Assembly: GCA_965222075.1 (NCBI GenBank)
Contig: OZ244937.1
Coordinates: 2,208,001 to 2,272,000 of the forward strand
Reading direction: 5' to 3'
DNA length: 64,000 bases
DNA from: Candidatus Latescibacterota bacterium
GTDB lineage: Bacteria; Latescibacterota; UBA2968; GCA-2709665
The notes beneath the pieces are model-generated. The model was not told the origin of the DNA. It saw only the letters and a list, made by a program, of their open reading frames with translations, and searched no databases. The translations under genes and the position numbers were made by a program. This document shows, in pieces, positions 1 to 64,000 of this stretch. Each line of letters opens with the position of its first letter. Within the stretch, counting starts at the first letter, position 1.

Positions 1-94
1 CGCACCACCATAACAAGCATCTCCTGTTGAACCGCAAAGACACAGAGAGACTCGGGTATCGGGCTCTGCATCCTCTTTCGTCTCTGCGATCAAT

Positions 95-3000
95 TTAAAA
101 CCTCGCGCGCACCTCCACCCGTCCCAGGTGCAGCACCGGACGGCCCGGACGCCTGCGGCCGTCGTAGACCAGCAGCGCCGTCAGGTATCGGGCAAGCCGG
201 TAATCCACTCCCACCCGCCAGACCAAGTTGTGTCCTGCCCGATGTCCCTCGGCCATGCCCAAAAAGAGCGGCAGCCGTCCCGTTGCAGACACGCGGATCC
301 AGTCCAGGCTGCCCCGCACCCGTCCCCTCCCCGGCAGGCCCCGGATGACCTCCGGCTTCAGCGAAAGGCGGGCGGCGTCCAACCCCCGGACCTCCTCCCG
401 GTCCCATCCCATCCCCGCGCGCAGGCCCGTCTGCCAGCCCCGTGCAAAGCGCCAGCGCCCTCGGAGAGAAAATGCACCCGACCCGATGCCGTAGGCAAAA
501 GGCCCCTCCCCCTTCCTGTGACGGCGTCCACCCGACGCCTCCGTCTCCAGTTCAAACCCGGACCCGATCTGAAAACGTCCCAGAACCGCGCCCTCGGCAA
601 GGGCCTCCATTCCTCCTTCCGAAAGCGTCCGGTCCAGCCGGGACCGCTGCCGGGCAGAGATGCGAAACGACGCCCGGCGGCTGTAGCGAAAGAGATACAG
701 CCTGGTCCGGATGTCCCGTCGCCCGCTGATCACCTCGTTTCCGGACCAGAACCGGTACAGGTCCCAGGGCGCAACCCCACTGTATCCTGGAAGCACCCGC
801 CGGTCCGCCTCTAACGAAAGATCCAGCGACACCCCGGCCAGGAAGCGCTGCCAGCCTCCTGCCGGAGACCGCAGCAGGCGCTTGAGCGCCACCTCGAACC
901 GGGCGCCCAACACCGCCTCCCGCACCGGCCGAAATCCCCCATCATCCCCGTAAAACACCTCATAATCCCCATCCACATCCGGGACAAACTCCTCCCTGTC
1001 CTGCACCCCATCTCCGTCCACATCCTCCCAGAGGTAGATGCCCCGTCCCTGTCCCACATACACGAAAACCGGCTGCCGATTCGGCGCGCCCGTACTGGAA
1101 ATCCGGTAGGAAATCTGCTGCGACAGCGCTCCGTTGAACGGAGCATATCCCAGGCGCAGCCGGGCCAGGTCGGTGTGTCGGTCGCGCTCTCCCTGCTGTG
1201 GATACCGGACCGCGCTCCGGCTGTATTCTCCAGAAAGCGAAAGCCCGCCCCAGCCGGTTACCCCCGCCCGATGCCGGTGGGACCAGCTTTGAAGGCTGTC
1301 GCGCCATCCCCCCTCTAAGCGGTGCGTCCGGCGCAGGATCAGCGCCGACGTCCAGGACCAGGGGGTCCGGCTGCGGGTCGAAACATCCCAGGTCAGTTCC
1401 CGGACCTTTACCCCTTCGGGCATGCTGGCCCGCTCGGGAGCAAAGGCATAAAAAAGCGAAGACCCGCCAACCGCGCCCCCGTGTGCGGTCTCCGACGCGA
1501 ACCGGAAGCCTGGACGGACCTTCCAGAAGGCCGCAGACACCCTGCCCTGCCGCCGGGACAGGCGGCCGCCCCCCTGAGAGACCTCTTGGAAGAGATAGCG
1601 CACATCAGGCGCATGGGGCCTGGAAACCTCGATCCCCACTTCGCGGCGTGCCGCAGGGCGGCTCCCGTTCCGCCGGCCGTATTCCAGGTTGAACCGAACC
1701 CCCTGCGCCGGGATGTAATGAAGCGCCACCTCGCCTGACCGCTCATCGCCTCGCTCGGACTCCGAGCGCCACCCCCAGCGCCCCTCGGTCTCCACCCGGT
1801 CGATCCGGTCAAATCCGGAAAACCGGGCCCCCACCTGCCGGTAGGACCCGGCCAGCCTGATCCGGCCAAGCGATTGTCCTGCCACAGACAACGCGTTAGG
1901 CACAAGGTCGACCCCCACCCGGAAGGCCTTCCCCCGGCTCCGCTCCTGCTCATCGGGTGCAAGGGGGGTGGACGTCTTGTCGCTAAAGGCCAACTCTCCG
2001 CTCAAACTCACCCCCTCCAGGAGCGTGTACCTGGCGTCCAGAACCGTCACCTGCTGCAGCGAAGGGGTGGGCACGGGCACGGAAAGGCCGGCGGCAGGAA
2101 GGGCACGATCGGCCTCCCGGATAAACGTCGTCCCCAGCCAGAGACGGTCGTCGGCCAGGGCCAGCCTGCCCTGTAGCCCCACCATGCGGCGCCTCGATCC
2201 CCCGTCTAAGATCTGGTATTCCACCGAAATCCGGCTCTCCGCCGAAATCGGATGGGCCGGCGTAAAGGTCAAAAGCCCCCGTTCATAATCGATTGCATAG
2301 TCCTGCCCCTCTCCCCGCCTCAGCAGGCGGCCGTCTAAGTAGACCCGTTCCGATCCCGCCACCACCGGACCGCCGCCCCCTCCGGCTCCCCCTGAAAGTC
2401 GGTAGGGCCCCTGGTAGCCCTGGGAAGGCGCAATCCGGTGGGTCGCCCACCGTCCTTCGGACACCGCGCCGAAAAGCCTGGCCTCCCCTCCCGGCAGCGA
2501 GACTGCAAGCCTGGCCCCCTGCAGGCGCCGCCGGTACCGCCCAAACGTCGTCTCGCCGAAAACCACATCCTGGTCGCCCAGACCCGCCGACAAAGACCGG
2601 GACCGAACCTGGAAGGTGACCCGGTCGAGTTCCTGCAAACTCCGGGTCCGGCCCTCGGGCTGCAGAGGAAGATTCCGGTCCGAAAGCAGCGCAAGCACCT
2701 CCACCCCCTCCGTGACCTCTCCGGAGATGTGCACCCGCAGGGACTGCGTCAATTCAGGAGCCCGATCCGACCCGAACTCCACCTGGATACGCTTGGTCCC
2801 GCCGATATCCAGCCCGGGCCCGGCGGCGGCCGGTCCCTGGAAGGGTGCCTCCGCCCGCGCCTTTGGAGGACGCGGCTGCGGGGATGCCCCCTCCGTCCCT
2901 CCAGCCGGCCGCTCGCGACGCCGGTAGACCGGCCGCAGCACCTGTGGTGACTGCCGAAACCGGACCAGCACGGGCACCCCCCGGGGCAGATCTCGAAAAA

Positions 3001-3244
3001 AAGTCAGCAGGGCATCGTCAATCCGGTAGTCCAGTCCCCGCACCTGCAGACGACCCGCCACCCGGACCGATACGCTCACCTCTAAGATCGGACGGTCGGA
3101 GATACAATAGGGGCCCCGGCTGCCGTCCGCCTTAAACGTCCGCTCCATATCAAAAAGTGTAACCCGATCCGGACCGGCCCGGGCCGCGGCAGACAGGCCC
3201 AGGAGGCAGAAAAGCACCAGACGTGTGTAATTGGGCTTTACCAT
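95..3244 (-). CDS. Large exported/outer-membrane beta-barrel protein (FCB-conserved hypothetical, SprA-like motifs)
   Basis: 1049-aa ORF with an N-terminal signal peptide (LVLFCLLGLSAAARA). Motifs SDRNLPLQPEG and GSERVYLDG..DYAIDYERGLLTF. Alternating beta-strand pattern in the C-terminal half and a terminal Phe. Confidence 0.65.
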   Translation of the reverse strand: MVKPNYTRLVLFCLLGLSAAARAGPDRVTLFDMERTFKADGSRGPYCISDRPILEVSVSVRVAGRLQVRGLDYRIDDALLTFFRDLPRGVPVLVRFRQSPQVLRPVYRRRERPAGGTEGASPQPRPPKARAEAPFQGPAAAGPGLDIGGTKRIQVEFGSDRAPELTQSLRVHISGEVTEGVEVLALLSDRNLPLQPEGRTRSLQELDRVTFQVRSRSLSAGLGDQDVVFGETTFGRYRRRLQGARLAVSLPGGEARLFGAVSEGRWATHRIAPSQGYQGPYRLSGGAGGGGGPVVAGSERVYLDGRLLRRGEGQDYAIDYERGLLTFTPAHPISAESRISVEYQILDGGSRRRMVGLQGRLALADDRLWLGTTFIREADRALPAAGLSVPVPTPSLQQVTVLDARYTLLEGVSLSGELAFSDKTSTPLAPDEQERSRGKAFRVGVDLVPNALSVAGQSLGRIRLAGSYRQVGARFSGFDRIDRVETEGRWGWRSESERGDERSGEVALHYIPAQGVRFNLEYGRRNGSRPAARREVGIEVSRPHAPDVRYLFQEVSQGGGRLSRRQGRVSAAFWKVRPGFRFASETAHGGAVGGSSLFYAFAPERASMPEGVKVRELTWDVSTRSRTPWSWTSALILRRTHRLEGGWRDSLQSWSHRHRAGVTGWGGLSLSGEYSRSAVRYPQQGERDRHTDLARLRLGYAPFNGALSQQISYRISSTGAPNRQPVFVYVGQGRGIYLWEDVDGDGVQDREEFVPDVDGDYEVFYGDDGGFRPVREAVLGARFEVALKRLLRSPAGGWQRFLAGVSLDLSLEADRRVLPGYSGVAPWDLYRFWSGNEVISGRRDIRTRLYLFRYSRRASFRISARQRSRLDRTLSEGGMEALAEGAVLGRFQIGSGFELETEASGGRRHRKGEGPFAYGIGSGAFSLRGRWRFARGWQTGLRAGMGWDREEVRGLDAARLSLKPEVIRGLPGRGRVRGSLDWIRVSATGRLPLFLGMAEGHRAGHNLVWRVGVDYRLARYLTALLVYDGRRRPGRPVLHLGRVEVRARF

Positions 3245-3274
3245 AATGATCCCAATTCAACATCAAGTCAAACA

Positions 3275-3319
3275 GACGACGGACGACGGCTTTAGAGGGT
3301 TGACCGTGGTCCGTCGTCT
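3275..3319. repeat. 45-bp dispersed hairpin repeat, copy 1 (GACGACG heptamer arms)
   Basis: 40/45 identical to 18748-18792. The arms GACGACGGACGACGG and CCGTGGTCCGTCGTC are imperfect reverse complements. Confidence 0.85.
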
Positions 3320-3324
3320 CACAC

Positions 3325-3363
3325 AAAAAACGGGATATCCCGACCACAGAACGGAATATCCCG
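3325..3363 (-). terminator. Intrinsic terminator after the NHL gene
   Basis: Minus strand reads CGGGATATTCCG-loop-CGGGATATCCCG followed by TTTTTT. Confidence 0.75.
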
Positions 3364-3384
3364 GCTCTACTTCAAACGTCCCCC

Positions 3385-4344
3385 TCAACGGCGGGGGACG
3401 AGGATCTGGAATTTCTGCACGCGGCTGTTCCCTGTATCCAGCACGTAGAGCACATTGCGCGGCCCCAGCACCAGCCCCCGAGGGCCCTTGAAGGTCCCGG
3501 ATTTCTGTCCTGGCTCGGGCCCGCCGATCCACTTGAGAACCTCTCCGCTTTCCAGGTCAAAAACCAGCACCCGGTGGTGCCCGGTATCTGCCACGAAAAG
3601 CGTGCCCTTCACACCTACGCAGACCCCGGCAGGCTCTGATAGCGTCCCTTCTCCCAGGCCCCGCTTGAAATTGCCAAACCGATCAAAAACCGCAATCCGA
3701 TCGTTTTCGCTGTCGCAGACGTAGACCTCTGCCTTCTCACCCACCGCAAGCCCGAGGGGACGCCGCAGTCTGCCGGCGCCGTAGCCGTATCCCCCAAAAC
3801 TACGATCCGTCTGGTTGTACGTGCTGATCTGCACCATCTGGTCGGCATCGGTATCGCTCACATACAGCTCACCCTCTTCAGAAACCGCAATCCCGCCCAG
3901 CGCTCCCAGGGCGATCGGGCCTTCCACATCCTGTCCTCCCACCAGGCCCAGCAGACGGAAGTGCGGGCTGAAAATCTGGATCCGGTGATTGCGGCCATCG
4001 GCCACATACAGCTCCAGCCCTCCCCTCCCAACCGCCACCCCTGCGGGCCGATTGAACTGGCCCGCATCCCAGCCGAACCCACCCACTTCGGACAGGTAAC
4101 CCCCATCCAGATCGAATTTCTGAATGCGGTCATTCCCGGTATCGGCCACATAAAGACTCCCGACAGGGTCCACGGTAATCCCGGAAGGATCGTGAAACTG
4201 CCCCTGCCCGTTCCCTTTCTGACCAAACGCCGAAACAAACCGGAAATCCACCTTTACCGGCGCCGCCTTTTGCGCAAACGCGCTCCCGGCAAGGAGAAAG
4301 AACCAAATCAATACGCGGCAAATCGCCCAAATTGCAATTTGCAA
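3385..4344 (-). CDS. Secreted NHL-repeat beta-propeller protein
   Basis: Repeated F..P.GI.VD..G.LYVADTGN.RIQ.F units and a signal peptide ending AFA. Confidence 0.9.
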   Translation of the reverse strand: MQIAIWAICRVLIWFFLLAGSAFAQKAAPVKVDFRFVSAFGQKGNGQGQFHDPSGITVDPVGSLYVADTGNDRIQKFDLDGGYLSEVGGFGWDAGQFNRPAGVAVGRGGLELYVADGRNHRIQIFSPHFRLLGLVGGQDVEGPIALGALGGIAVSEEGELYVSDTDADQMVQISTYNQTDRSFGGYGYGAGRLRRPLGLAVGEKAEVYVCDSENDRIAVFDRFGNFKRGLGEGTLSEPAGVCVGVKGTLFVADTGHHRVLVFDLESGEVLKWIGGPEPGQKSGTFKGPRGLVLGPRNVLYVLDTGNSRVQKFQILVPRR

Positions 4345-4368
4345 TTCCCTATCCTTTCATATCCTGTC

Positions 4369-5592
4369 CTATAGCTTCAAATTCTGCTGAATGCTCTCCA
4401 CCGCCCGCGCCACATCCTCGTGGTGCCCAAACGCACTCAGCCTGAAATAGCCCTCGCCGCCTGGCCCGAACCCGGCCCCCGGCGTGCCTACCACATGCGC
4501 CTCTGCAAGAAGCTGATCAAAGAAATTCCACGAACCCATCCCACGGGGCGTCACCATCCAAAGATAGGGCGCATGCACCCCCCCGTACACCTTAACCCCT
4601 ATCGCCTCAAGCGCCGTGCGAATCCGTCTCGCATTCTCCATATAATAATCCACGGTGCCCTGACACTCTCTTTTTCCCTCTTCCGTAAACGCCGCGAGCG
4701 CCCCCTCCTGAACAATGTTCGAAGCGCCGTTAAACATCGTGCTCTGACGTCGCATCCAGAGTGCATTCACCTTGCCGGGTTCTGTCCCCTCCACCACCAG
4801 GTCCATAGGAACCACGCTCCAGCCTAAGCGCACGCCGGTAAACCCGATATCCTTGGAAAAACTGTTGATCTCAACCGCGCATTCCCCGGCCCCATCCACC
4901 TCATAAATGCTCCTGGGCAGATCCGGATCGGAGATATAGGCACAATAGGCCGCATCAAAAATAACCACAGCCTTGTGTTCCCGGGCATAATTGACAAACT
5001 TCTGCAGCTGCGCTTTGGTTGCAACGGCCCCTGTGGGATTGTTGGGATTGCACAGATAGATCAGGTCCACCTTCCCCTCAGGCAGCTCGGGAAAAAACCC
5101 ATTCTCGTCCGTGCAGGGCATATAAACCAGCCCACCGTACTGCCCATCCACACACACACCGGTCCGCCCGGCAATCACATTGCTGTCCACATACACAGGA
5201 TAGGCCGGATCCTGCACGGCAACGACATTCTCCAGGCCAAAAATCGACTGGATGTTGGCGGAATCGGGCTTTGCGCCGTCACTCACAAATATCTCCGACG
5301 GGTCGAGCGTCACACTGTAGCCGGCATAGCGCTCCACCAGCGCTTCTCTCAGTTGGGTTGTGCCCTCATAATCTCCATATCCGGTATAGGTCTCCACATC
5401 CGCCAGCTTATCCACCCCCTGGTGAAGGCCGGCCACAATGGCTGGCGTTAAAGTCTCGGTAGTATCCCCGATGCCCAGGCGCATCACCTCAACACCGGGA
5501 TTTGCTTCCAGGAACGCCTGCGTTCTCCTGGCAATCTCAGGAAAAAGATATCCCGCTGCAAGTTTGTCGTAGTGGGAATTAAGGGTTGCCAT
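4369..5592 (-). CDS. dapL: LL-diaminopimelate aminotransferase
   Basis: GYLFPEI, LGIGD, SDGAK.D, PNNPTG and the PLP-lysine motif SFSK..GFTGVRLGW. Confidence 0.95.
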   Translation of the reverse strand: MATLNSHYDKLAAGYLFPEIARRTQAFLEANPGVEVMRLGIGDTTETLTPAIVAGLHQGVDKLADVETYTGYGDYEGTTQLREALVERYAGYSVTLDPSEIFVSDGAKPDSANIQSIFGLENVVAVQDPAYPVYVDSNVIAGRTGVCVDGQYGGLVYMPCTDENGFFPELPEGKVDLIYLCNPNNPTGAVATKAQLQKFVNYAREHKAVVIFDAAYCAYISDPDLPRSIYEVDGAGECAVEINSFSKDIGFTGVRLGWSVVPMDLVVEGTEPGKVNALWMRRQSTMFNGASNIVQEGALAAFTEEGKRECQGTVDYYMENARRIRTALEAIGVKVYGGVHAPYLWMVTPRGMGSWNFFDQLLAEAHVVGTPGAGFGPGGEGYFRLSAFGHHEDVARAVESIQQNLKL

Positions 5593-5651
5593 CTTCTCTT
5601 TGTGTCCTTTCTTTAAAACCTTCTCATCTTTCGCCGCCTCTCCAACCCAAC

Positions 5652-5680
5652 AATATATGCAGCTTCCCCGACGATGTCAA
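5652..5680 (-). promoter_or_regulatory. Sigma70-type promoter for dapL
   Basis: TTGACA-17 bp-TATATT on the minus strand. Confidence 0.75.
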
Positions 5681-5706
5681 AAGGTCTACAGCCCCTTGTC
5701 CACCAC

Positions 5707-5748
5707 AAAAAAATCGCCACTTTCAAAGGGGGGCTGAAAGCGACGATT
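5707..5748 (-). terminator. Intrinsic terminator of the rplM-frr operon
   Basis: AATCGTCGCTTTCA/TGAAAGTGGCGATT stem plus a T-tract directly after the frr stop. Confidence 0.8.
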
Positions 5749-5771
5749 ACAGGAACGGGGTCCCAGAAACA

Positions 5772-6329
5772 TCAGACTTCCATAATCTCCTTTTCTTTTC
5801 CCTCCAGAATCTCGTCGACTTCCCCGACAAACGCATCGGTCAGCTTCTGAACCTGTTCCTGGCCCCGTTTGGCGTCATCCTCGGGGACCTCGCCATCCTT
5901 CCGGGCCTCTTTGAGCAGGTCGTTGGCATCACGGCGGGCGTTTCGAATAGAAACCCGACCCTCTTCCGCCATCTGCCGCACCACCCGCACCAGTTCCTCC
6001 CGACGCTCCTCGGTCAGCTGCGGAATCGGCAACCGGATGATACTGCCGTCATTGGAAGGCACCAGACCCAGGTTCGAGGCCAGAATAGCCTTTTCAACGG
6101 CGGGAATGGCGCTCTTGTCCCAGGGCTGAATTGTAATCAGGCGGGGTTCTGGCACTCCCATATTGGCCACCTGATTGATCGGAACCTGAGACCCGTAGTA
6201 CTCTACCCGAATCGCATCTAAAAGGGCCATATTGGCCCGGCTGGTACGGACCGTGGCGGTTTCGTACCGAAAGGCCTCTACGGACTTCCGCATTGCACGC
6301 CTGGTATCGGCAAGAATTTCATCAACCAA
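5772..6329 (-). CDS. frr: Ribosome recycling factor
   Basis: VRTSRAN..LLD.I.VEYYG, IQPWDK, P.LTEERR.ELV. TTG start. Confidence 0.97.
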   Translation of the reverse strand: MVDEILADTRRAMRKSVEAFRYETATVRTSRANMALLDAIRVEYYGSQVPINQVANMGVPEPRLITIQPWDKSAIPAVEKAILASNLGLVPSNDGSIIRLPIPQLTEERREELVRVVRQMAEEGRVSIRNARRDANDLLKEARKDGEVPEDDAKRGQEQVQKLTDAFVGEVDEILEGKEKEIMEV

Positions 6330-6401
6330 TGGCTACCCCCTTTGAAGCCGGCAAACGGCAAACGGCCCCCACCACAGGTAAAAATCCACGTTTCACGGCC
6401 T

Positions 6402-7004
6402 TTACCCGCTCTCTTCACCCAGCACGTATCGCACAAAACGCCGAATGCTCACATTTTCACCGCTCTTGGCCGCAAGCTCCGTCTCCAGGTCTTTGACCGT
6501 CTTATCGAGATCCTTGACAAAGGGCTGCTCTAACAGACAGACCTCCTGGTAGTACTTTTCGAGACGCCCTTCCACAATCCGGTCGACCACGTTCTCCGGT
6601 TTCCCTTCCCCAAGGGCCTGCTCCCGGTAAATCCCGCGCTCCCTTTCCACGACCACAGGGTCCAGATCCTCTCGGCTAACCGCTAAGGGAGCATTCGCGG
6701 CAATATGCATGGCCACATCCCTGGCAAAGGCCTGAAACTCATCGGTTCGGGCCACAAAATCGGTCTCGCTGTTGACCTCGACCATCACCCCAAGCTTGTT
6801 TCCGGTATGGATGTAAGAGACAATAGCCCCCTCTCTGGCCGCCCGCCCCATACGGTCTTCCGCCTTGGCGATACCGCGCTTTCGAAGAACCTCGATCGCC
6901 CTCTCCATATCCCCGTCGGTTTCCTCAAGCGCACGTTTGCAATCCATCATCCCAACGTTGGTTTTTGCGCGCAACTCCTGAACCTGTTTTGCAGAAATTG
7001 CCAT
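6402..7004 (-). CDS. tsf: Elongation factor Ts (short ~200-aa form)
   Basis: V.ELR.KT..GMMDCKRAL, NSETDFVAR, CLLEQPFVKD. Confidence 0.97.
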   Translation of the reverse strand: MAISAKQVQELRAKTNVGMMDCKRALEETDGDMERAIEVLRKRGIAKAEDRMGRAAREGAIVSYIHTGNKLGVMVEVNSETDFVARTDEFQAFARDVAMHIAANAPLAVSREDLDPVVVERERGIYREQALGEGKPENVVDRIVEGRLEKYYQEVCLLEQPFVKDLDKTVKDLETELAAKSGENVSIRRFVRYVLGEESG

Positions 7005-7052
7005 AATCTCGTTCTCCCTGCAAGCATAAGCGCCGCGAACAATAATTGGTCT

Positions 7053-7829
7053 CTACTGGGTAATCTCTGTAATCTCAGGTCCCGATACGACCCCGGCTTC
7101 CGCCCTGCCCCCCTCTTCTGCAGGGGTCTGCGCCGAATGCTCTTTTCGGACTTTCTGACCTTCGATCACGGCATCGGCCATAAGCCGGGTAATCAGGGCA
7201 ATAGACCGGATGGCATCGTCGTTGCCTGGAATAGGATAGTCGATCTCGTCGGGATTACAGTTGGTATCTACAATGGACACAATGGGGATCTCCAGACGGT
7301 TGGCCTCTCCCACGGCAATCTTCTCCTTCTTGGTATCCACAATAACGACCAGCCCCGGCAGGCGCCCCATATTTCGGATTCCACTCAGAGACTTCTCAAG
7401 CTTACCCCGTTCTCTGTCCAGTTGCAAAACCTCTTTCTTCGTCAGGCGCTCGTAAGAACCGTCTGTACCCATCTTATCTAAGGCTTCAAGACGCCGAATA
7501 CTCTGACGAATGGTTTGAAAATTGGTCAGCATCCCGCCCAACCAGCGCTCGGTAACATGGAACATGTCGCATCGCTCAGCTTCACGGAGAACCACATCTT
7601 GGGACTGCTTTTTGGTGCCGACAAAAAGAACCGGTTTGCCGTTTTCGACAGCTTCACGCACGACCTGATAGGCCTGTTCGATATGTCTCAGTGTTTTTTG
7701 AAGATCGATAATATAAATGCCGTTGCGTTCTGTAAAAATATACTTCTTCATTTTCGGGTCCCACCTGCGCGTCTGGTGCCCGAAATGCACCCCGGCTTCA
7801 AGGAGCTCCTTCATCGTAACAACAGCCAT
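7053..7829 (-). CDS. rpsB: 30S ribosomal protein S2
   Basis: [38 protein letters not shown]. Confidence 0.99.
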
Positions 7830-7851
7830 TGATACCTCCTGAACATATACT

Positions 7852-7927
7852 GGGTTTATCCTCTGTACCCGTCATCTCGCAGCCCCGTCAGAGATCGACA
7901 CCCAAGCCGCGATCGGGATACATGTGA
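7852..7927 (-). promoter_or_regulatory. rpsB (S2) autoregulatory leader, t44-like
   Basis: Minus strand CACATG-stem..GGGTG..-GAGGATAAACC immediately upstream of the rpsB SD. This matches the layout of known S2 leaders; no covariance model was run. Confidence 0.6.
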
Positions 7928-7995
7928 ATTTGGCACACCCCTCAGGGATGCCTGTAAAGCCATGCAGCCTGTCAGGTTAGACGCTATGAACAGGC

Positions 7996-8388
7996 TTACC
8001 GCTTGGAGAACTGGAAGCGTTTGCGTGCACCGGGCTGCCCCGGCTTTTTACGCTCTACCTCTCGGGCATCGCGCGTTAGCATACCGGCCGCTCGGAGCGG
8101 TTTTCTCAGATCTTCGTCCATAGCCAGAAGACTCCGGGCAATGCCCAGGCGGATCGCGCCCGCCTGACCGCTTAAGCCTCCCCCTTTGGCGCGGGCTACG
8201 ATGTCGTACCTCCCCATCGACTCCGTGATCTGGAGAGGGCGTTCCACCAGCAGCACCAGCGTCTCTCGCTTCAGATAATCCAGGACCGGTCTTCCGTTAA
8301 CCGTAATCTGGCCGGAACCGGAGAAAACCTGAACGTTCGCTGTCGCGTTTTTGCGTCGACCTGTAGCAGAAACAAGTGGTTCGGGCAA
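7996..8388 (-). CDS. rpsI: 30S ribosomal protein S9
   Basis: ATGRRK.A.A, GGG.SGQAGAIRLGI.R, C-terminal QFSKR. Confidence 0.98.
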   Translation of the reverse strand: MPEPLVSATGRRKNATANVQVFSGSGQITVNGRPVLDYLKRETLVLLVERPLQITESMGRYDIVARAKGGGLSGQAGAIRLGIARSLLAMDEDLRKPLRAAGMLTRDAREVERKKPGQPGARKRFQFSKR

Positions 8389-8432
8389 AAAGTCACCTCC
8401 TTTCGCCAGCCATTGGAAAGATCCGAATCCGA

Positions 8433-8867
8433 TCAGGCAAAATCGATCGGCTCGGGACTCTGGCTTTGATGCGGATGCTCGGCCCCCACATAGATCCGGA
8501 CCTTCTTCATCATCTTGCGGCCCAGCCTGTTGCGCGGAAGCATGCCTTTAATAGCGTGTTCTAATACAAACTCGGGCTGGGTCTCAAGTAACCTTTTGAG
8601 GCTTTTGGTCTTGAGCCCCCCCGGATATCCGCTGTAGCTCGTGTAAACCTTATCCTCGGGTTTGTTGTTGCCCGTAACACGGATTTTACCGGCGTTGACG
8701 ATCACCACGTGATCGCCGGTATCGATATGGGGGGTATAAATCGGTTTGTGTTTCCCTCTGAGTATCCTGGCCACTTCGCTTGCAAACCGCCCCAGCACCT
8801 TCCCTTTTGCATCGGCCACGTACCATTTTCGTTCCACGTCGCTCGCTTTGGCGCTCATCGTCTTCAT
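8433..8867 (-). CDS. rplM: 50S ribosomal protein L13
   Basis: [37 protein letters not shown]. Confidence 0.99.
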
Positions 8868-8952
8868 ATCCAGACGGCGTCATCCATGGGAAATGCCGCC
8901 CTTATGTCACCTCCTCTCTCACTCAGCTGTAAATTTAGGTGTTAAGCTTCAA

Positions 8953-8980
8953 AAGATATATATCAACATTTTTTTGTCAA
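8953..8980 (-). promoter_or_regulatory. Candidate rplM operon promoter
   Basis: TTGACA-16 bp-TATCTT in an AT-rich tract. Confidence 0.6.
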
Positions 8981-9014
8981 GGAATAATCCGGCCGGAACA
9001 GCGCCTCTGGAGAC

Positions 9015-9272
9015 AAAAAAGCGCCACACGACGGGAGACCGGTTGCCCGATCACATCTCCGTGCGGCGCAATACGTTCGACAGCCTCCATCTCACGGAAC
9101 CTCAAACTGCTGATGGCCCGCCGAGATGACGAATTGCGTGTCGTTCGGTGACTGTTTAGATTCGCCAGGTGCGCTACCGATCGAGATGTAGATCCCGCTC
9201 CTGGCGAGCGCATCTAACTACAGCCACCTCCACTGGTCGTATCGCTCATTAGACCACCTCCTTTCTGTGTAA
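9015..9272 (-). ncRNA. Candidate structured small RNA or micro-ORF transcript of unknown family
   Basis: Has its own promoter (9278-9306), AGAAAGGAGGTG at 9255-9266, long hairpins at 9147-9228, 9067-9138 and 9021-9069, and a T6 tail at 9015-9020. Confidence 0.6.
9214..9249 (-). CDS. 11-aa micro-ORF MSDTTSGGGCS
   Basis: ATG lies 5 nt after an extended SD and the ORF ends in TAG. Translation is not demonstrated. Confidence 0.4.
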   Translation of the reverse strand: MSDTTSGGGCS

Positions 9273-9277
9273 TCGAA

Positions 9278-9306
9278 AATATAGGGTATCCCCAGGAGGA
9301 AGTCAA
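9278..9306 (-). promoter_or_regulatory. Sigma70-type promoter for the 9015-9272 unit
   Basis: TTGACT-17 bp-TATATT. Confidence 0.75.
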
Positions 9307-9376
9307 TCGCTTTTTCTCCATCGCCCGGCACCCCCCACCCCTCCCGGCACCGCCAAAGTTCAAGTCGGAACTTTTT

Positions 9377-10252
9377 TTATGTCCGTGGATCCAGCACATC
9401 CCTCAGCCCGTCGCCCAAGAGGTTAAACGCCAGAACGGTCAGAAAGATGGCAAGGCCGGGAAAGGTCAGCACCCAGGGGGCGCTCAGAATCAACTCCCGT
9501 CCCTCGTTCAGCATGGCGCCCCACTCCGGGGTTGGCGGCTGCGCTCCCAGGCCCAGAAAGCTGAGACCTGCGGCATCTAAGATAGCGGTGGCCAGTCCAA
9601 GCGTCGACTGGACAATCAGGGGGGGCAGACAGTTGGGAAGCACAGCGAACACGAGAACCCGCAGGTCTCCCGCCCCAAGGGCCCGAACCGCCTGCACATA
9701 GTCCTTCTCCCGCACCGAAAGGGCCGAGGCACGCACCAGCCGGGCATACTGGGGCACCGCCACAATCCCCACGGCCAGCATGGCATTGTCCAGGCCTGGG
9801 CCCAGAACGGCCACAATCCCGATTGCCAAGAGGATGCTTGGAAAGGCCAGCATCAGATCCATAGCCCGCATCAGCGCCTGATCCAGCAGGCCGCCCCAGT
9901 ACCCCCCCGTAAGCCCGATGGCCGTCCCCAGAATCAGGGCGATCAGCACCGCGACCACTCCGATCCGCAACGAGATCCGGGACCCGAAAATCACCCGGCT
10001 CAGAATATCCCGGCCAAAATCGTCCGTGCCGAAGGGGTGTGTCGGAGACGGTGGAGAAAGCCGGCTGTAGAGATCCTGTTCCAGCGGATCATAGGGCGCA
10101 GCCAGCGGCGCGGCAAGGGCCAGCAGCAAGAACCCCAGCAGCAGCACACCGCCCGCCACAGCAAGGCGGTTTACCCCCAGCCGCCGCCACAGCATCCCCC
10201 CCCACCCTTCCGACTGGCCTATTTGTGAAACATCAGTCGTTGGTACTATCAT
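9377..10252 (-). CDS. dppC: Dipeptide/oligopeptide ABC permease (DppC/OppC)
   Basis: HPFGTDDFGRDILSRVIFGSRISL, LSFLGLGAQPPTPEWG, GDGLRDVLDP. The start is uncertain and could extend to 10273. Confidence 0.9.
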   Translation of the reverse strand: MIVPTTDVSQIGQSEGWGGMLWRRLGVNRLAVAGGVLLLGFLLLALAAPLAAPYDPLEQDLYSRLSPPSPTHPFGTDDFGRDILSRVIFGSRISLRIGVVAVLIALILGTAIGLTGGYWGGLLDQALMRAMDLMLAFPSILLAIGIVAVLGPGLDNAMLAVGIVAVPQYARLVRASALSVREKDYVQAVRALGAGDLRVLVFAVLPNCLPPLIVQSTLGLATAILDAAGLSFLGLGAQPPTPEWGAMLNEGRELILSAPWVLTFPGLAIFLTVLAFNLLGDGLRDVLDPRT

Positions 10253-10355
10253 ATACAGGCTTCTCCACACCACCCCCGGTTACAGGTCCCGGTCCCCTGT
10301 TCCTCCCCATCCTTTTTTGCCTCTGCCTTTAACCTGAAACGTGGAATCTGGAACT

Positions 10356-11363
10356 TTAGTTTTCGTACTTAATCCTCGGGTCCAACCATGCATACAGCAC
10401 ATCTGCAATCAGATTGATCACGACAAACGTCGCCGCAATCAAAAGCACCCCCCCCTGGATTGCCCTGAAATCCCGGGCATAGACCGCCAGCAGCAGCCAC
10501 CGCCCCACACCGGGCCAGGCGAAAATCGTCTCTGTAATCACCGCTCCCCCGAGGAGGTAGCCGAACTGTAAGCTGATCACTGTGAGCACCGGAATAAAGG
10601 CGTTTTTGAGCGCATGCCGAAAAATCACGACGCGTTCGGACAGCCCCTTGGCCCAGGCCGTGCGTACATAGTCCTCTTTGAGCACCTCCAGCAGGCTGGA
10701 GCGGGTCATGCGCGCAATCACCGCCGCGGGAACCGTCCCCAGCGTCACCCCCGGCAGAACCAGGTGCCACAGGGCGTTGCCAAAAGCATAAAAATCTCCC
10801 ACCAGCAGGCTGTCTACCAGGTAGAGCCCCGTTGCGGAGGGAATAAAAACGTGGGCGCTCAGCCGACCCGACACTGGAAAAATGCCCAGGAAAAGCCCCA
10901 GCCCAAGGATCAGAACCAGCCCCAGCCAGAAAATCGGCATCGAAACGCCCACCAGCGAACCCAGCATCCCCACGTAGTCCAGCAAAGATCCCTTCCGGGT
11001 GGCCGAAAGCACACCCGCAACAATCCCCCCCACAATGGCCAGCATCATACTGACGAAGGTCAGTTCCAGCGTTGCCGGAAATCGGACCAGCAGTTCTACC
11101 GACACCCGTTCGTGGGTCTTGATCGACCGCCCCAGATCCCCTTGAAGCAGCCCTGATAGGTACCGGCCGAACTGCACGTAGAGGGGCTGGTCCAGCCCCA
11201 GTTGGCGGCGCAGCGTCTCCAGGCTCTGAGCGCTGGCCCGCTCCCCCAGCATCACCTGCGCAGGGTCTCCAGGCACCAGGTGGACCATCAGAAAAACCAG
11301 CACACTGATGCCCAGAAGCGTAGGAATCAACAGGAGCAGACGTTGAAGTACAAAAGCACGCAT
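10356..11363 (-). CDS. dppB: Dipeptide/oligopeptide ABC permease (DppB/OppB)
   Basis: LVPGDPA, FPATLEL, DYVRTA.AKGL, ETIFAWPGVG, LDPRI. Confidence 0.92.
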   Translation of the reverse strand: MRAFVLQRLLLLIPTLLGISVLVFLMVHLVPGDPAQVMLGERASAQSLETLRRQLGLDQPLYVQFGRYLSGLLQGDLGRSIKTHERVSVELLVRFPATLELTFVSMMLAIVGGIVAGVLSATRKGSLLDYVGMLGSLVGVSMPIFWLGLVLILGLGLFLGIFPVSGRLSAHVFIPSATGLYLVDSLLVGDFYAFGNALWHLVLPGVTLGTVPAAVIARMTRSSLLEVLKEDYVRTAWAKGLSERVVIFRHALKNAFIPVLTVISLQFGYLLGGAVITETIFAWPGVGRWLLLAVYARDFRAIQGGVLLIAATFVVINLIADVLYAWLDPRIKYEN

Positions 11364-11381
11364 ATTGTAAGATTTGGCCCT

Positions 11382-11408
11382 GTAGGGGCCGACCTGTGTG
11401 TCTGCCCT
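11382..11408 (+). repeat. GTAG-family REP-like palindrome
   Basis: GTAG-GGGCCGAC-CTGTGT-GTCTGCCC in the dppA-dppB intergenic region. Confidence 0.6.
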
Positions 11409-11436
11409 GGTGCGGGGTGGGGGCCGCTGCCCGTTG

Positions 11437-12993
11437 CTACCGCACGATTTCCACGTTGTGAAACCACTTGCTGCCCGTTGGGTGAAGCCGGAACCCCTTC
11501 ACCACCTTCTTAAACGCGGCCGTCTGTGCCGCATGCACCAGGGGCACCCAGGGGGCGTCCCGGTGAACGATCACCTGCGCCTGCCGGTAAAGCGCCGTGC
11601 GGCGGGACATATCGACCTCTCGTTGCGCCTCCACCAGGACCTTATGGAGTTCCTCGCTCCGGTAAAATGCAATATTGCTCGCCGGGTGGACCGTCGCGCT
11701 CTTATCCAGCAGCACATAGAGGAAATTATCCGGATCGCCGTTGTCCCCCGTCCAGCCCAGAAGGGCCATGTCGTGCTGTCCGCGCTGGATCTTGTCCAGA
11801 TACGTCCCCCACTCGAAACTCCTGATCTCCGCCTCGATGCCCACCTCCCTCAAATTGGCCTGAATGGCTTGCGCAATCTTCAACGGTTGAGGCATATAAG
11901 GCCTGGGCACCGGCATGGCCCACAGGGTCGTCTTAAATCCGTTGGGATACCCCGCCTCGGCCAGAAGTTGCCGCGCCTGCTCGGGGTCGTATCCATATCC
12001 GTCGATGCCTTCGTGGTAGCTCCACAGCGTAGGCGGAATCGGATTCACAGCCGGCAGGGCCAGCCCCTGGTAAAGGTTGTCCACCAGCGCCTGCTTGTTG
12101 ATCGCGTGGTTCACGGCCCGGCGGACCTTGAGCAGGCCGAACGGCTGCCGGTCCATATTCATCGCCAGGTAGCCCACATTCATCCCGGACTGCGACAAGA
12201 GCTGGAGTTTTGGATCGGCCTCGATATTGGGCATAAAATCGGGCACCAGGTTGTCCATTCCGTCAATCGAGCCCTGTATCAGCGCAATCAGACGCACCGA
12301 ATTTTCCGGAATACTCCTGAAGATGAGCCGGTCGACCCCGGGCGGGGGGCCCCAGTAGTCCGCATTGCGTTCCAGCACAACCCGATCGTCTTTGATCCAT
12401 TCCACAAACCGGAACGGCCCCGTACCCACCGGATGCCGGGGATAGTCGCTGGCCCACTTCCGCACGGCGGCGGGACTGACAATCCCGCAGAAATTCATCG
12501 CCAAGTTCGAAAGAAAAGGCGCATTAGGCCGCTTCAGTTCGATCTCCACCCGATAATCGTCCACCTTCCGCATGTCCTTGACAATATCGCTCATCGACAT
12601 GCTGTTCCAGTACTGATACGCCCCTTCCACGTGGTGGAAGGGGTGGTCGGTCATAAACTGCCGGCCCAGCGAAAAGACCACCGCATCGGCATTAAAGGGC
12701 GTACCATCGTGGAACACCACGCCCCGGCGCAGGTGGAACGTCCACGTCAACCCGTCTTCGGAAACCGTCCACGACTCGGCCAGACTCGGGATCAACTCGG
12801 TATTCTCCGGCTTAAAGTTCACCAGCGTATCGTAGATATTATCACAAACCTTGAACGACTCCCCGTCGGTCTCCAGCGCCGGATCCAGACCCACCGAATC
12901 CCCCCCACGGCCGAACACAAGCGTGCGATTCTCCTGCTGACCGCAGGAAACAACACACAGGAAAAGCACGGTAAACAGCCAGCGCATGTACAT
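11437..12993 (-). CDS. dppA: Dipeptide ABC substrate-binding lipoprotein (SBP family 5)
   Basis: Lipobox-like VVSC, LAESW.VS.DG..WTF.LR.GV.FHDG, GTGPF, WAMPVPRPY, GWTGDNGDPDNF. Confidence 0.92.
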   Translation of the reverse strand: MYMRWLFTVLFLCVVSCGQQENRTLVFGRGGDSVGLDPALETDGESFKVCDNIYDTLVNFKPENTELIPSLAESWTVSEDGLTWTFHLRRGVVFHDGTPFNADAVVFSLGRQFMTDHPFHHVEGAYQYWNSMSMSDIVKDMRKVDDYRVEIELKRPNAPFLSNLAMNFCGIVSPAAVRKWASDYPRHPVGTGPFRFVEWIKDDRVVLERNADYWGPPPGVDRLIFRSIPENSVRLIALIQGSIDGMDNLVPDFMPNIEADPKLQLLSQSGMNVGYLAMNMDRQPFGLLKVRRAVNHAINKQALVDNLYQGLALPAVNPIPPTLWSYHEGIDGYGYDPEQARQLLAEAGYPNGFKTTLWAMPVPRPYMPQPLKIAQAIQANLREVGIEAEIRSFEWGTYLDKIQRGQHDMALLGWTGDNGDPDNFLYVLLDKSATVHPASNIAFYRSEELHKVLVEAQREVDMSRRTALYRQAQVIVHRDAPWVPLVHAAQTAAFKKVVKGFRLHPTGSKWFHNVEIVR

Positions 12994-13048
12994 AGGAACG
13001 CCCCATAAGAAGGGGTCAGCAATCACTGACCACCCACCAACCCACCAC

Positions 13049-14050
13049 TCACTTCTCCGAAAACGCGGCGTCGAACGCCACTCCGGAGGATTCGAAATCG
13101 ATGCTGTTCACAAATGCGCAGGCCTCGGCCGCCCCGTGCTCCCGGTCCATCCCCGAGTCCTCCCACTCCACGGACAGCGGGCCGTTGTAGCCGATATCGT
13201 TCAGTGTCCGAATAATCTCCTCGAAATCCACACTCCCCCTTCCCAGCGACCGGAAATCCCACGATCGGTTCGGATCTCCAAAGTTCGTATGCCCCCCAAA
13301 CACACCTGCGCGCGTGGGCAGAGGCGAGGCGTAAACATCCTTCATATGGACGTGATAAATCCGATCGCCGAACTCCCGGATAAATCCGACGTAGTCCACA
13401 TTCTGGTAAAGCAGATGGCTTGGATCGTAATTAAACCCGAACTCCTTCCGGTTCTTAAGCGCCTTCACCGCCCGCGCTGTCGATACGGTGTCAAACGCGA
13501 TCTCGGTCGGGTGGACCTCCAGCGCAAATTTGACCCTGTTCTTTTTAAACGCATCTAAGATTGGATTCCACCGGTCCGCAAAATCCTTGAACCCGGCCTC
13601 AATCGCCGCCGGATCAACGGGTGGGAAAGCGTAGAGCAGGTGCCAGATCGAAGACCCGGTGAACCCGTTCACCACCTTCACCCCCAGCGCCTTCGCCGCC
13701 TCGGCCGTCACTTGCATCTCCCTGGCCGCGCGCCGCTTCACCTGCTCCGGCTTCCCGTCGCCCCATACCCTGGGCGGCAGAAGCGCCGCGTGGCGTTCAT
13801 CGATATGATCACACACCGCCTGTCCCACCAGGTGGTTGCTAATCGCCCAGAACGTCAGCCCGTACTTCTCTAAAATCTCGTGCCGGCTCCGGCAATACCT
13901 GTCGCTCGACGCTGCCTTGCGCACGTCTAAGTGGTCGCCCCAGCAGGCGAGTTCCAGACCGTCGTAGCCCCAATCGCTCGCCTTCTGTGCAAGCGCCTCA
14001 AGCGGCAGGTCCGCCCACTGGCCGGTAAATAATGTACACGGTCTTGCCAT
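13049..14050 (-). CDS. Sugar phosphate isomerase/epimerase family (xylose isomerase-like TIM barrel)
   Basis: [10 protein letters not shown] plus metal ligands in ALEVHP, NYDPSH, HVHMKD and SVEWED. Confidence 0.88.
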
Positions 14051-14143
14051 AACAGATGCTCCTCCCAACTGCGGAGTGTGGATTGCAGATTGCGGAATGA
14101 AAGATAAAAAACCCGCAACTCCTTAAAGGGGGCCCCGGGGGGA

Positions 14144-15313
14144 TTATACCCTGGATACTTTCACCCACCGCTTCGACTTCGCCGACTGGACCGCCGCCTC
14201 CATTACCGCCTGGACCTTTGTCCCCTCTTTGAAGTCGGGCGACGCCTTCCGATCCCTGACGATCGCCTCGAAGAAATCCTTCACCTCGTGGACAAATGTA
14301 TGCTCCCAACCCACAAGGTGTCCCGGCGGCCACCATGCCGACATGTAGGGATGCGACCCTTCATTCACAATAATCTCCCGGAACCCCTGGACGTGCTCCT
14401 CGTCCTCCCGAGAATAGTACTGCAACTCGTTCATCTTCTCCAGGTTGAACGCAATGCTCCCCTTGCTGCCGTTGATCTCAAACCGGTTGTGGTTGCGCCT
14501 GCCGGCCGCGAATCGGGTCGCTTCGAACGAACCCAGCGCTCCATTCTTGAACCGGGCCAGAAACAGCGTGGCATCCTCCACCGTCACCGTCCCGGTCCTC
14601 TTTCCCCTGTCTCCCGTTGCCCCCAATGAGACGTCGATCGATGCTACAAGCGGGCGTTTCTGGATAAAGGTCGTATCCGCCCCCACAACCGTATCGATAT
14701 CCCCTACCAGGTGAAGCGCAAGGTCAATAATATGGGCGCCCAAATCCCCGAGTGGCCCAGAACCCGACAGGCGCTTCTTCAGGCGCCACACCAGCGGAAA
14801 ATCGGGATCGATAATCCAGTCCTGCAAATAAACCGCCCGCCAGTGATAAATCTGCCCGATCCGCCCCTCCTGAATCAGCTGCTTGGCCAGGGCTACCGCA
14901 GGCACCCGCCGGTAGTTGAAAGCCACCATCGTCTTTTGGTTCGACTTATTGGCAACCTTCAGAATTTCCTTCGCCTCTATTAAGTTGTTCGCCAGCGGCT
15001 TTTCACAAATCACGTGCTTGCCGGCCTTCAGCGCCTCAATCGCCATCGGTTTATGCATATTTCCGGGCGAACAGATATCCACTACATCGATATCCTCTCG
15101 CGCAACCACCCGCCGCCAGTTCGTCGCGTACTCCTCCCACCCAAACTGTGCCGCGGCCTGGCTCACCGCCTCCCGGTTCCGGCCGCAGATCACTTTCATC
15201 ACAGGTTCGACGCCGGTATCCGGGAAAAACATAGACACCTTACGAAACGCGTTGCTGTGCGCCTTCCCCATAAAGGAATAACCAATAAGCCCGATGTTCA
15301 ACTGTTTGGCCAT
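14144..15313 (-). CDS. Gfo/Idh/MocA NAD-dependent oxidoreductase (levoglucosan dehydrogenase-like clade)
   Basis: IGLIG..FMGKAH, CEKPLA, FNYRRVPA, YLQDW, G.LGDLGAHIID. Confidence 0.92.
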   Translation of the reverse strand: MAKQLNIGLIGYSFMGKAHSNAFRKVSMFFPDTGVEPVMKVICGRNREAVSQAAAQFGWEEYATNWRRVVAREDIDVVDICSPGNMHKPMAIEALKAGKHVICEKPLANNLIEAKEILKVANKSNQKTMVAFNYRRVPAVALAKQLIQEGRIGQIYHWRAVYLQDWIIDPDFPLVWRLKKRLSGSGPLGDLGAHIIDLALHLVGDIDTVVGADTTFIQKRPLVASIDVSLGATGDRGKRTGTVTVEDATLFLARFKNGALGSFEATRFAAGRRNHNRFEINGSKGSIAFNLEKMNELQYYSREDEEHVQGFREIIVNEGSHPYMSAWWPPGHLVGWEHTFVHEVKDFFEAIVRDRKASPDFKEGTKVQAVMEAAVQSAKSKRWVKVSRV

Positions 15314-15373
15314 AATACCCTCCTTTGACCCACATCGCAACCAACCAAAAGCAGCGTCTCGTGAAACCCATCC

Positions 15374-15401
15374 AATATATCAATCCCTCTACTCTTGTCA
15401 A
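15374..15401 (-). promoter_or_regulatory. Candidate promoter for the oxidoreductase-isomerase-dpp operon
   Basis: TTGACA-16 bp-TATATT, preceded by an extended -10 TG. Confidence 0.6.
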
Positions 15402-15506
15402 CGGATTTTGGAACCAGAACCTCAGTGAAAATCAGGATTCGCTTCACGCTTCGCAGCGGATCCTCGATAAAAAACGGGTCCTGCAACGCTTTTTCGATTC
15501 GGTAGT

Positions 15507-17069
15507 TCATGCCCTTTTCTCCTTCAGCTCTGCCTGGATTGTCTCTGCCGACTTAAGGGCCACCTTATGCCATTGCCCGCCCTCCTGCCGCCAGGAAAAA
15601 TGAACGTCTGCGTCACCACCGTTGAAAAACCGCACCACGCCTTCCTCCGACACCGGCGGAATCACCAGCATCAGCACCTCTTCTGGCAGACCTGGACCTC
15701 CGACCTCTGGCGCCACCTCAACCGCCGGGCGCACGGCACCCTGCACCTCCTGCGTCCCCAGCAGCAGTGGTCCGTAGCACCCCGTCACCGCGCCCCATCC
15801 CCAGTTACGCCCGTGTCCCGCCGCCACAGAACAGACCGCCCCGCCCATATCCGCGTGCTCCCGCCCTCCACGCAGCACCCGCCGTGCCATCCGCAACCGC
15901 CTCACCGCCTGCTTCAACGCCCTTTCGGCATAACCCGCGTCTCCGGTCATCCGATAGCCCAGTGTCAGCGCCGCCGTGCATGGCTCCCTGACCGGTGCCA
16001 CGCTGCCCGCCGCATCGTCCCAGATCCCCCAGAACACCATATCCGCCCGCTTCCCAACCCCCGGCGGCGTCCGCCGCCGGACCTCCGGAAACACCATCGC
16101 CAGCTCCCCCTCCTGCTCGGGCGGCATCCGGTCCACCATCTCCCGAATCCGCTCATCCAGGGAATCGTCCCCGAACGTCTCACGGTAGTACGAAACCGCA
16201 GCCGCGCCCGGATCGGCATAGGAGTCGTGCAACTCGTCCACCAGCGGTTGGGCAATCCGGAAGGCCGCGTCTTGGAACACCGCCTCGCCCGAGGCCCGAA
16301 ACAGGTCGCCCAGCGCGTATATCGCCCCCGACGCCAGCAGCATCTCCACGCCGATCAGAGGGTCTCCGGGCACATGGTGGCTCATCACGCTCCTCCGGGC
16401 CTGTGCCTCGGTCAGGTCCGCTGCCCACACCGGCTCACCCTCCGGCCCCCACATAACCGGCAGCGGCCCCTCCGGAACCTCGACGATCATCTTCGCCCGC
16501 CGCCGCCCGTAGCGAAGCGCCCACTCCAGGTAGCTGATCTCCCCCAGCACCCGGTGTGCCGCCAGCGCCATATGGACAAACCGGAAATGCTCGGCCAGCT
16601 CATTGGCAAATTCCCGGTCCTGTTTGACCGTCCGCGTTCCGATATAATACCCGTAAAACCGGTTGCGCTCCCAATCGAACCAGGCTGGAATCTCCGGGAT
16701 CCAGTTTCCGATGTGGTGCGCTGCATCTTCTAACAACCCCCTGGCTTTTGCATCCTCCGGAAAGAGTCCCAGGTATCGCGGCAAAAACAGCAGGAACGGC
16801 TCCGTTCCGTGGTGCGCTTCGGCCTCCGGCTCGTACCCGTGCACGCACTCCCGTTCCACCCACCCGGCCAGCAGGTCTCTCAGGTACTCGAAATGCGCTT
16901 TCGTCCCGGTGCTCCCCGTCACCAGATAGTGCGGAAACCAGGCTAAGGAATAATTCGCCTCGTCTTCGCCTCCCCCGTGGCGGCCGGGAGGGTCCATCTC
17001 CCAGCTTTGCGCCAGCCACGCCTCCATCTCCTCCCGCAGCGCCTGGTAGGGTTCAAAACAGGCTTCCAT
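15507..17069 (-). CDS. Hypothetical protein (520 aa, helical, possibly an alpha/alpha-barrel carbohydrate-active fold)
   Basis: Long ORF with host-like codon bias and an SD (GGAGG). No recognised family. Confidence 0.7.
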   Translation of the reverse strand: MEACFEPYQALREEMEAWLAQSWEMDPPGRHGGGEDEANYSLAWFPHYLVTGSTGTKAHFEYLRDLLAGWVERECVHGYEPEAEAHHGTEPFLLFLPRYLGLFPEDAKARGLLEDAAHHIGNWIPEIPAWFDWERNRFYGYYIGTRTVKQDREFANELAEHFRFVHMALAAHRVLGEISYLEWALRYGRRRAKMIVEVPEGPLPVMWGPEGEPVWAADLTEAQARRSVMSHHVPGDPLIGVEMLLASGAIYALGDLFRASGEAVFQDAAFRIAQPLVDELHDSYADPGAAAVSYYRETFGDDSLDERIREMVDRMPPEQEGELAMVFPEVRRRTPPGVGKRADMVFWGIWDDAAGSVAPVREPCTAALTLGYRMTGDAGYAERALKQAVRRLRMARRVLRGGREHADMGGAVCSVAAGHGRNWGWGAVTGCYGPLLLGTQEVQGAVRPAVEVAPEVGGPGLPEEVLMLVIPPVSEEGVVRFFNGGDADVHFSWRQEGGQWHKVALKSAETIQAELKEKRA

Positions 17070-17072
17070 CGA

Positions 17073-17348
17073 TCATCCTCCTACATAAAACCTCTGTACC
17101 AGAATCGTTGCCAGCCCCAGATAGATAAAAAGCCTCAGGATATCGTTGGTCGTCGTAATAAACGGCCCCGAAGCCACCGCAGGATCGATCCCGACCCTGG
17201 AAAACACCAGGGGCGCCAGCACCCCTTTGAGCGCCTCCTGATCTTCCAGCGCCAGGAGCTCGTACACCACCTCCACCAACGCCTCGATGCGGGCCTCTGT
17301 CTCACCGCCGGGAATGTCGGGAACCTTCGGTTCGTCTGCCACGGCCAA
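17073..17348 (-). pseudogene. mgtE: Magnesium transporter MgtE remnant (internal deletion)
   Basis: The C-terminal half GIDPAVASGPFITTTNDIL.LFIYLGLA is the MgtE final TM motif. The ORF is only 91 aa versus ~450 aa for intact MgtE. Confidence 0.8.
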
Positions 17349-17357
17349 CCTCTCGTT

Positions 17358-18722
17358 TTACACGCTCGCCAACCCAACCCGGAACGCCTCCACAATCCTG
17401 TCCGCCTCCGCCTCGATCAAAATCAGCGGCGGCGACAGGAAAAACATGCTCTCGGGCCCGGCCATTACGTGGCTCATCCGCCCCACCAGCACGCCTTCCT
17501 CCCGGATCCGGGCGTGCACCTGTGCCATCCGTTCCCCATCCAGCATCGCCCCATCTTCACCCACCAGCTCCACGGCCGCCATCAATCCCCTCCCCCGCAC
17601 ATCGCCAACAAAGGGCGAGTCCAGTCCCCGGAGGCCCTCCAGGAGGTGCGCCCCCACCCGGGCCGAATTTTCCCAGAGCCGTTCGCCCATCAAAATCTCA
17701 ATATTGGCCAGGGCCGCTGCGCAGCAGACCGGATGCCCCCCATACGTGGCCACCTGCGAAAGCTCCCGCTCCTCCTGTGGCTCGCCCAGAAAGGCCTCGA
17801 AGACCTCCGGCGTAACCGCGCATGCCCCCAGGGGCAGGTACCCGCTCGTTACCCCCTTCGCAATCGTCATCATGTCCGGCACCACCCCCCAGTGCTCCGA
17901 GGCAAACAGCTTCCCCGTACGCCCGAACCCCGTAATCACCTCGTCAAAAATCAGCAGCGTCCCGTATGTATCGCAGATCTCCCGCAGCCTGGGCAGGTAC
18001 TCATCCGGCGGAACGATCACCCCGCCCCCTCCGATAATCGGCTCGACAATAACCGCCGCCACAGTCTCCGGATCTTCCCGGATAATGACCTCCTCTACCT
18101 CCTCCACACAGGCCAGCCCGCAGGCAGGGTAGGTCAACTTCAGCGGACACTGGTAGCAGTAGGGCGGATCTACATGCATGAACCCCGGCACCAGCGGCTC
18201 AAACCTGTTCCGGCGCTTCACCTGCCCCGTTGCCGACATCGCCCCGTACGTAAACCCGTGGTACCCCTGGTAGCGGGCGATCACCTTGTACCGGTTCTGA
18301 CCGGGATATTTCTGCCGCCCGTACTGCCGGGCGATCTTCAGCGCCGTCTCGTTGGCCTCCGACCCACTGTTGCAGAAAAACAGGTGGTTCAGATCCCCCG
18401 GCAGAATCCCGGCCAGCCGCGCCGCCAGTTGGGCCGCCGGCGCCGTCACCTGTAAGTTCGGATAGTACGGCAGCCGACGCATTTGATCGTACACCGCCTC
18501 TGCAATCTCCTCTCTGCCGTAGCCCACATTCACATTCCACAGACCCGCGTAAGCATCCAGGTAAGACCGTCCCTCTCCGTCCACCAGCGTGGTCCCCTTC
18601 GCCTCCCGGATCACCGTCAGGTCCCGGTTTTCCAGCGACCTGTGCTGCAGCATCGGGTGCCACACGTGGGCGCGGTCCTGCGCCCGAACCTCCCGAACGT
18701 CCAGATTCTCTGTCTGGGACAT
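17358..18722 (-). CDS. Class III PLP aminotransferase (omega-amino acid/BioA-like)
   Basis: GLWNVNVGYGR, SGSEANETA, YHG.T, FDEVITGFGRTG, AKG.TSGY.PLG, TYGGHP. Confidence 0.93.
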   Translation of the reverse strand: MSQTENLDVREVRAQDRAHVWHPMLQHRSLENRDLTVIREAKGTTLVDGEGRSYLDAYAGLWNVNVGYGREEIAEAVYDQMRRLPYYPNLQVTAPAAQLAARLAGILPGDLNHLFFCNSGSEANETALKIARQYGRQKYPGQNRYKVIARYQGYHGFTYGAMSATGQVKRRNRFEPLVPGFMHVDPPYCYQCPLKLTYPACGLACVEEVEEVIIREDPETVAAVIVEPIIGGGGVIVPPDEYLPRLREICDTYGTLLIFDEVITGFGRTGKLFASEHWGVVPDMMTIAKGVTSGYLPLGACAVTPEVFEAFLGEPQEERELSQVATYGGHPVCCAAALANIEILMGERLWENSARVGAHLLEGLRGLDSPFVGDVRGRGLMAAVELVGEDGAMLDGERMAQVHARIREEGVLVGRMSHVMAGPESMFFLSPPLILIEAEADRIVEAFRVGLASV

Positions 18723-18747
18723 TGACACCTCCTGTTTTCTATAAATG

Positions 18748-18792
18748 GACGACGGACGACGGCTTTGGAAGTTTGGCCGTGGTCTGTCGTCT
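18748..18792. repeat. 45-bp dispersed hairpin repeat, copy 2
   Basis: 40/45 identical to 3275-3319. Confidence 0.85.
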
Positions 18793-18820
18793 GCGGTCCC
18801 TACTCTGTGGTAATTTTATC

Positions 18821-18849
18821 TTGACGCCCCCGGTCTCCTTCGCTAATTT
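18821..18849 (+). promoter_or_regulatory. Candidate promoter for the flavoprotein gene
   Basis: TTGACG-17 bp-TAATTT. Confidence 0.55.
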
Positions 18850-18879
18850 GTAGCCTCCGTATCGTGCGTGCAGGTGTCC

Positions 18880-18908
18880 ATCATAGCGCATTCATCCGAC
18901 AAAGTCAA
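18880..18908 (-). promoter_or_regulatory. Candidate promoter for the aminotransferase operon
   Basis: TTGACT-17 bp-TATGAT on the minus strand. Confidence 0.7.
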
Positions 18909-18958
18909 GACCTACCGGCGCCCGTGAACCGCCCCAGGGCCTCTAACCGACCCCCTTT

Positions 18959-20263
18959 ATGCCTTCACCCGAGCACCACACCGTCATTATTGTCGGGGGC
19001 GGTCCGGCCGGCCTTCCGCTTGCCGTCGTCTTAGGCGGCTGGCACCCCTGCTACCGGGGCGGCGACCTGTTTCACCATCGCTACCCCCAGCTCGACGCCT
19101 ACCTGAGTCGAATCGACGGCGGCCTCCTCGGGCTCGACTTCGGAGCCATCGTCAAAGCCGGCATCCGGCCCGTCGACCTCTTCCGCCTGCTCCACCATCC
19201 CGGCCTGAAGTTCCGGGGAGTTGAGGAGATCGCCCTCGAATTCCGAAAAGCGGACCCCATCGACTACCTCCTCATCACCCAGGAGGAGGTCGGCGGTCTC
19301 TGGAACAACGTCCCCGAAAACCTCCTCACTCTCTCTCCTGGCCAGTGGATGGAATTTGCCTTCTACCCCCTTGCGCAGCACATCCAGGAACAGGACATCG
19401 ACTTAGACGTCAACGACCTCATCGTCAAACACAACCTCCTCAACTATTACCACCGGGTGCCCGGCCGTTTCGACCAGACCGGCCGTATCCACACCCACGA
19501 AAAAGTCGCCCGCATCGAACCCCACGACCTCGGCTTCCTGCTCACCACCCGGCACGTCGGCACCCAGACAACCCACCGCTACACCTGCAAGTACCTCGTC
19601 TACGCCGTTGGCCAGCGCAGCATCCTCCGCCGGCTCAACGTCCCCGGCGAGGACCTCCCCTTTGTCACCAACCACTACGACAGACCCGAGGACTTCCCGG
19701 CAGAGCGCATCGTCGTGGTCGGAGGCGGCCGGTCCGCCGACTGGGCGGCCACCGAACTCTACGACGCCGGAAAACAGGTCCACTACGTCATGCGCCAGCC
19801 CTTCAAACAGCACTGGAAGCTCATCAGCGACAGCCGCCACGGCCTCCCCTACTATGCCCGCATCGCCGAAATCATCGAAAGCCGCTCCCCCCGCTTCGAC
19901 ACCCGCTACGAGACCCGGATTCAGAAGATCGAGCAAGGCCCCGCCGGAGGCCTGGTCACCCTCACCGGCAACCACAGGGAGCAGACCCTCGAAGTCGATC
20001 ACGCCATCCTGGAAATCGGCGGCATCGCCGACTACTCCCTCCTCCGGGGCTTCCCTCCGCTTCGGTTCGTCAAAAAGTACGACCGCTACCGCTTCCAGGT
20101 CCACCAGCTCCCCACCCACCCCCACAGCTACGAGTCCCTCGCCATCCCCAACCTCTACCCGGGCGGCTACCTCGCCGAAGGCCTCGGCCTGGTCGTCATC
20201 GCCATGCACGGCGCCACCTATGCCATCGCCGGCGACATCCTCCGGAAAGAAGGGTGGATTTAA
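18959..20263 (+). CDS. FAD/NAD(P)-dependent oxidoreductase, OSGIN/OKL38-like
   Basis: Two Rossmann motifs (IVGGGPAG and VVGGGRSA), plus GGLW...LLTLSPGQWM. Confidence 0.8.
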   Translation: MPSPEHHTVIIVGGGPAGLPLAVVLGGWHPCYRGGDLFHHRYPQLDAYLSRIDGGLLGLDFGAIVKAGIRPVDLFRLLHHPGLKFRGVEEIALEFRKADPIDYLLITQEEVGGLWNNVPENLLTLSPGQWMEFAFYPLAQHIQEQDIDLDVNDLIVKHNLLNYYHRVPGRFDQTGRIHTHEKVARIEPHDLGFLLTTRHVGTQTTHRYTCKYLVYAVGQRSILRRLNVPGEDLPFVTNHYDRPEDFPAERIVVVGGGRSADWAATELYDAGKQVHYVMRQPFKQHWKLISDSRHGLPYYARIAEIIESRSPRFDTRYETRIQKIEQGPAGGLVTLTGNHREQTLEVDHAILEIGGIADYSLLRGFPPLRFVKKYDRYRFQVHQLPTHPHSYESLAIPNLYPGGYLAEGLGLVVIAMHGATYAIAGDILRKEGWI

Positions 20264-20386
20264 AACGAGCCCCTTCAAATTTTAATGGACATTTCACGAC
20301 GGGAGTATTATCCATGAAGAATGGGATATGATGGACCAAGACAAGCTCCGATCCCCAGCCATAGTCCCTTTCCTTGAGGAATCTCC

Positions 20387-21592
20387 ATGTCTTCTCCCAT
20401 CGCCATCCAGGACGTCCATACCATCCTCACCCAGCCGGCCGGTTCCCGCCTCATCGTGGTCAAAATCCTCACCTCCCAGCCCGGACTCTACGGCCTTGGC
20501 TGCGCCACCTACACCCAGCGCTTCCATGCCGTCCACACCGCAATCGAAAAACACCTCAAACCCTTCCTCATCGGCCGGGACGCCGATCGGATTGAAGACC
20601 TCTGGCAGATGGCTATGGTCAATGGCTACTGGCGCAACGGCCCCGTGCTCAACAACGCCATCTCCGGAGTGGACATGGCCCTCTGGGATATCAAAGGCAA
20701 ACGGGCCGGCATGCCGCTCTACCAGCTCCTGGGCGGCAAATGCCGGGAGGGGGCGGCCGTCTATGCGCACGCCGACGGGAAAGACAGGGATGAAGTCGTC
20801 GAGAACGTCCACAAATTCAGAGAACAGGGCTACCAGTACATCCGGGTACAGATGGGCGGCTACGGAGGCCGCGCCTCTAAGCTTCACAGACCCCAGGGCG
20901 CTCCGGAGGGGGCTTATTACGACCCCCGGGAATACTGCCGTGCCATGCTTGACATGATCGAACACGTCCGCGCAGCCGTCGGCCCCGACGTCGAACTCCT
21001 CCACGACATCCACGAGCGCCTCCGTCCCATCGACGCCGTCGCCTTTGCCAAAGCCGTTGAACCCTTCAACCTCTTCTTCCTCGAAGACCCGCTCGCCCCG
21101 GAAGACCTGGAGTGGTTCCGCAACATTCGCGGGCAGTGCGCCACGCCCATCGCCATGGGTGAACTCTTCAACCACCCCCGCGAGTGGACCCCGCTCATCC
21201 AGGACCGCCTCATCGACTTCATCCGCATGCACATCAGCCAGATGGGCGGCCTCACCCCGGCCCGGAACGTCGCCGCCTTTGCCAACATGTACGGCATTCG
21301 CACCGCCTGGCACGGGCCGGGAGACGTTTCCCCGGTCGGCCATGCCGCCAACCTTCACCTCGACCTCTGGGCGCCCAACTTCGGCGTCCAGGAATGGTGC
21401 CGTTTCAACGACCTCGTCTACGACCTCTTTCCCGGCACCCCGGAGGTTCGCAGCGGCTACATGTATCCCAACGATCAACCCGGCCTGGGCATCGACATCA
21501 ACGAGGACCTGGCCGCCAAATATCCCTGCACGGACGAAGTCATCCAGTGGACCCAGACCCGGGCGCCGGACGGCGGTCCTATGCGTCCATAG
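20387..21592 (+). CDS. rspA: Enolase-superfamily acid-sugar dehydratase (RspA/ManD-like)
   Basis: YWRNGPV.NNAISGVDMALWDIKGK, LLHDIHERL, FLEDP, MGELFN, AWHGPGD.SP. Confidence 0.85.
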   Translation: MSSPIAIQDVHTILTQPAGSRLIVVKILTSQPGLYGLGCATYTQRFHAVHTAIEKHLKPFLIGRDADRIEDLWQMAMVNGYWRNGPVLNNAISGVDMALWDIKGKRAGMPLYQLLGGKCREGAAVYAHADGKDRDEVVENVHKFREQGYQYIRVQMGGYGGRASKLHRPQGAPEGAYYDPREYCRAMLDMIEHVRAAVGPDVELLHDIHERLRPIDAVAFAKAVEPFNLFFLEDPLAPEDLEWFRNIRGQCATPIAMGELFNHPREWTPLIQDRLIDFIRMHISQMGGLTPARNVAAFANMYGIRTAWHGPGDVSPVGHAANLHLDLWAPNFGVQEWCRFNDLVYDLFPGTPEVRSGYMYPNDQPGLGIDINEDLAAKYPCTDEVIQWTQTRAPDGGPMRP

Positions 21593-21621
21593 CTGCACGC
21601 TGACACAGGAGATCCATCCAC

Positions 21622-21846
21622 GTGAACCTGATCTCACCCAAAAAAATCGCTGAACTCACGCCCGACAACACCTACGACCGATTTCCCGACGGGCGGCCCA
21701 GAGTCCCCGACGACATCCTGGAACGCATGCGGAAAGTCACCACCGAAGAGGCCTACACCCCCGGTGAAGTGGACCGGAAGTGGTCGGAAGAGATGGAAGC
21801 TGATTTTGCGGCGTGGAAAAAAAGCAATAAAGGAGCCTTCCCATGA
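21622..21846 (+). pseudogene. RraA/HMG-aldolase family remnant (internal deletion)
   Basis: The N-terminal RFPDGRPRVPDDILER...TTEEA is joined directly to the C-terminal YTPGEVDRKWSEEMEADF. The ORF is 74 aa versus ~300 aa expected. Confidence 0.7.
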
Positions 21847-22710
21847 TTCGAATCGGCATCGTCGGCGCGGAAAACAGCCACACCGTCGCCATCTCCAGAC
21901 TCCTCAACATCGAAAAAAAAGTCCCCGGCTGCCGGGTCATCTGTGTCTGGGGAGAGGCCTCCAGGTACGCCAGAGACGCGGTGGAAAGGGGGGGGGATTC
22001 CTGCAATCGTCAAAACCCCCGAAGACATGATCGGCAAGGTCGACGCAGCCGTCGTGGACCACCGCCATCCCAAATATCACCTGCCCGCGGCCCGGTCCCT
22101 GCTTGAGGCGAAGATCCCCCTTTTTATCGACAAACCCTTCTGCTACCGGGTCAAAGAGGGAAAAGAATTCCTTGCGCGTGCGAAACGGCTCAAAGTCCCG
22201 GTCTGCTCCTTCTCGGCGCAGCCCAAACAGGCTTCCGCGGTCGCGCTCCGCAAAGAGGCAAAAAAACTGGGCCGCATCGTCTCCGTCATAACCACCGGCC
22301 CCTGCGACATCCGGTCAAAATACGGGGGCGTCTTCTTCTACGGCATCCACCAGATCGACCAGCTCGTTCGCCTGTTAGACGACCCTGTCACGCACGTTCG
22401 GGTCAACTTAGGCAAAAAGAACCACGCCGCCACCCTCTTCTCGGCCGGTGGCGCCATCTCCACCGCCAACTTCATCAGCGATGTCCGTCCCCCGTTCCAC
22501 GTCTCGATCATCGGTGAAAAGGGGCGGATCGACAGACAGATCGTCCGTGACGCACACCCCCACCTGATCGGTACCCGGACATTCTGCAGAATGTTCAAAA
22601 CCGGGAAAACCGATGAAACCGAACAGAGTATGCTCACGCCGATCGCCGTGCTTGAAGCCCTGGAGAAATCGATCAAAACCGGGAAAAAGGTCAAAGTCCC
22701 GTCTATCTGA
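21843..22710 (+). pseudogene. Gfo/Idh/MocA oxidoreductase, frameshifted at a G9 tract
   Basis: ORFs 21843.. and ..22710 join into one paralog of 22758-23630 if one G is removed from 21988-21996. Confidence 0.85.
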
Positions 22711-22757
22711 TGCGCGTTGACAGAAAGCCAATACCCCTTTTACCAAGGAGAAACGAC

Positions 22758-23630
22758 ATGGTCCGAATCGGCATCGTTGGTGCGGAGAACAGCCACACCG
22801 TCGCCATTGCGAAAACCCTCAACATCGACAAGAAGGTCCCCGGTTGCCGCATCGTCTGTGTCTGGGGCGAAGCTCCCAGGTACGCTAAGGACGCCGTGGA
22901 ACGGGGGGCGATTCCCGAAATCGTCAAAACATCGGAAGAGATGATCGGAAAAGTGGACGCAGCCTGCGTCGACCACCGCCACGCCAGGGATCACCTGCCC
23001 GCGGTCCGACCTCTGCTTGAAGCGAAGGTCCCCCTCTTCGTGGACAAACCCTTCTGCTACCGGGTCAAAGAGGGAAAAGAATTCCTTGCGCGTGCGAAAC
23101 GGCTCAAGGTTCCGGTCTGCTCCTTCTCCGTGCTTCCCAAACAGGCCGCTTTCGCCGAATTAAAAAAAGAGACCCGAAAACTGGGCCGGGTGATCTCGGT
23201 TATCACCACCGGCCCCTGCGACATCAAATCGAAGTACGGCGGCGTCTTCTTCTACGGCATCCACCAGGTCGACATGGCCCTCCGCCTGCTGGACGACGAG
23301 GTCACCCACACCCAGGTCAACCTGGGCAAAAAGAACCACACCGCCACCCTCTTCTCGGCCGGCGGGGCCATCTCCACCCTCAACCTCTTCACCGAGGGGT
23401 ATACCTCCTTCCAAGTCTCGGTCATCGGTGAAAAGGGACGGGTGGACAGGCAGATCACCTACGACGACAACACCTACCTCTCCGGCATCCGGTCCTTCTG
23501 CAGAATGTTCAGAACCGGCAAAACCGACGAAACCGACCAGACGATGCTGATGCCGGTGGCCGTACTGGAGGCCATGGAAAAGTCGATCAACCAGAAGCGG
23601 AAGGTCAAGGTGCCGCCTGCCTCGCTGTGA
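22758..23630 (+). CDS. Gfo/Idh/MocA oxidoreductase (tandem paralog)
   Basis: RIGIVGAENSH, FVDKPF, FFYGIH, and an AAGGAG SD before the ATG at 22758. Confidence 0.88.
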   Translation: MVRIGIVGAENSHTVAIAKTLNIDKKVPGCRIVCVWGEAPRYAKDAVERGAIPEIVKTSEEMIGKVDAACVDHRHARDHLPAVRPLLEAKVPLFVDKPFCYRVKEGKEFLARAKRLKVPVCSFSVLPKQAAFAELKKETRKLGRVISVITTGPCDIKSKYGGVFFYGIHQVDMALRLLDDEVTHTQVNLGKKNHTATLFSAGGAISTLNLFTEGYTSFQVSVIGEKGRVDRQITYDDNTYLSGIRSFCRMFRTGKTDETDQTMLMPVAVLEAMEKSINQKRKVKVPPASL

Positions 23631-23809
23631 ACCGATCTAAAACAACCGGTGAAAAACTATGGGTATCCCAGGCAGAACTGCTATCTTACCTGCCATTGGC
23701 ATCCGCATAATCTCAGCACCCTCCGGAGATTTCGAGTAAAAACAGAAAAACCCGCCGCCGATTGGGCTCGGCAGCGGGGCAACGGGAGATCGGTGCATCC
23801 TGGTCCTCT

Positions 23810-25102
23810 TCAAAAATAGAACCGAAGGGAGCCAAAATAGAGGGTAGGGTAGAGCCTGAACTCCGACCGTCGTTCGACCTCAATCCGACCGTCCATCCCC
23901 CCCGGTCCCATCCCGATAAACACACCTGCCGTCGCAAAAACATCCTCGGCAAAACTGTACCCCACCCGAGGCGCCAGAAAGGCCGAGCCATCTCCTATGT
24001 TCGCAAGCGCCTGCAAACTCAGCGTCAAGAGCGGTGTGGCCTGGTATGTGAAACCGGGCGCCACGTAGTGCCTGCCCATCAGGTAGACCCCACCTTCGGT
24101 GAAGGCGGTTTTGTTCAGCACGCCAGGGTACGCACCAGACGCGCCCGCTCCGCTAAAATGATACTCCACAAACCCGTAAACCCCACCTGAAAACTGGTAA
24201 TCCAGCCCCCCGGAAATCCGGACATAATCCTCATCCAACCGGGAGCCTCCGGCGGCTTCGGCCAGGGTCCAGGCCGCCTCCAGCCAGGCCCCGGCGCCCC
24301 CGACCGCCCGGGCCAGGTCCACCCCCAGGAGCAGATGCTCCTTGAACACCATCGCCATCAGCAAAAGGTCCGTCTCCATCAAGTAGAACCTGCCCCGCAA
24401 AAACGCGGCGCCCGTCTTCACCGAAAAGCCATTGCCAAAAACAACGCCTGCGTCTAACTCCCCCATCGCCCCCACAGGCAGCCTCACCCTCAGCGCATCC
24501 ACCCCCGCCCGTTCCTCATTGTCCAGCGCCTCGTAGGTAAAAGGCGCGATCACATCGGTCGGATTCACCACCCGGGCCGATCCAAAGGCAATCGGCTGCC
24601 GACCTAAGTAGACATCCGCAGCAGGCAGGGAAACCGTAAAAAAGACCCGGTCCAGATTCTGCGCAAGGGCGAAGGTTCCCGGAGCCTTACCCAACCCCGG
24701 ATAGAGATACGCCCGCAGGTCCGCCCCCCGGTATGAAAGCGACTCCGGCCGGGGCAGCGCCGTCCCGGAAAAGCCCCTCTGTCCTTTCCGGACCTGCGGT
24801 GTAAGCGCATAGGCAACCTCCCCCGAAACCGTCCGGTTCGGCTGCCAGAACGCCTTCAAGCGGATCGGGTACACACCCCCCACCGATCCGGCAGTCCCTT
24901 CCACGCGCGCCGGGTCCAGCACAGTCAAAAAACCCTTCACATACCCGCCAACCCGCAGCGGCCCGTCATCCGCAGCGGCCCTTCCCTCTGCCAGAAAAAC
25001 AGCAGCAAAAAACCAGAGAAAAAAACGGCTGATTTCAAACAGGCTTGTATTGTAACGACTTCCCATTTTCAAGCCGTTAAGAACGTACCCAAAAGTGTTC
25101 AC
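23810..25102 (-). CDS. Outer-membrane beta-barrel protein associated with the LolA-like ABC cluster
   Basis: Signal peptide, LGRQPIAFGS....PTD..APF....D.EER.GVDA, terminal YF. The start is uncertain. Confidence 0.7.
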   Translation of the reverse strand: MNTFGYVLNGLKMGSRYNTSLFEISRFFLWFFAAVFLAEGRAAADDGPLRVGGYVKGFLTVLDPARVEGTAGSVGGVYPIRLKAFWQPNRTVSGEVAYALTPQVRKGQRGFSGTALPRPESLSYRGADLRAYLYPGLGKAPGTFALAQNLDRVFFTVSLPAADVYLGRQPIAFGSARVVNPTDVIAPFTYEALDNEERAGVDALRVRLPVGAMGELDAGVVFGNGFSVKTGAAFLRGRFYLMETDLLLMAMVFKEHLLLGVDLARAVGGAGAWLEAAWTLAEAAGGSRLDEDYVRISGGLDYQFSGGVYGFVEYHFSGAGASGAYPGVLNKTAFTEGGVYLMGRHYVAPGFTYQATPLLTLSLQALANIGDGSAFLAPRVGYSFAEDVFATAGVFIGMGPGGMDGRIEVERRSEFRLYPTLYFGSLRFYF

Positions 25103-25115
25103 AGTATTGCAAATA

Positions 25116-25811
25116 CTACCTCACTTCATCCTCTACAATCTCCCCATCCCGCAGCGCCACCAACCGCTTCGCCCGGTCCATAATCATCTGATCGTGGGAG
25201 GAAAACACAAACGTCATCCCCCGCTTCTCGTTCAACTCCCGCATCATATCTAAAAGCCCGCAGCCCGTGGCCGAATCCAGGTTGGCCGTCGGTTCATCCG
25301 CCAGAATCAAATCCGGCTGTGAGACCATCGCCCGGGCAACGGCCACACGCTGCTGCTGCCCGCCCGAAAGCTGTACCGGGCGCCTCTCCTCCATCCCTTC
25401 AAGGTCCACCTCTTTGAGAATCTCCGCAACCCGCCCGCGCCGCTCGCGTTCCGAAACCCCTTGCAGGAGCATCACATACTCAATGTTCTCACGCACCTTC
25501 AGCACCGGAATCAGATTGTAAGACTGGAAAATAAACCCGATGTGGTCCCTTCGAAAATCGGACAGTTCGCTGCCGCTCATCCCGCTGATGGGCCTCCCCG
25601 CCAGCAGCACGCGCCCCGAGGTCGGCGCATCCAGTCCGCTGATAATATTCAGCAGCGTCGTCTTGCCCGACCCCGAAGGCCCGGCAATCGCCGTAAACTC
25701 GCCCCGCACAATCGTAAGGTCGATCGACTTCAACGCCAAGACCTCCACCTCCCCGGAACGGTAGACCCTGGACACCCCCTCGGCACGGATTACGGCTGAA
25801 TTGTCGGACAT
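25116..25811 (-). CDS. ABC transporter ATP-binding protein (LolD/MacB-like)
   Basis: Walker [10 protein letters not shown], signature [22 protein letters not shown]. Confidence 0.95.
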
Positions 25812-25843
25812 ACCACACTTTCTGTTTGGAGATTCACAGCGGA

Positions 25844-27070
25844 CTAATCGTGTGCCTTCATCGCCTCCGCCGGCGTCAGCCTTGCGGCAAACACCGCCGG
25901 ATAGATCCCGGCGATCAGGGTAAACAGAAAGACGACGAGCGGGAACACGACGAACTGCTCCACCTGCAGAACCGGGTAGATCAGTTCCCGAATGGTCATC
26001 TCCGCAAACTCGATCCCCACATAATCGATCCCGGACAGGGAAAAGGCATAGGTAACCCCGAATCCGATCGCGCTCCCGACCAGAATACTCAGGATCGAAA
26101 GCGCGCCCGCCTCAAAGAGGATCATCAGCGCCATCCGGAAGGGCCGCGTCCCCACCGCGCGCAGCACACCGAACTCGAACATCCGTTCGTAAAGCGACAT
26201 AAACAGCGTATTCATAATGCCCAGCGACACCACGGAAAAAAGAATAACCGCCATGATAAAGGAGGAATACTGCGACATCTGCACGACCTTATCCAGTTGT
26301 GGCATCAGCGCCTTCCAGCCTAAGGCCTTATTTCCATCCTGTGAATAGCGCGACCAGAAATCCGATTCGGTGTCCCCGGACAGCCGGAGGTCGTCGAACT
26401 GCAGCGCGACCTCATGCACCCCACCTGCCAGTCCCAGCAGCGCCTGTGACGTCTTCAAATGGATAAACCCCACTCCGCTGTCCATCTCCCGGACATTGAA
26501 GCGAAAAACCCCCCCAATCCGGAACATCTCCTGTGCCAGCTCGCCCGTCTCCGCCTCCGCAACCGTCACCACTACCCGGTCGCCCGGCGCCACCTCCAGC
26601 GTCTCCGCCAGCTTCTCCCCGATCAGCATCTTTCGCAGCCCCCCCGCACTGAGGTAGGCCCCCTTCACCAGCGCCTCATCCAGTTTGGAAATCTCCTTCT
26701 CAAGCTGGGGGTCGATGCCATAAAGCAGGACAGAACTGGCATTTGCAGGCGATGCAAGCATCCCAAAGGCCTGCGTTCGAGGGGAGAACCTTTTCACCGC
26801 CTGTTCTCCCCTCAGCCGCTCCAGCAGTCGGGAGAGGTTGTTCACCGTCTTTTCCACCTCAAGCGTACTCCGGAACCCCTCCGAATGGATCTGCCCCTGG
26901 CCCAGAAACGTATCGGTTGCCGTCCGGATCATACTCTCGATCATGCCGATCATCATCGCATCCGTAAAAATCAGCGCCGCCAGGCCGATCCCGATGGCCA
27001 AACTCGCCAGCACCGTCCGCCTGATATTCCGAAAGATATTCCGCCACGCGATTTTAAACAGGAATAGCAT
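25844..27070 (-). CDS. ABC permease, FtsX/LolE-like
   Basis: AWRNIFRN.RRT.L, NTLFMS.YER..EFGVLRA.G, and a large periplasmic loop. Confidence 0.9.
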   Translation of the reverse strand: MLFLFKIAWRNIFRNIRRTVLASLAIGIGLAALIFTDAMMIGMIESMIRTATDTFLGQGQIHSEGFRSTLEVEKTVNNLSRLLERLRGEQAVKRFSPRTQAFGMLASPANASSVLLYGIDPQLEKEISKLDEALVKGAYLSAGGLRKMLIGEKLAETLEVAPGDRVVVTVAEAETGELAQEMFRIGGVFRFNVREMDSGVGFIHLKTSQALLGLAGGVHEVALQFDDLRLSGDTESDFWSRYSQDGNKALGWKALMPQLDKVVQMSQYSSFIMAVILFSVVSLGIMNTLFMSLYERMFEFGVLRAVGTRPFRMALMILFEAGALSILSILVGSAIGFGVTYAFSLSGIDYVGIEFAEMTIRELIYPVLQVEQFVVFPLVVFLFTLIAGIYPAVFAARLTPAEAMKAHD

Positions 27071-27142
27071 CTCGTCTCCTCTCTTCCCAACCCCACCTCG
27101 ATCGCGAGTCACAAGTCACGAGTCCCCCCCTCGCTTTTGACT

Positions 27143-28357
27143 TTAATAACTCCGCATCGCCTTCACCGGCGTCACCCTCGCCGCGCGTAGCGCCGGAAAA
27201 ACGCTCACGACCACCGCCGTACCGATGGTGATCGCCGTCGGAATCCAGAACACCTGAAACGAGACCTTGCCCACCAGCCGGTCGAGCATGAAGCCGCCGT
27301 ACTCAATCGGTATAGGATACACGATTCCGTATATTGAAAGCAGATAATTTCCAGCCAGACTGGCCGCCCCCCCCAGCAGAATGCTCAAAACGGACAGGTA
27401 GGCCGTTTCCAGGACGATCAGCTTAAACACATCCTCCGGCCGTGTGCCCAAGGCCCGCAGCACCCCAAACTCACGCGTCCGCTCCAAGATCGTCATCAGC
27501 ACCGTATTGAGCACCCCGATGCCTACAATCACCATAATAATACCCAGAGAGATCCACATCCCCTTAACGTCGGCCCGCATCGCCTGATAGAACGCCGCCT
27601 CAACCACCTGCCAGGGGGCAACATCCAGCGACGGGTCATCCAGCGCACCCCGCACCACCTCTGCCATGGAGGCCGACTTCGTGTGATCCGTCAAAATCAC
27701 GGCGAGCTCATGCACACGGCCGTCCAGCGCCAGGAACGCCTGCGCGGCCTCTATATGCATATAACAGGTTATCCGCTCACGAACATCGTTCGAGTCGCCT
27801 ACGGTTCCGACGACCCGGAACAGATCGTTGGCAATCGACCCGTCCGCGGCCTGTCCGATCAGCACGATCTCATCGCCCACCTGCGCCTTCAAAACGACCG
27901 CAAGCCCGTGGCCCAGCATCACCTCTCCCGACGGTTGTTCGGACAGAAACCGTCCCGCGCTTACTTTGCCCTTCAGTCGAGTGGCGCTGGCCTCCCGGAA
28001 CGGATGCACGCCCACAACCTGTGCCCCCGCCGTCTTTTTCCCCGCAGCGGCCAGTGTCGGTGAAAAAACCCGGGGCGCCCACGCCTCCACACCGGGCAGC
28101 GAGGCGATCCGCTCACCCAGAAGGTCCAGATCCTCAAGCGTTTTGTAAAGCGACGGCTTGTCCAGATAGCCCTCTTTATGCACCTGGATGTGGCCGGTAC
28201 GGTCCCGTGTAAACATATCGATCAGATTCGAATAGGTCCCCTCCGAGATCCCCAGAGACAGGGAGCAGAACAGAAACCCTCCCGCCATCGTCAGCGCCGT
28301 CAAAAGCGACCGCCGCCTCTGCCGAAACAAATTCCGAAACGCGATCTTTGAAACCAT
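27143..28357 (-). CDS. ABC permease, FtsX/LolE-like
   Basis: AFRNLFRQRRRSLLT, NTVLM.ILERTREFGVLRALG. Confidence 0.9.
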   Translation of the reverse strand: MVSKIAFRNLFRQRRRSLLTALTMAGGFLFCSLSLGISEGTYSNLIDMFTRDRTGHIQVHKEGYLDKPSLYKTLEDLDLLGERIASLPGVEAWAPRVFSPTLAAAGKKTAGAQVVGVHPFREASATRLKGKVSAGRFLSEQPSGEVMLGHGLAVVLKAQVGDEIVLIGQAADGSIANDLFRVVGTVGDSNDVRERITCYMHIEAAQAFLALDGRVHELAVILTDHTKSASMAEVVRGALDDPSLDVAPWQVVEAAFYQAMRADVKGMWISLGIIMVIVGIGVLNTVLMTILERTREFGVLRALGTRPEDVFKLIVLETAYLSVLSILLGGAASLAGNYLLSIYGIVYPIPIEYGGFMLDRLVGKVSFQVFWIPTAITIGTAVVVSVFPALRAARVTPVKAMRSY

Positions 28358-28424
28358 GATTATTTAATTTGACCCCGTTTTTGCCTTTCTCCGCGTCCTC
28401 TGCGTCTCTGCGGTGGGTGATCCC

Positions 28425-29195
28425 TTACCGCCGCTTCCGGAGGTTTCGCAATGTAAAAACTCCCTTCTCCAGCCTCTGATCGAACCGGGCGTCTATGTAT
28501 CGGATCACCGTCCGGTGACCCTCCTTGTTCAGCGGCGTCATCTCCATCACCGCCGGCAGGGTCCGCCCGCCAAATGCCCGCACCTCCCGGAACACCATCT
28601 CCCGCATCCGGTTGCCCTTCTCATCGTAAAAATCCTCCCGGACGGGAATGAGGTCCACCTTCCGAACCGTAAAGACGATCTTACCCCACACCGTCGCTGT
28701 CTCGATCCTGGGCGTAAGCACGATTTCATACACATCGTCCCGCTCCGGCTCCCCCAACGCGGGGTCATAGTCCTCTGTGTACGAACTCTCCTTCACAAGA
28801 TCGTCGTTGGTAAAATCCGACCCCATCCAGGACCCCATCATCATAGAAGGCGGCACCTTCATCACCTTGTTGATCTTCGGAAAATAGTTCCACATCTCCG
28901 TCCCCTTGCGCAGCGTCGCAATGCCCGCGTCCTTCTTGGGAGAGGTGATGGTAATAAAGGTCCTGTCCATTCCCTCCGTCCACATCCGCATCTTCAGCGT
29001 CCGCTCCCAATTGGGCGTCACAATGTCCATCTCCACCTCGGCATAACTCGTCTCGGCCCGATAGAGCTTATCCACCCGCTCAACAATCTCATGTATATCC
29101 GGCGTTTCCTCCTCGGCCCCGGAGGGATGGAAACCGATCAAAACGCCCAAACAGGCAGACAGAAGCAAAATGGTAAAACAGGACATCATTTTCAC
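28425..29195 (-). CDS. Outer-membrane lipoprotein-sorting protein (LolA-like)
   Basis: Signal peptide, P..DAG.ATLR....MW.Y.P, SWMGSDFTNDDL. Confidence 0.85.
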   Translation of the reverse strand: MKMMSCFTILLLSACLGVLIGFHPSGAEEETPDIHEIVERVDKLYRAETSYAEVEMDIVTPNWERTLKMRMWTEGMDRTFITITSPKKDAGIATLRKGTEMWNYFPKINKVMKVPPSMMMGSWMGSDFTNDDLVKESSYTEDYDPALGEPERDDVYEIVLTPRIETATVWGKIVFTVRKVDLIPVREDFYDEKGNRMREMVFREVRAFGGRTLPAVMEMTPLNKEGHRTVIRYIDARFDQRLEKGVFTLRNLRKRR

Positions 29196-29204
29196 CTTTG
29201 CACC

Positions 29205-30017
29205 CTACCTCCTCCAGAACGGACTCGCGGCCTCTGAAAACGTCACCCGCCCGAAATCGTTCGGCGAGTGAAACTGGGGCTCCTCCGTCCCGCTTGCAGA
29301 CCACTGGCTGTACTGCGGATTGGTCTTACCGCCGCACCGGTTGAGCCCCAGGCGCCAGACGTCCCCAGGCACCGGGGGCGCGTGTTTGGCCGCCCCGGCA
29401 AAATTTCGAAATGGAATTGCCACCTCCAGGATCCAGTACTCGTCGGTATCGCTGTCGTCGTTCAGCGTTCCCACAATCGACGTGGCAATCCGGATGTCCT
29501 CCCCATTCCACTCTTCCTTCACCGGCACCCCCGGTCCTTCGGGGTGGAACTGATCCAGAAAAATTCCCAGCACATTCATTTCAATATTGAAATACGAACG
29601 GGGTCGATCCGGATCTGGCGCGGTGAACACCTCCACGCAGTCGTCCCGGGATACGGGGTCGTCGCGCTGCGTATACTCCGCCCAGATGTAGGCGTCCTCA
29701 CAGACAAAGGAAACATAAAGATTCTCATCGTCCCACAGCAGCTTGGCCACCGTCTGCTCCTTCTTTCCCTCCGTCCACCAGGGAAAAACAAACGCCCCCA
29801 CATCCGGCGCTGCCGACCAGCAAGGCTCGTCCAGCCGTCCATCGATCGTAATCGGCGTCCCCGCCCGGTAGATCGTATACTCACCTGCAGAAGCAGGAGA
29901 AACCAGCGCACAAACAAAAGCGACTGCAGCAAGACAAAGCATCAAATACGCCATCGCACGTCTCCTCAACTTAAGAAGCTGTCTTAAAACCTCCATCGGA
30001 ACCTGAAACTTTCTCAC
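29205..30017 (-). CDS. Carbohydrate-binding family 9-like secreted protein
   Basis: ITIDGRLDE..W, T.AKLLWD..NLYV.F.CED, DCVEVF, W.LEVAIPF. The start may be at 29954. Confidence 0.85.
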   Translation of the reverse strand: MRKFQVPMEVLRQLLKLRRRAMAYLMLCLAAVAFVCALVSPASAGEYTIYRAGTPITIDGRLDEPCWSAAPDVGAFVFPWWTEGKKEQTVAKLLWDDENLYVSFVCEDAYIWAEYTQRDDPVSRDDCVEVFTAPDPDRPRSYFNIEMNVLGIFLDQFHPEGPGVPVKEEWNGEDIRIATSIVGTLNDDSDTDEYWILEVAIPFRNFAGAAKHAPPVPGDVWRLGLNRCGGKTNPQYSQWSASGTEEPQFHSPNDFGRVTFSEAASPFWRR

Positions 30018-30784
30018 CCTTCACACAAAGACCGCAAAAACTTCGCATCCGCCCTGAGCGCCTCCTCGGGATTCTCCTCCCGGACGAACTCCACCTCTAA
30101 GTACCCGTCAAAACCGGCCTCTTTTAGTTTGGCCACAACGGCGGAATAATCGACAAACCCTTCGGCGATCAGACTGCGCCCGCTGCTGCCCACCTCTGTA
30201 TAATTCTGCGCATGCACCGTCGTCACATGCCCTGCAACCTTCCCCACCTCTTCCAGCACCCGCCCCGGATCGTGGGTGTACATGGGCTGAAAATTGAGCC
30301 GGAAATTGGGCCGGTCCACGCCCTCTAAGAGCCGGAGGCAGCCCTGGGCGGTATCGGAGAGGTAGCCGTTGTGCATTTCCACGGCCAGGGTCGCCCCCTG
30401 CTCACCGGCCCGATCCGAAAACGTCCGAAACCCCGAAATGGCGGTCTCCCATTCGCCCTCACCCGCCTCGGCCGAACCGTTCTGCCCGGCCCAGATGCGG
30501 ATCTTGTCCGTCCCCAGATCCCGGACGATCTTCAGCGCATCCTCCATCTCCTGAGCAAACGCCTCGGAAGTCGGATTGGCATAGGAACCGTACTGAGAGA
30601 CCTCCAGCCCACGTTTCCGGATGGCCGCCGAGGCCCGTCGAGCATAGTCCGCATCGTAGACGGCCGGCATATGGTCGGGCTTCCCCCACGGCTCCACCCC
30701 ATCAAAGCCGGCCTGCACAGCCAGATCCAGGGCGGCCTCGAAAGGGCGGTCTTGAAACGCAATTGTGCAAAGCGCGATTTTCAT
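30014..30784 (-). CDS. Sugar phosphate isomerase/epimerase family protein
   Basis: GFDGVE, IRIWAG, AVEMH, GYLEVEF. Confidence 0.85.
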   Translation of the reverse strand: MKIALCTIAFQDRPFEAALDLAVQAGFDGVEPWGKPDHMPAVYDADYARRASAAIRKRGLEVSQYGSYANPTSEAFAQEMEDALKIVRDLGTDKIRIWAGQNGSAEAGEGEWETAISGFRTFSDRAGEQGATLAVEMHNGYLSDTAQGCLRLLEGVDRPNFRLNFQPMYTHDPGRVLEEVGKVAGHVTTVHAQNYTEVGSSGRSLIAEGFVDYSAVVAKLKEAGFDGYLEVEFVREENPEEALRADAKFLRSLCEG

Positions 30785-30900
30785 GGCAAGCCTCTCTTTC
30801 TTTGAAAACGGCAAACAACAGTTGCTTTTTTCCACATTGCTCACGACCAATAATAGGGCTACGCTTGACAAATGTCAACGACGAACCCGGGAGCCAATCG

Positions 30901-30939
30901 AGTTTGCTTGAAAGTGGGACGGATCTGCGTTATATTCAA
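30901..30939 (+). pseudogene. 13-codon tyrosine recombinase box II remnant
   Basis: Translates to SLLESGTDLRYIQ, matching the H..AT.LLE.G.DLRYIQ.LLGH motif. The flanks do not continue the motif. Confidence 0.5.
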
Positions 30940-31035
30940 AGGAGCTATACAGGTCTGTATAATTCAAGCGGAGGAGAAAATGCGTATGAATCCGTCCGTT
31001 GTGATACTCGGTTTGATTTCACAGGAGAGAAAGCC

Positions 31036-31989
31036 ATGGCGGTGAACAACACGAAAAAGACCCCCGACTGGGTGTGTGTGACCCGCAAGGCGGCGTGGCA
31101 AGCGCGGGATTCACAGGGCGAGTTCGTGTACGACGACCACCTGTGGATCCTGGGCGGGTGGTTCACGCCTCAAACGCCCAATCCACGCGATGTCTGGAAA
31201 TCGCCTGACGGCAAGCGGTGGACGTGCACCGTGGAGGTTGCGCCATGGGAGTACAGCGATCTGCCGGCGACGATGGTGTTCAAGGCCAAGATGTGGATTA
31301 TGGGCGGGCGAAAACTGCCCGGCGCCAAGAACTGCAACGAGGTTTGGTCCTCCACCGATGGGGCCAGGTGGACCCTGGAGACGGACAACGCCGGCTGGTG
31401 CCCGCGGGTATCGCCTTCGTTTGTGGTGTTCAAGGACAGGATGTGGATTATGGGCGGGACCGAAAACTTCTACGATGATAACGACGAGACGCTCAAGAAC
31501 GACGTCTGGTCCTCGGCCGATGGCAAGGCGTGGAAACCGGAGATTCAGAACGCGGGCTGGTCGAAGCGGACGCATGCTCAAGCTGTGGTGTTCGACAACA
31601 AGATCTGGATCATGGGCGGCGGACACTGGCACCCGGAAACCATCCCGGTCAACGATGTGTGGTGCTCCCAAGACGGGGTGAACTGGACACAGGTGACGGA
31701 TGCCGCGCCGTGGAAGCCGCGAATGTGGTTCTCATTGGTCGTCTACCGCGACCGGATGTGGGTCCTGGGTGGGTGGTCAAAGGTGGACGGGAATTTCGGG
31801 GATGTCTGGTATTCGAAGGACGGCGTGAACTGGGCGGAGTTGAAGTCTGACGTGATCTGGACGAAGCGCCACGAGCATTCGGCCTATGTGTTCCAGGACA
31901 AGATCTGGGTGGCCGGCGGTCATGCCGAGCCCCTCAACAGCGAGGTCTGGTCCCTGGAGATTCCGGAGACGTGGTTTGGTGATACGTAA
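31036..31989 (+). CDS. Kelch-like repeat beta-propeller protein
   Basis: Six repeats of W..R....vVF...MWIMGG....NDVW.S.DG..W, and an AGGAG SD before the ATG at 31036. Confidence 0.85.
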   Translation: MAVNNTKKTPDWVCVTRKAAWQARDSQGEFVYDDHLWILGGWFTPQTPNPRDVWKSPDGKRWTCTVEVAPWEYSDLPATMVFKAKMWIMGGRKLPGAKNCNEVWSSTDGARWTLETDNAGWCPRVSPSFVVFKDRMWIMGGTENFYDDNDETLKNDVWSSADGKAWKPEIQNAGWSKRTHAQAVVFDNKIWIMGGGHWHPETIPVNDVWCSQDGVNWTQVTDAAPWKPRMWFSLVVYRDRMWVLGGWSKVDGNFGDVWYSKDGVNWAELKSDVIWTKRHEHSAYVFQDKIWVAGGHAEPLNSEVWSLEIPETWFGDT

Positions 31990-32145
31990 TATTGGCAGGT
32001 TCTCAAGAGGGGCCGTTGCCTCAGATGCGGCGAAGCCTCGTTTTCTCCCCTGCACCCGGGCGTAGACAGGTTCCGGATCGTGGAATCGGGGCACAGGGAG
32101 CATGAATACGACGCCCGGGAATCAGCGCTTTTGCTCACAAATCCC

Positions 32146-32174
32146 TTGACGGCAGTCAGAGCCTTTCGTACTTT
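32146..32174 (+). promoter_or_regulatory. Candidate sigma70 promoter
   Basis: TTGACG-17 bp-TACTTT. Confidence 0.55.
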
Positions 32175-32229
32175 AGCACTCCACTATATTCAGGCGATAT
32201 GAATAACAGAGAGAACGGAAAGGGGAGGA

Positions 32230-33048
32230 ATGGGCCGGTTTAAAATCGGAATACTGGAAAATGTGCTGAACGCCGACTGGGACGACGTCTTTCCACTGGC
32301 AAAGGCGCTTGGATACGATGGAATCGAACTGGGTATTCGGGGGGAGAACTACCGGGACACGGAACTCTGGATGGAAGGTGGGCTGGATGCCCTGGCCCAC
32401 CGATCGGAAGAATCCGGAATCCCGATCTTTTCCATCTGCCTTCACACCTTCTGGACGTATACGTTTGCAGACCCCAATGTGGCCAACCGGTGCACGGCAA
32501 AACAGATCGCCTTCCACGTCATCAACGCCTGCAAAACCCTCGGCGTCCGGACCATTCTGATTCCGGTAACCAATCCTCTTGAACTCTCGTTGGAAGAGGC
32601 CGCCCACCGGTGGACTTACGAAACCCGGGCAATCGCGGCCGACGCGGCAAAACATGAAGTCCACATCGGCCTGGAAAACGTGGGGCGCAGCCACATCGTA
32701 ACCGGGGAGCAGGTCCTGGAAATGATCGAAGCGGTTGACAACCCCTTTGTCGGCGCCTACTTCGACGTTGGAAACGCCAAAATGCTTGGCAGCGATCCGG
32801 TCGCCGATATCCACACCCTCAAAGACCGGATCGTACAGGTCCACATCAAAGACCCCAGGAAAGACCGGACACCTTGCTACCTTGGAGATGGCGACATTGA
32901 TCTGGAGGGATGTCTCAAAGCCCTCACCGAGGTGGGCTACAGGGGTCCCCTCATCTTCGAAACCCCGGCCCTCAACGATCCGACAGCTACCGCGAAGCGC
33001 AACCTGATGGCTTTAAGCGCACTGACCGAGGCAGTCGGCGCAACCTGA
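32230..33048 (+). CDS. Sugar phosphate isomerase/epimerase (UlaE/hexulose-phosphate epimerase-like)
   Basis: GYDGIEL, GLENV, YFDVGN, VHIKD, IFET. Confidence 0.85.
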   Translation: MGRFKIGILENVLNADWDDVFPLAKALGYDGIELGIRGENYRDTELWMEGGLDALAHRSEESGIPIFSICLHTFWTYTFADPNVANRCTAKQIAFHVINACKTLGVRTILIPVTNPLELSLEEAAHRWTYETRAIAADAAKHEVHIGLENVGRSHIVTGEQVLEMIEAVDNPFVGAYFDVGNAKMLGSDPVADIHTLKDRIVQVHIKDPRKDRTPCYLGDGDIDLEGCLKALTEVGYRGPLIFETPALNDPTATAKRNLMALSALTEAVGAT

Positions 33049-33155
33049 GGAGGAATGCATGGTGCTCGGCATGGTCACGCAACCTTATGTTTGCGACCAT
33101 CCTTGACCCGTCCTGTTTATCCACAGCGTTCCGAAGCATCTCGAACATTTTCTTA

Positions 33156-33923
33156 TCAGCCGCTATGCCGCCGGCAGGTCGAAGCCAGTCCGCGCAAAAT
33201 CAGGTCGGGCTCAACACGGTGAGCCGTATGGAGGTAAGGCGAGAGAAACGGCGCATCCCCGCCGGTGAGGAGGACCTGAGGATCGCCCTCAACGATTTCG
33301 GACAACTCTGCGATCACCCGGTCTACGCCCCCCGCAGTGCCGTAGGCCACCCCCGCCCGGATGCACGCGGGCGTCTCCCGTCCCAGCACCGATTCAGGAG
33401 CGGCAAGATCGACCTGCGGCAGAAGGCTCGTCCTGGCATACAGGGCCCACAGAGCCGTCCGGAGCCCGGCAGAGATGGTCCCTCCCACAAAACGCCCATC
33501 GCCTGAGACCAGATCGATCGAAACGGCCGTACCCAGGCCCACAAGGATAACCGGCCCACCGCAAAGGCGGTAGGCCTCCCCTGAGGCCAAAAGTCTGTCG
33601 ATGCCGACCGTCTCGGGCCTGGGCACGGCCGCCTCGATCCCCAGATCCATCGAAACGCTCGCCTCAATCAAAGATATTTCCCACATCTCATGCAACGCCT
33701 TCCCCAGCGTCGCCGCCATTCCGCGAACCACCGAAGCGGCAATTGCGGCCTCCAGACCATCGGCGGAAATACCGGTATCGGCAAACGCCCGCTTCAGATC
33801 CTCTGCATAAGCCTGCCACGGCCGCTGCGGATCGGTATCGAACCGCCAGCGGGCAACAATCCCGCTCCCGTCAAACAGGCCGCAATCAACGCTGGTATTT
33901 CCGATATCAAATGTGAGAAGCAT
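33156..33923 (-). CDS. coaX: Type III pantothenate kinase
   Basis: DIGNT, ASVV, VGIDR, LGTA, GG.I..G, LTGGDA. Confidence 0.93.
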   Translation of the reverse strand: MLLTFDIGNTSVDCGLFDGSGIVARWRFDTDPQRPWQAYAEDLKRAFADTGISADGLEAAIAASVVRGMAATLGKALHEMWEISLIEASVSMDLGIEAAVPRPETVGIDRLLASGEAYRLCGGPVILVGLGTAVSIDLVSGDGRFVGGTISAGLRTALWALYARTSLLPQVDLAAPESVLGRETPACIRAGVAYGTAGGVDRVIAELSEIVEGDPQVLLTGGDAPFLSPYLHTAHRVEPDLILRGLASTCRRHSG

Positions 33924-33959
33924 CGATGTCCTGGCCCCCCCACCCATTGGGTATTAATC

Positions 33960-34035
33960 GATTTTGGAATGCGGATTGCGGAACAAGAGGGTTTAAATCC
34001 GCATTCCACTTTCCGGAATTCGAAATTCGAAATCG
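33960..34035. repeat. Period-7 inverted repeat cluster (ATTGCGG/ATTCGAA type) overlapping the birA 3' end
   Basis: GGAATGCGGATTGCGGAA ... ATCCGCATTCC..AATTCGAAATTCGAAATC. Confidence 0.7.
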
Positions 34036-34985
34036 CCCGCCTGAACGGCCACCCGAACGCCTCCTGAAGTACGCACACAAAGCGCACCGTCTGGCGCAAG
34101 GTCTTCTGCAACGCCCTCAATCACACGCCCATCGCCTGCCACATGCACCGGTTGGCCCCACATCGTACTGCGCGCCTTCCAGAGTTTGCAGATACGATCG
34201 GGATCCAGATCGGCATACACAGATTCCAGGGCATACAGGAGGGCCCTCAAAAGGGCCGACCGTTCTTGAGACCGGCCGCTCTCTATCCTCAGCGATGTCG
34301 CCGTTTCCCGCAGGCCGTCCGGAAACGCTCGGACCTCCTGATTGACATTGATCCCGATCCCCAGCACCGCAAATCCCGGCCGGGTCTCTGTCAGAATCCC
34401 GGCAAGCTTGCGTCCGTCAATCCGGACGTCGTTGGGCCACTTGAGGTCCGCCGCAAGCCCGGTCGCCTCCTGCACCGCATCCACCACGGCCACCCCGGCT
34501 CCCAGCGTCAGCATCCACATCTCACGGAGCGCCAGGTTGAACCGAACAACAGAGGAAAACCAGAGACCCGCCCCCGGAGGAGAAAACCAGACCCGCCCCC
34601 GGCGTCCCCGGCCCGCCGTCTGGTGCTCCGCTGTAATCACCGCCCCGTGGGGCGCCCCCTCCAGCGCCGCCTGAACGGCCAGGTCGTTGGTCGATCCCAC
34701 CTCTAAGTAACACGCTAAGATGCGCCCCAACGCCTCCGTCTCCAGCCCCTCCTGAACCGCCTCTCTCCGAATCACCTCTACCTCTGTGCGAAGGCAAATT
34801 CCTGCAACGGGATGCTCCTCGACGCGGTACCCTACCCGCTTCAACGCCGCCAGGGCCTGCTGCAGGTCATCCGAATGCCCTCCCAGACGCTGGAGGAGAT
34901 CGGCCACCGGTAAAAAACGCCCGGGGACGCTGCCCAGGGTCTCCAGAGTCCGGTAGGCGAAGGGCGTATCAAGCAGAGAACTCAT
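33993..34985 (-). CDS. birA: Biotin-[acetyl-CoA carboxylase] ligase with a degenerate N-terminal HTH
   Basis: STND, QTAGRGRRGR.W.SP, KWPND....RKLAGIL.E, GIGINVN. Confidence 0.95.
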   Translation of the reverse strand: MSSLLDTPFAYRTLETLGSVPGRFLPVADLLQRLGGHSDDLQQALAALKRVGYRVEEHPVAGICLRTEVEVIRREAVQEGLETEALGRILACYLEVGSTNDLAVQAALEGAPHGAVITAEHQTAGRGRRGRVWFSPPGAGLWFSSVVRFNLALREMWMLTLGAGVAVVDAVQEATGLAADLKWPNDVRIDGRKLAGILTETRPGFAVLGIGINVNQEVRAFPDGLRETATSLRIESGRSQERSALLRALLYALESVYADLDPDRICKLWKARSTMWGQPVHVAGDGRVIEGVAEDLAPDGALCVRTSGGVRVAVQAGDFEFRIPESGMRI

Positions 34986-35006
34986 GGCGCAGTAGACAGG
35001 GACATA

Positions 35007-35882
35007 TCACGACCGCCGAAACAGCAGGCTCAGATCCAGCGCCGTTACCGAATGCGTCAGCGACCCGACCGAAATCAGGTCCACCCCCGTCTCGGCCACG
35101 GCGCGCACCGTCTCAAGCGTCACATTCCCGGAGACCTCCAGCCTGGGTCTGCCCGCACCGAGTTTTTGAACACGTCTGACCGCCTGGCGCGTCGTTTCCA
35201 AATCCATATTGTCCAGCAGAATCCAGTCCGCGCGTACGGCGATTGCGTCCTCCAGTTCGTCCAGAGCCTCCACCTCCACCTCCACCTTTACCGGCCGGCC
35301 CTCCCGCGCCATGGCCGCCTTGACCGCGAACACCGCCGGCCCGATCCCGTTGGCGGCCTCGATGTGGTTCTCCTTGATCAGCACCATATCGTAAAGCCCC
35401 ATCCGGTGGTTTTGCCCACCGCCCACAGCCACCGCGTACTTATCCAGCATCCGCAGCCCCGGAGCCGTCTTTCGGGTATCTAAAATCCGTGCCCCCGTAC
35501 CTTCCACCGCCTCCACATAGCGGGCCGTCATCGTGGCGATGGCCGACATCCGCTGTAAAAAATTCAGCGCCGTCCGCTCCCCCGTCAGAATTCCCCGGGC
35601 CGGACCGGAAATCTCGGCCAGCACATCCTGGGGGGCCACACAGGCGCCGTCTTTAACCGTCGCTTCAAAAGAAATCTTCGGCTCAACCACCTCAAATACA
35701 GCCCCGGCCACCTCCAGCCCGGCGGCCACACCGGGTGTTTTGGCAATCAAATCCGCCCGGACCGTGGTGTTCTCCCGAACCGCCCAGAGCGTTGTGACGT
35801 CCCCATCCCCCACATCCTCTTCAAGCGCCCTGGCAATCACCTCCCGGACCGCCTTCCAGTCCAGTGTAGGAACATCACCCAT
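35007..35882 (-). CDS. nadC: Nicotinate-nucleotide diphosphorylase (carboxylating)
   Basis: ERTALNFLQRMS, DTRKT.PG.R, NHR.GLYD, IKENH, LLDNM, G.LTHS. Confidence 0.97.
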   Translation of the reverse strand: MGDVPTLDWKAVREVIARALEEDVGDGDVTTLWAVRENTTVRADLIAKTPGVAAGLEVAGAVFEVVEPKISFEATVKDGACVAPQDVLAEISGPARGILTGERTALNFLQRMSAIATMTARYVEAVEGTGARILDTRKTAPGLRMLDKYAVAVGGGQNHRMGLYDMVLIKENHIEAANGIGPAVFAVKAAMAREGRPVKVEVEVEALDELEDAIAVRADWILLDNMDLETTRQAVRRVQKLGAGRPRLEVSGNVTLETVRAVAETGVDLISVGSLTHSVTALDLSLLFRRS

Positions 35883-35897
35883 CGTTCACCCCACATA

Positions 35898-35948
35898 TCA
35901 ATTGCGAATTGCAAATTTAGACCCTTTCAGTCCACAATCCGCAATCGC
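35898..35948. repeat. Period-7 repeat cluster between uvrB and nadC
   Basis: CAATTGCGAATTGCAAATT ... TCCACAATCCGCAATC. Confidence 0.6.
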
Positions 35949-35949
35949 C

Positions 35950-37965
<2,016 letters not shown>

Positions 37966-38327
37966 AGCGCACCCCTTTCGGTGACCAAATGTGTAGATTG
38001 CCCAACAATGTAGACAGAAAACGCCTCAAAAGCAAGCGATAAGCATTCCGGACCAAAATTAAAACACACCCTCATGTTTTCAATAGACCCTCTCTCGCCT
38101 GCGATCCTCTACCGGGAGGGAAGGCCCGATTGAATTTTGGTCGCGCATTTTCTCGGGAAATCATATATATTTCCATATTAACAAGTCGTTACTCCACTTT
38201 TGCAGTGGCTGAGAGACGAGAGAAAGAGGGGTTTTACTCAGGGGAGTGGATAGACCCCACCCCTGCATTTGGCCTGAACATCCAAGCCAAGTTGGTCCTC
38301 AACTTTGGGAAAGCACTGCGTTTTTCG

Positions 38328-39728
38328 TTAATAGGAGACCGTAGCGAGTAAGGGTTGCATCACCTCGTCAAGGGTCTGTCCCTGAAAGAGCGCAGCTTGG
38401 ATGAAGGTCGCCAAAGCCCAGAGTGCTTGCGCTTGTGTGTTTCTCCGACAAGAGCCTGCTGAATGGCCCAAGTTTTTTTGGACGTTCTGGTGAAGTTTTC
38501 GAATCAGGGACTTGTCGTGTTGGGCTGCTCTCAGTAGCGAGTAGGTGACGGCGACAAGGGGATGTGTTTACCGATCGCCTCAAAGTCCCGTACCTGATAC
38601 TGATCGAGTCCATCAGCTTTGCCCTCTTCGTGGTAAACTTCCACCGGCCAGCGGTGTCGTCGGATGCGCGTGATGTTAGTGGCTTGCCACTTGAGCCTGT
38701 TGGATAGGAAGTAGCAGGGGGAGTCTGACAAGTCGGGCTCTTGGTGGTTGATGACTAATCGATGCTTCCCAAAGTTCTGGATGCGATGCGTATTGCAGTA
38801 GCTGTAATAGGTCTCTTTTTCGCCTTTGTAGGAAATGGTGATTTTATGAAAAACAGGCTTTTCTCCGTCGCTTAGGGCTTGATGATGCTCCTCTTGAAGA
38901 TGGGCATCAAAGTCCGTTAAGCGTTGATCTCCTGGCCAGATTGACCTGGTCCTCTCCGGTGAGCCCACGTAGGAGAGCTTGAGTTCTTCGCAGAAACTTG
39001 CAGAAGGAAGGTTGGGTATACCAGTTGTCAAAGGTGACCGGCAACCTGCTATGGGGATGATTCGAAAAGAAGTGGCGCAAAAGCGTTTGGCCGATAATCA
39101 GCTTACTTTGATAAATCTGTTGCACTTCCTCCTTTTTCTGATGCCGTTGCCAGACCCCCATCAAATATGTACGCCACTTTCGAGGATCGCGCTTCTTAAG
39201 CACATATTTGCCTTCTCGAACCGAATGCCGGCTGCTTTCAACCCCCTCTCCAATGTATCTGCCTCAGCCGGCTCCCATAGCCTGAAGGCAATCGGATAAT
39301 CGGTCACATCATCACTGTAATGCAGGTTGACCAGATTGTGTGCCCACACATAGGACCGACTCACTGGATCAAAAAGCTTGGCGATCTTCTCAAAGTGGTG
39401 GCCATAATGGGACAGACGTATCGTCTAAACTTAGCACCCCCTTCCGTTTGAACGCTGTACCAGGAAGACTGAAAAGCATATCCAAACGGGCACGATTTAA
39501 GGCGGACACGGAAAACGGACTCTCTGTCAATAGACGGTTCAGACTGCTCGGTTGCGCACATCCACCACAAAAATCCGGTTGATCCCTTCTACCGTCTTGT
39601 TCTGTGACATGATTAACCCGCTGACGTAACGCTGGAACCTGGAAGGCTTCTTGGGAAAATACCGACTCAAAATGTGGAGCAAAGTGCCGCACGATCTCGG
39701 GGATCTCGACTAACGGGATCATCGTCAT
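38328..39728 (-). mobile_element. IS701-family-like DDE transposase pseudogene (multiple frameshifts)
   Basis: Colinear fragments in shifting frames (SSLNRLL, LSLDDT, DYPIAFRLW, VTFDNWY, RW.VE.YHEEGK..GLDQYQVR) with lower GC. The element probably spans ~38298-39800; its ends are not firmly defined. Confidence 0.8.
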
Positions 39729-39946
39729 TCCCTCCAGATGAAATGGAAAAACGAAGGCTGCCTGGAGGAATTTTATGATATCCGTCAGTTCTTGGCAATC
39801 ACTACTTGGATCAGTTTATGACCGCTTATGCGCTGCAAAACCGGACTATTCGCTCCTGCATCATCGGCACGGACCTTGCAAGGTTCCTCAAACCAAAGGG
39901 AGTCCAGCGTCCGGTCCGGAATATCTCCCCACGCCTGGAGATAGAA

Positions 39947-40864
39947 ATGAAACCCATCGCGCTCCTGTTGCTCTTCAGCGTTCCCTGCCTGATCCCTCAG
40001 GACCTGAGCGCAGGCGCCTGGACCCTGCCCCGGGGGCACATCTGGAGCAAGATCACCTTTCTGAACCAGTCAACCGATGAAGAGTACGTCAGCGTGGGCG
40101 GCCAGGGCCGTCCCCCCAACACGGCCGTCAAATATGAGCCGGGCGACCGGGCGCGCTACCGATTCAACGGCAAATACAGCTCCCGGGCGCTCTTTTTTGA
40201 CCTCTTCTACGGCGCCACGGACCGCTTTGACCTGGGCCTGCAAATCCCCTTTTTCCGGCAGCAATTTCAGGACGATGCCCTCCTGACCGGCTTTGGAGAA
40301 CCCCGCACCGCAACCGGTTTCAGCGACATCCGGGCCTTCCTGAAATTCCGCCTCTTTCAGCAGCCCGCCATTGGCACCCTCAAGGTCGGCTTCAAGGTCC
40401 CCACCGGGAAATTCGTGAACGAAGACGGAATGATCCCCGTGGGCGAGGGGCAGTGGGACTTCGACTTCATCTTCCAGACCGGGCGCTCCTTCTGGCCCCT
40501 GCCGGCCTACGCCAACCTCGACCTGGGCTACCGGCTCCGCCTCAAGAACGACGAGATCGCCCGCGACCCCGGGGATGAATTCTTCTTCTCCGGCGAGGTC
40601 GGCTACAGCCCCAGGCCAAAGCTCCTGGTCGTCCTGAAGCTGGAAGGCATCCGGAGCAAGTCCGCCACGGTCCTGGGGATCAGAAGCGCATCCACCGTCA
40701 AACGCATCACCTACTTTGTGCCCACCCTCAGCCTGGGGCCTTTCAACAACCTCAGCATAGAGGCCGCCCTGCGTGCCTCCCTCAACGGGCGGAGCTTCCC
40801 CGCCGGGCAGATGCTGGCCGTGGGCCTCTCCTACTCCGGCAGCCCCTTCCAGCGGCAGAAATAA
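39947..40864 (+). CDS. Exported putative outer-membrane beta-barrel (transporter-like)
   Basis: Signal peptide ending AGAW, GFSDI, K.PTG...PVGEGQWD, amphipathic strands. Confidence 0.7.
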   Translation: MKPIALLLLFSVPCLIPQDLSAGAWTLPRGHIWSKITFLNQSTDEEYVSVGGQGRPPNTAVKYEPGDRARYRFNGKYSSRALFFDLFYGATDRFDLGLQIPFFRQQFQDDALLTGFGEPRTATGFSDIRAFLKFRLFQQPAIGTLKVGFKVPTGKFVNEDGMIPVGEGQWDFDFIFQTGRSFWPLPAYANLDLGYRLRLKNDEIARDPGDEFFFSGEVGYSPRPKLLVVLKLEGIRSKSATVLGIRSASTVKRITYFVPTLSLGPFNNLSIEAALRASLNGRSFPAGQMLAVGLSYSGSPFQRQK

Positions 40865-40906
40865 CGATATTAATCCATATTGAACAAATCTTATAAACTT
40901 GAACAC

Positions 40907-40941
40907 AAAAGGCCCCGGAGGATCTTTCTCCGGGGCCTTTT
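40907..40941. terminator. Bidirectional intrinsic terminator
   Basis: AAAA-GGCCCCGGAG-loop-CTCCGGGGCC-TTTT between convergent genes. Confidence 0.88.
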
Positions 40942-40967
40942 GGCCTTCCAATCGGGGGTATCCGCCC

Positions 40968-42407
40968 TCAGACCACCACCTCCGCCTCGGCCCCCGGGAC
41001 ATCCCGGTTGGCCTCCAGAACCGGATCCACCTCGTCGGCGACAAACGCTTCAACCTGTTCGGGCGCCCGGCCGATAAACGCCTTCACGTCCAGGATCCCG
41101 TCCAGTTCCTCCCGCGTCATTCCATACGCCGGGTCGCCCGCAATCCGATCCAGCAGATCGTTCTCCCCTCCCTCCTCCTTTACCCGGCGCCCGGCCTCCA
41201 TCGCATGCACGCGGGTCTGCTCGTGCAGGGCCTGACGGTCGCCCCCCCGTTTTACGGCCGCCATCAGGATGTTCTCCGTGGCCATAAAGGGAAGTTCCAG
41301 GTCAATATGCCTGCGGATCACCCCCGGATAAACCACCAGGCCTCGAACCACGTTCATGTACAAAATCAGGATCGCATCGACCCCCAGAAACATCTGCGGC
41401 AGCGCCAGACGCTTGTTGGCCGAATCGTCCAGCGTTCGCTCAAACCACTGGGTGGCCGCGGTAAACGCCGGACTCTGCGCCATGGTCATCACAAATCGGG
41501 CCAGGGCGCACATCCGCTCGGTCCGCATCGGATTGCGCTTGTAGGCCATCGCGGACGAACCGATCTGCCCCGCTTCAAAAGGCTCCTCAACCTCCTTGAG
41601 GTGCTGCAGCAGGCGCAAATCGTTTCCGAACTTGTGGGCGGATTGTGCGATGCGGGAGAGCAGATCGGCCACCTGCGCGTCCACCTTGCGCGTATACGTC
41701 TGTCCGGTCACGGCATAGGTCGCCTGAAAGCCCATCTTTTCGGCCACGAGGCAATCCAGCGCCTGCACTTTCTCCGAATCGCCCTCAAAAAGCGCTAAGA
41801 AGCTGGCCTGGGTGCCCGTGGTCCCCTTGGCCCCCCTGAAGCGGAGCCTGGAGAGGTGGTGGTCCAAGTCCTGATAATCGAGCAATACATCCTGAAGCCA
41901 GAGGGCGGCCCGCTTGCCCACGGTAGTCAACTGCGCAGGCTGAAAATGGGTGAACCCCAGGGTGGGCAGGTCCCGATAGGTAAGCGCAAACGCCTTCAGA
42001 TCGGCCATCAAAGCCACCAGCTTACGCCCAACGATCCGGAGGGCGGCCCGCATCTGGATCAATTCCGTATTGTCCTGTACATAGGCGCTGGTCGCCCCTA
42101 AGTGGATGATGGGCCGGGCCTGTGGGCATTGCACGCCGTAGGCGTAGACGTGGGCCATCACATCGTGGCGCACCTCACGCTCACGCTTGCGGGCCACATC
42201 CTCATTCACCTGCTCCCGAAACCGCCGCATCTCCTCAATTTGTGCATCCCTGATGGGAAGGCCCAGTTCCTGTTCCGCCTCGGCCAGCGCGATCCAGAGG
42301 CCGCGCCACGTAGAAAATTTCTTCCCGGACGAGAAAATCTCGGCCATCTCCCTGCTGGCATAACGCTCGACTAAGGGGTTCTCGTAACGCATATCGTCTT
42401 TAGACAT
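40968..42407 (-). CDS. purB: Adenylosuccinate lyase
   Basis: [40 protein letters not shown]. Confidence 0.97.
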
Positions 42408-42442
42408 AGGCTTATGTTGGCGCTTCAAACGGCTCATCGGGG

Positions 42443-43081
42443 TCAACTCACCCATTCAAACAGCAGCCAGGTCGAGCAAAAGGCCATTCCACCCCCCAGC
42501 ACAACCTGCGCAGGGGTATGGGCACCCAGTTCCACGCGCGCCCAGGACACCGCCAAGGGCACCGGAACCAGGAAGAGGGCCGAGGGACCAAACAGCCAAA
42601 CCAGGGCAGCCAGCGGCCCCCAGACCCCCACGGCATGCAGGCTCACCTTCCACTGGAGGGTAAGCGCCCCCATCAGAACCCCGTGGACCACATAGCACAG
42701 CATCAGTCCACAGACCTCGGGCGGCGCAGACACACAGCGCAGGAGCGCTAAGCCGGCCAGATAACTCCCCAAACCGACCAGCAAGGGCCGCAAACGGGCT
42801 GCCCGCTGCGGGATAAAGAAGCTGTCGATATCCCTCCGGACCAGCAGAAATCCCACATACATCGTGGGCAGTAAGGTACCAAAAACCAGACAGATCCCCA
42901 GCAGAACCCCCAAACGGACCACCGGCTCATCCGTGCGGCAGATCATCAGGGCAAACACGGCTGCGGCGACAACGGGCGGATTGATCACCCCGGAGAGCCC
43001 CGCCGCCAGAACGCGTCGAAACTGCCGTTCGCACACAAAAGGGCCATCCGCTCTCAAAATGCTTAAAAAACCGTGCCCCAT
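42443..43081 (-). CDS. Membrane protein, PAP2-like C-terminus
   Basis: About six hydrophobic segments, WKVSLH and W.RV.L..HT..QV..G. Confidence 0.7.
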
Positions 43082-43132
43082 TTGCCTCTGCCGTCTGCCA
43101 AATTGTATGGTTCGAGTAGATAGCGGATATAC

Positions 43133-43183
43133 AATATACAATAGGGAATGATGCTTGACAAGGGCTTAAATTTGCTCTATACT
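43133..43183. promoter_or_regulatory. Divergent promoters sharing overlapping -35 boxes
   Basis: Plus strand TTGACA(43155)-17-TATACT; minus strand TTGTCA(43161)-17-TATATT. Confidence 0.65.
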
Positions 43184-43294
43184 TTGGGGGGATTGATGAC
43201 ACGTTATCCATAATCTGTACAGGAAGTTGTGTCACTCCCACGGATCACCCATCCCAGGTCCCCGGACCCCTTATTTTAACAGGATACGATCCCC

Positions 43295-44734
43295 ATGCCC
43301 GTGCAGAACCCCAACGTCCGTCCTCCGGCCGTAGCCGGTCAATTCTATCCAGACAGGCCTTCGGAATTGAGGCTCCAGGTGGAAGACATGCTGGGCCGGG
43401 CACCCGATGCGGAGGTGGCAGAAGAGGTACGGGGTCTCATCGCCCCCCATGCCGGTTATCCCTATTCGGGTCAGACCGCGGCGGTCGCCTACCGCCAGGT
43501 GAGGGGTAAGCACTACGATTTTGTGGTCATCATGGCGCCCAGCCACCAGGAGGCCTGCAACGAGATCTCCATTTTTCCAGGTGAAGGCTACGAGACCCCT
43601 CTGGGCGTGGTCCCCGTAGACCAGGATGTGGCCCACGCCCTGGCCCAGGAGGATTCCAGCCTCCACCTCTCCCTGGCCGGACACCGGGTGGTCCCCACCA
43701 GAGGCCTCACCAACGCCCTGCGGGGGGAACACGCGGTGGAGGTCCAGATCCCCTTTTTGCAGGTCGCCCTGCCCAACCTGCGGGTCGTTCCCATCGTCAT
43801 GGACATCCGGTCCTTTGAAACCTGCCTGCGCCTGGCCGACGCGCTGGTCAGGGCCGCAGAGGGCAGGAAGGTCCTCATCGTCGCCAGCTCGGACCTCTAC
43901 CACGGATACGACTACGATGAATGCATCATCAGCGATGCCTGCACCTTAAGTGAAATCGAGGCATTCGATCCGAATCGGTTTGCCACCGACCTGGAAACCG
44001 GGCGTGTCCAGGCCTGCGGTGGGGCCCCTATTTTGGCGCTTATGCTGGCCGCCGACCAGATGGGTGCACACCGGGCCAAGGTCGTAAGCCATACCAATTC
44101 CAGCGATGTGGTCGGAGAACCGGGAGGTTACGTGGTGGGATACGGCGCAGCCCTCTTCTACGATGCACCGGCCAGTGAGGTCCATCAGGGTGAACTGACG
44201 GAGACAGACCGGGCCGCGCTGGGTCAAATCGCACGGGAAGCGGTGCAGCGGTCCGTGTGTGGCAACACGCTTGGTGAACCGACGCTCCACACGCCGGGGC
44301 TCAGATGCAAAAGGGGCGCTTTTGTTACCCTCCGCTGTCAAACCAAGCTTCGGGGCTGCATCGGCGACATCCGTGGAAATGAGCCACTGGGAATCACCAT
44401 ACAAAACATGGCGGTTGCAGCGGCATCCCGGGATCCCCGCTTTCCACCGCTCTTGGAAGTGGAACTGGGCGATCTGGAAATCGAAGTCTCGGTACTGGGT
44501 ACCATGCAGCGGGTCACCACCCCATCGGAAATCGAAGTCGGGCGCGACGGCCTCTGCATTCGACGGGGCAAGGACCAGGGCATCCTGCTGCCGCAGGTGG
44601 CCGTAGAGCAGGGATGGGACCGCAGCCAATTCCTCAACCACACCTGCCTCAAGGCCCAACTCCCACCCACGGCCTGGCAGCACCCTGACACAGAGATCTG
44701 GACCTTCGCCGCAGACGTATTCTCAGCTGACTGA
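43295..44734 (+). CDS. amrB: AmmeMemoRadiSam protein B (MEMO1-like) fused to protein A (AMMECR1-like)
   Basis: R.PAVAGQFYP, PHAGY.YSG, EHAVEVQ, ASSDL.H, ACG, VVGY, followed by GAFVTL, LRGCIG, DPRF and LLPQV. Confidence 0.92.
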   Translation: MPVQNPNVRPPAVAGQFYPDRPSELRLQVEDMLGRAPDAEVAEEVRGLIAPHAGYPYSGQTAAVAYRQVRGKHYDFVVIMAPSHQEACNEISIFPGEGYETPLGVVPVDQDVAHALAQEDSSLHLSLAGHRVVPTRGLTNALRGEHAVEVQIPFLQVALPNLRVVPIVMDIRSFETCLRLADALVRAAEGRKVLIVASSDLYHGYDYDECIISDACTLSEIEAFDPNRFATDLETGRVQACGGAPILALMLAADQMGAHRAKVVSHTNSSDVVGEPGGYVVGYGAALFYDAPASEVHQGELTETDRAALGQIAREAVQRSVCGNTLGEPTLHTPGLRCKRGAFVTLRCQTKLRGCIGDIRGNEPLGITIQNMAVAAASRDPRFPPLLEVELGDLEIEVSVLGTMQRVTTPSEIEVGRDGLCIRRGKDQGILLPQVAVEQGWDRSQFLNHTCLKAQLPPTAWQHPDTEIWTFAADVFSAD

Positions 44735-44744
44735 TCCCTCCCAA

Positions 44745-46940
44745 ATGAAACTGCGAGCCATATTAAGCCTGCAAACCATCCAGAAACTCCGTCGGATCGC
44801 AGGGGTGGCGGGCCTCTCTCCGGATCCGTCGGGCAATAAGACCGCACTGATTGACCTGCTCTGCGGCCCCCTTTCAAAGCCCGAAGCGGTCGCCGCTCGG
44901 CTGGACGCGCTCACCCCCGAGCAACGGGAATTTGCCACAGCCCTTGCCGCTGAGGGCGGGGAGCTCTTAGAAGCCGAGGCCGTTGGTGAACTGAGCAACG
45001 GATTTGTCCGCCCGTTTCGGGCCCTGCTTTGCGCCCTCTCAGAAGCGGGCCTCGTCTTCCAGGATTCTGAGACCCTGGGCCCCGATTGCCCCCTGGTGGG
45101 CATTCCCGACCCTCTGCTCAGATCGATCCCCGTTCCCCAAGCCGACCAGGGCCGCCTCCGGCAGGTCATGAAAACGACCTCTATCGGGCTGTTGCGGGCC
45201 TTTGCCCGGGACTTAGGGGCTCTGTCCCGGGATGCCCAGCGGCCCTTCGTTGTCCAGGCCATCCGCGCCCACCTCCTCAACCCGGAACATCTGAAGGCCT
45301 ATATGAACGGCCTGTCGGAAGAAAAAAGGGCCATCCTGAGCCGGATTCTGAAGGTCGATGAGATCACTCCGGAGGAAATCAGGGAAGGGGTGGGAGGCGC
45401 CTCAGCACGGGAACTGGACGAGATGCTCTGGAAGACCCCCCTCTTTTTCTCACCCCTGCCTGCCCGCCTGCGCGCTGCGCGCGGGCAGGCGCCGAGTTCT
45501 GCTCGGCAGGCAGGTCGGCAGGCAGGCGGAGACCGCAGCCGCCCGAACGCCGCAATCCGGCTGGCTACAGACCTGCGCCAGACCATGCAGGCCATCGCCG
45601 ATTCGCAGGGCGGTCATCTGCAAAGTCGGCCTGAGGAAGCCCTGAAAGAAATGCCGGAACCGCCCGCCCAGGTCCGGAACAATACCCCCTACCTCCTGCA
45701 CGACCTGGCCACCCTGCTGGGATTTATCGAGCAAAGGCGTCCCCGGCTGCTCAAACGCGGAGGTCTCGCCAAGGCAGAACTTGCCAGACAGTGCTATCGG
45801 GGCGACACCGATCCAGGATACCCGGAATTCCTGACGCTCTTTACCGAAGCCTCCGGGATGGTCCATCCCGAAGGCGGGTTCTGGCGCCTTTCGGAAAATG
45901 TTGGAGAACGGCTCGAAGAAGCCATCCAGATGCAGAAGGCCCTGCTCGCCTTCTGGCAGGAAACCGAGCGGTGGAACGAGTGGACCGCAGCCCGGCCCGC
46001 CTCCTCGGCGCGTCGGGACCGAATCGATGCGCTCAAATCCCTCCGGCAGGAAGTCCTCAAAGGACTCCGGACCTGCCCAAAGGACTGCTGGGTCGCCTAC
46101 CCCCGATTCTATCGCCTCCTTGTGGGATCCTCAGAACCGTTCCGGCACCTTGCCGGACACCCCGCAACCGGGCGCGCCCTGGCCGCAGGGGGCACAACAG
46201 CCGATGAGCTGCTCCGCCGGATGTTCCGGGGCGCGCTTACCTGGATGGGCCTGACCGTGCTTGGCAACCCGGACGCGTTTGCCCTGCCCCTGCACCGGGA
46301 AGAGCGGGCCTCGTTTCGGGTCACCCCCCTGGGTCGCGCCCTGCTTGAGGGAGAGGGAACAGAGGCCTTCCGGGACGCCGCGCCTCCAACGAACCCGGAC
46401 GCCCGGTTTGTCCTGCAGCCCAACCTTGAGATCCTCTCACCGCCCGACCTCCCCTATGCCCGGTTCATCGCCCTCTTCGGCCTTGCGGACCTGAAATCCA
46501 TCGACGTGATGACCCACTTTCAAATCACCCGGGAGGCGTTTCAAAGGGCGATGAACCGGGGGGCATCGGGGGACGCGATCCGGGAATTCCTGAAAACCAA
46601 CAGCGCCACCGGACTGCCTGACATCGTGGAGGCCCTGATTGAAGAGTGCGAAAGCAAACACGGCGAAATCGAAATCGGCCCGGCCTCAGGCTACCTGACC
46701 GTGGCGCGCGAGGCCTTACTCGACGAACTCTATGCCCAGACGCAGATTGCCGTCTGCTTAGGCCTCCGGGTTTCTCCAACCGAGGCGGTCCTCAAGCCAG
46801 ACACGAAGCCCGAAGCCCTCATTCAGCTCCTCCACAAACAGGGCTACATGCCCCGCCTGATGCACGCGCTTGAGGACGAAAAGAACGGGCGCCACCAGGT
46901 GGTCCAGCGCCCCGGAAAGTCGCCCGGATATCAAGCTTGA
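44745..46940 (+). CDS. Helicase-associated domain protein (XPB/Ssl2 N-terminal Helicase_C_3-like)
   Basis: VLQPNLEI..P, F.IT....RA...G.....I..FL.....LP..V...I..........I.I. No Walker motifs. Confidence 0.7.
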   Translation: MKLRAILSLQTIQKLRRIAGVAGLSPDPSGNKTALIDLLCGPLSKPEAVAARLDALTPEQREFATALAAEGGELLEAEAVGELSNGFVRPFRALLCALSEAGLVFQDSETLGPDCPLVGIPDPLLRSIPVPQADQGRLRQVMKTTSIGLLRAFARDLGALSRDAQRPFVVQAIRAHLLNPEHLKAYMNGLSEEKRAILSRILKVDEITPEEIREGVGGASARELDEMLWKTPLFFSPLPARLRAARGQAPSSARQAGRQAGGDRSRPNAAIRLATDLRQTMQAIADSQGGHLQSRPEEALKEMPEPPAQVRNNTPYLLHDLATLLGFIEQRRPRLLKRGGLAKAELARQCYRGDTDPGYPEFLTLFTEASGMVHPEGGFWRLSENVGERLEEAIQMQKALLAFWQETERWNEWTAARPASSARRDRIDALKSLRQEVLKGLRTCPKDCWVAYPRFYRLLVGSSEPFRHLAGHPATGRALAAGGTTADELLRRMFRGALTWMGLTVLGNPDAFALPLHREERASFRVTPLGRALLEGEGTEAFRDAAPPTNPDARFVLQPNLEILSPPDLPYARFIALFGLADLKSIDVMTHFQITREAFQRAMNRGASGDAIREFLKTNSATGLPDIVEALIEECESKHGEIEIGPASGYLTVAREALLDELYAQTQIAVCLGLRVSPTEAVLKPDTKPEALIQLLHKQGYMPRLMHALEDEKNGRHQVVQRPGKSPGYQA
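45455..45526. repeat. 72-bp CCTGCCTGCC...GGCAGGCAGG nested palindromic element within the CDS
   Basis: 10-bp terminal inverted repeats with internal hairpins. The length is divisible by 3 and the segment encodes low-complexity sequence within PLPARLRAARGQAPSSARQAGRQAG. Confidence 0.75.
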
Positions 46941-46965
46941 CATTTACCTTTGGAAACCCTATATT
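46937..46965 (+). promoter_or_regulatory. Sigma70-type promoter
   Basis: TTGACA-17 bp-TATATT. Confidence 0.75.
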
Positions 46966-47056
46966 GCTCGCGGTATCCGGGAGTTTGCCCCCCGAAAGTA
47001 GAGGTAAGGGCACAGTCTGGTGTGCCCTGTGTTGAACCCAGATACGGTACTCCTTC

Positions 47057-47872
47057 ATGGAAATCCGCTACTCAATCCGCGAGCCGATGGCCCCCGGCAA
47101 GACCCTCATTGAAAAATTCCGCAACCTCGCAGAGATCGGGATTGCCGGCATCGAAATGACCGCCAGCAGCACCTGGGAACACGCCGACGAGATCCGAAAG
47201 GCCTCCAGGAAGACCGGCGTCGTCCCCAACATCTTCTCCTCCCGGGGGGGGATGGGCCTCTTAGACGCCCGGCGAGACGAGCGGCAAAAAGCGATAAAAT
47301 CCCTCAAAGAGGCCCTCTCGCTCTGCGGAGAACTGGGCGGCATCGGCGTCATCTTCCCCCCGCTCATCGGCATCAAACTGGGAGGGGGCGAACGCATCCC
47401 CGACCTCTCTCCCCTGGCCGGCACCGCAGAACTGGAGCGCGACCTCCTCGTCGAGATCCTGAAAGGGGAGATCGCGCCTTATGCCGAAAGCTGCGGGTGC
47501 AGCGTCATCATCGAACCCCTCAACCGCTACGAGCAGTGGTGGCCCTGCACCCTGGCGGATGGCGTGGCCGTCTGTGAAGCCGTCGACAGCCCCGGCATTA
47601 CCGTCATGGCCGACTTCTTCCACATGAGCATCGAAGAGTGCGACATGGCCGATGCCATCCGGGTCGGGGGCAGTAGACTCACAAACGTCCACCTCGCAGA
47701 CAGCAACCGGGTCCTGCCCGGCTCTGGCCACACCGATTTCGGACCTGGCCTGGCGGCTCTGGGTGAAATCGGCTACGAACACTTCTGCGGGTTCGAATGC
47801 AGCATCCCCTCCGGCAGCGACCCCGGGGCCGAACTCAAGAGATCGATGGACTACCTCAACAGCCTGCTGTGA
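47057..47872 (+). CDS. Sugar epimerase/isomerase (YcjR/IolO/ketose 3-epimerase-like)
   Basis: IEPLNRYE, DFFHMSIEE, HLADSNR..PG.GH.DF. Confidence 0.88.
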   Translation: MEIRYSIREPMAPGKTLIEKFRNLAEIGIAGIEMTASSTWEHADEIRKASRKTGVVPNIFSSRGGMGLLDARRDERQKAIKSLKEALSLCGELGGIGVIFPPLIGIKLGGGERIPDLSPLAGTAELERDLLVEILKGEIAPYAESCGCSVIIEPLNRYEQWWPCTLADGVAVCEAVDSPGITVMADFFHMSIEECDMADAIRVGGSRLTNVHLADSNRVLPGSGHTDFGPGLAALGEIGYEHFCGFECSIPSGSDPGAELKRSMDYLNSLL

Positions 47873-47888
47873 GAAAGGCGCACGCACC

Positions 47889-48305
47889 ATGGACCAACCT
47901 TCCGAAAAAAGCCTGAAGAGAATGCGGATCTTCGTCGGGAAATACATGGAAAAAACCGGCACCACGGGCCATCCGGATGGTGGCGTCACAGAGGCGGTCG
48001 TCAACGGCCTTGCCGCTCACGTGGACGAACTCGGCCGTCCGCTCTGCCCCTGCAATTTTTACCCCGACAAAAAGGCGGAACTCGAACGCAGCCGGGAATG
48101 GGTCTGCGCCTGCGATGAAATGAAACAGTACAAATACTGCCACTGCCTCCTCTTCGTCACTCCCGAAGGGCTTCCCATCACGGAGTACCTCCCGGAAGAC
48201 CACGAAGGCCGCCAGGTCTACGGCCTGGTCAAAGACCCCACCCCCGACAAAGGCCGCGAAGCCCGCCATAAGATAAAAGACAAAGAAGCAGCCACCCAAT
48301 CCTGA
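47889..48305 (+). CDS. Ferredoxin:thioredoxin reductase catalytic subunit-like protein
   Basis: LG.PLCPC...W.CAC......CHCLLF, i.e. three CxC motifs. Confidence 0.88.
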   Translation: MDQPSEKSLKRMRIFVGKYMEKTGTTGHPDGGVTEAVVNGLAAHVDELGRPLCPCNFYPDKKAELERSREWVCACDEMKQYKYCHCLLFVTPEGLPITEYLPEDHEGRQVYGLVKDPTPDKGREARHKIKDKEAATQS

Positions 48306-48429
48306 ACTTGCTCCCGTAACAGAGCTTCAAGATCCAGCTCCGGCGCTTCCACCTGCCAGAACTGGATCTTTTGTATGCCTCCCGGCTGCCCGTCCGGTCC
48401 TGCTCGGGGTATGAACATAGGAGGAACAG

Positions 48430-49218
48430 ATGCTCCGCATCGCTCTGGCCGCCTTAAAACAGCAGGCCTCCATCCCTGAGGGGGTGGAAAAAATCAAAAC
48501 CGTCCTCCGCGAATGCAAAAAGAAAAAAGTAGACATCGTCTGCACCCCCGAAACCTACCTCCCCGGCCTGCGGGGGGCGAGCTTCGACCTGCCCCCGCCG
48601 GACCAGATCCAGATGGAAGCGGCGCTTCGGGAACTGCGCAGGAGCTGCCGGGAACACCGGGTAGCGGCCATCGTGGGAATGGAATGGATCACAAAGCGCG
48701 GCCTGGAGAACCGGGCCTATGTCATCTCCGCCTCCGGCAGGGTGCTGGGCCACCAGACCAAAAACCAGATCACCCCCGGCGGCGAATCGGACAACTACGT
48801 CCCCGATGGGCAGCGCAGCGTGTTCCAGGTCAACGGCACGAAATTCGGCATCACCATCTGTCACGAAGGCTGGCGCTACCCCGAAACCGTCCGCTGGGCC
48901 GTGGTGCGCGGAGCGAAAATCATCTTCCAGCCCCAGGTCACCGGAAGCGACACCAGAGGTCAAAAACTGAAAAAATGGGGCGACAACTTCTACGAAAAAG
49001 CGATGCAGTGCCGCGCCTTTGAAAACACCGTCTTTTTTGCCAGTGTGAACCAGGCCATGCGCTACCAGAACTCCGCCACCAGCCTCATCGACCCCCAGGG
49101 CTATAAAATCGCCCACATCCCCTATGGCAAAGAGGACCTCCTCATCGCGGACATCGACCCCAAAGACGCAAACAGAAAGATGGCAAAACGCTACAGGCCC
49201 GAGCTGTATCCCGAATAG
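48430..49218 (+). CDS. Carbon-nitrogen hydrolase (nitrilase superfamily)
   Basis: Catalytic triad context: PE, K, ICHE. Confidence 0.9.
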   Translation: MLRIALAALKQQASIPEGVEKIKTVLRECKKKKVDIVCTPETYLPGLRGASFDLPPPDQIQMEAALRELRRSCREHRVAAIVGMEWITKRGLENRAYVISASGRVLGHQTKNQITPGGESDNYVPDGQRSVFQVNGTKFGITICHEGWRYPETVRWAVVRGAKIIFQPQVTGSDTRGQKLKKWGDNFYEKAMQCRAFENTVFFASVNQAMRYQNSATSLIDPQGYKIAHIPYGKEDLLIADIDPKDANRKMAKRYRPELYPE

Positions 49219-49231
49219 CGCACAAAAGCGA

Positions 49232-49259
49232 TTGACTCTCACCGAAAATTGTGTACATT
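49232..49259 (+). promoter_or_regulatory. Candidate folD promoter
   Basis: TTGACT-16 bp-TACATT upstream of the riboswitch. Confidence 0.55.
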
Positions 49260-49277
49260 GAATATCACCTGACAAGA

Positions 49278-49358
49278 CCAACCGGCGCAACTGGCGGATA
49301 ACGTGGGAGCGACCACGGGGGAGCGTCGACCGATACGGAGAGCCGACCGCCTGGGCAA
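49278..49358 (+). promoter_or_regulatory. ZMP/ZTP (pfl) riboswitch
   Basis: GCAACTGGCG..GTGG-loop-CCAC-GGGGGAG ... GCCGACCGCCTGGGCA matches the ZTP aptamer consensus and lies in the folD leader. Confidence 0.88.
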
Positions 49359-49421
49359 AACAGAAAACCCGGGCGGTTTTTCGTCCGGGGCGGAATCTCC
49401 AAAGCGCAGGAGGGCGACCCG

Positions 49422-50309
49422 ATGGCAAAAATCCTCAGTGGAGAAGACGTATCCAAGGACATGCACCGTGAGATGGTGGCGGATGTTGCGCGCCTGAAAA
49501 CGGAGCACAACCTGACCCCGGGCCTGGCCGTTGTGCTGGTCGGAGAAGACCCCGCCTCGGCCGCATACGTAAGATCGAAACAGGCAGCCTGCAAAGAACT
49601 CGGCATCCACTCGGTAAAGCGCAAATTCGACGCCGACCTGCCCGAAGCCGACCTCCTCAAAGTCGTCCAGGAATTAAACGAAGATCCCGCCATTCACGGC
49701 ATCCTCGTCCAGCTCCCCCTTCCGGACCAGATCGATGAAGGGCGGGCGCTCAACGCTCTTTCTCCCTCCAAGGACGTGGACGGTCTCCACCCGATCAATC
49801 TGGGAAAGCTTCAGAGGGGCGAAGTGGGCTTCCTCCCCTGCACCCCCCACGGCGTGCAGCAACTCCTCTTGCGGTCCGGAATCGAAATCAGCGGCAAACA
49901 CGTCGTCATCGTCGGCAGGAGCACCCTGGTGAGCAAACCCTTAGCAGGCATCCTCCTCCAGAAAAGGCCCGACGCCAACGCCACGGTCACCGTTTGCCAC
50001 ACCGGCACCCGGGACATCGCCTCCTTCACCCGCCAGGCCGACATCTTGGTCGTTGCCGCTGGCAGACCCAGGACCATCACCGCCGACATGGTCTCCGAAG
50101 GCGCCGTGGTCGTGGACGTGGGCATCAACAGCATCCCCGCCCCCTCCAGAAAGCGGGGCTACCGTTTGGTCGGAGATGTCGATTTCGATGCGGTCAGCGA
50201 AAAGGCCGGCGCCATCACCCCCGTCCCCGGCGGCGTTGGCCCCATGACCATCACTCTGCTGCTTTACAACACCATCTGGTCGGCAAAACAAACCCACGGA
50301 ATTTCTTAG
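49422..50309 (+). CDS. folD: Bifunctional methylene-THF dehydrogenase/cyclohydrolase
   Basis: PGLAVVLVG.DPAS..YV..K, GILVQLPLP, KDVDG, PCTP.G, TPVPGGVGPMT. Confidence 0.98.
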   Translation: MAKILSGEDVSKDMHREMVADVARLKTEHNLTPGLAVVLVGEDPASAAYVRSKQAACKELGIHSVKRKFDADLPEADLLKVVQELNEDPAIHGILVQLPLPDQIDEGRALNALSPSKDVDGLHPINLGKLQRGEVGFLPCTPHGVQQLLLRSGIEISGKHVVIVGRSTLVSKPLAGILLQKRPDANATVTVCHTGTRDIASFTRQADILVVAAGRPRTITADMVSEGAVVVDVGINSIPAPSRKRGYRLVGDVDFDAVSEKAGAITPVPGGVGPMTITLLLYNTIWSAKQTHGIS

Positions 50310-50338
50310 CCCACCCCCTTCATTTTATCTGTGTCCAA

Positions 50339-52267
50339 ATGAAACGCAACATTTTAACGATCTTGATCGTGAGCCTGTTCGCTTACAGCCATCCGGCGAT
50401 GGCGCAGAAGTGGGGAAAGGTGTCCAGGGACGTTTTGGCAATAACCTCCATACCGGAAGACCCGGAGGCCGATGCGGTTATCCTCTTCGATGTAGGCGAG
50501 ATAAAGATCACACCGCAATTTGACCTCCTGTTTAAACGCCACCTTCGGACTAAAATTCTCACCGAACAGGGATTGAAGTACGCGGATATTTCGATTCGAT
50601 TCTGGCATGAAGATAAGATCCAAAGACTGAAGGCCCACACAATACTGCCAGACGGCAAAAAGGTAAAGCTGAAGAAAAAGGACGTTTTTGAGAAACGGGA
50701 CCGGTCCTGGAAGCAGAAGGTCTTTGCCATCCCCGGCGCAGAAGTGGGTGCAGTAATCGAATACACGTATGAAAAGTACAGCAAATATATCACCTTTTTA
50801 CAGCCCTGGTATTTCCAGAACCGGGAATTTACGAAGGTGAACAAACTGACGGTAACCTCCCCCCTGGGCCTGTATTACTCTATGTTCTTTACCAACTTTT
50901 ACGGCAATGATCCAAGTCCGGCCAAAGAGGAATTTATCTCCCCGGATGGCATTGTGGTGAAAGAATTCACCTGGACCGTTGAGAATCTACCCGCCATCAG
51001 GCAAGAACCCTATATGACAACCCCCAAAGATTACCTTGCCGCCATCTATTTTCAGCTGCATACCTATCAAAGTCCATATCACAACGTCACATATATCAAA
51101 ACGTGGGATGACCTTGCCGGGGTTGTAAGAAAACGATATAGACCCTTTCTCGAAGACGACAACGGATTGAAAGAACTGGTGTTGGAATTGCTGCCTGAGG
51201 CTGAAAATGACCGTCAAAAGGCGCAGATCCTTTACACCTATGTGAAAAATTCGATTGAAACAACCCCTTACCGCGGCCTCCTGAGCGATCAGTTGAAGCC
51301 CCCCCATCAGGTGGTTAAAGATAAAAAGGGAAGCGCAGTTGAAAAGAACCTGCTGCTCATCAACCTGTTGAAACGCGCCGGCCTTGAGGCCTACCCGCTT
51401 CTCATCAGCACCCGCAATCACGGCAGGTTCCACGACAGGTGGCCGCAATTGCAGCAACTCAACCATGCCATCGCAGGTCTTCGCCTGGGCAAATCGCCTT
51501 ATTCCTTAGACACGGGAGATAAGTACTGTCCTTTTGGAATGCTGTCCCCCAACGACCTGTCCCATAAGGGGCTTCTGGTTACCGATCAGAATGGCCTGGT
51601 TATAGACATCCCTATGCATAAGAAGGTCAACATGCGCCATGCGAGCACCAGCGCCACATTGACCCAAGAGGGGGATCTAATCTGCCAGACCGTCCTGAAG
51701 TTTGAAGGCTACCGCGGGATGTCGGAACGGTCAAAGCTGAGTCGAAAAAAGGAAAAAGACTATATAAAGGAGATCTTGGAAGATCGCTTCAGCGACGTGA
51801 CCATAGACACCTTTAAAATAACGGGCATCGACGAAATAGACACGCCGCTGGAGGCCAGGATCGATTACCGCGTGCACAATTATGCGCAGGTGGTCGGCGA
51901 CATGGTCTACCTCACGCCGGCGCTCATCCACCGCCTTCAATCCAACCCTTTTAAAAGAGAGAAACGGAGCTTCCCGGTTGAATTCAGCTACAGCCGCGTT
52001 TATGAGGAAAAAGTGAACCTGACGATACCGGAGAACTATCAAACGCTTGAAACGCCCATCTCCCTTCGGAAGCTCTCCCGCGACCTCTATTTCACCTCTG
52101 TTTGTCAGGCGGATAGCAACCTGGTTAAATTTCAGCGTCATTTTACATTAAACAAGGTATTTTATGACCCCACAGAATACCCTGCGCTTCGAGACACCTA
52201 TGAACAAATCGTCAATTCCGATCAGGGACAGATCGTGTTGAAACGCCTGGCGAAATCCGACGAATAG
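50339..52267 (+). CDS. DUF3857 + transglutaminase-like + DUF3858 secreted protein (catalytic Cys absent)
   Basis: Signal peptide MKRNIL..AMA, GAVIEY.Y, PA...EPY, KKGSAVEKNLLL, LNHAI. Lower GC. Confidence 0.8.
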   Translation: MKRNILTILIVSLFAYSHPAMAQKWGKVSRDVLAITSIPEDPEADAVILFDVGEIKITPQFDLLFKRHLRTKILTEQGLKYADISIRFWHEDKIQRLKAHTILPDGKKVKLKKKDVFEKRDRSWKQKVFAIPGAEVGAVIEYTYEKYSKYITFLQPWYFQNREFTKVNKLTVTSPLGLYYSMFFTNFYGNDPSPAKEEFISPDGIVVKEFTWTVENLPAIRQEPYMTTPKDYLAAIYFQLHTYQSPYHNVTYIKTWDDLAGVVRKRYRPFLEDDNGLKELVLELLPEAENDRQKAQILYTYVKNSIETTPYRGLLSDQLKPPHQVVKDKKGSAVEKNLLLINLLKRAGLEAYPLLISTRNHGRFHDRWPQLQQLNHAIAGLRLGKSPYSLDTGDKYCPFGMLSPNDLSHKGLLVTDQNGLVIDIPMHKKVNMRHASTSATLTQEGDLICQTVLKFEGYRGMSERSKLSRKKEKDYIKEILEDRFSDVTIDTFKITGIDEIDTPLEARIDYRVHNYAQVVGDMVYLTPALIHRLQSNPFKREKRSFPVEFSYSRVYEEKVNLTIPENYQTLETPISLRKLSRDLYFTSVCQADSNLVKFQRHFTLNKVFYDPTEYPALRDTYEQIVNSDQGQIVLKRLAKSDE

Positions 52268-52296
52268 GATCAGATCGACGTTGGAGGTACAAAAAT

Positions 52297-54186
52297 ATGG
52301 CGACCAAAAGTCAGATCCCTGTACTTGTCGTGCTCTCGCTGGTCGCGGCAAGCCCCTCCCCGGGCAGGGAAAAATTGTGGCCCGAGGACGTCGATGCGAT
52401 AATCGTGCTGGATGAAAATAAATTTCAGGTAAAAAATCAAAACAAGGCGACGTTTAAAAAACATCGCCTTGTATACATCTACAACGATGCAGGAAAAAAA
52501 TATGGGAACGTCACGGTCTATGAAAATAAATTCATGAAATGCAAAAACATCATCGGTAGAATCACAGATTTGGATGGCAACCTGATCAGGGAATTGGGCA
52601 AAGATGACATTCAAAAAACGGCTCACTTTCCTGAATTTGTCCTTTATGAAGACTCCAAATACTACTGGTTCCAACTCGGATTGAGCACATTCCCCTATGT
52701 TGTAGAATATTCTTATGAAGTAGACTATAACACCCTGTTCTTCTGGCCGAATTGGTACCCCCAGAAGGACATCCCGGTCTTAAAATCCTCCTACCAGCTG
52801 GATACAGGGGGCCGTATCCAATACCGGACGCACGCGATTGGGATCGAAATCGAGCCGCAGTCCGCGGAAAAATCGACATGGGTATGGCAGCTCGAAAACA
52901 TCAAGCCCAGGGTCAAAGAGCGATTCATGCCTCCGGAAAACAATGTGCAAATGGCCCTCTATTTTGCCTCTACCCGGTTTAAGATCGGGAATTACGGGGG
53001 TTCGTTTGCCTCCTGGGATGGATTGGCGGAGTGGTACAACGACCTGTCTTCAGGACGATATGAACTCCCGCCTGGAGCGAAAGCGCAGGTTCTGAAACAG
53101 ATTGACGAAACAGACACCCACAGGCAGAAGGTTCAAAAACTCTACGCTTTTATGCAGGACCACACCCGCTATGTCGCCATCGAGCTGGGAATCGGCGGGT
53201 GGCAACCCTATTCGGCCGTATCGACCTTCAAGAATCGGTACGGGGACTGCAAAGACCTTTCCACCTTCATGATCTCTATGCTAAAGGAGGTCGGCATCAC
53301 GGCCTATCCGGCCCTCACGCGCACCCGCAACAGAGGGGCCTTGGTCAGGGAGTTCCCGTCCAACCAGTTCAACCACTGTATTACGGTCGTCCCCTTGCAG
53401 CGAGACACCCTCTGGCTGGAATGTACGGCGGATCTCCTGGCCGCGGATATGCTCCCGGCCGATGTTGAAGGCTGTGACGTCCTGGTGGTAAAAGAAAATG
53501 CAGGAGAGATCGTCCGCACCCCTCAGAGCCAATACGGGGACAACGTATCGGTAAGCAAAATCGAAGGAAGCGTAACGCCATCGGGGGCATTCACCTTCAG
53601 CGGGGAAATAATGGCCACCGGCAATATAAGCGCGTATCTGAGAGGAAAATTGTATGGCCGCAAGCCCGAGGATCGCAAGCAATGGCTGAGAAAATCCCTG
53701 GGCAGGTATCTGCCCAAACTTGACCTGATAGAATATGAAATCGATCGCTTAGACCGGGACTTCGAAAAGCCGGTGATCATCCGGTTCAAAGGGGCCTTGA
53801 ACAAATTCGGTGTGCGCAGTGCGAAAAGACTGTTCATCAATCCCAACATCCTGAATCGGTTGACCCCCGACGATCTGCCCAGAGAGAAAAAACGCCGGTT
53901 TCCGATTCACCATCGGTATGCGTTCATAAAAGTCGATTCGCTATCCATCTCGATTCCCGCAGGCTTCGAACTGGAGGCGGCGCTTGATCCGGAAAAGACG
54001 GCGACCCCTTTTGGCCACTTCGAGACGGCCTACGCCTTTACGGATGGTAAGCTGACATACAGCCGGACGTTCAGACGGGAACTGACGCATATCCCCCTGT
54101 CGATGTACGGCGCGTATGTATCCTTTCTGAAAAAAATCGTAAAAAAGGATCAATCACCGTTCGTCTTCAAGAGAGTGCAAGGATAA
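52297..54186 (+). CDS. DUF3857 + transglutaminase-like secreted protein
   Basis: TRYVAIELGIGGWQP, YGDCKDLS, FNHCI, WLECT. Confidence 0.85.
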   Translation: MATKSQIPVLVVLSLVAASPSPGREKLWPEDVDAIIVLDENKFQVKNQNKATFKKHRLVYIYNDAGKKYGNVTVYENKFMKCKNIIGRITDLDGNLIRELGKDDIQKTAHFPEFVLYEDSKYYWFQLGLSTFPYVVEYSYEVDYNTLFFWPNWYPQKDIPVLKSSYQLDTGGRIQYRTHAIGIEIEPQSAEKSTWVWQLENIKPRVKERFMPPENNVQMALYFASTRFKIGNYGGSFASWDGLAEWYNDLSSGRYELPPGAKAQVLKQIDETDTHRQKVQKLYAFMQDHTRYVAIELGIGGWQPYSAVSTFKNRYGDCKDLSTFMISMLKEVGITAYPALTRTRNRGALVREFPSNQFNHCITVVPLQRDTLWLECTADLLAADMLPADVEGCDVLVVKENAGEIVRTPQSQYGDNVSVSKIEGSVTPSGAFTFSGEIMATGNISAYLRGKLYGRKPEDRKQWLRKSLGRYLPKLDLIEYEIDRLDRDFEKPVIIRFKGALNKFGVRSAKRLFINPNILNRLTPDDLPREKKRRFPIHHRYAFIKVDSLSISIPAGFELEAALDPEKTATPFGHFETAYAFTDGKLTYSRTFRRELTHIPLSMYGAYVSFLKKIVKKDQSPFVFKRVQG

Positions 54187-54207
54187 GACAACTTCTAAAA
54201 ACTTAGA

Positions 54208-54236
54208 TTGACAGGAAACGTCGATCACGGTATCAT
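54208..54236 (+). promoter_or_regulatory. Sigma70-type promoter
   Basis: TTGACA-17 bp-TATCAT. Confidence 0.75.
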
Positions 54237-54289
54237 TTGGAGGCAATAGGAGTTACCCAAGGAAGCCGGGTTCATCCGGAGGAGAGGGT

Positions 54290-55681
54290 ATGAAAAAGCA
54301 TGCGATCGTGTTATACGGGCTCTGCGCCCTCCTGCTGTTCGTCGCCGCCCATACCTGGTCTCAGGATTCGAGTGTCGCCGCCTCGGACTTCGACGGCAGC
54401 GGCACCGTGGACTTCAAAGATTTCGTCACCTTCGCCCGGGGATTCGGGAAAAGCAGCAGCGACCCGGACTTCGACGCACGCCTCGACCTGAACGGAAACG
54501 GCGCCGTCGACTTTGCAGACTTCGCCATCTTTGCCCGGAACTTCGGAAAATCGGTCTCACAGCCGGCCCGCACGCTCATCTACATCAGCGATCCGGACTT
54601 TCTGGACACGTTCGGGAAAATCGAGGTCTACGACGCCCAGACGAACCTGCTCGACCGGACCATTCTGGTGCCTCTCCCACAGGGGATGGCTTATTCGTCC
54701 ACCAACAGACAGCTCTACGTGACAAGCGCCGACACCTTCTACGCCTTCTCGGAATCTGATGTACGAGCCTTTACGATCCCTCTGAAAGACCCTTCCGAAG
54801 AACCCGAAGGCATACCGCAAAGCCGGGGAGGATCCAAAATCGCGTTATCAACCGACCATCGGTTTGCCTTTGTCAGCGAAAACCAGATCGGGCAGGTGGA
54901 AGTAATCGACCTTCAGCAGAAACAGCCGGTTGCCCAAATTCCTGTTGGCCCCAGGCCCAATCCGGACCAACTTTTCATTACCATGGGAATCGTCGCCACC
55001 CCGGACGGCAGTGAAGTCTATGTGGGGCATCTGGGAAACGCCATCGCTGTCATTGACGCAGTGGCGTTTAGCTTCAAAGACAGCATCGTCGTGGAAAATA
55101 TGGCGCGTCGTCGTCTCGCACTCTCTCCGAACGGAGACCGGCTCTACGTGCCCGGTTTCCAAATCGTTCCCACGCCCGGAAGCGCCGACTCCTCGGTGGT
55201 CGCACAGATCCTGGCGATCGATCCGGCGACGAGGGCCGTCGTGGACACCCTGCAGGTAGGCGACGCCTCCGATCCGGGCAGCTACGTGGGGGATCTGGCA
55301 ACATCGAAAGACGGCGCATTCCTGTACGCAACCCTGACCTGGGAATTCGAAGCCTTCAGCCCTCAGTTCGACTTAACAAGAACGCAATATAAGGGAAAAG
55401 TAGTCATCGTAGGTACGGACTCCTTCAAAGTCGCAGGAAGTATTGAAATCCCGGATGCGGACGTGCTGTTCAACCTCGGCGTTTCTCCGGATGGGAAAAC
55501 CGCCTATGTAGCGGGCAAGGAAGCCCCCTTTGAGCCTGCCGCCCAGGTCTTCATCCTGGACCTGGAAGCCCGGCAGTACGTCGGGCCGCTTCGAGGATTC
55601 ACCGCCCCAACCGACATCAAGTTCCGGTCGGGAAAACCGGTTCTGCGTCCTACCGTGCTTCCGGAGATCATCGTATTCTGA
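54290..55681 (+). CDS. Secreted protein with a dockerin/EF-hand-like pair and a YncE/YVTN beta-propeller
   Basis: DFDGSGTVDFKDF..FA..FG and DLNGNGAVDFADF..FA..FG, plus repeated (S/T)PDG..(L/V)YV blades. Confidence 0.8.
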   Translation: MKKHAIVLYGLCALLLFVAAHTWSQDSSVAASDFDGSGTVDFKDFVTFARGFGKSSSDPDFDARLDLNGNGAVDFADFAIFARNFGKSVSQPARTLIYISDPDFLDTFGKIEVYDAQTNLLDRTILVPLPQGMAYSSTNRQLYVTSADTFYAFSESDVRAFTIPLKDPSEEPEGIPQSRGGSKIALSTDHRFAFVSENQIGQVEVIDLQQKQPVAQIPVGPRPNPDQLFITMGIVATPDGSEVYVGHLGNAIAVIDAVAFSFKDSIVVENMARRRLALSPNGDRLYVPGFQIVPTPGSADSSVVAQILAIDPATRAVVDTLQVGDASDPGSYVGDLATSKDGAFLYATLTWEFEAFSPQFDLTRTQYKGKVVIVGTDSFKVAGSIEIPDADVLFNLGVSPDGKTAYVAGKEAPFEPAAQVFILDLEARQYVGPLRGFTAPTDIKFRSGKPVLRPTVLPEIIVF

Positions 55682-55853
55682 TTCACCGCAGAGACGCGGT
55701 GTATCCCTCCCGGTACCAGACCTAACCGCAAAAAAAGTGTTGCACATATATCTCCATTCCATTAAATTTTCTGATAGCCCTGTGTGATGACACAGGGATA
55801 CAGGGATACAGGGGTCAGGGGGAAATCATTCACCCATACCAGGTGAGGAGAGC

Positions 55854-56909
55854 ATGCTCGCAACCCTTTTGCTGGAACCCGGCCGGCTGGAACTGCGGGA
55901 CATCGAAATCCCCAAGGCCGGTCCGGGCGAAGTGGTCGTCAGGGTTCGGACGGCGCTGACCTGCGGCACCGACCTGAAGGCGTTCAGGCGGGGGCATCCC
56001 AAGATACGCATGCCCGGTCTGTTCGGGCACGAATTCTCCGGCGATATCCATGAAGTGGGCGAAGGCGTGAAGGCGTTCAAAATCGGGGATCAGGTTATGA
56101 CCGCCCCCACCGCCCCCTGCGGGGAATGCGTCTACTGTAAAAAGGGCCAGGAAAACCTCTGCAGCCTGGTGATGGACACCATGGTCTGGGGGGCCTACGC
56201 GGAATACGTCCGGGTGCCGGCGCACATCGTCAAGAACAACATGTTCAAAAAACCCAAGCACCTCTCCTACGGCGAAGCCGCCATGCTGGAGCCACTCTCC
56301 TGTGTTGTCTACGGCATGGACCAGGTGGATATGCAGCCGGACGACACCGTCCTCATCATCGGCGCCGGAGCCATTGGGCTGATGCACATCATGGTCGCCC
56401 GCATCCTTGGCGCCGGGCGGATTATTGTTGCGGGCCACCGGGAGCACAGGGTGAAACTCGCCACCGCCCTTGGCGCCGACGCCGTCATCGATGCCGAGAG
56501 CGAAAGCACCATCGAGCGCGTCAAAGAACTCACCGACGGCATCGGTGCGGACCTGGTCATCGAATGCACCGGCCAGCTCGCCGTCTGGGAGAGTACGCCG
56601 GACCTCGTCCGGAAAGGGGGCACGGTCGTCCTCTTCGGCGGCCTCCCCAAGGGCACCCGCGCCACCTTTGACACCACCCGGCTGCACTACGACCAGATCA
56701 CCCTTAAAGGCGTCTTCCACTACAGCCGCAGCGCCGTTAAAAAGGCCTACCGGCTCCTCGCGGAAAAAAAGATCCAGGTCAACGGCCTCATCTCGGGCAC
56801 CTACTCTCTCTCGGACCTCAAACAGGTCTTCGATCTCCTCACGAAAAAAGGGAACGACGTCAAACTCGCCGTCGTTCCAACCGAACCCAACCCGGGCAAA
56901 GCAGGATGA
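55854..56909 (+). CDS. Zn-dependent MDR dehydrogenase (sorbitol/L-iditol DH-like)
   Basis: CGTD, GHE, structural Zn site C..C..C.......C, EPL.C, GAGAIG. Confidence 0.92.
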   Translation: MLATLLLEPGRLELRDIEIPKAGPGEVVVRVRTALTCGTDLKAFRRGHPKIRMPGLFGHEFSGDIHEVGEGVKAFKIGDQVMTAPTAPCGECVYCKKGQENLCSLVMDTMVWGAYAEYVRVPAHIVKNNMFKKPKHLSYGEAAMLEPLSCVVYGMDQVDMQPDDTVLIIGAGAIGLMHIMVARILGAGRIIVAGHREHRVKLATALGADAVIDAESESTIERVKELTDGIGADLVIECTGQLAVWESTPDLVRKGGTVVLFGGLPKGTRATFDTTRLHYDQITLKGVFHYSRSAVKKAYRLLAEKKIQVNGLISGTYSLSDLKQVFDLLTKKGNDVKLAVVPTEPNPGKAG

Positions 56910-56920
56910 GGCCTTAGCGG

Positions 56921-57958
56921 ATGCGCGTCGCCCGCCTCTACGACTTTGGAGACATTCGCATCGAAGAAGCGCCCGTTCCCAGGATCGGGCCGGGCGATGC
57001 CCTCGTCAAAATGGCGGTCTGCGGCATCTGCACCAGCGACACCCTTCCCTGGTACGTCCGCCGAAAAGCCCCCACCGTACTCGGGCACGAACCCGCAGGA
57101 ACCCTCATAGAGGTCGGGGCCGATGTCCGGGGATTTGCCCCGGGAGACCGGGTCTTCATCCACCACCACGCCCCCTGCATGGTCTGCCGCCTCTGCCGGG
57201 TGGGGCATTATTCAATGTGCCCCACCTGGAAGGCTTCCGCTCTCGATCCGGGGGGCCTTGCAGACTACGTCCGCGTTCCCGCCCTCAACCTTCGGATCGA
57301 CTCGATCTGCCTGCCCGATGCCCTCTCCTTTGAAGACGGCGCGCTCGTAGAACCCACCGCCTGCGCCGTACAGGCCCTCAAACGGCGCGCGCGCATGCAG
57401 CATGGCGACCGGGTGCTCATCATCGGCATGGGCATTATGGGGCAGATCCTCGCCCTGGTTGCCCGCCACTACGGCGCCCGCACCCTCATCGCCGCCGACA
57501 TGGTCCCCTACCGCCTGCGGGTTGCCTTCGACCTGGGCGCCGATATGGCCGTAGACGTCTCCCGGGAAGACCTGGCCGAATCTGTGGCTGTTGCTACGGA
57601 AAATGAAATGGCCGACCTCGTCGTGGTCGGCCCCGGCACCCTCCCCGCCATCCAGTCGGGCCTCGCCTGCACCGGCACAGGCGGCACCCTTCTCCTCTTC
57701 ACCCCAACCGAACCCGGCCAGACCCTTCCGATCAGCCCCTACGACTTCTACACCAAAGACATCACGCTCATCACCAGCTACTCCTGCGGCCCTCCCGACA
57801 CCCGAGAAGCCCTGGACATCATCGCACTGGGCGTCGTCACCGCAGAAAAACTCGTCACCCACCGCTTCCCCCTCGAAGAGGCCGCCGCCGGCTTCAAAAC
57901 CGTGGCAGAGGCGAAGGACTCCATCAAAACCCTCATCATCTTTGACGAAGAAATGTAG
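56921..57958 (+). CDS. Zn-dependent MDR dehydrogenase (sorbitol/L-iditol DH-like)
   Basis: C.SD, GHE, HHH.PC..C..C.......C, G.G.MG. Confidence 0.92.
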   Translation: MRVARLYDFGDIRIEEAPVPRIGPGDALVKMAVCGICTSDTLPWYVRRKAPTVLGHEPAGTLIEVGADVRGFAPGDRVFIHHHAPCMVCRLCRVGHYSMCPTWKASALDPGGLADYVRVPALNLRIDSICLPDALSFEDGALVEPTACAVQALKRRARMQHGDRVLIIGMGIMGQILALVARHYGARTLIAADMVPYRLRVAFDLGADMAVDVSREDLAESVAVATENEMADLVVVGPGTLPAIQSGLACTGTGGTLLLFTPTEPGQTLPISPYDFYTKDITLITSYSCGPPDTREALDIIALGVVTAEKLVTHRFPLEEAAAGFKTVAEAKDSIKTLIIFDEEM

Positions 57959-57969
57959 AGACACCGTAC

Positions 57970-57989
57970 GGGCACGGCATGCCGTGCCC
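57970..57989. repeat. REP-like perfect palindrome GGGCACGGCATGCCGTGCCC, copy 1
   Basis: Perfect 20-bp palindrome just after a stop codon. The same core recurs at 62204-62223. Confidence 0.85.
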
Positions 57990-58017
57990 ATCAATCCTAC
58001 CAGACAAGGAGACACCT

Positions 58018-58206
58018 ATGCCCTTTGTCACCGTCAAAATGCTCAAAGGCCGCACCGCAGACCAGAAAAGAGAACTGGTTAAAACCATCACAGACGCCAT
58101 GGCCACCATCTGCAACGCCAAGCCCGAAGGCACCATGGTCGTTATCGAAGAAATTGCCCGCGACCACTGGGCCCGGGGCGGTGTCCTGATCTCGGAACGG
58201 GAATAA
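58018..58206 (+). CDS. 4-oxalocrotonate tautomerase family protein
   Basis: 62 aa, catalytic Pro1 (MPFV), GRT.DQK..L, W..GG, AAGGAG SD. Confidence 0.93.
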   Translation: MPFVTVKMLKGRTADQKRELVKTITDAMATICNAKPEGTMVVIEEIARDHWARGGVLISERE

Positions 58207-58387
58207 ACAGGCTTCCACGATTGGAGAGATCACCGTGTCAGACGCCTGCATCTTCACCATACCCCAATCCACCTTCCACGCCGACCCTCTCAACGCGGTC
58301 CCGGTGGAACCATCCCATCTGTGGAAAGTCTAAAAATAGAGGGCTTATGGTGGACCGTGGAAAGGGCTCGCAACGATGGTTTGAGAC

Positions 58388-58416
58388 TTGACAGAAACAG
58401 CCCGGCGAACTATATT
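58388..58416 (+). promoter_or_regulatory. Sigma70-type promoter for the TPR gene
   Basis: TTGACA-17 bp-TATATT. Confidence 0.75.
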
Positions 58417-58477
58417 GACACCATCCCTTGGGAATCAATCATAGAATTAGAATTTATAATGGAAAGGAGTGCGTGTG

Positions 58478-59713
58478 ATGAGACCTGTTTTATCCCATCG
58501 ATCGGTCCGGTGGCCGGGTGTCACCGCCATACTGCTGGTTGTTGCCCTGGGGGCGCTGAGCGTGGGCACGGACACCGCCGTCGCTCAGGGGCAGAAAAAG
58601 AAGGTGTCCAAAGGGGACGCCGCCGTTGCCAAGCGATCGGGCAAATCCTATATGAAACTCCGGCTGTTCGACAAGGCCATTGAGCAGTTCGAAATCGCCA
58701 TAGAAGGCAATCCCAAAGATGTGGAATCCCAGTACTGGCTCGGCTTTCTCTACTCGAACAGGGGCCTCGTCGAAGAAATGGTCCAGCAGTTCGACAAGGT
58801 TCGCGCGTTAAAGAAGGGCGAAAAATACAAGAAAGACATGCAACAGATGCGGAACAGCTGGTGGACGCGCAAATTCAACACCGGCATAAACGCGATGAAG
58901 ACCCAGGACTTCAGCGAAGCGATCGAGGAATTTCAACTCGCCGAAACGATCATGCCCGAACGGGCGGACACCTATAAAGGGATCGGCCTGTGCTACCTGA
59001 ACATGGGACAGCACGAGGCCGGGATTGAATCCTACCTCAAAGCCATCGAACTGGACAGCACCGACGCCATGGTCCGGTACAACCTGGGAATCGCCTACTT
59101 GAACATCAATGAGCTCGAAAGTGCGAGACAGACCCTCCTCAAAGCCCATAAACTGGACCCGGAGGACCTGAACGCCCTGGAAAAACTGGCCCTCGCGGAG
59201 CAACGCATGGGCAATCCGGAAGGCGCGCTTCATGCCGCCGAAAAGGCCTTGAAGATCGACCCCGACAAGCTCGAGGTCCTGAGCATGGCGGGGCAGATCT
59301 ACCTGATGGGCGACGATTATGCCCGGGCGGCCGAACTTATGGAGAAGGTTGTGGCCCAACAGCCGGACAACGCCGCAGTCCTCTTCAACCTGGGGGCGGC
59401 ATACAAGGCCCTCAAACAGCACGACAAGGCAATAACCCAGTTCCTGAAAACCGTAGAAGTCACTCCCAACGATACCGACGCCTGGTACCAGCTGGGGCTC
59501 ATTTACGACCATCAGGAGGACCTTGACAGCGCCATTGCGTCCTTCGAGAAGGTGGTGGACTTGAAGCCGGGGAACGCGAAGGCCTGGGCAGCGCTCGCGC
59601 GCGCGTATGCGAGAAAGTCAAATACGACTTCAGGAGCGGAGGCGAAGGAGCTTGTGCGCAAGTCCAATGAAGCCGGTGCGATGTACCAGAGCCTGCTGGA
59701 TCAGGGGTCTTAA
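58478..59713 (+). CDS. Exported tetratricopeptide-repeat protein
   Basis: Signal peptide and multiple 34-aa A.Y.LG..Y......A...F......P repeats. Confidence 0.9.
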   Translation: MRPVLSHRSVRWPGVTAILLVVALGALSVGTDTAVAQGQKKKVSKGDAAVAKRSGKSYMKLRLFDKAIEQFEIAIEGNPKDVESQYWLGFLYSNRGLVEEMVQQFDKVRALKKGEKYKKDMQQMRNSWWTRKFNTGINAMKTQDFSEAIEEFQLAETIMPERADTYKGIGLCYLNMGQHEAGIESYLKAIELDSTDAMVRYNLGIAYLNINELESARQTLLKAHKLDPEDLNALEKLALAEQRMGNPEGALHAAEKALKIDPDKLEVLSMAGQIYLMGDDYARAAELMEKVVAQQPDNAAVLFNLGAAYKALKQHDKAITQFLKTVEVTPNDTDAWYQLGLIYDHQEDLDSAIASFEKVVDLKPGNAKAWAALARAYARKSNTTSGAEAKELVRKSNEAGAMYQSLLDQGS

Positions 59714-59778
59714 CAGGGGCAGGCGGTCGTGCCTCCTGATTTGAACCCTGCCGGCAAACCGATAAAACGGAGCATCCT

Positions 59779-60789
59779 ATGTACCTGACGGACGAAAAAG
59801 TAGCGGTCCTGGGAGCAGCCGGCGCCATCGGCTCCAACCTCGTCCAGGCCCTGCTCGCCTCCGGAACCGCAAACCGCATCGCCATGTACGACCCCTTTGA
59901 AAAGGGGCTGGAGGGAGCTGCCGAGGAGATCTACCACTGTGCTTTTCCCGAGGCCGACGTTACCTGGACCGTCGAAGTCGGAGAGGCCCTCACAGACGCG
60001 GCTTACATCATCACCTCCGGCGGCGCGCCCAGAAGAGAGGGGATGACGCGGGAAGACCTCACCCGGGACAACGCCCGGATCGCCCAGCAGCTTGGACGCG
60101 ACATCAAGCAGCACTGCCCGAAATGCAAATTTGTCCTCGTCATCTTCAACCCCGCCGACATCACCGGCCTCATAGCGCTGGTCCACTCCGGGCTGCCGCC
60201 GGGCAGGGTCTCTACCCTGGCCGGCTTAGACAGCACCCGTTTGCAGTCGGCCCTTGCCCAGCACTTCAACGTTCGCCAGAGCCGCGTCACCGGCTGCAAA
60301 ACCTACGGCGGGCACGGGGAACAGATGGCCGTCTTCAAAGGCGGCACGCAGGTAGACGGCGTCCTCTTGGAAGAAATCCTGAACGGAAAAACCGCCAACG
60401 GCATCGGCATGACCCCGGATGAGTGGACAGGCATCCAGGACCAGGTGCGCAGGGGAGGCGCCAGGATTATCGAGCTTCGCGGCCGGTCCTCCTTCCAGTC
60501 GCCTGCCCAGCAGAGCGTCTTCATGCTCCGTGGCGTGCTCGGACAGCCCTACGAATGGCCGTGCGGGGCCTACGTAGACGGAGAGGGATTCAACCACATC
60601 ATGATGGCCATGCCGACAACCCTCTCCTCAGAGGGCGTCTCCTGGAGCATGCCCGAGGCAACCCCTGAAGACCTCCAGTCCCTCAGGGACTCTTACAAGC
60701 ACCTGGTCGCCCTCCGCGATCAGATCGTTGCCGACGGCATCCTGCCCCCCCTCTCCCAGTGGAAAGAGAGCAACCCGAACCTGGACTGA
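59779..60789 (+). CDS. mdh: Malate dehydrogenase (Bacteroidota-type LDH/MDH family)
   Basis: GAAGAIGS, PR..GMTREDL, NPAD, LDSTR, GGHG, RGRSSFQSP. Confidence 0.88.
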   Translation: MYLTDEKVAVLGAAGAIGSNLVQALLASGTANRIAMYDPFEKGLEGAAEEIYHCAFPEADVTWTVEVGEALTDAAYIITSGGAPRREGMTREDLTRDNARIAQQLGRDIKQHCPKCKFVLVIFNPADITGLIALVHSGLPPGRVSTLAGLDSTRLQSALAQHFNVRQSRVTGCKTYGGHGEQMAVFKGGTQVDGVLLEEILNGKTANGIGMTPDEWTGIQDQVRRGGARIIELRGRSSFQSPAQQSVFMLRGVLGQPYEWPCGAYVDGEGFNHIMMAMPTTLSSEGVSWSMPEATPEDLQSLRDSYKHLVALRDQIVADGILPPLSQWKESNPNLD

Positions 60790-60859
60790 GGGAATCGAAC
60801 CGGAGGATCAGGGGTGGGAGACGATCCTGTGAGCCGTCTCGGGTAGGGAGAAAACCATG

Positions 60860-60898
60860 GGTGGGGCAGGCCGAACGCTTGCTTCCACCTCTTTTTTT
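60860..60898 (+). terminator. Intrinsic terminator after mdh
   Basis: GGTGGGGCAGG/CTTGCTTCCACC stem followed by TCTTTTTTT. Confidence 0.65.
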
Positions 60899-61042
60899 AC
60901 ATACTTTGCGCACAGCCCTTCCTGCAAAACGTGATTTCAACAGCACCATGCGACAGGGTCCTGCACCGATCGTACCTCAAGTAGGGCGCCAGGGCCTTCC
61001 ATAAGGCCGGATTCGAGATTTTTTCACAGGAGTCAAGCTGCA

Positions 61043-62194
61043 ATGCAACCCCAATACGACCTCCTCATCCGGGGCGGCACCCTCATCGATCCCGCTCAGG
61101 GCCTGCACGCCGTGCGGGACATCGCCATCTCGGGAGACCGCATCGCCGCTGTGGCGGACGAAATCTTCGAGGAAGAGGCACAGACCGTCATCGATGCCTC
61201 GGGCAAGCTGGTCACGCCGGGGCTGATCGACCTCCACGTCCACGTCTGGTGGGGCGTCTCACACTACGGCATCGAACCCGATTCGACCTGTGTGGCCCGG
61301 GGGGTCACAACCGCCTTCGACGCCGGTTCGGCGGGGGCGGATACCTTTCCCGGGTTCAAGAAATACGTCATCGACGTGAGCGCCACACAGATCAAGGCCT
61401 TCCTGCATCTCTCCTCTCAGGGCATGTTATCCGCAGACATCGGAGAGCTCACCGACCTCCGCTACGCCGACGTCAACCGCGCCGTCCGGATGTGTGAGAC
61501 CTACAAGGACGACATCGTCGGCGTCAAAATCCGGATGACCAGGAATCTCGTGGGAGAGAATGGGGAGGAAGGCCTTAAACGGGCGCGTGAGGTCTGCGAG
61601 GCCACCGGCCTGCCCCTTATGCTCCACCCCAACGCCAGCCCCTTGAGCCTGGCGGACATGCTCGCCCGGATGCGTTCCGGAGACATCCTCACCCACTGCT
61701 TCCACAAAAGCGACACCGGCATCTTAGACGACGGCGGAACCCTCCGCCCCGAGGCCCGAAAAGCCGTTGAAGAGGGCATCCTCCTCGATGTGGGACACGG
61801 CGCCGGGAGCTTCGCCTTCGACGTTGCTGAAGCCGCGCTTGCGCAGGAGACGCCACCCGGCACCATCTCCAGCGACCTCCATATCTACAACCTGCACGGC
61901 CCCGTCTACAACCTGCTCACCTGCGTCTCCAAATTCCTCCTCCTGGGCCTCTCGCTGGACGATGCCCTCGAAAAGGTCACCGCCGCGCCCGCCCGGGCCA
62001 TGGGCATGCTCGGCGAAATCGGCACCCTCCAGCCGGGCACCCTGGCCGACCTGGCCATTCTGGAACTCAGCACCGGATCCTTCACCTTCACCGACTCGAA
62101 AAAGCAGACCCGTCAGGGGGAACAAAAACTCGATCCCATCTCCACCATCAGAGCCGGCCGGCTTTATGACCCGTCGGCCTTCGACTATCAATGA
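61043..62194 (+). CDS. Amidohydrolase/deacetylase family metallohydrolase (dihydroorotase-like)
   Basis: PGLIDLHVH, GVTT..DAGSAG, GVK.R, THCF, DVGHG.GSF, TISSDLH. Confidence 0.9.
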   Translation: MQPQYDLLIRGGTLIDPAQGLHAVRDIAISGDRIAAVADEIFEEEAQTVIDASGKLVTPGLIDLHVHVWWGVSHYGIEPDSTCVARGVTTAFDAGSAGADTFPGFKKYVIDVSATQIKAFLHLSSQGMLSADIGELTDLRYADVNRAVRMCETYKDDIVGVKIRMTRNLVGENGEEGLKRAREVCEATGLPLMLHPNASPLSLADMLARMRSGDILTHCFHKSDTGILDDGGTLRPEARKAVEEGILLDVGHGAGSFAFDVAEAALAQETPPGTISSDLHIYNLHGPVYNLLTCVSKFLLLGLSLDDALEKVTAAPARAMGMLGEIGTLQPGTLADLAILELSTGSFTFTDSKKQTRQGEQKLDPISTIRAGRLYDPSAFDYQ

Positions 62195-62202
62195 GACCCC
62201 CA

Positions 62203-62224
62203 GGGGCACGGCATGCCGTGCCCC
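62203..62224. repeat. REP-like perfect palindrome GGGGCACGGCATGCCGTGCCCC, copy 2
   Basis: 22-bp palindrome after a stop codon, followed by TTCTAC. Confidence 0.85.
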
Positions 62225-62241
62225 TTCTACGGAGCCCGTGA

Positions 62242-63339
62242 ATGTTTCATTCCCCCGTTGGCATGGAAAAATGGGCGCTGGACACCCCGGCGCTGCTGCT
62301 CGACCTCGACCGCCTGGAAGCCAACATCGCCCGCATTGTCTCCCGCTGCCGAGAATGCGGAATTGCCTGGCGCCCCCACATCAAAGGCAACAAAACCCCT
62401 GCGATTGCGCACAAACTGCTCAGCGCCGGAGCCATCGGGATCACCTGCGCCAAACTGGGAGAGGCTGAAATCATGGCAGCAGCAGGCATCCGGGACATCC
62501 TGATTGCCAACCAGATCGTGGGAGACCTCAAAATCGCCCGCCTCGTCCACCTGCAGCGACACGCCGATGTCATGGTCGCCGTGGACCATCCCGTCCACAT
62601 CCAGGCCATCTCCGAGGCGGCCCAGGCGGTGGGCGTGGAGGTCCGGGTGCTCGTCGAGATCGACATCGGCATGCACCGCTGTGGGGTGCAGCCCGGCAGG
62701 CCGGCCCTGGAACTGGGTTATCAGGCCCACGCCGCCCCCGGGGTGCGCTTCGCCGGAATCATGGGCTATGAAGGGCATGCCATGATGCTTCCCGACGACG
62801 AAAAAAAGCCCGCCTGCGCCGAAGCCATCGGCCACCTCGCAGAAACCCGGACCCAACTTGAAGCCTCCGGCCTGGAGGTCGGCATCGTCAGCGCCGGGGG
62901 CACCGGCACCCTTGCTTTTACCCCTGCCTGCCCGGGCCTCACCGAAATCCAGGCGGGCGGCGGCATCATGATGGACACCCTGTACAGCGGCGGGATGTAC
63001 GTCGAAGGGCTTGAACACGCCCTGAGCGTCCTCACCACCGTCGTCAGCCACCCTGCCCCCGACCGCGCCTTCATCGACGCGGGGCGGAAAACCACGAACG
63101 CGGAATACAGCCTGCCCCGGGTCATGGAAAAAGCAGGCGTCACGGTCACCGCCCTCTCGGCCGAACACGGATACCTGAGGCTGGAAGGCCCCGGTACCTC
63201 GCTGCAGATCGGAGAAAAAATCGAACTGATCTCGGGCTACAGCGACCTGACCGTATGCCTGCACGACCGGCTCTATGGCATCCGGAACGACCGCGTCGAA
63301 GTCGTCTGGGACATTCTCGGCCGGGGTAAGCTGCAATAA
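62242..63339 (+). CDS. DSD1/D-threonine aldolase family PLP enzyme (alanine racemase fold)
   Basis: LDTPALL.D, RPH.K, CAKLGEAE, R.GV, GYEGH, GGTGT, DAG.K, LS.EHG. Confidence 0.92.
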   Translation: MFHSPVGMEKWALDTPALLLDLDRLEANIARIVSRCRECGIAWRPHIKGNKTPAIAHKLLSAGAIGITCAKLGEAEIMAAAGIRDILIANQIVGDLKIARLVHLQRHADVMVAVDHPVHIQAISEAAQAVGVEVRVLVEIDIGMHRCGVQPGRPALELGYQAHAAPGVRFAGIMGYEGHAMMLPDDEKKPACAEAIGHLAETRTQLEASGLEVGIVSAGGTGTLAFTPACPGLTEIQAGGGIMMDTLYSGGMYVEGLEHALSVLTTVVSHPAPDRAFIDAGRKTTNAEYSLPRVMEKAGVTVTALSAEHGYLRLEGPGTSLQIGEKIELISGYSDLTVCLHDRLYGIRNDRVEVVWDILGRGKLQ

Positions 63340-63377
63340 TTCACCGCCGGGGTTTCGGGGGGAGCCGGCAGCCCTGG

Positions 63378-63878
63378 ATGCGCACACAGGCGCTGCACAA
63401 CCGGGGGACGGCAGAGATCAGCCCGGAGGAGGCGACCGTCACGAATATCGAGCAGGCCCACGAAGCGATCGACGCGGAGTATAGTGTCGAACGGACCGGG
63501 GCCGACCGCTTTGTGGTGCGGAATATGACCCGGCAGGAGGTGGTCTACGACGGCCCTTACGGTATCGGACAGGATATCCCTGGCATTGCGGGGTTCAAGG
63601 TCCAGCTGGACGGGCTGCCCGGGGATAAGTTTCTGGAATACCGTGCACGAGGGGGTATCGGACAGGATATCCCTGGCATTGCGGGGTTCAAGGTCCAGCT
63701 GGACGGGCTGCCGGAGATCGGGGATAAGTTTCGGGTGCAGACGTGGGGAGTGGGTCCATTGGAATACACCGTGCACGAGGGGATGATCCTCTACCTGATC
63801 GCCCAGTTTATCGAGCTGGCCCTGAACAAGTGTTTGGCCGTCGGTGACGTACAGCGCACGGGGAACAAGATCTTTTGA
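63378..63878 (+). CDS. Hypothetical ORF or gene remnant with an internal duplication
   Basis: 166 aa containing GIGQDIPGIAGFKVQLDGLP twice. Followed by a terminator. Confidence 0.4.
   Translation: MRTQALHNRGTAEISPEEATVTNIEQAHEAIDAEYSVERTGADRFVVRNMTRQEVVYDGPYGIGQDIPGIAGFKVQLDGLPGDKFLEYRARGGIGQDIPGIAGFKVQLDGLPEIGDKFRVQTWGVGPLEYTVHEGMILYLIAQFIELALNKCLAVGDVQRTGNKIF
63561..63782. repeat. Tandem duplication (59-bp exact core, period 93)
   Basis: 63561-63619 is identical to 63654-63712. The tails differ only by 6-, 27- and 2-nt indels. Confidence 0.92.
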
Positions 63879-63908
63879 GCGGGTGGCGGCGTTTTACAGT
63901 ATGGAGAA

Positions 63909-63939
63909 ACGGCAGTCTTTGGGACTGCCGTCTTTTTTT
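63909..63939 (+). terminator. Intrinsic terminator
   Basis: ACGGCAGTC-TTTGG-GACTGCCGT-CTTTTTTT. Confidence 0.88.
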
Positions 63940-64000
63940 GGGGGATAAGGATGAAGGCAGAGATCGGAATAACTCCACTCACACCACGAAGGGAACCTGT

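Follow-up and report, generated by a model that had tools for sequence, protein, structure and literature searches.

A free-standing small RNA gene upstream of rplM: a divergent relative of Ms_IGR-5 with a candidate ribosome-loading 5' module

Results

A small RNA transcription unit between ABC permease genes and rplM

The window analyzed here is a DNA stretch of 64,000 nucleotides, and the element under study lies on its minus strand between two upstream genes that Pfam identifies as oligopeptide-type ABC permeases and, downstream, the genes for L13, S9, S2, EF-Ts and RRF, in keeping with the rplM-rpsI-rpsB-tsf-frr assignment of a preliminary description of this DNA. The promoter, Shine-Dalgarno (SD) sequence, ATG, open reading frame, second SD-like motif, three hairpins and T6 of that description were all found where it had placed them, and the small RNA is present in a single copy in its own genome. 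The transcription unit has the following parts.

9278-9306, minus strand: sigma-70-type promoter-like site, TTGACT (-35, 9306-9301), 17-nt spacer, TATATT (-10, 9283-9278); 10 of 12 matches
9015-9270, minus strand: small RNA of ~256 nt, likely 5' end at A9270, 3' end within the U-tract 9020-9015
9252-9266, minus strand: SD1, extended Shine-Dalgarno sequence AGAAAGGAGGUGGUC
9234-9256, minus strand: hairpin P0, UGGUC (9256-9252) paired with GACCA (9238-9234), start codon within the 13-nt loop
9214-9249, minus strand: mini-ORF, ATG at 9249, 11 codons (MSDTTSGGGCS), TAG at 9216-9214
9224-9231, minus strand: SD2, a further SD-like motif (GGAGGUGG) whose 3' part forms the 5' strand of P1
9147-9228, minus strand: hairpin P1, closed by GGUGGCUGU/ACAGUCACC, lower part containing the stop codon
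9067-9138, minus strand: hairpin 2, long and irregular, from fold and covariation
9015-9069, minus strand: terminator hairpin (GCGCCGCACG/CGUGUGGCGC) and U6, with T6 at 9020-9015
8953-8980, minus strand: separate rplM promoter-like site, TTGACA-16-TATCTT, outside the RNA

An alignment of 20 sequences (A1) shows no variation in the -35 core (TTGACTT) or in much of the -10 region, and every one of 35 aligned sequences has a U-rich tail. A contig of library X4, apparently an RNA library, begins exactly at 9270. SD1, which is invariant in 35/35 sequences, contains AGAAAGGAGGTG at 9266-9255, and the ATG follows 5 nt further on, at 9249. Since the organism's own 16S rRNA ends in GGAUCACCUCCUUUCUA, the complementarity of SD1 to this tail reaches 15 nt with one G-U pair, so that the 12-nt anti-SD complement claimed initially was borne out over a longer span. 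SD2 (GGAGGTGG, 9231-9224) lies inside the mini-ORF, and the stop codon is 8 nt past its GGAGGUG core. The apical loop of P1 carries a conserved motif, CAUCUC (9188-9183), and the terminator hairpin contains an SD-like GGAGAUG (9060-9054). In family f2 of the order, TTGACA is found within ~20 nt past the terminator. A 78-aa ORF at 8977-9213 was rejected as spurious.

RNA libraries (metatranscriptomes) contain the element, which agrees with the independent expression proposed for it. In two runs of one study the word depth over 9065/9057-9228 was ~50, compared with 4-5 for the rplM contig, although contig depth, here ~10 times that of rplM, is a poor measure of expression and shows neither the ends, the strand nor the true level of a transcript. 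One contig in a second study spans 9065-9270, and run X7, whose share was small like those of X6 and X8, contains a 90-95% relative of 9118-9239. Contig cover was absent over 8954-9056 in four runs and over 9229-9270 in X1 and X2, and we give these gaps no weight.

Relation to Ms_IGR-5

When an 801-nt region was searched, the Rfam family Ms_IGR-5 (RF02471) matched the window copy with 23.5 bits (E = 0.003), below its gathering score of 45; in the whole genome (5.36 Mb) the window locus was the sole hit (E = 0.005). The preliminary description had called the unit unannotated and had named a strong Rfam hit as an observation that would count against it. Such a hit was obtained only in part, the window copy scoring below the family threshold, but the unit does have a known relative in RF02471. 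No Rfam match to tmRNA, 6S, SRP, RNase P or a riboswitch was found in 8700-9500 at E up to 10, as the description had anticipated, nor was there a match to an L13 leader or any ribosomal-protein leader in the same search. Weak matches to BLV_package (E = 2.4) and ncS54 (E = 4.3) were treated as chance. Elsewhere in the window, a ZTP riboswitch at 49277-49363 is the sole Rfam match at gathering level.

The same locus scored 23-46.6 bits against RF02471 in 50 of the 52 genomes of the order (f1, 20/21; f2, 30/31), and one of 61 related genomes (G050, 46.6 bits) reached the gathering score. Of 17 diverse loci from metagenomes that carry the 5' module described below, 6 reached the gathering score (51-195 bits), 3 fell short of it (31-34 bits), and 8 gave no hit at E ≤ 0.01. 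The reverse search, with a model built from the order, found the classical members L113, L098, L126, L112 and L074, and 24 of 80 loci altogether. The window RNA and Ms_IGR-5 have a common plan, in which the 5' module is followed by P1, then by a second and long hairpin, and lastly by a terminal one. Within it they have in common, in order, an ACAC-type 5' end, an extended SD, a small hairpin, GAGGUGGCUG, TAG and a long hairpin, which is closed by CAG(Y)CACC and has CUGGCGAAU on its 3' side. Unlike Ms_IGR-5, the window RNA scores below the gathering threshold and has a clear U-tract terminator. The shared elements and the intermediates establish the window RNA, at the level of sequence and predicted structure, as a divergent relative of Ms_IGR-5.

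The title of RF02471 places the family in actinobacteria. WhiB (PF02467) had no match in the 97.6%-complete host genome, while a Corynebacterium control did match; the host is therefore probably not an actinobacterium. Neither LpxC nor Spo0A was found in the host genome. Passages on the family report ribosome footprints on Ms_IGR-5 homologues in M. abscessus and M. smegmatis (PMC4974804) and validation of the S. lividans sRNA by RNA-seq (PMC8079986), and Ms_IGR-5 of S. avermitilis is described as a defined sRNA transcription unit (PMC8780764); the literature passages found state no function for Ms_IGR-5 and no target or phenotype for any member of the family.

Distribution and gene neighborhood

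The element was detected by blastn in 52 of 61 related genomes (f1, 20/21; f2, 31/31; f3, 0/5; f4, 0/3), and model R1 matched in 51 of 151 genomes of a phylum sample (f1, 17/18; f2, 30/30). Metagenomes contain at least 119 elements with the 5' module, which range from classical Ms_IGR-5 through forms that Rfam misses, and many of the 80 metagenome contigs examined appear to be soil-derived. Two viral contigs carry a 17-nt 5' motif, and neither has the P1 hairpin.

The RNA could be regarded as a cis-acting leader or attenuator of rplM-rpsI-rpsB-tsf-frr, in which translation of the mini-ORF or binding of L13/S9 would set read-through at the terminator (9069-9015), and a role in read-through into the operon had been suggested at the outset. 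A leader peptide followed by a terminator is a classical layout, and rplM lies ~150-250 nt downstream at 30 of 36 loci of the order (tblastn). However, rplM has its own promoter-like site just past the terminator, and four genomes (G051, G042, G037 and G038, of genera g8 and g9) keep the RNA before an unrelated 400-aa protein with no rplM. Near the 80 metagenome relatives no L13 gene was detected, a crude ORF caller placed a convergent ORF next to the RNA at 11 of 21 loci, and these relatives showed no conserved neighbors, ten neighboring proteins being spread over 8 unrelated Pfam families. In addition to the lack of an Rfam leader match, constraint folds revealed no antiterminator pairing. 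The constant tie to a regulated downstream gene in one transcription unit that defines an attenuator was not observed. From these genome comparisons the rplM linkage is lineage-specific, and the context largely refutes the attenuator reading, which we consider very unlikely; what persists with or without rplM downstream is an independent small RNA unit that has a promoter and a terminator to itself. In G038 the RNA gene is split by a transposase ORF, and is thus dispensable there.

The fold is supported by covariation

The minimum-free-energy fold has -107.2 kcal/mol, compared with -89.9 ± 4.9 for 200 shuffles (z = -3.5), none of which was as stable, and all three hairpins (9228-9147, 9138-9067 and ~9069-9021) are present in it. 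Examination of relatives for covariation, a check that had been proposed with the initial claim, supported the stems: compensatory changes were found at 22 of 56 pairs, as against 14.8 ± 1.5 in shuffles, of which 0/500 reached 22. The real alignment had 97.3% of its cells paired, and slid controls gave at most 8 pairs with compensatory changes. Such changes occur at 11 of 16 pairs in hairpin 2 (helices 5 and 6) and at 9 of 13 in the terminator hairpin (helices 7 and 8). P0 is paired in 100% of cells and its changes are one-sided only, G-C to G-U (RNAalifold and pair counts), and P1 is mostly invariant, except that 4 sequences have A-U in place of G-C at pair 49:132. For P0 and P1, 3 compensatory pairs were counted inside the window's order, compared with 2.6 in shuffles; because both are almost invariant there, the support for their pairing is mostly conservation. 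Taken together, conservation and covariation of the fold, as read from alignments, establish that the element is more than chance.

A loop-loop pairing between CAUCUC of P1 (9188-9183) and GGAGAUG (9060-9054) was not established, since its cells were 96.8% paired with 0 compensatory changes, 95 of 500 shuffles scored as high, and relative L031 has neither segment. Constraint folds of 7 members, in which a ribosome-sized stretch at the stop region was held single-stranded, gave no consistent alternative pairing.

The mini-ORF is conserved and its peptide is not

The mini-ORF is intact, with 11 codons and invariant start and stop, in 35/35 relatives in the order. Codons 2-4 are free to vary (S/I/T/N, D/E/K/I and T/M/E/K/S/L/Q, respectively), and codons 5-11 are frozen at every position in these relatives; that the third positions are included indicates a constraint at the RNA level. 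Among 74 distinct metagenome relatives, whose ORF statistics overstate independence because the set was gathered with a pattern requiring both SD motifs and its members are akin to one another, the stop codon lies exactly 15 nt past the start of the SD2 motif in 71 (59 TAG, 6 TAA and 6 TGA), and in 69 a frame of 11-16 codons runs without a break from the first start-like codon downstream of SD1 to that stop. The distance from SD1 to SD2 varies from 29 to 47 nt in the metagenome set while the distance from motif to stop stays fixed, and ATG, GTG and TTG codons number 58 in frame versus 11 and 3 in the other frames. In the window copy the stop is 14 nt past the motif start, rather than 15 nt as in Ms_IGR-5 and the metagenome relatives, and the SD2 motif is thus read in another frame in the window's order. 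Most metagenome relatives read the RNA motif as ...EVAxx*, so that the frame differs between groups and the ORF is retained; distant relatives inside the phylum have unrelated mini-ORF peptides.

A micropeptide gene, in which MSDTTSGGGCS would be functional and the RNA structure would serve only expression or stability, might be expected from an ORF that is intact in all of the order's relatives, with invariant start and stop behind a strong SD. The free variation of codons 2-4, the freezing of codons 5-11 down to their third positions, the other frame used by most metagenome relatives and the unrelated peptides of distant ones all argue against it, and amino-acid conservation with more synonymous than non-synonymous changes was not observed. 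We therefore regard this explanation as highly improbable. The SD-ATG-stop arrangement recognized initially is kept as an ORF, with start, stop and frame conserved in the sequences compared, whereas the peptide is not. As comparative evidence that a short ORF, whatever its function, may be translated, the counts of 35/35 and 69/74 are strong; direct occupancy by ribosomes is reported for the mycobacterial homologues (PMC4974804). A second coupled ORF beginning at an ATG/GTG directly past the stop was also rejected, its length ranging from 7 to 97 codons among the 35 relatives.

The 5' module common to the superfamily is predicted to place the extended SD in a bulge and the start codon in a hairpin loop. 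A helix (Pa) that encloses SD1 is formed, in many different sequences, between a segment upstream of SD1 and a segment just before SD2. It runs for at least 4 pairs in 46 of 56 distinct sequence pairs, compared with 41% of 2000 random re-pairings; it has only 3 bp in the window's order, as opposed to 4-6 bp in Ms_IGR-5.

Discussion

On balance, we favor the view that the locus is a strongly transcribed, free-standing sRNA gene of a divergent, non-actinobacterial branch of Ms_IGR-5 with a ribosome-loading 5' module, and the RNA is most likely a candidate ribosome-engaged regulatory RNA. According to this model, a ribosome would bind SD1 a few bases from the 5' end, find the start codon displayed in the loop of P0, translate the 11-codon mini-ORF over SD2, and terminate 8 nt past SD2, inside P1. 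Its passage would melt P0 and the base of P1, and at termination its anti-SD could re-pair with SD2. Selection would keep the act of binding and translation rather than the peptide. Engagement may protect an abundant RNA at its 5' end, and passages of one report describe strong SD sequences that can shield transcripts from decay (PMC7856553). A second effect may be on the body, comprising the P1 apical loop, hairpin 2 and the terminator hairpin, whose conformation or accessibility would be gated, and this structured body would carry a trans-acting function. The steps that we infer are translation in this organism, the re-pairing with SD2, protection of the 5' end, gating of the conformation, and any target in trans.

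As the preliminary description had also considered, the RNA might instead be a decoy for ribosomes or 30S subunits, in which SD1, and then SD2 after termination, would titrate small subunits or anti-SD tails as a sponge or a sensor of availability, the ORF merely letting bound ribosomes exit without plowing through the RNA. The 15-nt complementarity to the organism's own 16S tail, the constant spacing between the second SD-like motif and the stop that follows it, the high contig depth in RNA libraries and the unconserved peptide are all compatible with such a decoy. We nevertheless find it doubtful, since a single RNA species would need approximately ribosome-level abundance to matter, the long conserved body (hairpin 2 and the P1 loop) is left unexplained, and a transposase ORF disrupts the gene in G038. 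It is also unlikely, in our estimation, that the structured RNA acts through a protein partner or by base-pairing alone, with the SD and ORF being incidental or a 30S-binding 5' stabilizer that is not translated. Strong covariation in the body and conserved single-stranded motifs fit this explanation, and passages of PMC7856553 document SD-mediated stabilization without translation; yet a stabilizer needs no start-stop frame kept through length changes of every class modulo 3, nor would it need TAG, TAA and TGA to be interchanged, and ribosome footprints on family members are described in passages of PMC4974804.

A broader form of the ribosome-engaged reading is that Ms_IGR-5 and many unrecognized relatives make up one cross-phylum class of free-standing, ribosome-engaging RNAs that meter or hold ribosomes and so act as a sensor or governor of free-ribosome or release-factor capacity, with the body relaying that state to other targets. 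A maximal SD would then lie in a bulge and the start codon in a loop, and the stop, mostly the RF1-only TAG, would be placed where the anti-SD of the terminating ribosome re-pairs with a second SD. We offer this extension tentatively, as an outside possibility.

Several known systems resemble the window RNA in part. The 5' SD-type RNA stabilizers of Gram-positive bacteria, in which a ribosome or 30S subunit bound near the 5' end blocks decay, likewise involve abundant transcripts in which a very strong SD is situated a few nucleotides in from the 5' end; unlike them, the window RNA conserves a start and an in-frame stop and does not serve a protein gene as its leader. Dual-function sRNAs with a small ORF, such as SgrS/SgrT, RNAIII/hld and SR1/SR1P, are also free-standing structured sRNAs with a short frame (whose translation is predicted here), but their peptides are conserved and functional and that of the window RNA is not conserved. 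With leader-peptide attenuators and ribosomal-protein leaders such as the L13 leader it has in common a short ORF that precedes a terminator hairpin, here upstream of rplM, and it differs from them in that its family has no conserved downstream gene, rplM has its own promoter-like site and no Rfam leader matches. Release factor 2 has a programmed frameshift site in which an internal SD-like element stands a few bases ahead of a stop codon, much as the SD-like motif here lies at a fixed short distance upstream of the stop, where it can pair with the anti-SD of a translating ribosome; unlike that site, the window RNA gives no evidence of frameshifting, and the frame past its stop is not conserved.

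The Ms_IGR-5 family thus extends past the reach of its curated model and apparently past Actinobacteria, and elements like it are common in metagenomes (at least 119 matches). These results correct the tempting reading of the element as a regulator of the neighboring ribosomal-protein operon. Its most conserved part is the putative ribosome-loading module rather than a typical base-pairing seed, and selection appears to retain an ORF, not a peptide, the stop of this ORF keeping a constant distance to the SD-like motif inside it. The locus offers a concrete, testable entry to the idea that the ribosome itself might serve a free-standing RNA as its ligand.

Features of the RNA unit

The RNA lies in an intergenic gap, and re-reading of the minus strand confirmed every coordinate that the preliminary description had assigned to it.

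Features of the RNA unit and its neighbors
9377-10273, oligopeptide-type ABC permease gene (Pfam)
Permease gene to rplM, minus strand, 510-nt intergenic gap that holds the RNA unit
9306-9278, minus strand, promoter-like site TTGACT-17-TATATT (10/12 matches)
9266-9255, minus strand, first extended Shine-Dalgarno sequence (SD1), AGAAAGGAGGTG, preceded by ACACAG, which lies 7 bases past the −10 box
9249 to 9216-9214, minus strand, mini-ORF of 11 codons, from ATG (5 nt past SD1) to TAG
About 210 nt after the mini-ORF, minus strand, three hairpins; T6 (9020-9015) ends the third
8433-8867, minus strand, rplM (L13; Pfam)

The RNA is present in one copy in its own genome, and its fold energy was −107.2 kcal/mol, as compared with −89.9 ± 4.9 for 200 dinucleotide shuffles, none of which was as low. 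The 5′-proximal SD is maximally complementary to the host 16S tail: given that the 3′ end of the single 16S rRNA gene detected in the genome is GGAUCACCUCCUUUCUA, the complementarity of SD1 reaches 15 nt (AGAAAGGAGGUGGUC, with one G-U pair). An RNA carrying such a sequence could serve purely as a ribosome decoy, which we consider unlikely. A 78-aa ORF (8977-9213, minus strand), which starts right after the mini-ORF stop and spans the whole RNA, was rejected as a gene because the equivalent frame varies from 7 to 97 codons in 35 relatives; in the same relatives, no conserved frame followed an ATG or GTG immediately past the mini-ORF stop.

Conservation and covariation

A blastn query with 9000-9320 matched 52 of 61 related genomes. 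The two families that make up the window's order gave matches in 20/21 and 31/31 genomes, whereas eight genomes from two further families in the class gave none. Twenty aligned sequences showed no variation in the −35 core, in the SD and ATG(A), in the second GGAGGTGG, in much of the −10 box or in most of hairpin 1 (P1). RNAalifold predicted 56 pairs for the whole RNA (35-sequence alignment), with 97.3% of the cells paired. Compensatory double changes were found in 22 pairs, as compared with 14.8 ± 1.5 in 500 column shuffles, none of which reached 22, and at most 8 pairs showed such changes when the partners were slid by 1-3 columns. Hairpin 2 and the terminator hairpin account for most of these changes. 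P0, the small hairpin with the start codon in its loop, and P1 are nearly invariant in the order, so their pairing rests on conservation and a few G-C/G-U/A-U exchanges. Pairing of the P1 apical loop CAUCUC with GGAGAUG of the terminator hairpin had no compensatory support, and no alternative structure emerged consistently when a stretch of ribosome size was kept unpaired during folding. The RNA is autonomous, conserved and structured.

A covariance model built solely from the 5′ domain of the window's order (R1) matched 51 of 151 genomes sampled across the phylum: the window's own genome, 47 of 48 others of the order's two families, and three genomes of two other families, where the matches were weak, shorter or altered versions. 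In one relative (G038; locus L034, about 643-2115) a Mutator-family transposase ORF of 416 aa (PF00872, 3e-61) splits the gene, leaving two RNA halves ~1.4 kb apart. A mini-version of ~78 nt occurs in a further family, f4 (L060 1542-1619, minus strand, in G056; L062 132-208, plus strand, in G054), with the same 5′ SD, the start codon in a hairpin loop and a CCCACCUC strand that pairs with the whole of the second SD. The mini-version encodes an unrelated 10-codon peptide, and in G056 a RIO-domain kinase gene (PF01163, 1e-34) lies ~100 nt downstream of it. A 144-nt relative from another class of the phylum (G064; L061 1539-1682, plus strand) combines an outer helix of 5 bp (GCACA/UGUGC) with a TTG start and a cysteine-rich frame of 15 codons, and stands alone between divergent and convergent genes.

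Relation to Ms_IGR-5

The preliminary description had taken the RNA to be unannotated, and no Rfam family reached its gathering score at the locus; at relaxed thresholds, however, Ms_IGR-5 (RF02471, "Actinobacteria sRNA") aligned to 9126-9270 with 23.5 bits (E = 0.003), which is below its 45-bit gathering score. The two agree element by element (ACAC 5′ end, extended SD, small hairpin, GAGGUGGCUG, TAG, GCGC...GCGC, CUGGCGAAU and closing CAGUCACC), and the locus was the only match of the Ms_IGR-5 model in the whole 5.36-Mb genome (E = 0.005). Among the 61 relatives the model matched the same locus in 20/21 and 30/31 genomes of the two families at 23-46.6 bits; G050 alone exceeded the threshold, and most genomes of genus g6 scored 38-41 bits. 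The relation is reciprocal: with a cutoff of E ≤ 0.01, R1 matched 24 of the 80 metagenome loci fetched, including loci that Rfam scores as classical Ms_IGR-5, such as L113 (195 bits). The host genome lacks a WhiB-family gene (a Corynebacterium control matched), LpxC and Spo0A, which makes an actinobacterium, an LPS-bearing diderm or a spore-forming firmicute an improbable host.

The metagenome loci came from a scan of contigs that required SD1 and the second SD-like motif (SD2) 8-38 nt apart. It returned at least 119 stretches, and nearly all of the 80 that were fetched share the same layout. When 17 diverse loci were scored against Ms_IGR-5, six were above threshold, three below, and eight had no match at E ≤ 0.01, so that the curated family takes in only part of a continuum, at whose edge the window's order lies. 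The phylogenetic range of this family is inferred from metagenome contigs. On one metagenome contig, an Ms_IGR-5-like element (L067 775-932, plus strand, 31.5 bits) is directly followed by an FMN riboswitch (984-1132, plus strand, 101.6 bits). A viral contig (L063 11072-11131, minus strand) carries the same 25-nt 5′ module (ACAC, extended SD, ATGA) with no P1 hairpin (R1, 17.8 bits), and is probably an ordinary gene start.

The 5′ module

Throughout the family, a few bases 5′ of SD1 pair with bases just before SD2, in sequences as varied as CACA/UGUG, CGCG/CGCG, GCAG/CUGC, CCAA/UUGG, CGGG/CCCG, CCGA/UCGG and CACUG/CAGUG, among others. Runs of at least four pairs were found in 46 of 56 distinct segment pairs, as compared with 41% when segments were re-paired at random 2000 times. 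The helix of the window's order has 3 bp only (CAC/GUG). Through this pairing SD1 is presented as a ~10-nt bulge, flanked by the outer helix and by P0, which carries the start codon in its loop.

The following ORF counts come from 74 distinct metagenome sequences; they are biased by the pattern used to collect these sequences, which are related and so not independent of one another. A stop codon lies exactly 15 nt past the start of the second motif in 71 (59 TAG, 6 TAA and 6 TGA), and in 69 the frame to that stop is uninterrupted from the first start-like codon 4-14 nt past the SD core. The inter-motif distance is 29-47 nt, in every class modulo 3, and the ORFs have 11-16 codons; ATG, GTG or TTG was in frame in 58 cases, as against 11 and 3 for the two remaining frames. 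For the window's order, the distance from motif start to stop is 14 nt. There the stretch ahead of the motif has 2 nt fewer (19 nt in the window versus 21 nt in the metagenome example L066), so that the ORF is retained in a different frame (GGA GGU GGC UGU AGU UAG versus GAG GUG GCU ... UAG). The stop is 8-9 nt past the SD-like core, which would suit pairing of SD2 with the anti-SD of a ribosome positioned on the final codons.

The mini-ORF is intact in 35/35 sequences of the order, as a micropeptide gene would require, yet that reading is highly improbable: codons 2-4 are free, codons 5-11 are frozen at all three positions, and peptides differ widely, being unrelated in distant relatives within the phylum. 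Selection therefore seems to keep the ORF and the RNA motif, not the peptide.

Genomic context

The usual gene order in the window's order is permease gene, RNA, rplM, and the preliminary description had suggested, as one possibility, that the RNA tunes read-through into the rplM operon. A role as cis leader of rplM is very unlikely, since rplM is missing downstream in four genomes of genera g8 and g9 (G051, G042, G037 and G038), where an unrelated ~400-aa protein without a Pfam family takes its place, and none of the 80 metagenome loci has L13, or the matching permease gene, nearby. The upstream permease is absent in several g6 genomes. According to a crude ORF caller, the next downstream ORF is convergent in 11 of 21 loci, starting 146-408 nt past the RNA start, and ten neighboring proteins from six loci fall into eight unrelated Pfam families or none. 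Having no constant neighbor, the RNA is a free-standing gene, kept with or without rplM downstream, and it sits beside ribosomal-protein genes here by an accident of lineage.

Just upstream of rplM is a 7-codon ORF (8864-8887, minus strand; ATG at 8887), whose start is preceded at ~19 nt by a strong SD-like GAGGAGGTGA. Its TGA overlaps the start codon of rplM (8867) in the sequence ATGA, and the ORF is a candidate leader of the L13 gene acting through translational coupling. The sole Rfam gathering-level match in the window is a ZMP/ZTP riboswitch (RF01750; 49277-49363, plus strand; 59 bits versus a gathering score of 39).

Expression

Near-identical sequence is present in public RNA libraries, and four runs were mapped on 8800-9450. 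Two metatranscriptome runs of one study each gave one contig over the RNA body (9065-9228 and 9057-9228), with mean word depths of 52 and 50 versus 4 and 5 for the rplM-start contigs of the same runs, although such contigs are unreliable for ends, strand and level, depth ranking is warned against, and stretches without contig cover carry no evidential weight. A run from a second study, presumed rather than known to be RNA, gave a contig (9065-9270) with its first base at the predicted transcription start (9270). These data hint, but do not prove, that the RNA is transcribed and exceeds the neighboring mRNA in abundance.

Discussion

Start, stop and frame appear to be conserved, and peptide and neighbors are not. 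We lean somewhat toward a ribosome-loading RNA, in which a ribosome would load at SD1, translate the mini-ORF, melt P0 and the base of P1, and terminate with SD2 in register with its anti-SD; its occupancy would protect the 5′ end and gate the conformation of the RNA body, the presumed carrier of a function in trans. One report describes ribosome footprints on Ms_IGR-5 homologues in M. abscessus and M. smegmatis (PMC4974804). Strong SDs can shield transcripts from decay (PMC7856553). A structural or base-pairing RNA, not translated but stabilized through its SD, is rather unlikely. In the portions of the Ms_IGR-5/RF02471 literature available to us, the discovery paper and supplements aside, we found no account of the mini-ORF, the twin-SD layout, a function or non-actinobacterial members. 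Ms_IGR-5 is known as an actinobacterial sRNA, detected in two Streptomyces species (PMC8079986, PMC8780764), and the RNA described here would extend that family.
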